Below, piece by piece: positions 1 through 38,197 of a stretch of DNA of 38,197 nucleotides; positions within the stretch are counted from its first letter, which is position 1; each line of letters begins with the position of its first letter. The stretch is taken from assembly GCA_037445575.1 (NCBI GenBank), contig JBBIKH010000003.1, positions 1,094 through 39,290 on the forward strand, read 5' to 3'. The stretch comes from a bacterium. Lineage in GTDB: Bacteria > Zhuqueibacterota > Zhuqueibacteria > JANLFK01 > Oleimicrobiaceae. The position numbers were made by a program, and so were the translations under genes. The notes under the pieces are model-generated. The model saw only the letters and a list, made by a program, of their open reading frames with translations. It searched no databases and had not been told where the DNA came from.

Positions 1-900
1 GGTGTAGAAGGCCTTTTTGTTTGGAGTCAGATAGGTGAACAGAGGTTCATAGCTGACGCCGGCCAGCTGTTCGCCTCGCAGCTTCTCCTCAATCTCGTAT
101 TCTCCATCCAGGCAGGACAGGCGATCAAGGGCAAGCACCAGGTGGACACCCTGGTGGCGCACCTTCACGTACGAAAGGTCAGGGTGCAAGGCCAGGGCCA
201 CGTTGGAAAGCAGCGTCCATGGGGTCGTGGTCCACACCAAGAAGTAGGTGTCCTTCTGCCCGGCCACAGGCACTTTGACATAGATGGAGGGGTCTTCCAC
301 CTCCTCGTAGCCCTGCGATACCTCGTGGCTGGAGAGCGGTGTCTCGCAACGAGGGCAGTAAGGGAGGATCTTCCGTCCCTGATAGAGCAGACCCCTGTCC
401 CAGAACTGCTGGAGGATCCACCACACCGTCTCGATGTACTCGTTGGTGTAGGTGATGTAGGGATGTTCGAGATCGACCCAGAAACCGATGCGGCGGGTCA
501 TCTCATCCCAATCTTCCTTGTAGGCAAAGACTGACTTGCGGCACTCCTCGTTGAAGCGGGCAATGCCATAGGCCAGGACCTGGTCCTTGCGTCGGATGCC
601 GAGTTTCTTCTCGACCTCGATTTCCACCGGCAGGCCGTGCGTATCCCACCCCGCCTTGCGTTCAACGCGGTAACCCTGCATCGTCCGCCACCGGCAGACA
701 AAGTCTTTCACGGTGCGCGAAATCACATGGTGGATGCCAGGGCGACCATTAGCGGTGGGCGGACCCTCGTAGAAGACGAACTTGTGAGCCGGGTCGCGCG
801 AGGCAACACTCTTCTGGAAAATGCGCTGCTCTTCCCAAAACTCCAGAATCTTCTTTTCCAGTTCGGGGTAATCGACCCGGCCTGAGAACTCCCGATACAT
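1..900 (-). CDS. ileS: Isoleucyl-tRNA synthetase, type 2 (5' part; runs off the window edge)
   Basis: Manual translation from ATG at 900: MYREFSGRVDYPELEKKILEFW...FVFYEGPPTANGRPGIHHVISRTVKD...GWDTHGLPVEIEVEKKLG; later WTTTPWTLLSNVALA. Absent from the ORF track because there is no stop in the window. Confidence 0.96.
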   Translation of the reverse strand, partial: MYREFSGRVDYPELEKKILEFWEEQRIFQKSVASRDPAHKFVFYEGPPTANGRPGIHHVISRTVKDFVCRWRTMQGYRVERKAGWDTHGLPVEIEVEKKLGIRRKDQVLAYGIARFNEECRKSVFAYKEDWDEMTRRIGFWVDLEHPYITYTNEYIETVWWILQQFWDRGLLYQGRKILPYCPRCETPLSSHEVSQGYEEVEDPSIYVKVPVAGQKDTYFLVWTTTPWTLLSNVALALHPDLSYVKVRHQGVHLVLALDRLSCLDGEYEIEEKLRGEQLAGVSYEPLFTYLTPNKKAFYT

Positions 901-944
901 GCTCACGTAGCCCACTGTTTATGGGGATGATTCATAGGCCCCAT

Positions 945-1787
945 TCACATCCTTTCAATCACCTTGCGCATGAGAATCGTCAGCTTCGGCTCAGCCTGCT
1001 TGGCAAAATGCAGGATCTCTTTAATGTCCGCCGGCTTGAGGCAGTCGGCAAAACAGGCGTCGGTGATCACCGACAACCCCAAGACGCGCATCCCGGAGTG
1101 CACCGCCACTATCACTTCCGGCACCGTGGACATACCCACCGCATCGGCGCCGATGGCGCGGAGAAAGCGGTACTCCGCGGCAGTCTCCAGCGACGGGCCG
1201 GTCATGGCCACATACACGCCCTTTTGCACCCAAATCTTCTCCTCCATCGCCACCTGCTCGGCCAAACTAATGAGGGTGCGGCTGTATGGCTCCGACATGT
1301 CCGGAAAGCGCGGCCCGAACGAATCATCGTTCACCCCGATCAGAGGGTTGTCGCCCAGGAGGTTGATGTGATCGGTGATGATCATGATCTGTCCCGGCCG
1401 GAACAGCGGGTTCAGGCAGCCGCAGGCGGACGAGACCACCATCGTGTGGGCGCCCAGGTGCTTCATCAGGCGCACCGGATAGGTGATCTGCTTCATGGTG
1501 TAGCCTTCGTAGTAGTGAAAGCGGCCCTGCATGGCCATCACCCTCTTGCCACCCAAGGTGCCGAACAGCAGCTTGCCGGGGTGAAACTCCACGGTGGAGC
1601 GCGCAAAGTGAGGAATCTCCTCGTACGGAAGCACCACTTCCTTGTCGATTTCGTTGGCAAGGCCGTCGAGACCCGTGCCCAGAATGATGCCCACCTCGGG
1701 CTGCATGGGGGTGTGCCTGCGAATAAAAGCGGTGGTCTCTTCCAGCTGCTGGCGTAGTTCCTGCATGGAGACAGTCCCTTTGCTCAA
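945..1787 (-). CDS. punA: Purine-nucleoside phosphorylase (trimeric PNP/XapA family)
   Basis: Motifs [38 protein letters not shown]. The TTG start overlaps the upstream TGA; alternative ATG at 1766. Confidence 0.93.
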
Positions 1788-2482
1788 CGTGGTGGTTGTG
1801 GCTTGGCTTGTTGCTTGGCCTCAAGCTGTTTCTGCAACGCCTCGATCTCGCGCTCTTGGGCTTGCTGCTGCTTGCGCAGCTTTTCTAGCTCTGCTTCTAT
1901 GCGCGCCTTGCGGGCTCTTTCCGCCTCGAGTTCCGCCTCCGAGGCGCGGCGGCGCTCGGCCATGAGCTGCTGGATAGCGTACTGCCGGTCCTTCCTGTCA
2001 CCCTTCAGGGCAAAAAAGATCGCGCCCAGAGCAGTGCCCGCCGCTGTGGTGGCCACGGTCAGGGTGTTGTCCGTCTGGTGCTCTTGCAGACCGCGCTTTG
2101 CCATGGACCCAAGATAAAAGCTTACGCCGAAGCTCAGCGCTGTCCCGCCCAGGCTGTACAAGAACAGTTGGCGGTGCTTCTTGGTGGCCGCGATCTCTCG
2201 CTCCGAAATCGGTGCGCCGCTGTCATCGTAGGCGCCATCCTTGCGCTTGAGGTCGCTGATGTCGGCGGCCATGATCCGGTAGGCGCGCCCTGCCTCGTCT
2301 TGCACCACCAGCTGCGAGGCGTCGATAGCTATGACTTCCCCAGTAACCTTGTTCCCGGACCTCAGGGTGAGCTGCACGGTCTCCTTGGGTTGTAGCTCTT
2401 CCCTGGTGACCGGCCTCCAGTGTGCACATCCATTGAGTGCACTGAGCAGAACGACCACACCGACCCACCTCACACCCTTCAT
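1784..2482 (-). CDS. Hypothetical lipoprotein with Sm/LSm-like N-terminal domain, two hydrophobic segments and a C-terminal coiled coil
   Basis: Signal peptide with lipobox-like LNGC; [25 protein letters not shown] beta pattern; E/Q/K-rich tail; coupled to pnp. Confidence 0.7.
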
Positions 2483-2529
2483 CGCGTGTTCTCCCTTGTT
2501 GTGCGATAGTCCCGTCGCCCCTGCGCTGT

Positions 2530-3195
2530 TCAGACGATGAATTCGTCGCTCAACCGGCCAGGAGGAGGTGGAGATGGTTTGTGTGGGCTGCTGTCGGAGC
2601 TCCCCGTTGCGGGTGGTGATTGCAGGGGCTCTTCATCCAGCCCGACGATACGTGGTTCGCTCTGCGGCTCTGCCACCTCGTCCTCCTCTTCGGCCTCTGC
2701 TTCAGGCCGAGTACCCGCCCGGAAGCGCCCGAGGTCGAGATCCTCGTTGCTGAGCACCTCCAACAACTCCACCTGCGATTGCAGAAGCTGTTTCAGCCGG
2801 TTGACAAATGAAGCTTTTTCGGCACGCAACAGCAGCAACTCGCTCTTCAGCTGCTGCAGCTGGCTGCGCGCCTCCTCGATGATCTCCTCGGCCCGGAGTT
2901 CGGCCTCGCGCACGATGAGCTCAGCTTCCCTGCGTGAGGATTCGCGGGAGTCGGTGATGTTCTGCTGGGCGTTCATCAGGGTTTCCTGCAGGGTCTTTTC
3001 CACCTGCTGGTAGTCCCGGAGTTGTGTGCGCAGCCGGAGAACCTCTTCGTTAAGCGTATTGCGTTCACGCAGCAGAGTTTCGAACTGTTCGGCGACCATA
3101 TCGAGAAAGGTCTCGACTTCGTCGACGTCGAACCCTCGCATGGAACGCCGAAACTCCTGCTTGCGGATGTCCAGCGGTGTGAGCCTCACTGTCAT
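2530..3195 (-). CDS. divIVA: DivIVA domain protein
   Basis: N-terminal LTPLDIRKQEFRRSMRGFDVDEVETFL signature, then coiled coil and an acidic/Pro-rich tail. Confidence 0.92.
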   Translation of the reverse strand: MTVRLTPLDIRKQEFRRSMRGFDVDEVETFLDMVAEQFETLLRERNTLNEEVLRLRTQLRDYQQVEKTLQETLMNAQQNITDSRESSRREAELIVREAELRAEEIIEEARSQLQQLKSELLLLRAEKASFVNRLKQLLQSQVELLEVLSNEDLDLGRFRAGTRPEAEAEEEDEVAEPQSEPRIVGLDEEPLQSPPATGSSDSSPHKPSPPPPGRLSDEFIV

Positions 3196-3204
3196 ACCCT
3201 CCGG

Positions 3205-3927
3205 TCAACCACCTGTGCGCCAAGCCCCGCCCGGTGTGTCGCCTTGCCGCGGGCCGAAGATTGCTCTGCCGATGCGAACGATGGTGGCCCCCTCCTCGAC
3301 GGCCACTTCAAAATCGTCAGTCATGCCCATGGACAGGTGTTTGAGGTGCACCTCATTGAGCCCCAGGCGGTCGATCTCTTCCTTTAGTTGGCGCAAGGTG
3401 ACAAAACAGGGGCGCACCAGCTCTGGGTCAGGGAGGAAGGCACCCACGGTCATCAGCCCCAGCACCCGTACCCCTGGTAGAGCGGCAATGCGTGTCACCA
3501 GCTGGGGTGCCCGTTCTGGGACAACGCCGAACTTGGACGCTTCCCCTGAGGTGTTGACTTCCACAAAGATATCCACTCGGCGCCCACAGGCAATCGCGCG
3601 GCGACTGATCTCCTCGGCCAGGTGGAGACTGTCAACCGATTGAATGAGGTCGAAGCACTCCAGGGCGCGCTTGACCTTGTTGGTCTGCAAGTGCCCCACC
3701 ATGTGCCACGCCACCTCCCTGCCAATAGCCTGCACCTTTGGCCAGGCTTCCTGCACCCTGTTTTCCCCGATGATGGTGATTCCTGCGGCGATGGCCTGGC
3801 GGATGCGCTCCACGTCCACGGTCTTGCTTACCGCGACGATCTCCACCTCGCGCGGGTCGCGATGTGCGCGCGCACAGGCAGCAGCGATGCGTGCCCGTAC
3901 CTGGCGGACGTTATCCTCTATCGCCAT
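3205..3927 (-). CDS. yggS: PLP homeostasis protein YggS/PLPBP
   Basis: VAVSKT (PLP lysine), GENRVQE, WHMVGHLQTNK, LSMGMTDD, VRIGRAIFG. Confidence 0.96.
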   Translation of the reverse strand: MAIEDNVRQVRARIAAACARAHRDPREVEIVAVSKTVDVERIRQAIAAGITIIGENRVQEAWPKVQAIGREVAWHMVGHLQTNKVKRALECFDLIQSVDSLHLAEEISRRAIACGRRVDIFVEVNTSGEASKFGVVPERAPQLVTRIAALPGVRVLGLMTVGAFLPDPELVRPCFVTLRQLKEEIDRLGLNEVHLKHLSMGMTDDFEVAVEEGATIVRIGRAIFGPRQGDTPGGAWRTGG

Positions 3928-3951
3928 AGTCTCATGCCCATGAGGGCCTTA

Positions 3952-3980
3952 AATATACGCCAATCGCCCAGGAAAAACAA
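3952..3980 (-). promoter_or_regulatory. Putative sigma70 promoter for yggS-divIVA-pnp-ileS
   Basis: Minus strand TTGTTT-17 bp-TATATT in an AT-richer gap just upstream of yggS. Confidence 0.5.
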
Positions 3981-4022
3981 CCGGAAAAATCGAGGCGCGC
4001 TCCTGCGCGATGGTAGGCTCCG

Positions 4023-5309
4023 TTAAGGGAGGGCGACGTGAGCCAGCCGCTGGCGCAGCTCCTCCGGGCTTTGTCGCGCCCACCTGGCCATCTCCGCAAG
4101 AAACGTTGCGTCGTCTAGGTCGCGCTGGCGCAGGCGCACCATGTACTCTACTGCTACCTGGTATGACTCGGTGGTGACGTCCACCAGTCGGAGCCGGGCC
4201 TTTCCCGTGGTTGGGTCCAAGACATCCTCAAATCTGACCGGAAGTAGCTTGCCGCCGTCCACACAGATCAGGGCGCTCGGCCGATGCTCAGGTTTGGTGC
4301 TCAGGAGGTAGCGCACGGCGCTGTACCCCAGGTCGCGTACGTACTCGCAGTCGAAGGGGATAGGGTCTGCGCAGCGGAGCACGTAGCCGATGTTGATCTC
4401 CACAATCTCCAACCTATCCCCACGTGCCGCAAAACGGCTCTCCAGCTGCAACTTCAGGATCTTCCCCAGCTCAACCTCTCCCAGGCGGATGTTGCCGTAG
4501 GGGTCGTATTCGATGACCACCCCGGGAATGGCCTGCAGCTCAGTGGGCGTGAATCGCTCGGCGAGCCCTTCGGCAATGACTGCCACACCGTGTTCGTGAC
4601 CCATGGCTCGGCGCTTGAGGATGGCCCCCTCCAGCACGTCGCATACCGCCTGGATGGTGATCGGGCCACTGGGGAACTCCTCAGCGATAATGGCCAAGGT
4701 TGCACCAGCGGCCTTGGCCATTCCCAGCGCCAGGTGGCCAGCCTTGCGCCCCATGGCCACGATGATGTACCATCGGTTGGTGGTGCGCGCGTCTTCCATC
4801 AGATTCTTCACGAGCTCTGCCCCCAAGTGTCGGGCAGTTTGAAAGCCGAAGGTGGGCAGGTTGTCGGGCAGCGGCAGGTCGTTGTCGATGGTCTTGGGCA
4901 CGTGGGCGAACTTGATCTTCCCCTTGGCAGCGGCCGCAAGTCTGCTCGTGGCATAGATGGTGTCGTCCCCACCGATAGTGATGACATAGTTGACGCCAAG
5001 GTGAGCCAACGCCCGCAGGCAGTTCCTCAGGGAACGCTCGTCCTTGGTGGGGTTGACCCGCGAGGTCCGCAAAATGGAGCCGCCGGTAAAATGGATCCGG
5101 GACACATCGCGCATATGCAGCTCACAGACGTGGCCCCGCACCACCTCGAGGTCGTCCTGCACGAGCCATTTGAAGCCGTCCATGATCCCAAGTACTTCCA
5201 CATCCCACTTGCGAGCCTCGATGGTTGCCGCACTGATCACGCCATTGATGCCAGGCGCAGGGCCGCCACCGACGAGGATTGCCAATCGCTTCTTGGCAGG
5301 TGTCGACAT
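4023..5309 (-). CDS. pfp: Pyrophosphate-dependent phosphofructokinase (PfkA family)
   Basis: Start MSTPAKK at 5309 with GGAGG upstream; GGGPAPG, GGDDT, PKTIDND, MGR motifs. The Asp in GGDD and Lys in PKTIDND are the PPi-type signature. Confidence 0.9.
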   Translation of the reverse strand: MSTPAKKRLAILVGGGPAPGINGVISAATIEARKWDVEVLGIMDGFKWLVQDDLEVVRGHVCELHMRDVSRIHFTGGSILRTSRVNPTKDERSLRNCLRALAHLGVNYVITIGGDDTIYATSRLAAAAKGKIKFAHVPKTIDNDLPLPDNLPTFGFQTARHLGAELVKNLMEDARTTNRWYIIVAMGRKAGHLALGMAKAAGATLAIIAEEFPSGPITIQAVCDVLEGAILKRRAMGHEHGVAVIAEGLAERFTPTELQAIPGVVIEYDPYGNIRLGEVELGKILKLQLESRFAARGDRLEIVEINIGYVLRCADPIPFDCEYVRDLGYSAVRYLLSTKPEHRPSALICVDGGKLLPVRFEDVLDPTTGKARLRLVDVTTESYQVAVEYMVRLRQRDLDDATFLAEMARWARQSPEELRQRLAHVALP

Positions 5310-5344
5310 AGATGTTCCACCTCCCTCCAGGGGATGGTTCTCGG

Positions 5345-6334
5345 CTACCATCTCACTACCGCCGACGCCCAAGTGAACCCCGAGCCGAAGGCGACCAGCA
5401 CCACATAGTCGCCACGGCGCACACGCTGCTCCGCTACCGCTCCGTGCAAGGCAATGGGGATCGACGCGGCGGTGGTGTTGCCGTACTTGTGGATGTTGGA
5501 ATAGACCTTGTGCATCCCCCCAAATCGCTCCGCTACCGCTTCGGTGATGCGCAAATTGGCCTGATGGGGAATGATCATCGCCACATCGTCGATGCTCAGG
5601 CCGTTGGCCTGCAGGGCCTCCTCGATGGCCTCGCAGAACCGGGTCACGGCATGCTTGAACACCGCTCGACCGTTCATTTTGGGGTCGATGCTTCCGTCGG
5701 TAAGCATTTCCGGCGTCAGGCGGGGGCGGCGCAGACAGCCCGGATGCTCCATCCACAGCTCCTTTGCATAGCGGCCGTCGGCATGCAGGTGCGTGGAGAG
5801 AATGCCGGCGCCGTTGTCGCTGGGCGTCACCACTACTGCTCCTGCACCGTCGCCAAACAGCACGGCGGTGTCCCTCCCGGCTGTGCTCAAGTTGAGGCCG
5901 ATGGATTGTACCTCCGCGCCAACGACCAGTACGCACCGGTACATCCCGGTGCGCACGTACTGATCCGCAATGGAAAGGGCGTAAAGAAAGCCACTGCACT
6001 GATTGCGCACATCCAAGGCGCCGACATCGCGCAGGCCCAACTTTGCCTGGAGGAGGCAACCGGAGCCGGGGAATGGGTACTCCGGGCTAAGCGTGGCAAA
6101 GATGATAAAATCCACGTCCTCGGGGTTTCTGCCCGCATTCTCAAGAGCCATCAGGCTTGCGCCAAGCCCCAGGTCAGCGGAGCCCACCCCCGGCTCCACA
6201 AATCGCCGCTCCACAATACCGGTGCGCTCGCGGATCCACTGGTCGCTGGTATCCATGAGCCTTTCCAGGTCGAAGTTGGTGACCACGCGCTCAGGCAAGC
6301 AGATGCCCGTGCCGGCGATGCGTGCTCGTATCAT
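5345..6334 (-). CDS. fabH: 3-oxoacyl-ACP synthase III
   Basis: WIRERTGI, QCSGF (Cys), LFGDGAGA, PHQAN (His), YGNTTAAS (Asn). Confidence 0.95.
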   Translation of the reverse strand: MIRARIAGTGICLPERVVTNFDLERLMDTSDQWIRERTGIVERRFVEPGVGSADLGLGASLMALENAGRNPEDVDFIIFATLSPEYPFPGSGCLLQAKLGLRDVGALDVRNQCSGFLYALSIADQYVRTGMYRCVLVVGAEVQSIGLNLSTAGRDTAVLFGDGAGAVVVTPSDNGAGILSTHLHADGRYAKELWMEHPGCLRRPRLTPEMLTDGSIDPKMNGRAVFKHAVTRFCEAIEEALQANGLSIDDVAMIIPHQANLRITEAVAERFGGMHKVYSNIHKYGNTTAASIPIALHGAVAEQRVRRGDYVVLVAFGSGFTWASAVVRW

Positions 6335-6337
6335 GTC

Positions 6338-7357
6338 TTATCCGTTCCTGTCTGATGAATTGGTCCCTGCCTCGTCGGGTGCAACGCCAGGACCCAGCCG
6401 TGCAAGACGGGGCTCGATAACCCTGGGCATCAAGAACCGCGACACGACGCTGTAGGCCACCACCACATACCCGGTGCCGATGAGCAAATCGATGATGTAG
6501 TGCTGGTTGAGATACACCGCCGAAAACCACACGCCCAGGGGGTAGAGAGCCACAAGCGGTGCTGGCCACCGGAGACCTTTGCGGGCAAAGAGCGCGATGA
6601 CCACCGGATAGGCGCCATGCAAAGACGGGATGGCGGCAAAGTGATTGGGGTTGAACCCTCCCCACAGCGTGGTGAAGAACTTGGTGCCGAGCATGCGGTC
6701 CACGTTGATGAGCCCACCGGCACCCATGCCCCAGAAGGAGGTCCTGGCGGGCTGGCCGAAGCCGTGCGCATAGACGTACCACGGCGGCGCTGCGGGGTAA
6801 GCAGCGAAGGTAGCCAGGGCTGAAAAGTTGAGCAGCGTCAAGGTGCCAACAAAGCTGTAGAAGAGGCGTCGGTCCTCCTTGGTGTGCCAAAAGTACCATC
6901 CCAAAACGAGTGGCAACCCGAAGTGGAGCGTGTAGAACAGCCCGCCAGAGGCATCCAAGAGCTGGCGGAGCGGCGACGAGCCCAAGCTCTTCTGCCACTG
7001 TTGGAAGAAGAAGCAGGGGATCTGGCCGCCAAACAAGGGGCCAAAGAGCGCCAGTTCGACCCGATAGGGGAGGGCGACGTTAATGACCCCTCGCACCGAG
7101 TCCGCCACGCCGCGCATCATGTCGTAGGCAGTCCAGAACAGAATGAACGGGCTCCAATCGATAAGGAAACGCTTGCCCTTCTCCTTGCCCAGGAGCGTGG
7201 CCAGCACGAGCAACGCCACAAAGGCATGGTCAGGGCGCACACGGATCACCTGGTTGATGGCAACGAAATAGAGCACGACTGCCAGCAGCACATACGCGCG
7301 CCAGCGCCGGGTAGGCTTGTTGAAGTACCGGCGAAGCCAATTGACGGGTCTCTTCAT
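6338..7357 (-). CDS. PAP2-superfamily membrane protein, Aur1/inositol-phosphorylceramide-synthase-like
   Basis: Multiple TM helices; YPAAPPWY, FAAIPSLHGAY and HYIIDLLIG motifs. Confidence 0.8.
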   Translation of the reverse strand: MKRPVNWLRRYFNKPTRRWRAYVLLAVVLYFVAINQVIRVRPDHAFVALLVLATLLGKEKGKRFLIDWSPFILFWTAYDMMRGVADSVRGVINVALPYRVELALFGPLFGGQIPCFFFQQWQKSLGSSPLRQLLDASGGLFYTLHFGLPLVLGWYFWHTKEDRRLFYSFVGTLTLLNFSALATFAAYPAAPPWYVYAHGFGQPARTSFWGMGAGGLINVDRMLGTKFFTTLWGGFNPNHFAAIPSLHGAYPVVIALFARKGLRWPAPLVALYPLGVWFSAVYLNQHYIIDLLIGTGYVVVAYSVVSRFLMPRVIEPRLARLGPGVAPDEAGTNSSDRNG

Positions 7358-7400
7358 AACGGTCCAGATATGTCGTCCAGCTCAGATGCGACTGTTAGAA

Positions 7401-7429
7401 AATCTACAACTGCCCTTTCACAAAAACAA
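7401..7429 (-). promoter_or_regulatory. Putative sigma70 promoter for the PAP2-fabH-pfp operon
   Basis: Minus strand TTGTTT-17 bp-TAGATT in an AT-rich intergenic gap. Confidence 0.45.
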
Positions 7430-7482
7430 GTAATCAATTAGCCCATATCCTTTGGTCTCAGCGCCCGCCACTTTCTGCGAAT

Positions 7483-8946
7483 CTAGGAGCGGGTTCCCTG
7501 ACCTTTCACCTGATGCACGGTGATCAACTTGGTGGTGCCCCGCCGTGGGATCGGAAACCCCATTACCACCACTAACAGGTCCCCTGGGGAGGCCAGACCG
7601 GCGGTGCACATGTCCTCATCGATGGCCTGAAGAAGCTGCCGCAGGTCATCACCGAACTTGAGGAGGCGAGGGTGGACGCCCCAGATCAGGTGCGTCTGGA
7701 GTTGCACGGATAGGTTTTGTTTAAAGGCGACGATGGGTACGGCGGGGCGGTACTTGGCAATCATCCGCGCGGTGTAGCCCGATTGGGTGAGGGTGACAAT
7801 GGCAGTTGCCTTGAGGTCGCTGGCGGCCCGGCATGCCGAATCGGCCACCGCGTCAGCTACTGTTGGTGTTGGCGCCGGCCGTGGGAGCGCCTCCGTTCGA
7901 ATATAGCGCTCTGCTGCCTCCACGGCGCGGACAATGCGGGCCAGCGTCCTGGTCACTTGCACCGGGCGCTGACCGGTGGCGGTCTCCGCAGTGAGCATCA
8001 CCGCATCCGTCCCCTCCTGGATGGCATTGGCCACGTCGGTGACCTCGGCACGGGTTGGGCGAGGTTGGGTGCGCATGGATTCCAGCATCTGCGTGGCGAC
8101 GATGCACGGCACGCCGGCCTGCCGGCAGCGGAGCACAATCTGTTGCTGTACCACGGGCACCTTCTCCAATGGAAGCTCAACGCCCAGGTCACCCCGGGCG
8201 ACTATCACCGCGTCGCTGGCCTGGAGGATGGCGTCCAGATCTGCCAGCGCCTGGGGCTTTTCGATTTTTGCCACCACCCGCGCCGAGGCCTGTTGCTGAG
8301 CAATCATCTCCCGCACCGCCAGCACGTCCGCAGCCCGCCGCACGAACGAGACTGCCACACAGTCCACGCCCTGCGCCAGGCCAAAAAGAAGATCCTTGCG
8401 GTCTTTTTCGGTGAGCGCAGGTGAGGAGATATCCACCCCCGGAAGGTTGATCCCCTTGAGACTGGTTACTATGCCACCTTCGATTACTCGGCAGGTTACG
8501 GCGTCCTCGCCCGTGGTCAGGACTTTCAGCTGAATGAGCCCGTCGTCGATCAGGATCTTGTCCCCCGAATGGACGTCTTTCGCCAAGTTCCGGTAGGAGG
8601 TGGTGAGGACGCCCGGGCCGGTGCTTTCTCGCTGGGCGACGATGGTGACCTGCTGGCCGCGGCGCAGCGTCACCGTCCCACCGGGGATCTCGCCAATGCG
8701 CAATTTGGGACCTTGTAAATCCTGCATGATCGCCACCTCCATCCCTAGCCGCTCTGCGGCTTTGCGAATCATGGCAATAGCTTCCCCATGCTCCTCGTGC
8801 GTGCCATGGGAAAAGTTCAAACGCGCCGTGTCCATGCCGGCGCGAATGAGGTCCTCGATCGTCCTCTGACAAGCGCTTGCCGGCCCGATGGTGCAGCAGA
8901 TCTTTGTCCTTCTCATCGTTTTCTCCGCGTGTTCGTCACCTGCCAT
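7483..8946 (-). CDS. pyk: Pyruvate kinase
   Basis: RRTKICCTIGP, RLNFSHG, DLQGPKLR, AKIEK, VARGDLGVE, ATQMLESM. Alternative start at 8916. Confidence 0.96.
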   Translation of the reverse strand: MAGDEHAEKTMRRTKICCTIGPASACQRTIEDLIRAGMDTARLNFSHGTHEEHGEAIAMIRKAAERLGMEVAIMQDLQGPKLRIGEIPGGTVTLRRGQQVTIVAQRESTGPGVLTTSYRNLAKDVHSGDKILIDDGLIQLKVLTTGEDAVTCRVIEGGIVTSLKGINLPGVDISSPALTEKDRKDLLFGLAQGVDCVAVSFVRRAADVLAVREMIAQQQASARVVAKIEKPQALADLDAILQASDAVIVARGDLGVELPLEKVPVVQQQIVLRCRQAGVPCIVATQMLESMRTQPRPTRAEVTDVANAIQEGTDAVMLTAETATGQRPVQVTRTLARIVRAVEAAERYIRTEALPRPAPTPTVADAVADSACRAASDLKATAIVTLTQSGYTARMIAKYRPAVPIVAFKQNLSVQLQTHLIWGVHPRLLKFGDDLRQLLQAIDEDMCTAGLASPGDLLVVVMGFPIPRRGTTKLITVHQVKGQGTRS

Positions 8947-11388
8947 CTACCAGGAAAGCAGCTCCCCCAGGGTGGGAACCCTGCGTTTCCACCGGATCAG
9001 GTGCCACTGTTGGCCGTTGCTCCTCAGCACGGCGGCGCCTTGACGGTCGGTTCGCCAGAGGCGGGCGCCCTGTTTCGCAAGGCGCGCCAGTGCCTCGGGT
9101 GAGGGAAGACCGTGGGGATTCCATGCGCCCACGGAGATAACGGCCAGCTCTGGTGCCACCTCAGCCAGGAATGTCTCCCCCGAAGAAGTCCGGCTCCCAT
9201 GGTGCCCCACCTTCAGAACCTGGCTCCGCAATAGGGGGCCAAACCGCAATATCGCCTGCTCGGCCTCACTTTCTGCATCTCCCGTAAGCAGGAGGCGTGT
9301 CCTGCCGTAGACCAGAAGGAGCACGACCGAGGTGTTATTGAGCCCGTACGGGGGTGCCCCTTCTTGTCGGACGAATTGGGGCGGAGGGTGGAGCACAAAA
9401 AGCGCAGCTGGATCGAACCCAAGAAGTTCCTCACCCGCGTGCACCACTCGCCAGGGCACTGCTAAGCTGTCCGCCACGCGACACAGGGTAAGGTAGAGGG
9501 GCTCATCTTGGGTTTGGCCTGGTGCCAAGATCTCGCCCACCGGCAGGGAGCGCAAGAGGTGCGTGGCCCCGCCGTAGTGGTCATTGTGCGGGTGGGTAAT
9601 CACCAATGCGTCCAGCCGGCGCACGCCCCGATAACGAAGGAACGGCTCGACCACGTGCCTGCCAGCATCGTAGGTCGAATCGGCCGGCCCGGCGTCCAGC
9701 AGGAGGCATCGTCCGTTGGGAAAACGGACAAAGATGGCGTCGCCTTGGCCCACGTCCAGGACGGTTGCCTCCAACATGGCCCTTGGTCGAAACGCATCCC
9801 CCAGAAGCGCTGCGGTGGCCAGAAGTGAGACGAACACCAGGGTTCGCAGCCGCCAGCGTGCTTCCCTCAGATGAGGAGTGCACACCAGCAGGCCGTAGTA
9901 GGCCACCGCATGCAGCAGCCGCGGCCGCACATAGGAAACCGAGGCAAAGGGGAGATCTCCCATCCACTCCACGCCGCGGATGAGCGCCGTGAGCAGCAGC
10001 CAGTTGCTCGCCGCAAACAGTTTTGCCACTTGCCACGAGAGCAGGCTGGCGATCACGGTGGTGTAACCCAGGGCGACAATCATCCCGACGGTCGGCACTA
10101 CCAAGAGGTTCGCGACCAACGACACGATCGGCACGCGCCCGAAGTAGTAGGCGGTCAATGGCAGAGTGCCCAACTGCGCGGCGAGTGACACAGACAGCAG
10201 AGGCAACACAGAAGTCCCGAAGAGACTATCCCGCTCAACCGCCCTCATCAAGACCGGCGCCATCGAGCTTTGCACCAAGCGGTGCAGGGATACGATGGAT
10301 ACGACGGCTGCGAATGACAACTGACACCCCGCCTGGAAGAGTTCGAACGGATTGATGAGCAGCACCACCAGCCCGGCCACCGCGAGCGAATTGTACACAT
10401 TGCTCCGGCGATGCAGGGCTGCACTGCCCAACAGCACGGCCGCCATAATAGAGGCGCGCACCACTGGCGGCCGGGCCTCGGTGATCAGCACAAAGAGCAC
10501 CAGCACAGCGTAAGTGGCGGCGAGCCTCACTCCGGAGGGCATCCGCAGCACGCTACAGAGCGAGCTGACGATCAAAAGGACAAAACCCACATGCAGCCCG
10601 CTCACCGCCAGCACATGGACAACCCCCGTATTGGCGAACGCCTGGCGAAGCTCCGCAGGTATCTCTCCCCTTTCTCCGACGAGAAGACCCTTGAGAAAGG
10701 AGGCCTGCTCCCCTTGCAGCGAGCGGTCGATAGTGCGGGTTATGCGCTCCCGCAGCGGATACACCACCTTTGCAAGCAACCAGCAGCCGTGACTTCCTTC
10801 CACATAATGCACGCACTCCATGTCCCGACAGGAGATCGTGGCGTAAACGCCGCGCGCCCGCAAATACTCGCGGTGGTCGAATTCGCCAGGATTGCGCTGA
10901 TCGCGGGGCAGGCGCAAAAAGCCCTCAACCTGCAGGGAATCCCCGTAGCGGATCGGGCAACGGTCGGTTCGCACCGAAAGGAGCACCTTGCCGCGTACGT
11001 CCGCAGTCTGGGCAGGCAGCACCACCTGCCCGGCCCTGAGGGTCACAAGCGCACGGCCAGGGCGTTGATCGGGGGAGGTGATGGCAACCCCTCGGAGTAC
11101 CACCGGCACTTCCTGCTCAGCGTAGTGGACAATGTGCCTTGGGTCATGCGTTACCGCCGTTGCCAGGAGGTACCGGAGCGCCCCGGCCAAGGTCAGGCCG
11201 ACCAACAAGAGAAAAGTGGTGAGTGGGCGCCTCTGCCACAGCAGGGCAGCAATTGCTGCTCCCACTAAGAGAAAAGCCACAACCAGGAACGTCGCCTGAA
11301 AGGGGACGTGGCCCTCCAAGAGGTAGCGGCCGATTGCCACCCCGATGCAAAAAGAAATGCAGCAAGGCGCTGCCGGTTTTCCCCTCAT
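8947..11388 (-). CDS. comEC: DNA internalization competence protein ComEC/Rec2
   Basis: OB-like region with RNPGEFD, competence domain HVLAVSGLH, MBL domain LDVGQGD / THPHNDHYGG / KVGHHGS. Confidence 0.95.
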   Translation of the reverse strand: MRGKPAAPCCISFCIGVAIGRYLLEGHVPFQATFLVVAFLLVGAAIAALLWQRRPLTTFLLLVGLTLAGALRYLLATAVTHDPRHIVHYAEQEVPVVLRGVAITSPDQRPGRALVTLRAGQVVLPAQTADVRGKVLLSVRTDRCPIRYGDSLQVEGFLRLPRDQRNPGEFDHREYLRARGVYATISCRDMECVHYVEGSHGCWLLAKVVYPLRERITRTIDRSLQGEQASFLKGLLVGERGEIPAELRQAFANTGVVHVLAVSGLHVGFVLLIVSSLCSVLRMPSGVRLAATYAVLVLFVLITEARPPVVRASIMAAVLLGSAALHRRSNVYNSLAVAGLVVLLINPFELFQAGCQLSFAAVVSIVSLHRLVQSSMAPVLMRAVERDSLFGTSVLPLLSVSLAAQLGTLPLTAYYFGRVPIVSLVANLLVVPTVGMIVALGYTTVIASLLSWQVAKLFAASNWLLLTALIRGVEWMGDLPFASVSYVRPRLLHAVAYYGLLVCTPHLREARWRLRTLVFVSLLATAALLGDAFRPRAMLEATVLDVGQGDAIFVRFPNGRCLLLDAGPADSTYDAGRHVVEPFLRYRGVRRLDALVITHPHNDHYGGATHLLRSLPVGEILAPGQTQDEPLYLTLCRVADSLAVPWRVVHAGEELLGFDPAALFVLHPPPQFVRQEGAPPYGLNNTSVVLLLVYGRTRLLLTGDAESEAEQAILRFGPLLRSQVLKVGHHGSRTSSGETFLAEVAPELAVISVGAWNPHGLPSPEALARLAKQGARLWRTDRQGAAVLRSNGQQWHLIRWKRRVPTLGELLSW

Positions 11389-11439
11389 AGCGCCCCTCAG
11401 CGCCCGGTTCTTGTGCCTTTGACAAAAGACCTGCGGACG

Positions 11440-12081
11440 TCAAGCGCGCGCCCGCCACCGTTCCAGAAGCCACGAGTAGAGCGCGCGTACTTTTCTGCGC
11501 AAGGCCAGGAGCGAGCCTGTGTTCTCGATCACATAGTCTGCCAGCCGCATCTTCTCCTCCAACGGCATCTGGGCATTGATGCGCATCAGCGCCTCCTCCG
11601 CACTCAAGCCGTTCCGCCGGCGAATCCGCTTTATCCGCTCAGCCAAAGGTGCGTATACTACCACGAGCACGTCCATGTGGCTGACGAGCGTGGCCTCACC
11701 CAGTAAAGCCGCGTCGACCACCACAATCGGGTGGCCGGCGGCACGATAGGCGGAAACCTGTTGGTCGATGTGGGTGCGCATCAGCGGGTGAACGAGGTCA
11801 TTGAGGCGCTGGCGCGCCCTGGGGTCGGCAAAGACGATCGCTGCCAGGCGCTCCCTCAAGAGTTCACCGTTTGGCGCAAAGATCTCCCTGCCAAAGGCAT
11901 TCTCCAACGCTGCCCGCACCGTCGCGTCTGAGGTCACCTCGTGCCCCACAGCGTCCGCATCGATAACCGGCACCCCGAAGCGCGCGAGCAGGCGCGCCAC
12001 TGCGGATTTGCCGCTGCCAATGCCGCCGGTGAGCCCGACTACTAGGCCCGAGGCCCCATTCTTGTGCATCGCCTGCCCCAA
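11440..12081 (-). CDS. coaE: Dephospho-CoA kinase
   Basis: GLTGGIGSGKS P-loop, IDAD, LVHP, ADYVIEN. Alternative ATG at 12069. Confidence 0.95.
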   Translation of the reverse strand: MGQAMHKNGASGLVVGLTGGIGSGKSAVARLLARFGVPVIDADAVGHEVTSDATVRAALENAFGREIFAPNGELLRERLAAIVFADPRARQRLNDLVHPLMRTHIDQQVSAYRAAGHPIVVVDAALLGEATLVSHMDVLVVVYAPLAERIKRIRRRNGLSAEEALMRINAQMPLEEKMRLADYVIENTGSLLALRRKVRALYSWLLERWRARA

Positions 12082-12082
12082 C

Positions 12083-15000
12083 TCAACGCACCACCGCCAG
12101 CTTTCCTAGCACTTGTTCTCGGCCATTGGTGACCAAGTAGAGATACACCCCCGAGCCGACCAGCTGTCCATTGGCGTCCTTGCCGTCCCAAAACATGCCG
12201 CCATTGCCGTCCGTCTCCTCGAGCACGCGGATCACGCGCCCCTCAACGGTGGCGATGGAGATAGTGGCCTTCTCGGTCAGGTTGGCAAAGGTGACGCGAG
12301 CGGTGCCGCCCGTCAGGCGGAAGGGATTGGGGTAGGTGAAGACCCGCGACAGGTCAGTCTGGGCCAGACGCAGGGCCAGCCGGTCACCGCGGCCCGGGAC
12401 CAGGGCTGTGCCGTCCTGGGCACGGATGCCGGACACATAGACGATGTGGTGCTCGTTCTGACCTCCCAGCGGAGCAATATGCGCCACCTGGAGCATAACC
12501 TGCCGTGCATCCTCGGGGTCCAGACTACACCCCGTGATCCGCACTTCAGGCTCAATGCGATAGTTGCTCGCCAGCGAAGCCGTCGCCCTGTCAAGAGGCC
12601 GACTAAAGGTGAGCAGGACCTGGCGGAGGTCCTTCACGCACGCGGCTGTCAGGTAGGGCGGCTCAGGTGCATGTGTGAAGGAAAACCGCGCACTGTTGCG
12701 CATCGTGTCTATGGGCGTGCGGTCGCAGTCAAACACGTTCGTGACGCGGAGGGTAAGCGTGTCCGCGTCCGGAAGCGGCCGGGACAGAGTGAGGACCATC
12801 TCCTCTCCAGAGCGGTTGTAGAGTACGGAGTGGACCTCCCCTTCGTACGCCCAGATCGCATAGCGAGCCGGGTCCTTTGCCGACACGTCCATCGTCTCGC
12901 TGAAGCGCACGCGCACGACCGTCTCACTCAAAGCTTGCGCCTCCACCAGCCATGGGGGACGGTTAGGCCTGGTGGCTACGGGCTGTGAGGGGAGACTCTC
13001 CGGTGGGTGTCTGCTCGAGTCCACTGCGGTCACTGCCAGCCAGTACCATTGGTCCTGCTGCAACCCGCTCAGTAGGCAGGAGGTGCCCGTCGTCCAGAGG
13101 TATGGGATGAGGCTGTCGGGATGGCTGCCCAACAAGACCCAGTAGCCGTTTACCGGCTCGACGGAACTCCAGCTGACAGAGACCCGCGTCGTATCCAAGG
13201 GGAAGGCTTCAACGCTCTTTGGCCGTGGAGGTCGCCCCTGGGCGAGCAGGCACTGGTGCCCAATGGTGGCCACCCCGTCGTTGAAGTAGAGCTCCTTGAG
13301 CCCATCGCCGTCGGTATCAGCTACCACTGCCGCGTTGCTCCTATTTGGCCGGTAGTGCCAGACGGGGTGGTACTCCCTCGTCCCAGGGTCCCACTCTACC
13401 AGATAGAAATCGGGAAAGACGTTGAGGAAAATCTCGTCGCGGTGGTCACCGTCCACGTCCCCCGAGGAGACGCCTGCGTCAAAGTCCTTGGGCGAAGCAA
13501 AGCCGAAGAAGCGCCACTCCGCCTGGGGGAAGTACGCGTTATCACCGGCGGCCTTGTAGACCCGATAGAGCCAATGGCGTGCATCATACTCGTGTTCGGC
13601 ATCAAGGCTGGGGTCGGAGTGACAGCCGACGACGAACTCGGGTTGCCCGTCGCCGTCATAGTCCCCGCTGCTCAGAAAGTCGATCGCATCGATGAGCGGC
13701 AGATGTTGCACCCAAGTTGCGCGGAAGTGGCCGTTATGGGCCTGCTCGTAAATGTAGACATCCCCGTCATAATCGCCGATGAGGATCTCTTTCAGGCCGT
13801 CTCCATCAAAGTCGGCCACCTCCACATGCGGCACGCCCGTGATGTTGCTACCGGCGGTGGGATTGGGCAAAGAGTCCCAGAAGGCGAATGCGTTGCCGGG
13901 GAGGGAGCGCCACACGTGGAATGTGGCATCCACCCGCAGGATGAGGTCATCCCTGCCGTCGCTGTCGAGATCGACCAGACGTGCTCCCCATGCATTGTTC
14001 GCATTGCGCCATACCGGCTGAAAGTGCAACGCGCGCGACCCCGTCTGCTCAAAGAGCACGGAGGTCCCGCCATAGCCGGCGAGGATCTCCACCAGGCCGT
14101 CGCCATCCGAATCCCCGAGGTCGCGGGGGATAGCGGGCTCCTGGCTCTCCCACGCCGCTGAGAATCCGCCCTCGGTGCGGCGCCATACCACCAACGGCCC
14201 GAACGAAAAGCCATTAGTGTACCGGCAGCCGATCAGCTCCTCCTTTCCGTCGCCGTCAAAGTCGTAAGCCTTTGACAACAGGTAGGCTGAAGGAAGAGAG
14301 ACCGGCAGGAAGACCATGTCCACCGTCGACACAGGAGTGGCGGCCAGCGCGAAGGGGTAGAGGGTGCCGGCGTTGTCGTCGACGGAGGTGAGGCCCGCCC
14401 GGTTGGTAACGGCTATGCGAAAGCCCGTATACCCGGCCGCCAGTCTGGGAGTCACCAGGAGCCGGTGCTGCGTTGTCTGGTAAGCGAGGCGTATCTCCTG
14501 CCACATCCCCTCCGTGGCCAGGCACTGCAACCGTGCGTCACAAAGGTCATCTGTAGCGAACGACAGGAGCGTGGCGAAATAGCCCTCCTCGATCATCGGT
14601 GTCTGGACCACGTTGGTGATGCGAGGTGGGGTGCGGTCCACAAATACCCGCACCGATTGCGCCACCACGGCCCCGTCGGCATTTTCCACCGAAAGGCGTA
14701 ACGTGTACTGCGTGTCCGGCAGGGCGGCGACGTCCCACAACCCGAGGGTGTCGTCGATCACCTGACGATTCTGCACCCTGACGAGAGTCCGCCACGAAGT
14801 GGGGTCCACACCTGCGCCGTAGGCGAGCTCATAGGCGCGCATGAACACACCAGCGGCAGTGCCTATGACTGGGACGCTGCCGCTCGGAAGCCCTTGGTCC
14901 AAGCGAGGCCATGTGATGCGCACAACGGTAAAGTTGGGACTGCGCAGGGCGGTGGCAGCATTGATCCGACCTGCGCCGTAATAGCGGTCCCACCCTGCAC

Positions 15001-16306
15001 TTCCCAGGTCGTCTGCGGTTGCCAGAACAACGCCGCGCACGTTGTCAGCGCGGTAGTCAAGATGCTGACTGATGACCAGGGCTGCGACGGCGCTGACAAA
15101 CGGTGCTGCAGCCGAGGTGCCACTGAAGGTCGTGTAGCCATTGCCCATGTACGTGGTCAAAACATTGGCGCCAGGCGCGACGAGGTCAACGGTGGGGCCG
15201 TAGTTGGAAAATCCGGCCAGGTAGTCGGTGGAGTCGGTGGCGCCTACCGCCAACACTTCATCAAAGCCCGAGGGGTAGTGCACGTCGGGACTGGCACTGT
15301 TGCCGGCAGAGGCCACCAGCACCACCCCGCAGGCGTGTGCGTAGGCGACTGCGTCGCGGAGCAGAGGGGTGCAGACGACATCGCCGAAGCTCATGTTCAC
15401 CACGTGCGCACCGTTGTCGGCGGCGTAGGCCAAGGCCGATGCTACATCATCCTCCTCCAGCAATCCGCCGCTGGTGCCGGCGCGAAGGTTCATTATCAGG
15501 CAGCCGTAAGCCAGGCCGGCGATGCCCACCCCATTGTCGGCCACCGCGGCGATGATCCCTGCCACGCAGGTGCCGTGCCCGTGCTCGTCCATGGGGTCGT
15601 TGTCTCGATCGAGGTAGTCCCCGCCATCGGGGAAGTACGGAGCGTCGGTAAAGTCCCAGCCCTGCACGTCGTCCACAAAGCCGTTGTCGTCATCGTCTAC
15701 GCCGTTAAAGTCGGTGGAATCCACCTTGCCATTTGCGTTGAGGTCTTCTCCTGGGTTGACCCAGATGTTGCCAGCAAGGTCCTCATGGGCGTAATCGATG
15801 CCGGTGTCGATGACGCCCACCACCACATCGCGGGAGCCGTGGTTCACATCCCAGGCCGCGCCCACCTGGACCCGATGCAACGCCCACTGCGTCGGAAGGA
15901 GAGGATCGTTCGGCAGGTAATGGAGAGTGAACGCGCGGTTGACCTGCACGTACTCCACGTCGGGGTCAGCAGCCAGGGTGGCGACGAATTCGGCGGCGCG
16001 GTCAGCAGGCAGACGCAGCTGATAGATGCGGTCCAGGCCGATCCTGCGGCGCAGTTCTGCGTGCTGGGTCGCGCCGGAGCGGACGAAGGTGGCTTGCAGC
16101 TGGTGCACGCTAAATGCTGCGCAGAGCTCATCCAGAGATGAGAGCCCTGTGTGCACTTCGCCTGTAGCGGTCTTGCCCAGGGCCCGTAGGGGCTGGCGGG
16201 TCTTGACAATGATCTCCTGCAGGTGCTCACCTTGGCCAAATGCGGCCAGCGGTCCGGCGAGGGCAAATGCACAGAGCACAGCGCATGAATGGGCCAACTT
16301 CCTCAT
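12083..16306 (-). CDS. Secreted S8 (subtilisin-like) serine peptidase with FG-GAP/VCBS repeats, FN3/Ig-like domains and a C-terminal FlgD-Ig/CTD-like domain
   Basis: Signal peptide; triad VIDTG / HGTCVAG / GTSAAAP; repeated DxDGDGxxE motifs; C-terminus YPNPF...WDGKDANGQLVGSGVYLY. Confidence 0.92.
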   Translation of the reverse strand: MRKLAHSCAVLCAFALAGPLAAFGQGEHLQEIIVKTRQPLRALGKTATGEVHTGLSSLDELCAAFSVHQLQATFVRSGATQHAELRRRIGLDRIYQLRLPADRAAEFVATLAADPDVEYVQVNRAFTLHYLPNDPLLPTQWALHRVQVGAAWDVNHGSRDVVVGVIDTGIDYAHEDLAGNIWVNPGEDLNANGKVDSTDFNGVDDDDNGFVDDVQGWDFTDAPYFPDGGDYLDRDNDPMDEHGHGTCVAGIIAAVADNGVGIAGLAYGCLIMNLRAGTSGGLLEEDDVASALAYAADNGAHVVNMSFGDVVCTPLLRDAVAYAHACGVVLVASAGNSASPDVHYPSGFDEVLAVGATDSTDYLAGFSNYGPTVDLVAPGANVLTTYMGNGYTTFSGTSAAAPFVSAVAALVISQHLDYRADNVRGVVLATADDLGSAGWDRYYGAGRINAATALRSPNFTVVRITWPRLDQGLPSGSVPVIGTAAGVFMRAYELAYGAGVDPTSWRTLVRVQNRQVIDDTLGLWDVAALPDTQYTLRLSVENADGAVVAQSVRVFVDRTPPRITNVVQTPMIEEGYFATLLSFATDDLCDARLQCLATEGMWQEIRLAYQTTQHRLLVTPRLAAGYTGFRIAVTNRAGLTSVDDNAGTLYPFALAATPVSTVDMVFLPVSLPSAYLLSKAYDFDGDGKEELIGCRYTNGFSFGPLVVWRRTEGGFSAAWESQEPAIPRDLGDSDGDGLVEILAGYGGTSVLFEQTGSRALHFQPVWRNANNAWGARLVDLDSDGRDDLILRVDATFHVWRSLPGNAFAFWDSLPNPTAGSNITGVPHVEVADFDGDGLKEILIGDYDGDVYIYEQAHNGHFRATWVQHLPLIDAIDFLSSGDYDGDGQPEFVVGCHSDPSLDAEHEYDARHWLYRVYKAAGDNAYFPQAEWRFFGFASPKDFDAGVSSGDVDGDHRDEIFLNVFPDFYLVEWDPGTREYHPVWHYRPNRSNAAVVADTDGDGLKELYFNDGVATIGHQCLLAQGRPPRPKSVEAFPLDTTRVSVSWSSVEPVNGYWVLLGSHPDSLIPYLWTTGTSCLLSGLQQDQWYWLAVTAVDSSRHPPESLPSQPVATRPNRPPWLVEAQALSETVVRVRFSETMDVSAKDPARYAIWAYEGEVHSVLYNRSGEEMVLTLSRPLPDADTLTLRVTNVFDCDRTPIDTMRNSARFSFTHAPEPPYLTAACVKDLRQVLLTFSRPLDRATASLASNYRIEPEVRITGCSLDPEDARQVMLQVAHIAPLGGQNEHHIVYVSGIRAQDGTALVPGRGDRLALRLAQTDLSRVFTYPNPFRLTGGTARVTFANLTEKATISIATVEGRVIRVLEETDGNGGMFWDGKDANGQLVGSGVYLYLVTNGREQVLGKLAVVR

Positions 16307-16309
16307 TCC

Positions 16310-17212
16310 CTACCCTTCCCTCTGTTGTCTGCTGCCGGTGCAGTTGGCCCACGCCAGGCGTGGCCAGAGGCTTGCGAGCAGCAGCCACGTGGTGCATGCG
16401 CCAAATAGGGAGCAGCGTGCCGTATATTTCTGGAAATACCTGGCAAAGTCCTTGTGCGAGGCGATGAGCGCTGGTGCACGGTGCGCATACACGCTTGCCC
16501 CCTTGTGGTGGACAGCGTACACCTCCGGCACGAATACGACCCGCCACCCCTTATCCCAGAAGCGGCGGCACCAATCCACATCGCTGAAAAACATGACGAA
16601 CCGCTCATCCAGCAGGCCCACCGAGCGGACCGCCTCTCGGCGCGCCAGGAGAAACGCTCCCTGGGGCTGATCAACATCCCGTCGCGTCAGATGGTCGAAA
16701 TCGCCCATCTTCCAGCCGTTGAACAGGGGACTCCTGGCGAAAAGCCGCGAGAGGCCGGTCATTTCGAAGCACAGGTAACGGCGCCTTGGAAAACGCCGGC
16801 AAGAGGGTTGCACTTGCCCATCGGGGAAACGCAACTGCGGTGCCACTATGCCCACCGATGGCTCACACTCCAGAAAACGCACCAGATAGCGAATCGTCTC
16901 ACGAGGCACCTGCACGTCTGGATTCAGCAGGAGCACGTAGCCGCCGGACCCCCGCACAAGCCCTTGGTTTGTGGCGCGGGTAAAACCCAAGTTCCGCTGG
17001 TTGCGCAACAGATGCACCGGCATGGGAGCTGTCGCTCCAATCTCCTCCACGATGGCGCAGGTGTCGTCCGCTGAGCCGTTGTCAATCACCCACACCTCTG
17101 CGTGCATGCCATCGAGAGCGGTCAGCAAAGAGGACAGGCAGGTGCGAATGTATCGCTCACTGTTGTAGGTGACCACAATGGCCGAGATGCCGCCTGAGGC
17201 CAGGCCTTCCAC
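16310..17212 (-). CDS. Glycosyltransferase family 2 (WbbL/rhamnosyltransferase-like)
   Basis: AIVVTYNS, IDNGSAD, NLGF, LLLNPD, LDERFVMFFSDVDWC. GTG start near 17212 is more plausible than 17491. Confidence 0.88.
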   Translation of the reverse strand: MEGLASGGISAIVVTYNSERYIRTCLSSLLTALDGMHAEVWVIDNGSADDTCAIVEEIGATAPMPVHLLRNQRNLGFTRATNQGLVRGSGGYVLLLNPDVQVPRETIRYLVRFLECEPSVGIVAPQLRFPDGQVQPSCRRFPRRRYLCFEMTGLSRLFARSPLFNGWKMGDFDHLTRRDVDQPQGAFLLARREAVRSVGLLDERFVMFFSDVDWCRRFWDKGWRVVFVPEVYAVHHKGASVYAHRAPALIASHKDFARYFQKYTARCSLFGACTTWLLLASLWPRLAWANCTGSRQQREG

Positions 17213-17267
17213 GTTTCGCCTCGTGCTAGTTCTGCGCCATCGCCTGCGCAAGAGCTGAGTCGACGAG

Positions 17268-17296
17268 AAGGTAGCAAAACCGCAAAAAAATAGCAA
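17268..17296 (-). promoter_or_regulatory. Putative sigma70 promoter for the GT2-S8-coaE-comEC-pyk cluster
   Basis: Minus strand TTGCTA-17 bp-TACCTT with TG just upstream of the -10. Confidence 0.45.
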
Positions 17297-17357
17297 CCGC
17301 TTTCTCTCCCTCCGGGCGGTGCCCTCCAGGGCCGGCCACGAGAACGCAACTTTATCC

Positions 17358-17386
17358 TTGACGCCTGGAGGCGAATTGGCTATATT
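17358..17386 (+). promoter_or_regulatory. Putative sigma70 promoter
   Basis: TTGACG-17 bp-TATATT, about 300 nt upstream of the GH15-like start. Confidence 0.6.
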
Positions 17387-17418
17387 AGGACGCCGCATGC
17401 TGTCCAGGGAAATGAGGA

Positions 17419-17567
17419 CGCTAGCGCGGGGGGATACTCGGCACCGGCGGCCCAGGTTCGCAGGGACGGGAGAGGCTGCCCGCCAGCCCACCTCTTGCGT
17501 CCGGTAAGCAAAGCAGAGGCTCCGCTGGGCCTGCCTTGCTGGCCGGATACTTCCCCGTCTGCTGGCG
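17419..17567 (+). ncRNA. Candidate structured RNA (about 150-nt rod with central bubble; family unassigned)
   Basis: Pairings seen by eye: CGCTAGC/GCTGGCG, GGGGGGATACTCGGC/GCCGGATACTTCCCC, GGCCCAG/CTGGGCC, apical GGACG..GAGAGG/CCTCTT..CGTCC; lies directly behind a promoter. Confidence 0.35.
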
Positions 17568-17685
17568 CCGGCTCTACCCGCAGAGGCGCTCCTTGATTCT
17601 GAGGTGCGTGCTCCTTACCCTTCTGGGGTGAGCAAGCGACCGGCAGCTGGGTTGGGTTTGACGGAAATGTGCGGAAGGAGTGGAG

Positions 17686-19695
17686 ATGATCGACTTTAAG
17701 GAGCATCTATACGACGATGACCCTTCACAGGGGCACCCGGATGTACGTACCCGTTTGCGCGACGCGTACTACTTCTTGCTCGGCAACGGTCGCATCCAGG
17801 CGGCCGTGCAAATCTCCCCGGCCGGGGAAGGCACGCCGCTAGGGCTGCTGGTGATGGATCCTGAGCGTCTCGGCAAGAAGCGTGAGGCACTCACCTTTGA
17901 GGACGGCTCCGGACTGGAGGGGACCATGCTGGGGCTGCACACAGGAGGCCAAACCTGGCACCCAGATGGCCGACTCTTGCAGGCGCACTGGATCACGAGG
18001 GAGGGAGTGCCGGCGGTGGAGGTGAGTTGGCCAGCAGGCGACGCTCAGGTGACGGAGTGCTTCTTCTGTCCATGGCCCGATCGACCGATGCTTGTGCGGG
18101 AGGTCAAAGTGCGGAGCCCGCAAGGGATGCCCCACGCCGTCCTGACCACTGCCCTGCGCGGTCAGCATCTGCGCAAGGAACTTGCTCTCTTCGACAATAC
18201 CGCAAGCTGGAACCTCTGTTACCGCCTCGAAGATGGTCGGGTGCTTCTGGAGGAGGGCGTAACCGATGAGTTGACGCGCCCGCATGCAGAAAGACTGACG
18301 ACCCCTTCCAGCCTCTCCTTTGCGGAGCCGCTCTTGGACCACTACTTCAACGCCGCCCGGGTGCAGCTGCCGGCAGCCATCTCCGCTTCAGGTCGCATGG
18401 ACGGCAGTATCTGGCAGTACAATCGCGAATGGGTGCGGGACCAATCTATGGTGGTGCTGGGCCTGCTCATGGCCGGTCATCACCAGTTGGCTCGCACCAT
18501 GCTAGCGCGCCTGTTTGCGGAGTTTGTGACTCCGGAGGGGGACACGGTGGACTCCAGTGTGCGGCGCGACCCAGACGAGGTAGAGCTCGACCAAGGGGGT
18601 GCGCTGTTGAGTGCGCTTGCCGCCTACTGCCGCTGGACCGGTGAGCTCAGCTTCGCAGATCAATTGTGGCAGCGGGTGGTGGCCGTGGCGGAGTTCCCGC
18701 TGCAGCCAGTGTTTCGTCACCCGGGTTCAGGGTTGTTGGCGAACAGCCGCGAGTACTGGGAGCGCCATCGCCTGTACGGAATACTGCCTGGAATGGAACT
18801 CACCTATCAGCTCTACGCTGCGGTGGGTTTGCACGCAGCGGCTGAAATGGCCAGGGCCCTTGGGCATGCCAACGAGGCGGAACGTTGGACTAGGGAGGCG
18901 ACCTCGCTGTGGGGCGCTGCTCTTCATCACCCAACCCATAGTCTGGTGGAGGGCGGCCGGCTCATCAAAAGGAGGGGGCTGGACGGCCAGGTGCAGCGCA
19001 CCATTACAGCCTCAGCCGAAGCTCAGCTCCACCCGAGCGTGCCCTTGGCAGGGCCAGGGCCGCACTACCTCAACCCGGATACCTCCTGTGTGCTGCCCAT
19101 CGCGCTGGAGATGCTGCATCCGACCTTGCCGATAGCGCAGGCTACCTTGGCCGATATGGAGCAGCTGTGGAACCAGCAGTGGGACATCGGAGGCTATGGG
19201 CGCTATCACGTATCTTCGGAGCCGGACTCGCCGGGCCCCTGGCCGTTTGCTTCCTTGTTCGTTGCGCGCGCTCTGGCTGAGGCCGGCGATGGGGAGAAGG
19301 TGTGGCGAGTGTTGCGTTGGCTCAACTCTGTGCCTGGAGGGGTATCTGGCGCCTGGTTCGAATTCTACGGGCCGAGGCCGTGCCCACCATGTCCACAGGT
19401 CGGCATCATCCCGTGGACCTGGGCCGAGATGTTGGGGCTGTTGGTGGAGCACGTTGCCGGCGTGCGGCCGCGAGGGGACGGTCTGCACATCCGTCCCCAG
19501 CTGCTCCCTGGCGTGAATCGCATTCAAGGGGACTTTCCCTTCCGCGGCGGCCGCCTGTGCATCGACATCAAGAGGGCTGAATCCCCTGAGCAATGCCGCT
19601 TGCATACCGATGGGCAGATGCTGCGCTCCACGGCCAAAGAGGCCGTCATCTCATATCAGGAGGGAGACCTGCACGTGGAAGCGGTAGTAGCCTAG
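17686..19695 (+). CDS. Six-hairpin glycosidase, GH15-like
   Basis: AAGGAG RBS then ATG at 17686; WVRD, ELDQ, YWER motifs in a helical (alpha/alpha)6-type region; no signal peptide. Confidence 0.7.
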   Translation: MIDFKEHLYDDDPSQGHPDVRTRLRDAYYFLLGNGRIQAAVQISPAGEGTPLGLLVMDPERLGKKREALTFEDGSGLEGTMLGLHTGGQTWHPDGRLLQAHWITREGVPAVEVSWPAGDAQVTECFFCPWPDRPMLVREVKVRSPQGMPHAVLTTALRGQHLRKELALFDNTASWNLCYRLEDGRVLLEEGVTDELTRPHAERLTTPSSLSFAEPLLDHYFNAARVQLPAAISASGRMDGSIWQYNREWVRDQSMVVLGLLMAGHHQLARTMLARLFAEFVTPEGDTVDSSVRRDPDEVELDQGGALLSALAAYCRWTGELSFADQLWQRVVAVAEFPLQPVFRHPGSGLLANSREYWERHRLYGILPGMELTYQLYAAVGLHAAAEMARALGHANEAERWTREATSLWGAALHHPTHSLVEGGRLIKRRGLDGQVQRTITASAEAQLHPSVPLAGPGPHYLNPDTSCVLPIALEMLHPTLPIAQATLADMEQLWNQQWDIGGYGRYHVSSEPDSPGPWPFASLFVARALAEAGDGEKVWRVLRWLNSVPGGVSGAWFEFYGPRPCPPCPQVGIIPWTWAEMLGLLVEHVAGVRPRGDGLHIRPQLLPGVNRIQGDFPFRGGRLCIDIKRAESPEQCRLHTDGQMLRSTAKEAVISYQEGDLHVEAVVA

Positions 19696-19733
19696 ACCGT
19701 ATGTGGCTTTGTACAGGTTTGGCGAGGAGAAAA

Positions 19734-20993
19734 ATGACCAGTCGAGAGCGGGTTCGTACAGCCTTGGCGCACCGCAGTCCTGACAAGGTGCCTGTGGACT
19801 TTGGAAGCACCGGCGTGACCGGCATGCACGTGACGTGTGTGGAGAAATTGCGGGGGTACTACGGCTTAGAACGGCGACCGGTGAAGGTTCACGAGCCTTA
19901 CCAGATGCTTGGCTGGATTGACGAAGACCTGCAGCAGGTGCTGGGCATCGACGTGGAGGGGCTCTACGCCCGCACCACGATGTTCGGCTTCCCCAATGAG
20001 AACTGGCGCGAGTTCCGACTGCCCTGGGGACAGGTCGTATTGGTCTCAGAGCACTTTCGCACTACCGTGGACAAGAACGGGGACCTGCTCATCTATCCAG
20101 AAGGGGACACCTCAGCGCCCCCAAGCGGACGAATGCCGGTTGGGGGGTTTTTCTTTGACACCATTGTGCGTCAGCCTCCCCTTGCCGAAGCGCACCTCAA
20201 CCCGCAGGACAACTTGGAGGAGTTTGTCCCTCTCTCCGACCGCGACCTGGAACACTACCGGGGAGAGGTGCGGCGGCTCAGCGCTTCCACAAGGGCGGTG
20301 GTTGCCAGCTTCGGCGGCACCGCCTTCGGCGATATCGCTCTGGTGCCCGCTCCCTTCCTCAAGCACCCCAAGGGCATACGCGATATTGAGGAATGGTACA
20401 TCTCCACCGTCACCCGCCAGGACTACTTGCATCGGGTGTTCTCTGCTCAGACCGAGGTGGCGTTGGCCAACCTGGAGCGGATTCACGCCATTGTCGGGGA
20501 CCTCGTGGATGTGGTCTTTGTCTGCGGCACAGACTTTGGCACGCAAAGCTCGAGCTTTTGCTCGGTTGAGACCTTTCGGTCGCTCTACGCACCTTATTAC
20601 AAGCGGGTCAACGACTGGATCCACCAACACACCTCCTGGAAGACCTTTAAACATTCCTGCGGGGCGGTGGAGCCGTTCATTGAGGCATTTATCGAGGTTG
20701 GCTTCGACATCATTAATCCTGTGCAGTGCTCGGCAGCAGGCATGGACCCCGAACACCTGAAGCGCACGTACGGCGAGCGGATCGTATTCTGGGGCGGTGG
20801 AGTCGATACGCAAAAGACGTTACCCTTTGGAACTCCCGCCCAGGTGCGCGACGAAGTGCTGCGGCGCTGCGAGATCTTTGCGCGTGATGGGGGCTTTGTT
20901 TTCAACGCGGTGCACAACGTGCAGGCGAATACGCCGGTGCAGAACCTGGTCGCCATGTTCGAGGCAGTGCATGAGTTCAACGGCGACCGTTAG
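19734..20993 (+). CDS. Uroporphyrinogen decarboxylase / MtaA-CmuA methyltransferase family protein
   Basis: Start MTSRERV after GAGGAG; PDKVPVDFG, TDFGTQ, FKHSCG, INPVQ, FWGGGVDTQKTLPFGTP, HNVQ. Confidence 0.85.
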   Translation: MTSRERVRTALAHRSPDKVPVDFGSTGVTGMHVTCVEKLRGYYGLERRPVKVHEPYQMLGWIDEDLQQVLGIDVEGLYARTTMFGFPNENWREFRLPWGQVVLVSEHFRTTVDKNGDLLIYPEGDTSAPPSGRMPVGGFFFDTIVRQPPLAEAHLNPQDNLEEFVPLSDRDLEHYRGEVRRLSASTRAVVASFGGTAFGDIALVPAPFLKHPKGIRDIEEWYISTVTRQDYLHRVFSAQTEVALANLERIHAIVGDLVDVVFVCGTDFGTQSSSFCSVETFRSLYAPYYKRVNDWIHQHTSWKTFKHSCGAVEPFIEAFIEVGFDIINPVQCSAAGMDPEHLKRTYGERIVFWGGGVDTQKTLPFGTPAQVRDEVLRRCEIFARDGGFVFNAVHNVQANTPVQNLVAMFEAVHEFNGDR

Positions 20994-21046
20994 GCCTGCG
21001 CCACGAGGCGAGAGATAACCTTGGGAGTAACAGAAGGAGGTGGGCG

Positions 21047-23455
21047 ATGAGAAGATTTTGGCAACTGCCCGTGGCGGCGCTGGTGCTGCTGTTGTCTGCC
21101 GCTGTGGCGAGAGGGCAATCATCGCTGCCTTTCTACGGGGCCTATGACGAGCTGCTGTCTGCCCCACCGGGAGCGCTTGCCAACGGCCTCTTGGGGTTCG
21201 TGAATCCGGCCGTCCTTCCGCACGTACACGGCCCCGAGCTGCGGGCGTCGTTTGTGACGCGCCAGGGGGACCTTGTTAAGTGGGGGCTGTTCAGCGCAGG
21301 ACCGCATATGGGCTTCGGGATGGTGGAGGACCGTTCCGGGCCACGCAGCGTGCGTTGGTACCGTGCCTCCCTGGCTGCAGGGGGAGGGGCTATGTCGGCG
21401 GGACTGGGATATGGGTGGTCCAACAACGGCAATGGGGAGATCTGGTATGGGGGTCTACTGGCACGTCCCCTGCGACATGCCTCGTTGGGCGTGAGTGCAT
21501 GGCACGCGCCCCGACGGGACCGCAGTGAGGTGGTGATTGAGCTTGGCCTACGTCCGCTGGGAAGCGACGTGCTCACCCTTTTTGGGGACCTCAGTGCGCA
21601 TGACCAGCAGCACCTTACCGATGGCCGCTGGAGCGTGGGCCTGGCCCTCCAACCTCTCCCTGGCATCCATCTTGTAGGCCGGTACTTCCGCGACGAGGTC
21701 TTTACCGTCGGCCTGAGTGCGAGTCTGGGCAAAGCCGGCTTTGCCGTACAGCGCCGGGGCGACAAAGGAGCAGGACCGGATCATCTTGCCTACCATGCCC
21801 GCCTCGGCAGGGCCACACCCAACGTGGTGGACTCGTACCTCTTGCGTGGCAAATGTTCCTTGATCATGGAGCTCAAGGGTCAGGTAAGGTACCAGCGCTA
21901 TAGGCTCTTGGATGTGCCTGGTCACCAGCTCAGCGACCTGCTCTTCACCTTGCGACACGCGGCAGAAGATCCGCGAGTGGCCGCCGTAGCGCTGAATCTG
22001 TCAGGTGTCAGTCTCACCCCACAGCTGGCATGGGAAATCAGGCGGCAACTGGCAGAGGTGCGGAGCGCCGGGAAGAAGATCGTCGTCTACCTTGATCGCG
22101 GCGGCATGACCGAGTACCACCTAGCCAGTGTTGCGGACCGACTGGTCATGGACCCTGAGGGAATGCTTACTCTCCCGGGCTACGTCTCCGGGCGCACCTT
22201 CCTGAAAGGCACCTTGGACAAAATGGGCATCGGCTACGAGGAATGGCGCTACTTCCGCTACAAGTCCGCCTCTGAGGTGCTGAGCAGGGAGCAGATGTCG
22301 GAAGCAGACCGGGAACAAAGGCTTGCCTGGCTCCAGGACCAATATGCCTTGGTGAAAGAAGAGGTGTCGACGTCGCGGGGCTTTTCCCCAGTGTACTTTG
22401 ATTCGTTGATCAATGCTGGGGTTCTCTTCCTGCCGGAGCAGGCGATGCGCGCGCAACTTGTGGACACCGTGGGCAGGTGGAAGGACATCGACCAGCTCAT
22501 CGCTGCCACCACGGGAGGCAAGAAGCGAGCGCTCTCCCCGGCAGGGCTTGCTGGTCGTCAGTACCCACCTCGCGACTGGGGCAGCAGGCCGCAGGTGGCG
22601 GTGGTCTATGCCATCGGTGAGTGCGCCATGGACGAAGGGATCAGGGCGCGGAAGCTGGAGAAAGTGTTGTTGAAGCTGGCGAACCGGCGCCGGGTCAAAG
22701 CGGTGGTCCTCCGTGTCGACTCACCGGGAGGCGATGCCCTCGCCTCGGACCTTGTGGCTGAGGCGGTGCGCAAGTGCCAAGAGAAGAAACCGGTAATCGT
22801 GAGTCAGGGCAGCGTCGCTGGCTCCGGCGGGTATTGGCTCTCGATGTACGGGGATGCAATAGTCTCTACCCCGGCCACCATCACCGGCTCTATTGGCGTA
22901 ATCGGTGGCTGGCTCTGGAACAAGGGGATAGGTGAGCAGCTGGGGATGACCAGCGACCACGTACAGGTGGGGGATCATGCCGATCTGGGCTTTGGCATCA
23001 CCCTTCCCGTGCTGGGGGTGCAAATACCCGACAGAAACCTGACCGCGGAGGAACGGGCACGCACCGAGGAGTTGATCCGCGCCATGTACCGGGGGTTTGT
23101 GAACAAGGTGGCCCAGGGGCGGAAGATGACCCCGGCCGAGGTGGAGGAAATCGCCCAAGGTCGCATTTGGTCCGGTGCGGCGGCAAAAGCCAGGCGCCTG
23201 GTTGACAACCTTGGAGGGCTGCAGCATGCCCTCCAGTTGGCCAGAGAGCGCGCACACCTACCGGCTGGCCGCGTGGATGTGGTCGAGTTTCCGCAGCCTG
23301 AGCTGGTCAACCCGGAGGTGTTGGTGCCCAGAGTGGCCCCCGTCAGCAGTGCGGCTGCCTTGCCACCAGCAGGGCTCCGGTATCTGCGGTTTGTCGCGCG
23401 CCATCCCGCGCAACCGCTGCCGCTACTCCCGCTTGATCTGTGGCCGGGGCAATGA
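21047..23455 (+). CDS. sppA: Signal peptide peptidase SppA (S49) with long beta-rich N-terminal extension
   Basis: AAGGAGGT RBS; YKSA (Lys), LRVDSPGG, GSGGYW (Ser), TGSIGV, AQGRIWSG. Confidence 0.9.
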   Translation: MRRFWQLPVAALVLLLSAAVARGQSSLPFYGAYDELLSAPPGALANGLLGFVNPAVLPHVHGPELRASFVTRQGDLVKWGLFSAGPHMGFGMVEDRSGPRSVRWYRASLAAGGGAMSAGLGYGWSNNGNGEIWYGGLLARPLRHASLGVSAWHAPRRDRSEVVIELGLRPLGSDVLTLFGDLSAHDQQHLTDGRWSVGLALQPLPGIHLVGRYFRDEVFTVGLSASLGKAGFAVQRRGDKGAGPDHLAYHARLGRATPNVVDSYLLRGKCSLIMELKGQVRYQRYRLLDVPGHQLSDLLFTLRHAAEDPRVAAVALNLSGVSLTPQLAWEIRRQLAEVRSAGKKIVVYLDRGGMTEYHLASVADRLVMDPEGMLTLPGYVSGRTFLKGTLDKMGIGYEEWRYFRYKSASEVLSREQMSEADREQRLAWLQDQYALVKEEVSTSRGFSPVYFDSLINAGVLFLPEQAMRAQLVDTVGRWKDIDQLIAATTGGKKRALSPAGLAGRQYPPRDWGSRPQVAVVYAIGECAMDEGIRARKLEKVLLKLANRRRVKAVVLRVDSPGGDALASDLVAEAVRKCQEKKPVIVSQGSVAGSGGYWLSMYGDAIVSTPATITGSIGVIGGWLWNKGIGEQLGMTSDHVQVGDHADLGFGITLPVLGVQIPDRNLTAEERARTEELIRAMYRGFVNKVAQGRKMTPAEVEEIAQGRIWSGAAAKARRLVDNLGGLQHALQLARERAHLPAGRVDVVEFPQPELVNPEVLVPRVAPVSSAAALPPAGLRYLRFVARHPAQPLPLLPLDLWPGQ

Positions 23456-23918
23456 GAAGGCGTTCCGGCGGAGACGATGAGGGATCAGGGGAGGAGGTGC
23501 CATCTCCGGGCCTGAAGAGTGTTCGGTTCGATGCTTCGTCATCGCGAAGGAGCCATTTTTCGGCTGCGCGCGGGCAAGGAGGCGTGTGAAACGGAAAGGA
23601 GGGGTACCTCAGCCGGTGCCATAACGGGAGGCGCCTCGGTGGGGCCCGGACGCTGAGGGTAGCTGGCGGTGACTGCTAGGCCCTGCTGGTGGTTAGGGCA
23701 GAAGTAAGCCATCGTGCAGGTGAGACCAGGAGGTTGTGCTGTCATTGCCGCGGGGACCATGGCCGGTGGGATCCTCCGCGGATGTGTAGCGCGGGGCGCT
23801 CTCGTTGCGCCCCATGGGCGACGGTATGACCCTGCGGGGGTCTGACCAGGCCCCTTGGCGGCGGCGGATTCGCATCGCAAGAGTGTTCTCGGCCTAACGA
23901 CCGGTCCGCACATTTTAC

Positions 23919-23946
23919 TTGACATTGTCCCAGGATTTGCTACATT
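23919..23946 (+). promoter_or_regulatory. Putative sigma70 promoter for the small Zn-ribbon gene
   Basis: TTGACA-16 bp-TACATT with extended TG. Confidence 0.55.
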
Positions 23947-23995
23947 TGAGGGCAGTTGATAGCCCCACCCTCAGGCCCGGAAGGAGGTGAGCCCC

Positions 23996-24145
23996 GTGGC
24001 AGACCAGGCGTTTTGTGTCAAGTGCCGTAAGACCGTGGACATCGCTAACGCGCAGCGCGTGACGATGAAAAACGGTCGCCCCGCACTGAAGGGCAAATGC
24101 CCCCACTGTGGGACAGGAGTCTACAAAATTTTGTCAACCAAGTAG
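23996..24145 (+). CDS. 49-aa zinc-ribbon protein, DUF5679-like
   Basis: Perfect SD AAGGAGGTGA then GTG; manual translation MADQAFCVKCRKTVDIANAQRVTMKNGRPALKGKCPHCGTGVYKILSTK*; two CxxC pairs and KNGRPA motif. Not in the ORF track. Confidence 0.88.
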   Translation: MADQAFCVKCRKTVDIANAQRVTMKNGRPALKGKCPHCGTGVYKILSTK

Positions 24146-24200
24146 CTTGACCGTTGGAGCCCCGGCATCGCGGGGCTGGCAAGAGACGTGTACGCATCCA

Positions 24201-24226
24201 GGGCGGGCCAGGTGGTCCGCCCTTCT
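24201..24226 (+). terminator. Possible weak intrinsic terminator hairpin
   Basis: GGGCGGGCC-aggt-GGTCCGCCC followed only by TTCT. Confidence 0.3.
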
Positions 24227-24250
24227 ACCGGGCGGACGCCTTCTTTCCGC

Positions 24251-24279
24251 TTGACAGTGATTACAATTTTCTGTATATT
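24251..24279 (+). promoter_or_regulatory. Near-consensus sigma70 promoter for the small membrane protein and tRNA operon
   Basis: TTGACA-17 bp-TATATT. Confidence 0.7.
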
Positions 24280-24291
24280 TGGCCTGCCGAT

Positions 24292-24567
24292 ATGAAGAAG
24301 GAAGCGAGCAGACATAGAGCAGGGCGCACCGACGCGCACGCAAGGCGACAGGGGATCGCGCTCAGCAAGACGAACTATATCCTTGCGGCGATTGGTCTGG
24401 TGGTGATCATTGTCGGCTATGTCTGCCTTGCGCAGCCGCCGGTCAATGGCTTTCTCACCCTCACGGTGGCCCCCATTCTGTTGGTAACGGGCTACTGTGT
24501 GATCATGCCCTTAGCTATCTTGTGGAGGGGCAAGAACCAAGGGGAGCGAAGCGGCGAGCAGCAATAG
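24292..24567 (+). CDS. Small two-TM membrane protein, DUF3098-like
   Basis: LSKTNYILAAIGLVVIIVGY...LTVAPILLVTGY pattern; ATG at 24292 just behind the promoter. Confidence 0.78.
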   Translation: MKKEASRHRAGRTDAHARRQGIALSKTNYILAAIGLVVIIVGYVCLAQPPVNGFLTLTVAPILLVTGYCVIMPLAILWRGKNQGERSGEQQ

Positions 24568-24603
24568 TGGGGACGAGGTCCTCCTCCCCGGTGGCATAGA
24601 GCC

Positions 24604-24678
24604 GGGCGGTTAGCTCAGGTGGTTCAGAGCGCCTGCCTTACAAGCAGGAGGTCACTGGTTCGAGTCCAGTATCGCCCA
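24604..24678 (+). tRNA. tRNA-Val (anticodon TAC); full CCA not encoded
   Basis: Acceptor GGGCGGT/ATCGCCC, anticodon arm CCTGC-cttacaa-GCAGG, T arm GGTTCGAGTCC; followed by A-CCT. Confidence 0.96.
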
Positions 24679-24685
24679 CCTGAAC

Positions 24686-24763
24686 GGGGTCGTGGTGCAG
24701 CTTGGTTAGCACACTGGCCTGTCAAGCCAGAGGTCGCGGGTTCGAGTCCCGTCGGCCCCGCCA
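24686..24763 (+). tRNA. tRNA-Asp (anticodon GTC), CCA encoded
   Basis: Acceptor GGGGTCG/CGGCCCC, anticodon arm CTGGC-ctgtcaa-GCCAG, GGTTCGAGTCC, discriminator G then CCA. Confidence 0.96.
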
Positions 24764-25087
24764 CACAATGAGGCGCGATTCAGTACCCGACAAACGCACT
24801 TTTTTCCGTTTCCACCTTCCATCCGCACAGTTGCGTTGCCCCTGGGGTGCTGCGTCGCGCTTTCTCATGCCCTGCCGAGACCATAACTCTCGCCGTGCAC
24901 CGCACTAGTATCCGAACATCTCTCATGATTGTGTGCACGCTATCTTCCGTCGCAGGCACGGCCCTGAGGGCTTGGTAAAGGGGCACGCGCATGCGCTTCC
25001 GCCAGGCCTTGGAGACTGGGCGGTTGGCTCCCGGCTCACGGCATGGGCGCGCTGTCCTCCGTGAGCGGCACTGGTCAGCCGGCAAGG

Positions 25088-25585
25088 CTACTCGATACCC
25101 AATCGCTTGCGGGTGAATGGGATCAGCCCGCCGGCCTCGAAGATGCCGATGACCTCCGGTGGCAGGGGTGGGAAGGAAAAGGAGTGTGAGCCTACCAGCA
25201 CCCTCCCTGCCGTGAGATCGATTTCCACCGTCTGACCGTCCTCAATGGCTTCAACAGCTTCTGGACATTGAATGACTGGCAGGCCGGCGTTGATGCAATT
25301 GCGAAAGTACAGGCGCGAAAACGATTTGGCGATGACGGCACCAACTCCGGCGTACTTGAGGCAGAAGGCAGCCTGTTCCCGCGAACTCCCGCAACCAAAG
25401 TTCTTACCCCCTACGACCACGTCACCAGGCTTTACTTCCTTCGCAAAGCGGGGATCGAGGTCTTCCATGGCAACTGTGGCCATCTCGGCCGGGTCGGTCA
25501 CTGTGTAGGTGTACTTGCCCGGGAAGATCACGTCCGTGTTAACGTCGTCGCCGTATTTCCAGGCTCGTCCTCGGATGGTGCTCAT
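25088..25585 (-). CDS. 3-isopropylmalate dehydratase / homoaconitase family small subunit (LeuD/HacB type)
   Basis: [36 protein letters not shown]. Confidence 0.92.
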
Positions 25586-25609
25586 TGCTGCTGCTTCTCC
25601 TTTCGGTCT

Positions 25610-26860
25610 TTACATGAGGTCGCGAAAGTCGGTGATGGTGCCGGTGAGGGCTGTGGCTGCCGCCGTGCGCGGGCTGGCAAGGTAAATCTCGGCTTCCTTG
25701 CACCCAAAACGCCCCTTGAAGTTACGGTTGGACGTGCTGAGGGTGACCTCCCCCGGCGCCATGATCCCTTCGTGGTTGCCCATGCAGGGGCCACACCCTG
25801 GGTTGACAATCACGGCCCCTGCCTCCACCAGCTCGGCGATGTACCCTGCCGCCAGTGCCTCCTTGAGCACCTGCTGCGAGGCCGGAATCACCACCATGCG
25901 CGTGCGCGGGTGGATGCGCTTGCCACGGAGCACACTTACAACCTCGGCAAAGTCCTCCAGCCGACCGTTGGTGCAGGAGCCGAAGAAGACCTGGTCCACC
26001 TTCACCCCCTTTACCTCGCGCACCGGTTTGACGTTGTCAACGGCATGCGGGCAGGCGACCATGGGTTCGAGGTTGCTGACGTCAAAGACCATTTCCTCCA
26101 TGGCGGCGTCCGGGTCTGACCTCACTACTTGGAAGGGGCGACGCGCCCGACCTTCGAGCCATGCCAGGGTCTTGTCGTCGGGCTCCACATAGCCGATCTT
26201 TGCGCCCATCTCCACCGCCATGTTGGTTAGAACCATCCTACTGGCGATGCTCATTCCCTGCACGGTGGGGCCGGTGAACTCCACAGCTTTGTACAACGCG
26301 CCGTCGGCCGTCACCTTGCCAATGATGTACAGGATGACATCCTTGGCTGAGATCCCCTCCGGGAGGGTGCCGGTGATTACCACGCGCATGGTTTCTGGCA
26401 CGCGCAGCCAAATTTTGCCGGTGGCGAAGATAACCGCCATCTCGCTACGACCGATCCCCGTGGCAAAGGCCCCGAAGGCGCCGTAGGTGGTGGAGTGGGA
26501 GTCACTCCCCACGATGAGCTCGCCAGGAAGGGCAAAGCCCTCCTCCGGAAGCACCTGGTGGCAGATGCCGCGATGAATATCGTAAAAGTGTTTGATCCCC
26601 TGTTTAGCCACGAACTCGCGCGCCTCTTTGTGGTTCTGAGCGAACTTTTCGTTGGCAGCAGGCACGCAGTGGTCCAGGATGACCACGTGCATGTCCGGAT
26701 TGAACACCTTGTCCACGCCGATGCTATAGAACGTCTTGGCGATGGCCGCGGTGTTGTCGTGACTCATGGCCACGTCGGGCTGGACCTCCACGATCTCGCC
26801 AGCCACGACCTCCTTGCCCGCCTTGCGGGCGAGCACCTTTTCCGCAAACGTCTTGCCCAT
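25610..26860 (-). CDS. 3-isopropylmalate dehydratase / homoaconitase family large subunit (LeuC/HacA type)
   Basis: DH, GICHQ, GSDSHS, GSCTNGR, GCGPCMG (4Fe-4S Cys), STSNRNFKGR. Confidence 0.93.
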   Translation of the reverse strand: MGKTFAEKVLARKAGKEVVAGEIVEVQPDVAMSHDNTAAIAKTFYSIGVDKVFNPDMHVVILDHCVPAANEKFAQNHKEAREFVAKQGIKHFYDIHRGICHQVLPEEGFALPGELIVGSDSHSTTYGAFGAFATGIGRSEMAVIFATGKIWLRVPETMRVVITGTLPEGISAKDVILYIIGKVTADGALYKAVEFTGPTVQGMSIASRMVLTNMAVEMGAKIGYVEPDDKTLAWLEGRARRPFQVVRSDPDAAMEEMVFDVSNLEPMVACPHAVDNVKPVREVKGVKVDQVFFGSCTNGRLEDFAEVVSVLRGKRIHPRTRMVVIPASQQVLKEALAAGYIAELVEAGAVIVNPGCGPCMGNHEGIMAPGEVTLSTSNRNFKGRFGCKEAEIYLASPRTAAATALTGTITDFRDLM

Positions 26861-26881
26861 AATCCTCCTCGCTCTTGCCAG

Positions 26882-27112
26882 CTACTGGTTGCTTGCCGCC
26901 CACATAGCGCGTAGATGTGCGACAAACTCAGCGCGACGCTCCGGTTCGCCGCGCAGCTCCTCCTTTATCTTCTTCCACGCTGCCGAACAGTCCTTGTAGG
27001 GCACTCCCACAAGTTGGTGGAGCAGTTGGTCCACCTGCCGGCGGTTGGCGGAGGTCAACTGGATATTGGCCGCCGCCAGTTCTTCCTTCAAGTGGCGTAG
27101 GTAGCAGGACAT
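26882..27112 (-). CDS. Small helical hypothetical protein (MSCYLRH...YKDCSAAWKKIK)
   Basis: GGAGG RBS; fits the operon between neighbours; two Cys plus His. Confidence 0.78.
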   Translation of the reverse strand: MSCYLRHLKEELAAANIQLTSANRRQVDQLLHQLVGVPYKDCSAAWKKIKEELRGEPERRAEFVAHLRAMWAASNQ

Positions 27113-27139
27113 TCTGCCCTCCAGCTTTGGTGCATGCCG

Positions 27140-27694
27140 CTACTCTGCGTTGGCCTTTTGCTTTTGGCGCGGTGAGGCAAACAGGTGGCCGACCGCCTCT
27201 GCGGTGAGCACGCGGTAGGCGGGCGCGTTGGCGCGCCGGTAGGCATCGGAGTGGTGCATAGCGGCCACGCCACCTGCCCTCAGCAAGGCGTCTATTTCCT
27301 CCACCTCAGCGAAGGCAAAAGGGAGTTCTCCTTGCCGCACACAGTGCGCGAACTGGTCCCAGAGGGCCAAGAGCTCCTCCTTGCTGCCGCTAAGCCCTCT
27401 GGCCGACTGCAGAAGCGCCTGCCACAGAGCGGTCAGATCGCCACCCCGTTGCTTGTACGGGCGCAGGTTGAGGCGCAACGCTGTTCCGGACGGCGAGATA
27501 GGTTCTAGCAAAAGCTCGCCAGCGTCCGGCTTGAGGTGGGCAAACTCTTCCGCGAGCGCGGAAAAAGCCTCCTCCGGGTGTGCCAGCACATGCCCCGGGC
27601 CGAACACCGCCTGGTAGAGCATTTTGTACACGTCTTGCACCTGCAGATTGCGGTGATGCGCCAAGTGCCAGCGCACGAGCTCCTGCACGGTCAT
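27140..27694 (-). CDS. Hypothetical protein with QDxYKxxYQxxFGxGH and HHSxxYRxxxxPxYRV motifs
   Basis: ATG at 27694 overlaps the upstream TGA (ATGA coupling); motif-like His/Tyr-rich segments. Confidence 0.8.
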   Translation of the reverse strand: MTVQELVRWHLAHHRNLQVQDVYKMLYQAVFGPGHVLAHPEEAFSALAEEFAHLKPDAGELLLEPISPSGTALRLNLRPYKQRGGDLTALWQALLQSARGLSGSKEELLALWDQFAHCVRQGELPFAFAEVEEIDALLRAGGVAAMHHSDAYRRANAPAYRVLTAEAVGHLFASPRQKQKANAE

Positions 27695-28590
27695 GTTGAT
27701 CTGCCTTGACGATGGTGGCGGCGCAAACGGGTTCGGCTCATCGCCGGCGGTTCCTGGCACAGGGGGCAGACAAAGCACCGCTGCCTCCCGCACAGTATGC
27801 TTGCCACGGGGCTCCCGCATCGCCAGCATGTGCGGTTGCGAGCATCCCAGCCGATGGCGCGAAATCTGCCGGCTTTGCCGTACACGTCGACAAAGCCCGT
27901 GGTCGCCGTTCCCCCTTTTTCCAGCACCTTGTGGAGCACAACCCTGGTTGCTTCCAACAGGGCCCGCTGTTGCGGCAGGGTGAGGCAGCCTGCCTTCGTC
28001 CGCGGGTGGAGACGGGCGTGCAGGAGGATCTCGTCGGCGGTCGGGCCATCGAGCCCTGCGATGCGCCGCGGGTCGAGCAGTAGGGTACGCACCAGCCTCC
28101 CCGCACTGCGCGCGAGGGTGGCACGGAGCACCTCCATGTCAAAGTCAGCCGAAAGCACGTCGGGTCCCAATCCCTTGAGCGGAGGCTGACGATGGACGTT
28201 GGCGGTTGGCACTAACCTCGCCGCTTCCGGTGCAGGCAACCCCACCAGCAAGCAGGTGTTCTCCTGGAAGCGAACTACGATCCCGTCATGACGGCAGTCC
28301 GTTCCTTGTTGCTCTAGCCAGCGAATGCTTCCTCCACCGGCGAACTGGAGCGCCAGTGAGAGCCTCGTGTCCATGTCAATGAGCAGGCAAGCGGCGACGC
28401 GTCGGACTCCAGCCACGCGTGAGCCCCACAGGAGGGCTTGCGGATGTGGGGGTAGATGCGGAGCATACGCTCCAGGGAAGTCGGCGTTCACTATCTTTTT
28501 GCCGACAGCGCATGCGCGCAGCTGCTCGCACCAGATTGCCACTTCCGCGGCGTTCCTGGTTTGTTGCAAGGCCTCACGCGGGGCGGCCAT
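27691..28590 (-). CDS. Fpg/Nei (MutM)-like protein, catalytically degenerate
   Basis: LGPD, H2TH-like LLLDPRRIAGL..ADEILLHARLHP, C-terminal zinc finger CWRC...CPLCQ; lacks the N-terminal PE motif. Confidence 0.82.
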   Translation of the reverse strand: MAAPREALQQTRNAAEVAIWCEQLRACAVGKKIVNADFPGAYAPHLPPHPQALLWGSRVAGVRRVAACLLIDMDTRLSLALQFAGGGSIRWLEQQGTDCRHDGIVVRFQENTCLLVGLPAPEAARLVPTANVHRQPPLKGLGPDVLSADFDMEVLRATLARSAGRLVRTLLLDPRRIAGLDGPTADEILLHARLHPRTKAGCLTLPQQRALLEATRVVLHKVLEKGGTATTGFVDVYGKAGRFRAIGWDARNRTCWRCGSPVASILCGRQRCFVCPLCQEPPAMSRTRLRRHHRQGRST

Positions 28591-28726
28591 AGCTCACCTG
28601 CTCGCGGTCTCTCTCCAACGCAAGCCTTCCTTCAGCGCACAGGGCATACCCACGTTCTGCACATTGCAAAGATAGCAAAGATACATCACAAATGCACGTC
28701 GCAAATGCGGGCTCCCAGCTGCGCAT

Positions 28727-29464
28727 TCAGCTGGCCGTCAGGCTAGACATCGCTGCCTGGACTTCCTCAAAATAGGAGCTGGACAGAAACTTTGTCAGTC
28801 CTTCCCTCCGGTAGATCGATAGTACCTTGTGGGCGTAGTTCATCCGGTCAACGAGCACCTCGTCGACGAGTCCTTGCAGCATTGCTGCCAGGCGTTGCGG
28901 GTTCATGGGGAGGGCCGGCCCGACAAAGGCGTAGGTGCGCACGCCTGCGGCCTTGAGGGCAGCTAGCGCCGTGAGCCGTTCGGCGATGGGTGGCGCATGG
29001 GGCTCAAACAGGCGGCGCATTCGCTCGTCGTCGGTGGTGATGGTCAACCCCACTTCGCATTCCGGGAGTGCACGCAGCACATCAAGATCGCGCGTGACAA
29101 GCGGCGACTTGGTAAGGATGGAGACCGGAAACAGCGTGCGCGCCAACACCTCGAGACAGCGACGGGAAACGGCGTAGCGTCGCTCCAGCGGCTGATATGG
29201 GTCGGTCACCGTGCCCAGCGAGACGACGCCTGGGCGGAGCCGCGCCACATCCCTCTCCAGCTGGTCCGCTGCATTTACCCTCACGTCGACGAACCTCCCC
29301 CACGGCTCCCGGTGATTGGTGAAGCGCCGCATAAAGTCTGCGTAGCAGTAGCGACACCCGTGCGCACACCCGACGTAAGGGTTCAGCGCGTAATCGATGC
29401 CGGCGATGCGAGAAGGGGTCAAAGCGGACTTGCAGCGAATCTCCTTGATCAGGACGGCGGGCAT
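28727..29464 (-). CDS. Radical SAM protein, SplB-like/Rv2578c (COG1533) family
   Basis: LNPYVGCAHGCRYCYA, TDPYQPLE, ILTKS, FEP. Confidence 0.9.
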   Translation of the reverse strand: MPAVLIKEIRCKSALTPSRIAGIDYALNPYVGCAHGCRYCYADFMRRFTNHREPWGRFVDVRVNAADQLERDVARLRPGVVSLGTVTDPYQPLERRYAVSRRCLEVLARTLFPVSILTKSPLVTRDLDVLRALPECEVGLTITTDDERMRRLFEPHAPPIAERLTALAALKAAGVRTYAFVGPALPMNPQRLAAMLQGLVDEVLVDRMNYAHKVLSIYRREGLTKFLSSSYFEEVQAAMSSLTAS

Positions 29465-29490
29465 ATCCCTACCGCACCTCTTCCAGCCAC

Positions 29491-29991
29491 TCAGGCCTCC
29501 TCCTCGGGCGGCAGCGGGTGCTTTTGCTTCCGGGAGTAGCGCTTCCGGTCGCGGTGGACAACCGTAGGCTTGGGCAGCGGCTTGCGCAGGGACTTGTACA
29601 ACTCGTCCACCTTGATGCGCGTCGTGGTCTTTTTCTTGTGGGTGGCAGCTCCCACCGACGCCGAGCTATCGGTTGGAGGGCGTTGCCGATGCTCTCGGGA
29701 ACGGGGGGCGCAGATGAGGCTTTCCTTGGCTGTCCTGGAAAGGCGCTTCAGGGCCTGCTCACGACGCCGTGCTTCTGTGAGGGAAGCGCATTCCTCCCAA
29801 TGGACGAGGACAACGGGTCGGCGCGTGCGCGTGTAGCGCGCGCCGCCGGGTAGCTCGCCGTTATGCCGGCGCAAACGCTCGGCGACATCCTTGGTGCAGC
29901 CGGTGTAGTACGACCCGTCCCTGCAGCGGACGATGTAGACGTAATGCCTACTCTCTTTCCCCTGACGCGCGCTATCTGCCCCTCGATTCAT
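29491..29991 (-). CDS. GIY-YIG nuclease (YazA/YhbQ-like) with basic C-terminal extension
   Basis: YVYIVRCRDGSYYTG, RLRRHN, GARYTRTRRP, ARRREQALK; about 70 extra C-terminal residues. Confidence 0.88.
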   Translation of the reverse strand: MNRGADSARQGKESRHYVYIVRCRDGSYYTGCTKDVAERLRRHNGELPGGARYTRTRRPVVLVHWEECASLTEARRREQALKRLSRTAKESLICAPRSREHRQRPPTDSSASVGAATHKKKTTTRIKVDELYKSLRKPLPKPTVVHRDRKRYSRKQKHPLPPEEEA

Positions 29992-29992
29992 G

Positions 29993-31498
29993 CTACATTT
30001 GCTCCAAGAAATGGTGCCGGGTCACACGCGCGACCACCCCAGAAAGTAGCAACAGCCCCACGAGATTGGGGAAGGCCATGATGGCATTCGCGGTATCGCC
30101 AATGTACCACACGATGTTCAGGTATTTGCCGGTCATAAGCGCGCCAAGGAAGAGCAAAGTGATGTACACGAAGCGGTAGGGCATGGTGGACTTTACGCCC
30201 CAGATGTACTCGATGCACTGTTCCCCATAGTATGCCCAACCGATCAGCGTGGTGTAGCCGAACAGGAACGAGCCAATAGCAACGATCCAACCGCCGAAGG
30301 GGATGACCGAATTGAAGGCCGTGGTGGTGAGGGCCGTGCTTGACAGCCCGCCGTTCGAAAGGTCGTACCCGATGCGGGTTGCAAACTCCTGGGCAGCCTT
30401 GGGCAGGGTAGCTAGAACCTCCGGGGCCAGGCGACTTCCCTCTCGCAGCAACTCCACCCCCGCCGCCGGTGTGAGCACCCACACCCCCGTAACCACGATG
30501 GTCAAGGTGGTTAGGGTGTTCACGAGCAGAGTATCGATGAATACGCCGGTCATGGCGACGAGCCCATTGTAGGTGGGATCAGGCGACTTGGCAGCCGCTT
30601 GGGCGATGGCCGCCGATCCGAGGCCCGCCTCGTTGGAAAGGACCCCGCGTCGTACGCCCAGACTGATCGCCTTTTGCACGCTGGTGCCGAGCAAGGCGCC
30701 GCCCGCCGCTTGCAGGGAAAAGGCCGAGCGCACGATCAAGACAAAGGCATCATCGATAGCCGTCGCCCTCGCAATGAGAATAATGAGCGCCCCTGCGAGA
30801 TAGAACAGGATCATAGCGGGGACTAAGCGCTCAGCCACTGCCCCGATCCGTTTGATGCCGCCGATGATCACCAACCCCACAAGCAGGGTGATCACCACCG
30901 CGCTCACCAGCGTGGGCACCTGAAACTGCGTTTTGAAGGCCAGGGCCATGGAATTGGACTGCATCATGTTGCCGGTGCCGAACAGAGCCGTAAAGGCGCC
31001 GCACACAGCAAATACCATCCCCAGCGTCTTTGCCAGAGGCTGCCATTTGATGCCGTAGCGGCAGTAATACATGGGCCCGCCGGCCATGGAGCCGTCTTCT
31101 GCCACTTTGCGGTATTTGACGCCCAGGAACCCTTCCGCGTACTTGGTGGCCATGCCGAAGATGGCGGAGACCCACATCCAGAATGGCGCGCCTGGGCCAC
31201 CGGTGGCGATGGCCGTAGCCACACCGGCGATGTTACCGTTCCCCACGGTGGCCGCCAAGGCAGTCATCAAGGCGGCAAACGGCGAAATGTCCCCCTGCTT
31301 CTCGTGTACGGAGCTTTTTTTTGAAGCTCCGCTCAGGGCAAACTTCAAGGACAGAAAGAATTTGCGCACCTGGATGCCCCGCGTCACCACCGTCAGCACT
31401 ACGCCAGTGCCGCAGAGGAGGATGACCATCCAGTTGCCCCACATAAAGTCGGCAAGTGTCTGGGAGATGCGCAGAAGCTGTTCGAGAAAGGCCGTCAT
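29993..31498 (-). CDS. Alanine/glycine:cation symporter (AGCS family)
   Basis: ATVGNGNIAGVA, GGPGAPFWMW, GGPMYY, SNEAGLGS, many TM helices. Confidence 0.95.
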   Translation of the reverse strand: MTAFLEQLLRISQTLADFMWGNWMVILLCGTGVVLTVVTRGIQVRKFFLSLKFALSGASKKSSVHEKQGDISPFAALMTALAATVGNGNIAGVATAIATGGPGAPFWMWVSAIFGMATKYAEGFLGVKYRKVAEDGSMAGGPMYYCRYGIKWQPLAKTLGMVFAVCGAFTALFGTGNMMQSNSMALAFKTQFQVPTLVSAVVITLLVGLVIIGGIKRIGAVAERLVPAMILFYLAGALIILIARATAIDDAFVLIVRSAFSLQAAGGALLGTSVQKAISLGVRRGVLSNEAGLGSAAIAQAAAKSPDPTYNGLVAMTGVFIDTLLVNTLTTLTIVVTGVWVLTPAAGVELLREGSRLAPEVLATLPKAAQEFATRIGYDLSNGGLSSTALTTTAFNSVIPFGGWIVAIGSFLFGYTTLIGWAYYGEQCIEYIWGVKSTMPYRFVYITLLFLGALMTGKYLNIVWYIGDTANAIMAFPNLVGLLLLSGVVARVTRHHFLEQM

Positions 31499-31542
31499 TT
31501 CCGCTCCCTTCCAACGGTACGGTCATTACCTCGCACTGCACT

Positions 31543-31571
31543 ATGATAAGAAAAAATCCCACGATTGTCAA
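31543..31571 (-). promoter_or_regulatory. Putative sigma70 promoter for the AGCS-GIY-YIG-radical SAM operon
   Basis: Minus strand TTGACA-17 bp-TATCAT. Confidence 0.65.
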
Positions 31572-31600
31572 CACCTATTTGCGCCCAGGACCTTTTCTCC

Positions 31601-31629
31601 TTGACTTTCAACAGCGGTTGTTGTACACT
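31601..31629 (+). promoter_or_regulatory. Putative sigma70 promoter for the parB-like/splB-like operon, with an inverted repeat in the spacer
   Basis: TTGACT-17 bp-TACACT; spacer contains CAACA-gcggt-TGTTG (31609-31623). Confidence 0.6.
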
Positions 31630-31678
31630 TCGCAAGACCATGTTGCAGCCTCGGCGCCCGCTTGGAGGAATGTGGACC

Positions 31679-32665
31679 ATGGACTTCCAGGAGCAGATCG
31701 ATCGCAGGCTGGCTAAGGTGAGCCTGGCGGAAATTGACCTCCACGACCCCTACTACCAGATCAGCTACGGGGCGGTGCCATCGACTTTAATCGATTCCTT
31801 GCGCACCGCCGGCGTGATCAATCCCCCCACTCTCCAGCGGAAGCAGGACGGACGGTGGCGCATCGTGGCCGGTTTTCGCCGCTGTGCCTTCTGCCAAGAG
31901 CAAGGGGCAAAGAAGATCACGGCCTGGTGTGTGGAGAATGTTGCCCCAGAGCTATCCCTCTTCATCTGGGCCGTGTGCGACAACCTCGGAGTGCGCCAAC
32001 TCAATACCGTGGAGTGCGCCATCGTGCTTGCCAAGCTTCATGGGCAGTTTCGCATCCCGAAAGGGGACCTGGCGCGTCGTTACATGCCCCTGTTGGGCCT
32101 TGGCAGTAGCACCGAGCTGGTGGAACGGTATCTACGCCTTGCGGCCCTTGAAGAGCCGATGCGCGAGTGGCTGGCGGAGGAGTGGCTTTCACAGGAGGCG
32201 GCGTTTCAGCTCGTGGAGATGGCACCTGACGAGGCGCGCGCCCTGTTTGCCGTCATCGCAGCGCTGCGTTTGGGCAAGAACTACCAGCGGGAGTTGATCC
32301 GTCTTGCATACGATGTGGCGCGAAGGGAGGCGCTCAGCATCAGAGAACTGGTTGCCTCTCCGGAACTGCGGGCAGCTATGCAGGAGCAAGAGCTGAGCCC
32401 TGCTCACAAGGCCGAGCGGGTGCTGGGCTGGCTGCGAGAGCGGCGTTTCCCCCGTCTGGCGCTCGCCCGGAGGCGGTATGCAGAACTGGTGCGGCAATTG
32501 TCCCTGCCGGCCAACATTCGCCTCTCGCCTCCCCCTTACTTCGAAGGGGCTGAATGGTATTGTCAGCTGCAGTTCGCAAGCCAGGAGGAACTGCGGCAGA
32601 TGGCAGAGCGCTTGCAGAAAATTGCACAATGCGCAGAGCTGCAGCAGCTCCTCCTTCTGCCATAA
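31679..32665 (+). CDS. Orphan ParB/Srx N-terminal domain protein
   Basis: GGAGG RBS; SLRTAGVINPPTL, IVAGFRR, DNLGVRQLNTVECA (ParB box I/II and ENxxRxxLxxxE-like); C-terminal QFASQEEL resembles the ParB dimerisation domain. Confidence 0.82.
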   Translation: MDFQEQIDRRLAKVSLAEIDLHDPYYQISYGAVPSTLIDSLRTAGVINPPTLQRKQDGRWRIVAGFRRCAFCQEQGAKKITAWCVENVAPELSLFIWAVCDNLGVRQLNTVECAIVLAKLHGQFRIPKGDLARRYMPLLGLGSSTELVERYLRLAALEEPMREWLAEEWLSQEAAFQLVEMAPDEARALFAVIAALRLGKNYQRELIRLAYDVARREALSIRELVASPELRAAMQEQELSPAHKAERVLGWLRERRFPRLALARRRYAELVRQLSLPANIRLSPPPYFEGAEWYCQLQFASQEELRQMAERLQKIAQCAELQQLLLLP

Positions 32666-32683
32666 GATGGAGGGGAACTCACC

Positions 32684-33769
32684 ATGCCCGCGGAACCGTT
32701 TGCCCCTAGGCATGTCTTCGTCGAGGAGGAGGTGGCGGACCTGCCTCTGACCAAGCGAGTGCTCAGTCGCTTGCCAGGGGTTCGCCCGGTCGTCCTGGCT
32801 GAAGGGGAGGGTCCTCCGCAGCTTATGGAGGTGGAAGCGCACAACGCCTTGGTCTTGGCCAGGCAGCGCGGTCGATTCGTGAAGCGCTGTCCCGGCACCA
32901 GAGGGTACCTGTGTTGCGGCTATCTGAACCTTAATGTCGCCATGGGTTGTGACATGGCCTGCGAGTACTGTATCCTCCAGGGCTACTTGTCCAGGCCAAT
33001 GATCACCCTGTTCGTCAACACCGATGACCTTTGGCGTGAGCTGGATGAATTGCTGCAGCAGACAAGGCGAGTGGTCAGGATTGGGAGCGGGGAACTGGCA
33101 GACAGCCTAGTCTGCGATCACCTCACCGACCTCAATGGGGAACTCGTGCGCTATTTCGCCGATCAAAAGCAGGCGTTGCTCGAGCTCAAAACCAAGAGTG
33201 ACCGCATAGAGTCGTTGCTGGGAATTGATCACGGGCGGCGGACTGTGCTCTCCTGGTCATTGAACAGCGAGGCAATGCGCACGGCCCATGAGGCAAGGAC
33301 TGCCCCCCTGATGCGGCGTCTGGAAGCGGCTCGCCTGGCCCAGGGGGCAGGGTACCGCCTTGGTTTCCACTTTGACCCGCTCATCTGGTACGAAGGATGG
33401 CAGCAGGATTATCAGGATGTGGTTGACCAACTTTTCAGCTTGGTGCGGCCGGAGAACATCGTCTGGATCAGCCTGGGGGCCCTGCGTTACCCGGCGCAGA
33501 TGGACCGCCTCATCCGCACGCGCTACCCACGGAGCGCCCTTCCTCTTGGTGAGCTCGTCCCGGGGGAGGACGGCAAATGGCGTTACTTCCGTCCACTTCG
33601 TGAGGAGATGTTCCGCTGGCTGTATCAACGCATCAAGCGGTACGCGCCGCAAGTTGCCGTCTATCTGTGCATGGAGAGTGACCAGGTCTGGCGTCGTTCC
33701 TTCGGCTGGTCGCCCAAGGACAGCGCAGGTCTTGCCCGCCTGCTTGATCAGCGCGTGCTTATGCCCTAG
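32684..33769 (+). CDS. Spore photoproduct lyase (SplB)-family radical SAM protein
   Basis: N-terminus PFAPRHVFVE, GCDMACEYC, DHLT, LKTKS, RLEAA, GFHFDPLI..EGW..Y; collinear with SplB as recalled. Confidence 0.88.
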   Translation: MPAEPFAPRHVFVEEEVADLPLTKRVLSRLPGVRPVVLAEGEGPPQLMEVEAHNALVLARQRGRFVKRCPGTRGYLCCGYLNLNVAMGCDMACEYCILQGYLSRPMITLFVNTDDLWRELDELLQQTRRVVRIGSGELADSLVCDHLTDLNGELVRYFADQKQALLELKTKSDRIESLLGIDHGRRTVLSWSLNSEAMRTAHEARTAPLMRRLEAARLAQGAGYRLGFHFDPLIWYEGWQQDYQDVVDQLFSLVRPENIVWISLGALRYPAQMDRLIRTRYPRSALPLGELVPGEDGKWRYFRPLREEMFRWLYQRIKRYAPQVAVYLCMESDQVWRRSFGWSPKDSAGLARLLDQRVLMP

Positions 33770-34058
33770 TCCACTCTGATGAGACTACGCTCTCGGGCTT
33801 ACCCGCAAAGCCACCTTCACTCCCCGCTTTCTTGCCTGAGCAAGCCCAGTCGACCCCAGCGAGGGGGCAATCGCGGTAGCCGGACCGTGTTCCGCCGGCA
33901 ATACGACACGTGCCATTTCCCTCGTCGAAAGGGGGTGCCCACGTGCGTGGGTTGCTACGACCTTTAGGCCCTGCTTGCCGCGGCACACAGCACTAGGCGT
34001 TTGCCAGAGGATTGAGCTTTACATGGATGCACAACCTCACGCCTTCAGCATGCTGCAG

Positions 34059-34093
34059 GCACCGTCGGGGTGGGCTGTCCACACCCACGGTGT
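34059..34093. terminator. GC-rich hairpin between convergent genes
   Basis: CACCGT..GGGTG-loop-CACCC.ACGGTG about 20 nt past the regulator stop; no U tract. Confidence 0.25.
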
Positions 34094-34112
34094 GATGGCG
34101 CCAAAGGGCCGG

Positions 34113-35483
34113 CTATGAGTCTCTGGGAACGCTGAATCGCATCTTCTCCAGTTTGCACTGCAGGGTGGTGCGCGGCACCCTCAGGAGACGGGCTGCCCGG
34201 CTGATGTTGTTGCGTGCTAGGCGCATGGCCTTGGAGATAAGTTCGTACTCCTGCGCCTTCAGGAATTGCTGCAGCGGCGGCAGTTCCTCAGGTTGCTCAT
34301 CCGCGGGCGCCAGCCCTTGAGGCAGGGGAGCTGCGGGCGCGGAAGGGGCTTCTAGGTCGAGCAGATCCACACCTTGCGGCAAGGCCAGCATGCGCTGCAC
34401 CACGTTCTCCAATTCCCGCACATTGCCCGGCCAAGGGTAGGCCATCATTTGCTCGAGTTGGGCGCGCGTGAGGCTGGGTTGCCCCTTGCCGTGGTGGTAT
34501 TTCCTGACGAAGTAGTCGATCAGCACAGGGATGTCTTCGCGGCGATCGCGCAGAGGGGGCATGACCACGGTGATAATGTTGAGGCGGTAGTAGAGATCCT
34601 CCCGAAAGGCGCCAGAGGCAACCATCTGCCGCAAGTCAGACTTGCTTGCCGCCACGAGCCGGAAATCCACCGGAATGGGGTGGTCCCCGCCCAGGCGCTG
34701 GATTTCCCTTTCTTGGAGCACACGCAGCAGCTTGACCTGCAGACGCAAAGGGAGGTCATCCACATCGTCTACGAACAACGTCCCCCCTTGCGAACGCTCA
34801 ATGTAGCCCTGATGGCGGCGGAGCGCTCCGGTGAAAGCCCCCTTTTCATAGCCAAAGAGCTCGCTTTCCAATAAGCTTTCTGGTAAAGCAGCACAATTGA
34901 CGGCGACGAAGGGTCCTTGCCGCCGTTCGCTGCAGCGGTGCAGGAAGCGTGCTGCCACCTCCTTGCCGGTGCCACTTTCCCCCTGAATGAGCACGGTGTA
35001 GTCGGTAGGTGCTACTGTCCGCAAGACCTCCACCACCTTGCGGATGGCAGGGGAGTTGCCGACAATCTCCTGCTCCTGATAGCTCCTCATCCACTTCTTC
35101 AGCTGGATGTTTTCGCGGAGCAGCTCGTGGAGCTGCCGGATGTTCTTCAGCATGGTAAGGAGCTTGTCTGTGGCGAATGGTTTGGTCAGATAGTCGTAGG
35201 CACCCAGCTTCAGAGCCTCAACGGCAGTTTCCACCGTCCCATAGGCGGTGACGACAATTACTGCACATTCCTTTTCCTTCTGCTTTGCAGCCTTCAGGAT
35301 CTCTATGCCATCCACATCCGGCAGGCGCAGGTCGGTGATGACCGCCTCGAAGCGGTCTTCCTCAATCCATTCCAGGCCCTCGTTACCAGTCTCACAGGCA
35401 ACCACCTCGTACCCCGCCTTCCTCAGCGCCTCGGCTAGAGCAATGCGCGAGACGTTCTCGTCTTCGACGAGCAGTACTTTCAT
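34113..35483 (-). CDS. Sigma54-dependent response regulator (NtrC family: REC-AAA+-HTH)
   Basis: LLVEDE, ITDLRLP, GESGTGKE, ESELFG..KGAFTGA, FREDLYYRL, WPGNVREL, Fis-type HTH. Confidence 0.96.
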   Translation of the reverse strand: MKVLLVEDENVSRIALAEALRKAGYEVVACETGNEGLEWIEEDRFEAVITDLRLPDVDGIEILKAAKQKEKECAVIVVTAYGTVETAVEALKLGAYDYLTKPFATDKLLTMLKNIRQLHELLRENIQLKKWMRSYQEQEIVGNSPAIRKVVEVLRTVAPTDYTVLIQGESGTGKEVAARFLHRCSERRQGPFVAVNCAALPESLLESELFGYEKGAFTGALRRHQGYIERSQGGTLFVDDVDDLPLRLQVKLLRVLQEREIQRLGGDHPIPVDFRLVAASKSDLRQMVASGAFREDLYYRLNIITVVMPPLRDRREDIPVLIDYFVRKYHHGKGQPSLTRAQLEQMMAYPWPGNVRELENVVQRMLALPQGVDLLDLEAPSAPAAPLPQGLAPADEQPEELPPLQQFLKAQEYELISKAMRLARNNISRAARLLRVPRTTLQCKLEKMRFSVPRDS

Positions 35484-36934
35484 GGCTCAGCTCCGATGGG
35501 AAGGGTGACCAGAAAGGTTGTGCCCACCCCCACTTGGCTGCTCACGTGGATGCTTCCTCCGTGTGCCTCGACAATCCCCAAGCTCACTGACAACCCTAGT
35601 CCGGTGCCGCGGCCATCCTCCTTGGTGGTGAAAAAGGGATCAAATATCTTGTCCAGGTGCTCTTCCGGGATGCCGCAACCGGTGTCGGCAATGAGGATGC
35701 GGACGTGGGCGTTGTCAGATAGGCTTGTGCTGATGCGGATCTCGCCCCCCTCCTGCATGCTGTCACAACTGTTGATGAGCATGTTCACGACCACCTGGCC
35801 GAGGAGCTCTGCATCGGCGTAGATGGTAGGCAGGGCGGGGTCCAGCTCCTTGACAATAGTGATCTTCTCTTTGTCTATTCGGTAGGCCAGAAGGGCCAAG
35901 GCTTTGTCGACGACCTCATTGAGGTCCATAGCCGACCTCTGCTGCGCCTTCTGGCGGGAGAAGTTGAGCAGCTTTTCCACTACGTTGGAGATACGGGTGG
36001 CGGCCTCGTCGGCAAGGGAGGCGAATCTTCTCACCTCCTCTGCGTTGTGTGCCTCCTCTTGTATGGTGAACAGGCAACTCTTCAGGCCGTGCAGTGGGTT
36101 GTTGATTTCATGCGCCACTCCTGCCGCAAGGCGGCCAATCGAAGCCAATTTCTCGGCATGGTAGATCTGGCGTTGCGCGTCCAGCAGTTGCCGTCGCGAT
36201 TGGACGAGGCGGTCCTTGAGCGTGTTGAAACTGCTGGCCAACTGGCCGACCTCGTCGTCCCCTGGCTTGAGTTTTGTTGGTAAGGGGCGCTCGAGGTCGA
36301 ATTGTTGCATCTCCTCCACCAGCTGCCGGAGGGACCGGGTCAGACGATCGACGATCAGATACGCGGCCCCCAAGAGGACAAGGACGAAGCCGACGCCGAG
36401 CCCATAGAAAAGAAAGAAAAGGGCGCGCAACTGAGTGCGAACCGGCTCGGCATCAAAGGCCATTCTCAGCCAGCCCCATTCCCTGTTGTGGATCCTCAAG
36501 AACAACGTAGTTTCAATGACCCAGCCCAGAGCTTGCGAGCGATAGATCCGGATCAGAGGTTCCTCCAAGGGCGAGACGTGACCAAATGGCTCGGGCAGGT
36601 CGGCGGTCTCGGCCAGTTGACTTCGGAAAATGGGGGTGCCGCGTGGGTCGTACAAGGCCAGGCTCTTGATGTCCGGATTCACCACGAGAAATCTGTGGAT
36701 GTGGTTGGCTAAGAACTCTTCGTCGCGCAGCGGCCTGCTCTCTTGGTAGATCAGAGCATCGAGCAACGAAGACGCGAAGGTCTGGGCCACGGCCAAGGCC
36801 TTCTGGCGATGAGTGTCCAAGACAAGGGTGCGCCAGCGCAACAGGACGCTCACGAGCATGACCATCATGAGAACCGCAGTCAGCCCTCCCAGGAAGAGCA
36901 AGATGCGCGTCTTCAGGCTCCTGCCCGCCCTCAT
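35480..36934 (-). CDS. Sensor histidine kinase (2 TM, HAMP, HisKA, HATPase)
   Basis: AHEINNPL H-box, DTGCGI, FDPFFTTK, GTGLGL; ATGA coupling with both neighbours. Confidence 0.95.
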   Translation of the reverse strand: MRAGRSLKTRILLFLGGLTAVLMMVMLVSVLLRWRTLVLDTHRQKALAVAQTFASSLLDALIYQESRPLRDEEFLANHIHRFLVVNPDIKSLALYDPRGTPIFRSQLAETADLPEPFGHVSPLEEPLIRIYRSQALGWVIETTLFLRIHNREWGWLRMAFDAEPVRTQLRALFFLFYGLGVGFVLVLLGAAYLIVDRLTRSLRQLVEEMQQFDLERPLPTKLKPGDDEVGQLASSFNTLKDRLVQSRRQLLDAQRQIYHAEKLASIGRLAAGVAHEINNPLHGLKSCLFTIQEEAHNAEEVRRFASLADEAATRISNVVEKLLNFSRQKAQQRSAMDLNEVVDKALALLAYRIDKEKITIVKELDPALPTIYADAELLGQVVVNMLINSCDSMQEGGEIRISTSLSDNAHVRILIADTGCGIPEEHLDKIFDPFFTTKEDGRGTGLGLSVSLGIVEAHGGSIHVSSQVGVGTTFLVTLPIGAEP

Positions 36935-37851
36935 AGGTCATCCCTGCCCGTGACCAGGACGCGATCGGCGCCGTCGTAGTCACTGTCTTCGGCCGGAGCG
37001 AATCCATGGATGAACTCGGGATCCCAATCGTGGAGGAGCCGTCGGTACTCGGGTCTGCGAGCGTCTATCCGCAGCAGTGCTTCGCGGACTGCGGAGACCA
37101 GCGCCGAGTCCAGGTCGCTCCTCACAATGAGGGGCGAGCCGGGAATCGGCGGGGAAGCGGAGACAATGCGGATCCCCTTGTCCAGAAACTCCTCCGCCAC
37201 CCGATCTTTCACCACGCCCGCGTCGAATCGCCCGCTCAGGATCTCATAGATAACGGTGTGATGAAAATCAAAGTGGCGCACCGCCCCAAGGTCCTGCGGC
37301 CGCAAACCGTGCGCGGGCAGTTCGGCCCGCAGCATCCAGTTGGCAGAAAAGGACAGAGGCGACGGCAGAGCAAGGCGTTTCCCTCCAAGGTCGCCCGGGC
37401 CGGCGATGGGGCTGTCCGCCCGGGTGACGAGCACGGAACGAAAATAGGGCTGGTGCTGCCTGTTGCGAGGCCTCAGGATGCAGCGGATGGGGTAGTGTTG
37501 GCGCTCCTTTACGTACACATAGGTGCCCACAAAGGCCAGATGGATCTCCCCGCGGTCTAGTTGCTTTATCGTTTCCTCATAGGACCTGCCCAAGCGGAGG
37601 GCGAAATGATAAGGGGTGGAGGCATTGAGGTAGTCGATGGTAGGTTGGTATCCCTCGTAGATGAGGCTTGGTGCAAAGCGCGAGACCACCCCCACAAAGA
37701 TGGTGTCTCGCTTGGCAGTGGCCATGTCCGGAGGCTCCGTCCTTGCCGGGCGGGACGTGGTGCGGATGTCCATGACGACCGCGTATAGAACTAAGGAGAT
37801 CGCGGCCAAGAGGAGAAAAGGGATCACGGCATACGCCCACCTGCGCAGCAT
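36931..37851 (-). CDS. PhnD/phosphonate-binding-family periplasmic protein (accessory sensor, AioX-like)
   Basis: GGAGG RBS, ATG at 37851, N-terminal TM anchor; SYEE, YFRSVLVTRADSPI, DLGGKRLA, FDAG; no ABC permease or ATPase adjacent. Confidence 0.85.
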   Translation of the reverse strand: MLRRWAYAVIPFLLLAAISLVLYAVVMDIRTTSRPARTEPPDMATAKRDTIFVGVVSRFAPSLIYEGYQPTIDYLNASTPYHFALRLGRSYEETIKQLDRGEIHLAFVGTYVYVKERQHYPIRCILRPRNRQHQPYFRSVLVTRADSPIAGPGDLGGKRLALPSPLSFSANWMLRAELPAHGLRPQDLGAVRHFDFHHTVIYEILSGRFDAGVVKDRVAEEFLDKGIRIVSASPPIPGSPLIVRSDLDSALVSAVREALLRIDARRPEYRRLLHDWDPEFIHGFAPAEDSDYDGADRVLVTGRDDL

Positions 37852-38034
37852 CTTTCCTCCCGATGCTCGACAGCGGAGCAGGACACCTGGTGAGGGGTTC
37901 CCCCAGCTCAGTGCGCACCCCACCATCTTGGGGCCACAGCTCAGGTACAATGCAGCGGTGTGCACAGTGGCCAAGTCTATGCCCTGTGAACCACATACTA
38001 ATTTAGATCTTGCGCAACGAAAAAGCAAGCTCTT

Positions 38035-38072
38035 TGTCGAATTCTCGGCAGAAGGGCGTCGAAATTTCAGCA
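38035..38072. promoter_or_regulatory. Candidate enhancer (UAS) for the sigma54 activator: two imperfect palindromes
   Basis: TGTCGA-ATTC-TCGGCA (38035-38050) and CGTCGA-AATT-TCAGCA (38057-38072), 22 bp apart, upstream of a -24/-12 promoter. Confidence 0.5.
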
Positions 38073-38131
38073 GGTGCCGACTTCGCGTTGCCCTCATCGC
38101 CGGTAACTTCTTGATTTCCCGATGGGCGCGG

Positions 38132-38148
38132 CTGGCATCTTGCTTGCA
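38132..38148 (+). promoter_or_regulatory. Sigma54 (-24/-12) promoter pointing out of the window
   Basis: CTGGCATCTTGCTTGCA: GG-N10-GC spacing, matches TGGCA-N6-TTGCA; divergent from a sigma54 activator operon. Confidence 0.8.
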
Positions 38149-38197
38149 TGAAGAAACAATATAGCCCGGGCGGTGGCTAGCTCCCTTTCCACCGCTG

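Follow-up and report, generated by a model that had tools for sequence, protein, structure and literature searches.

A conserved ParB-like protein and a spore photoproduct lyase-like radical SAM enzyme encoded side by side: candidate subunits of a system acting on DNA

The analysis of a 38,197-nucleotide stretch of bacterial DNA (hereafter, the window) has revealed two adjacent genes, coding for a ParB-like protein and for a radical SAM enzyme with the fold of spore photoproduct lyase (SPL), whose products may be two subunits of one conserved system, in which the former assists the latter in acting on DNA, a reading to which an even chance is given here. To our knowledge, direct DNA repair by a radical SAM enzyme has been described for SPL alone, and SPL is regarded as peculiar to spores. 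The SPL scaffold described here, with the surroundings of its active site rebuilt, is encoded by a near-universal chromosomal gene in several phyla, whose members are non-sporulating and mostly anaerobic. No description of the pair was found in the non-subscription literature searched, and the main text and those supplementary files examined of a survey of the ParB-CTPase fold (PMC12704722) are silent on radical SAM, photoproduct and SPL.

The order of the two genes, the 18 bases between the ParB-like stop and the SPL-like start, and the full-length SPL homologue in second place, all described in an earlier note made from the sequence alone, agree with the open reading frames (Table 1). The ParB-like frame is open from 31565 to 32665 on the forward strand and ATG 31679, nine bases past a GGAGGA sequence, is the likely start of the gene, with ATG 31640 and ATG 31670 as alternatives. 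The start at 31601 given earlier coincides instead with a sigma-70-like site and not with the beginning of the gene; the region contains three such sites, matches to the consensus only, where shuffled sequences would give 0.5. The 340-base gap located 3' of the operon contained no structured RNA at the Rfam gathering threshold, and the window showed two tRNAs elsewhere.

Table 1. Positions in the window of the two genes and of the features discussed in the text
Feature	Position	Strand	Remarks
Sigma-70-like promoter site TTGACT-17-TACACT	31601..31629	+	9/12 consensus matches; upstream of the ParB-like gene
ParB-like gene, 328 aa	31679..32665	+	start chosen by GGAGGA at 31664-31669
GFRR, aa 65-68, counterpart of ParB box II GERR	31871..31882	+	G65 in 44/44 and R68 in at least 90% of 44 sequences
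DNLGVRQLNTVE, aa 101-112, counterpart of ParB box III ENLQR..LNP.E	31979..32014	+	
R-F-P-R-L...A, aa 256-263, family motif 'RYP'	32444..32467	+	predicted contact with the SPL-like hairpin (256-260, 263)
P-Y-F-E-G-A, aa 286-291, family motif 'FFEG'	32534..32551	+	touches the SPL-like enzyme in the predicted complex (286-291)
SPL-fold radical SAM gene, 361 aa	32684..33769	+	ATG 32684 preceded by GGAGGGG
CPGTRGYLCC, aa 69-78	32888..32917	+	C69, C77 and C78 invariant; C77 and C78 within a 6-residue insert
CDMACEYC, aa 89-96, radical SAM CxxxCxxC	32948..32971	+	Y95 (SplB Tyr97) kept; I97 replaces Tyr99
E137, column of SplB Cys141	33092..33094	+	invariant, 81/81
LPLGELVPGEDGKWRYFRPLR, aa 285-305, counterpart of the SPL beta-hairpin	33536..33598	+	where the ParB-like protein is predicted to dock
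C329 (YLCME) and C-terminal extension absent from SplB	33668..33766	+	residues 332-334 in the predicted interface

The second protein has the SPL fold, with the CxxxCxxC motif and the SAM ligands, yet it is not an SplB equivalog. Its structural model matched SPL with a Z of 36.3 in VIA (rmsd 1.9 A, 319 residues, residues 4-330), the next structural family being viperin at Z 14.3, and with E 2e-26 and TM 0.80-0.85 in Foldseek. The Pfam SPL model PF20903 was passed with 122.5 bits (cut-off 27), and both TIGR04070, the SplB equivalog (129.2 bits, cut-off 400), and TIGR03886, the SPL family protein (67.4 bits, cut-off 437.55), failed. Identity to SplB is about 25%, and a long, well-supported branch lies between this family and SplB in the tree. 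When conservation was counted over 81 family sequences, C89, C93, C96, K171, S192, R268 and K298 were present in all of them, the last four corresponding to SplB K175, S196, R274 and K310. In SPL, Lys175 and Ser196 are SAM ligands and Arg274 and Lys310 hold the phosphate between the two lesion nucleotides. The fold, the CxxxCxxC motif, these four residues and Tyr97 are what the enzyme shares with SplB of Bacillus and Geobacillus (PDB 4FHC and related entries, TIGR04070).

Replacement of Tyr99 by Ile and of Cys141 by Glu had been claimed by eye, and the alignment to PDB SPL chains and to annotated Bacillus and Clostridium SplB has confirmed it (CEYCIL vs CHYCYL, RIGSGELADS vs RFEA(A/S)CTSD), the Tyr99 column of the 81 sequences being divided among Ile (64), Val (14) and Ala (3). 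The extra cysteine cluster noticed at the same time (RCPGTRGYLCCGY) is also present, and C329 is as invariant as C69, C77 and C78 (81/81). C329 is carried by an extension of about 30 residues at the C-terminus, and the structural match to SPL stops at model residue 330. The four invariant cysteines could mean a second metal cluster and a chemistry unlike that of SPL. His229 and Asp231 are, together with E137, new invariant polar residues. The hairpin is 6 residues shorter and devoid of the Arg-Tyr tip, with a gap at SplB R305/Y306 in the 11 family rows aligned (11/11), and its residues E290, G294, K298, R300 and Y301 are each found in 81/81 sequences. The aromatic tip of the SPL hairpin (Tyr305 in Geobacillus) is thought to flip the lesion out of the helix. 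A substrate different from that of SPL, as the earlier note had proposed, is plausible from the gain of E137, H229 and D231 and the loss of Tyr99 and the hairpin tip.

The loss of the H-donor, which had also been proposed, held for the Cys141 column, with Glu in 81/81 sequences, but C69 aligns near an alternative cysteine. In Clostridium SPL, a cysteine located upstream stands in for Cys141 as H-donor (Benjdia 2012, PMC3467042). The column of SplB S77, which corresponds to this Clostridium cysteine, is occupied by C69 in 81/81 sequences, and MAFFT placed C69 within one residue of it, in a register uncertain by 1-3 residues because two HMMER alignments differ. Return of the H atom may thus be retained through C69. 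In the alignment, Clostridium-type SPL resembles the enzyme in having no cysteine in the Cys141 column and one about 20 residues ahead of CxxxCxxC; it differs in its Tyr99, its long hairpin, an Ala at the Cys141 position and the lack of both the CC pair and Cys329. The TIGR03886 SPL family protein (Deinococcus, Actinobacteria and others) is likewise an SPL-related radical SAM enzyme of non-sporulating bacteria, and a Deinococcus example shares the Glu at the Cys141 position. In the tree, however, this protein lies outside the family, and it has Tyr99 but neither CPGT..CC nor YLCME.

These data bear on another explanation, in which the enzyme would be an ordinary SPL of non-sporulating bacteria using C69 for H return, and the ParB-like protein a transcriptional regulator in the position of splA. 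The complete SPL fold, the Pfam score, the conserved SAM- and phosphate-binding residues and the cysteine at the Clostridium position are all in agreement with it, as is the small regulator gene splA that precedes splB in Bacillus records, SplB being accompanied by SplA where the present enzyme is accompanied by the ParB-like protein. Nevertheless, this explanation is considered unlikely, since the equivalog score is far under the cut-off, the branch separating the family from SplB is long and well supported, the hairpin tip is deleted, and E137, H229, D231 and three further cysteines are invariant additions. In addition, the named hosts, as taken from record titles, are mostly sediment and anaerobic lineages, and they are non-spore-forming as judged by their names.

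The first protein contains the ParB N-terminal fold and the ParB helix-turn-helix (HTH). The HTH_ParB model of Pfam was passed with 24.3 bits (cut-off 22.6); ParB_N gave 21.2 bits, under its cut-off of 26.3, and the protein was also under the curated cut-offs of TIGR00180 (35.2 vs 58.45) and Noc (42.6 vs 315). The family profile recovered Myxococcus xanthus ParB, Noc and Spo0J with E 1e-19 to 1e-22 and a PDB ParB with E 8e-23 over profile positions 11-180. The AlphaFold model (pLDDT 95.2, pTM 0.87) had as nearest structures CTP/CDP-bound ParB, Noc and KorB in Foldseek (probability 1.0), and it matched ParB structures in VIA with Z 10.5-12.1. The C-terminal strand-strand-helix aligned, by alignment only, with the C-terminal domain of the canonical ParB of the same genome. 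The ParB architecture read earlier from GFRR, DNLGVRQLNTVE and the C-terminus is therefore supported by motifs, HTH_ParB, profile and model. A helical insert of about 75 residues (LRLGKNxQxE...RYP) is specific to the family. For the C-terminal half, Atlas returned unnamed clusters only; VIA gave generic helical matches for residues 199-258 (Z up to 6.5) and no match for residues 259-328, which leaves this half without an assignable fold.

The N-terminal fold, the HTH, the Gly..Arg of box II, the N..R..E of box III and the C-terminal strand-strand-helix are shared with ParB/Spo0J, Noc and KorB. In contrast to these proteins, no parA accompanies the gene in the window, the QPR motif is missing, GERR has lost its Glu and the insert is present. 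The absence of a nearby parA, claimed earlier, was borne out by a Pfam scan in which none of about 27 large window ORFs was ParA-like; a canonical parA-parB pair sits on another contig of the same genome, and the ParA-binding motif [LFI]G[KR]G[LFI] was not seen by eye in the ParB-like translation. The CTP motifs (NPxQPR, GERRxRA, ENLQR), under their usual names and roles, were compared in the letters of this canonical ParB. What the family keeps of them is limited to G65, R68 and, from box III, the N..R (N102, R106): the NPxQPR P-motif is missing, Phe, Leu, His, Ser or Tyr occupies the place of the GERR Glu, and one unlinked Desulfobulbus copy lacks R68. Canonical CTP hydrolysis by the ParB-like protein is unlikely in view of these losses, and the description of the protein as a CTPase clamp, made in the earlier note, is not supported by these motifs.

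A true CTP-gated sliding clamp, which would load at a specific site and carry the enzyme along the chromosome, would agree with the ParB N-domain fold bearing the four residues mentioned, with the nucleotide-bound state of the closest structures and with the complete ParB architecture, the aligned C-terminal domain included. This possibility is quite improbable when confronted with the motif losses just described and with the AlphaFold model, in which the domains are packed as one compact body while canonical ParB is flexibly linked. No inverted repeat was seen at 31480-31700, upstream of the ParB-like gene, and no parS-like palindrome was common to more than 2 of 46 operons in a crude test in and near them, results that count neither for nor against such a clamp.

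A survey of gene neighbourhoods has shown that the two-gene module postulated earlier is conserved. The ParB-like gene was directly upstream of the SPL-like gene in 47 of 80 SPL-like loci, which span KSB1, Zixibacteria, Calditrichota, Acidobacteriota, Thermodesulfobacteriota and others, and the SPL-like gene was directly downstream in 30/30 loci chosen by the ParB-like profile, a set that includes the window itself and shares genomes with the 80 loci. Among 167 hand-sorted genomes of the phylum, both genes were found in 105, the ParB-like gene only in 14, the SPL-like gene only in 5 and neither in 43, so that 19/167 were discordant; the genomes in these counts are related, and independence is therefore overstated. 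When clade genomes without the adjacency were inspected, a full-length ParB-like gene was found elsewhere in 5/5. In one family, nine genomes carry the ParB-like gene but, of SPL-like genes, just a longer paralogue located on a different contig; in the one such locus examined, the ParB-like gene adjoins unrelated genes. The idea that the N-terminal extension of about 125 aa in a longer SPL-like paralogue of about 435 aa is homologous to the ParB-like insert, as a Rosetta-stone fusion would require, was unsupported (hmmsearch up to 4.6 bits; hhalign probability 1.1%, E 0.05, with the expected region aligned), and this paralogue occurs in genomes without the ParB-like gene.

The complex of the two proteins, whose prediction had been proposed in the earlier note, scored 0.79 in each of three runs, the best of 3 controls giving 0.00, and binding is thus predicted. 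The mark that this score passes was attained by 116 of 157 solved complexes but by 2 of 215 mismatched pairs, counts that hold roughly because our own alignments were used. We know of no solved SPL-ParB complex, and for this reason a score owed to a structure memorised by the predictor is unlikely. The contacts agreed at 100% among runs, with partner pLDDT of at least 86. In the models, the 'RYP' and 'FFEG' motifs of the ParB-like protein are predicted to dock on the shortened hairpin; R256 and P258 are each present in 95% of 44 sequences and F288 is invariant in the same set. The ParB-like interface is more conserved than random sets (mean 0.59 vs 0.42, reached by 5 of 10,000 such sets). The conservation of the SPL-like interface does not exceed that of the remaining residues, which are themselves very conserved (value reached by 3007 of 10,000 random sets). 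On the SPL-like side the predicted interface comprises residues 74, 285, 287-290, 292-295, 302-305 and 332-334, residues not listed being merely uncertain. A mere regulator in the splA position would need neither such an interface nor retention of the unlinked gene in the 5/5 genomes mentioned above.

It is common for a radical SAM enzyme to act on a protein whose gene adjoins its own, and the ParB-like protein could be the substrate, one of its residues being modified post-translationally by the SPL-like enzyme. The tight and confident predicted interface, made by the most conserved ParB-like motifs, would suit this role, and so would the unlinked ParB-like gene of Desulfobulbia, which has an HU gene beside it in 2 of 4 loci examined. 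It is, however, very unlikely, as the listed contacts (hairpin, 74 and 332-334) include none at the cluster loop, E137, H229 or D231, and retention of both SPL lesion-phosphate ligands argues for a nucleotide substrate.

DNA as the substrate of the SPL-like enzyme is inferred from homology and neighbours. A gene for SSB lies within 4 kb in 18/80 loci, in two arrangements, and a UvrD/PcrA-like helicase of about 1000 aa abuts the ParB-like gene in 6/80; a DNA-directed role fits these neighbours and the retained phosphate-binding Arg and Lys. One orthologous GT2 glycosyltransferase (40-69% identity across phyla) is operon-linked in 19/80 loci, in the orders GT2-ParB-SPL (6) and GT2-SPL (13) and often with overlapping stop and start codons, a linkage that is not explained by plain repair. 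GT2 is ruled out as an obligatory third subunit in the genome of the window (89% complete), which has no orthologue: its best hit scored 109 bits and covered two thirds of the profile, where orthologues score 415-473 bits. A defence system was rejected as well, as PADLOC assigned 0 families to either protein at E up to 0.01. No restriction, nuclease or mobile-element context was found at the loci, where the neighbours are housekeeping genes.

The GT2 linkage raises the alternative of DNA modification, in which the SPL-like enzyme would generate a radical on a base (for example at the thymine methyl) and install or prime a modification, GT2 would glycosylate that modification in the lineages where it is linked, and the ParB-like protein would target or activate the reaction on double-stranded DNA. 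Phage ParB-like activators of thymine-modifying enzymes belong to pathways that add bulky groups, as described in PMC13229309, and the new invariant polar residues and the four-cysteine set in or near the active site would also be compatible. This alternative is regarded as improbable, in view of the missing GT2 orthologue in the genome of the window, the lack of restriction, nuclease or mobile-element context together with the blank PADLOC result, and the fact that GT2 enzymes mostly act on envelope sugars.

In the ParB-assisted DNA system favoured here, H abstraction at a dinucleotide-type DNA site, as in SPL, would be the most likely first step, because the SPL scaffold, SAM and phosphate ligands and a cysteine at the Clostridium position are kept. 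The lesion directly reversed would be of a cross-link type, either in place of spore photoproduct or in addition to it. The ParB-like protein is predicted to clamp the shortened hairpin through 'RYP' and 'FFEG' and would supply DNA binding and access to double-stranded DNA. Weighing against this system are the unexceptional conservation of the SPL-like interface, the discordant genomes of the phylum, the GT2 linkage and the different chemistry that the four invariant cysteines could bring. A bolder reading, advanced tentatively and rather doubtful, is that a ParB-fold protein was recruited to handle DNA for a radical SAM enzyme, the two forming a new and widespread oxygen-sensitive pathway of direct DNA reversal or modification in anaerobes. 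Such a pathway could reverse carbon-carbon cross-link lesions arising without oxygen or, in GT2 lineages, prime a glycosylated thymine-type base, and the four invariant cysteines would form a second metal cluster absent from SPL.

A precedent is a phage thymine dioxygenase that needs a ParB-like activator on double-stranded DNA, in which conserved NTP residues are dispensable (PMC13229309). The 5mYOX-ParB pair is similar in that a ParB fold is encoded beside a DNA-base enzyme and in that the NTP residues are unneeded there and degenerate here. The phage system involves an Fe/2-oxoglutarate dioxygenase, a ParB without DNA-binding domain, phage genes and no stable complex trapped, whereas here an SPL-fold radical SAM enzyme, an HTH, chromosomal and widespread genes and a confident predicted interface are found. 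If the complex is real, the jobs of the ParB fold extend past segregation to assisting an enzyme on DNA, a role so far shown solely for phage thymine dioxygenases, and the pair offers a defined two-protein system for asking which DNA damage or modification is handled by radical chemistry in anoxic life. A word-based homologue search with the ParB-like protein gave just 11 close relatives; the SPL-like family is present at no fewer than 590 loci in the species genomes of GTDB, and the ParB-like profile recovered 2,262 clusters at 50% identity over the full library (E up to 1e-30).

The ParB-architecture and SplB-homologue genes that the earlier note had placed 18 bp apart were confirmed by the open reading frames, the Pfam matches and the AlphaFold models of both products. 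A scan of the gap between the two genes gave no promoter-like or terminator-like site, and therefore a single operon is likely from the sequence. The genes located around the pair are of the housekeeping type. As the note had also claimed, no ParA-like ORF was found among the roughly 27 large ORFs scanned in the window, and the canonical parA-parB pair of the source genome (assembly of 3.55 Mb in 351 contigs, 89% complete) is located on a different contig. The SPL-like gene of the window is the only SPL-family gene in this genome.

Features of the ParB-like/SPL-like locus and its surroundings
Feature	Position	Strand	Remarks
Two adjoining tRNA genes	24604-24760		Rfam
Fpg/Nei-like glycosylase	27691-28590	-
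Radical SAM protein, 245 aa	28727-29464	-	Nearest families 'mobile pair B', PA0069 and Rv2578c, all far under cut-offs
GIY-YIG protein	29491-29991	-
Sodium:alanine symporter			Upstream of the pair, divergent
Sigma-70-like site TTGACT-17-TACACT	31601-31629	+	Consensus match, 5' of the ParB-like gene
ParB-like ORF, 328 aa	31679-32665	+	Best start ATG 31679; spacing of nine bases from GGAGGA
SPL-like ORF, 361 aa	32684-33769	+	After GGAGGGG; intergenic gap of 18 bases
Sigma-54 response regulator, histidine kinase, phosphonate-binding protein			Downstream of the pair
Pyruvate kinase, PFK, ComEC, CoaE, DivIVA			More distant from the pair

The ParB-like and SPL-like genes are co-inherited, and the two-gene module proposed in the earlier note was borne out by surveys carried out from both sides. 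When the species genomes of GTDB were scanned with a pattern, at least 590 SPL-like loci were obtained, from which 80 were retained. In 47 of these 80 loci (47 by profile, 43 by tblastn) the gene immediately 5' of the SPL-like one, in the same orientation, is a ParB-like ORF, the hosts being KSB1, Zixibacteria, Calditrichota, Acidobacteriota, Thermodesulfobacteriota, Fidelibacterota and others. Among the 33 loci without an adjacent ParB-like ORF, at least 4 have less than 800 bases of upstream sequence, and 22 form a single well-supported clade, mostly Desulfobulbia, in a quick IQ-TREE run. A full-length ParB-like gene was found elsewhere in the genome in 5/5 genomes from this clade (141-221 bits, profile positions 4-319), adjoining an HU gene in two of the four loci read; in the Desulfobulbia-type loci L119 and L121 the unlinked gene is directly 3' of an HU/IHF-type gene. 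From the other side, the SPL-like gene was found directly downstream in 30/30 of the best ParB-like loci in the phylum of the window, a set that includes the window and overlaps by genome with the 80 enzyme-side loci.

Hand sorting of 167 genomes of the phylum gave 105 with both genes, 14 with the ParB-like gene only, 5 with the SPL-like gene only and 43 with neither, and these pair counts come from related genomes and are not independent events. The five genomes with only the SPL-like gene and 5 of the 14 with only the ParB-like gene are 76-95% complete, so that some of them may reflect assembly gaps. The remaining nine belong to one family, in which the sole SPL-like gene is a longer paralogue on a different contig and the ParB-like gene has unrelated neighbours in the one locus read; this family is a real exception to the pairing. 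The tallies contain two unpublished genomes (G158 and G162), and no claim is based on these two alone.

The SPL-like enzyme matched the Pfam SPL family (PF20903) with 122.5 bits, but it fell far under the cut-off of the curated SplB equivalog (129 bits vs 400) and under that of the 'SPL family' model TIGR03886 (67 bits vs 437). Its AlphaFold model (35 homologues in the alignment, pLDDT 88.1) superimposed on the Geobacillus SPL over 319 residues (VIA Z 36.3, rmsd 1.9 A, model residues 4-330), the second-best structural family being viperin with a Z of only 14.3, and Foldseek concurred (E 2e-26, TM 0.80-0.85). Residue columns were counted in 81 sequences (the window and the 80 related loci), aligned with the SplB proteins annotated in B. 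velezensis, B. cereus and one Clostridium and with two plasmid-encoded 'SPL family' proteins. The CxxxCxxC motif, Tyr95 (SplB Tyr97), the SAM ligands K171 and S192, and R268 and K298 are invariant in 81/81 sequences. The last two are the counterparts of SPL Arg273 and Lys309, which hold the internal phosphate of the lesion in the SPL crystal structure (PMC3467042).

Other positions differ from SplB. As the earlier note had read from the single sequence, the Cys141 column is occupied by Glu (81/81) and the Tyr99 column by Ile (64). The remaining sequences have Val (14) or Ala (3) in the Tyr99 column, and Glu is also found in the Cys141 column of a Deinococcus 'SPL family' protein. Relative to SplB, the hairpin is shortened by six residues and its Arg-Tyr tip is gone, His229 and Asp231 are invariant (FHFDP vs GFIVAP in SplB), and there is a C-terminal extension of about 30 residues that is absent from SplB. 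Four extra Cys are invariant, namely C69, C77 and C78 of the cluster noted earlier and C329, the last one immediately before this extension. The claim that the H-donor Cys is lost holds for the Cys141 column, but C69 shares a MAFFT column with the Clostridium SPL Cys, in a register uncertain by 1-3 residues as two HMMER alignments disagree. That Clostridium Cys spatially replaces Cys141, and the Geobacillus residue there is Ser76 (PMC3467042). Return of the H atom by a Cys may thus persist in the SPL-like enzyme. Overall, the SPL scaffold is intact with its SAM and phosphate ligands, the substrate pocket has been rebuilt and the hairpin tip has been lost. In a less likely rival reading, the enzyme is an ordinary SPL and the ParB-like protein its regulator.

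The single ParB-like protein was over the Pfam threshold for HTH_ParB and slightly under it for ParB_N, with weak NCBIfam matches to Noc and ParB. A profile of 44 family members matched M. xanthus ParB, Noc, Spo0J and C. crescentus ParB (E 1e-17 to 8e-23), over profile positions 11-185 only. The very confident AlphaFold model (pLDDT 95.2, pTM 0.87) had nucleotide-bound ParB, Noc and KorB as best structural matches and, in VIA, the pNOB8 ParB-N domain (Z 12.1), PadC (10.7) and Spo0J (10.5). In the second half of the protein, the Atlas search turned up no named relative and the structural search nothing convincing. The family comprises 2,262 representatives at 50% identity (E up to 1e-30) in a library of 1.84 billion proteins and is uniform in length, the best 150 of the 2,262 having 281-362 aa.

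The NPxQPR, GERR and box III motifs of ParB proteins have roles in CTP binding and hydrolysis. When compared to the canonical ParB of the same genome, the ParB-like protein lacks the NPFQPR motif and shows GFRR instead of GERR, with only G65 (44/44) and R68 (at least 90%) conserved in the family, whereas the Asn, Arg and Glu of box III are retained. It also carries an insert of about 75 residues behind the HTH (consensus LRLGKNxQxE ... RYP), and the canonical C-terminal domain aligns with its final 50 residues (LPP...PFFEG...strand...helix). With these motif losses CTP hydrolysis looks unlikely, and nucleotide binding may or may not be retained. A true CTP-gated clamp, the rival contained in the earlier note, agrees with the structural matches to nucleotide-bound ParB and is disfavoured by the missing NPFQPR and the replaced Glu. 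The note's interpretation of a CTPase clamp serving a radical SAM enzyme was therefore supported in part, for the conserved pair and the predicted binding but not for the CTPase. The pair is kin to the SPL-type radical SAM enzymes and to ParB-assisted DNA enzymes, and it is not assigned to SplB or to the CTP-clamp ParBs because tests for defining features of each family came out negative.

Prediction of the complex gave a score of 0.79 in 3/3 runs for the two proteins, the best of three controls reaching 0.00. In a benchmark that is only rough here (own alignments), this mark was reached by 116/157 solved complexes and 2/215 mismatched pairs. Contact agreement between runs was 100%, with a partner pLDDT of at least 86. 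To our knowledge no ParB-SPL complex has been solved, and a score resting on a memorised structure is therefore unlikely; the models support binding of the two proteins to each other.

The predicted interface comprises ParB-like residues 212, 215-216, 256-260, 263, 286-291 and 328, which take in the family motifs RYP and FFEG, and enzyme residues 74, 285-295, 302-305 and 332-334, of which 285-295 and 302-305 belong to the shortened hairpin and 332-334 lie beside C329. Invariant E290 of the enzyme contacts ParB-like residues 256-260, including the nearly invariant R256, and F302 (conserved in 76/81) contacts the invariant ParB-like F288. Conservation of the ParB-like interface exceeds that of random sets (0.59 vs 0.42; 5/10,000 sets reach the value), but no excess was found for the enzyme interface (3007/10,000), because conservation is high throughout the enzyme. 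One patch holds both residue 74 and residues 332-334, which indirectly supports the idea that the C69-C78 loop and C329 are spatial neighbours, an arrangement that a metal site would require. The ParB-fold protein with its HTH is predicted to grip the shortened hairpin. In an improbable rival reading, the ParB-like protein would itself be the target of modification by the enzyme.

In the favoured reading, the SPL-like enzyme would remove an H atom at a dinucleotide-type site in DNA, and the ParB-like partner would provide the DNA binding and duplex access that the enzyme's own hairpin has lost. The reaction would undo a lesion of the cross-link type, either in place of spore photoproduct or in addition to it. 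The closest precedent is a phage thymine dioxygenase that requires a ParB-like activator only for double-stranded DNA, the canonical NTP residues being dispensable in that case (PMC13229309). Database names for the two proteins are limited to 'DNA photolyase', 'SPL family radical SAM protein' and 'ParB N-terminal domain-containing protein'. No description of the pair was found in literature outside subscription journals, and radical SAM and SPL are unmentioned in the main text and searched supplements of the 2025 ParB-CTPase fold survey (PMC12704722).

Other genes are linked to the pair. One orthologous GT2 glycosyltransferase is operon-linked in 19/80 loci (GT2-ParB-SPL in 6, GT2-SPL in 13), with 40-69% identity across phyla, and this link favours a rival reading of the pair as a DNA modification pathway; the orthologue is absent from the genome of the window (89% complete) and has no NCBIfam equivalog match. 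The linked GT2 is a soluble protein of about 280 aa, and its gene is coupled in translation to the one for the ParB-like or the SPL-like protein (L003, L016, L019, L020, L024, L034 and 13 Desulfobulbia-type loci). A cultured Desulfobulbus rhabdoformis strain (L069) is among the carriers of the GT2-SPL type. An SSB gene lies at 4 kb or less in 18/80 loci; in those of KSB1 type it is upstream and divergent, and in Desulfobulbia it follows downstream in the same orientation (two examples checked). A protein of about 1000 aa, with a TIGR00375-family N-terminal part and a UvrD/PcrA-like helicase, abuts the ParB-like gene in 6/80 loci; in L001, L009, L010, L014, L015 and L027 this fusion ends at or overlaps the ParB-like start.

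The longer SPL-like paralogue (about 435 aa, loci L124-L143) occurs in 36/167 genomes of the phylum, mostly those without the ParB-like gene. It retains all four extra Cys, with E137 changed to Gln, D231 to His and R268 to Thr, and its N-terminus is extended by a conserved stretch of about 125 aa (FQEFRQVVE..RDL.MWGE ... PK.YP), whose homology to the ParB-like insert is not significant. In the window, about 340 bases (33770-34112) separate the SPL-like gene from that of the sigma-54 regulator, which runs towards it, and contain no notable ORF, no Rfam match at the gathering threshold and no convincing terminator. Three more DNA-repair-type genes are located 1.6 kb upstream of the pair, past the symporter (27691-29991, minus strand).
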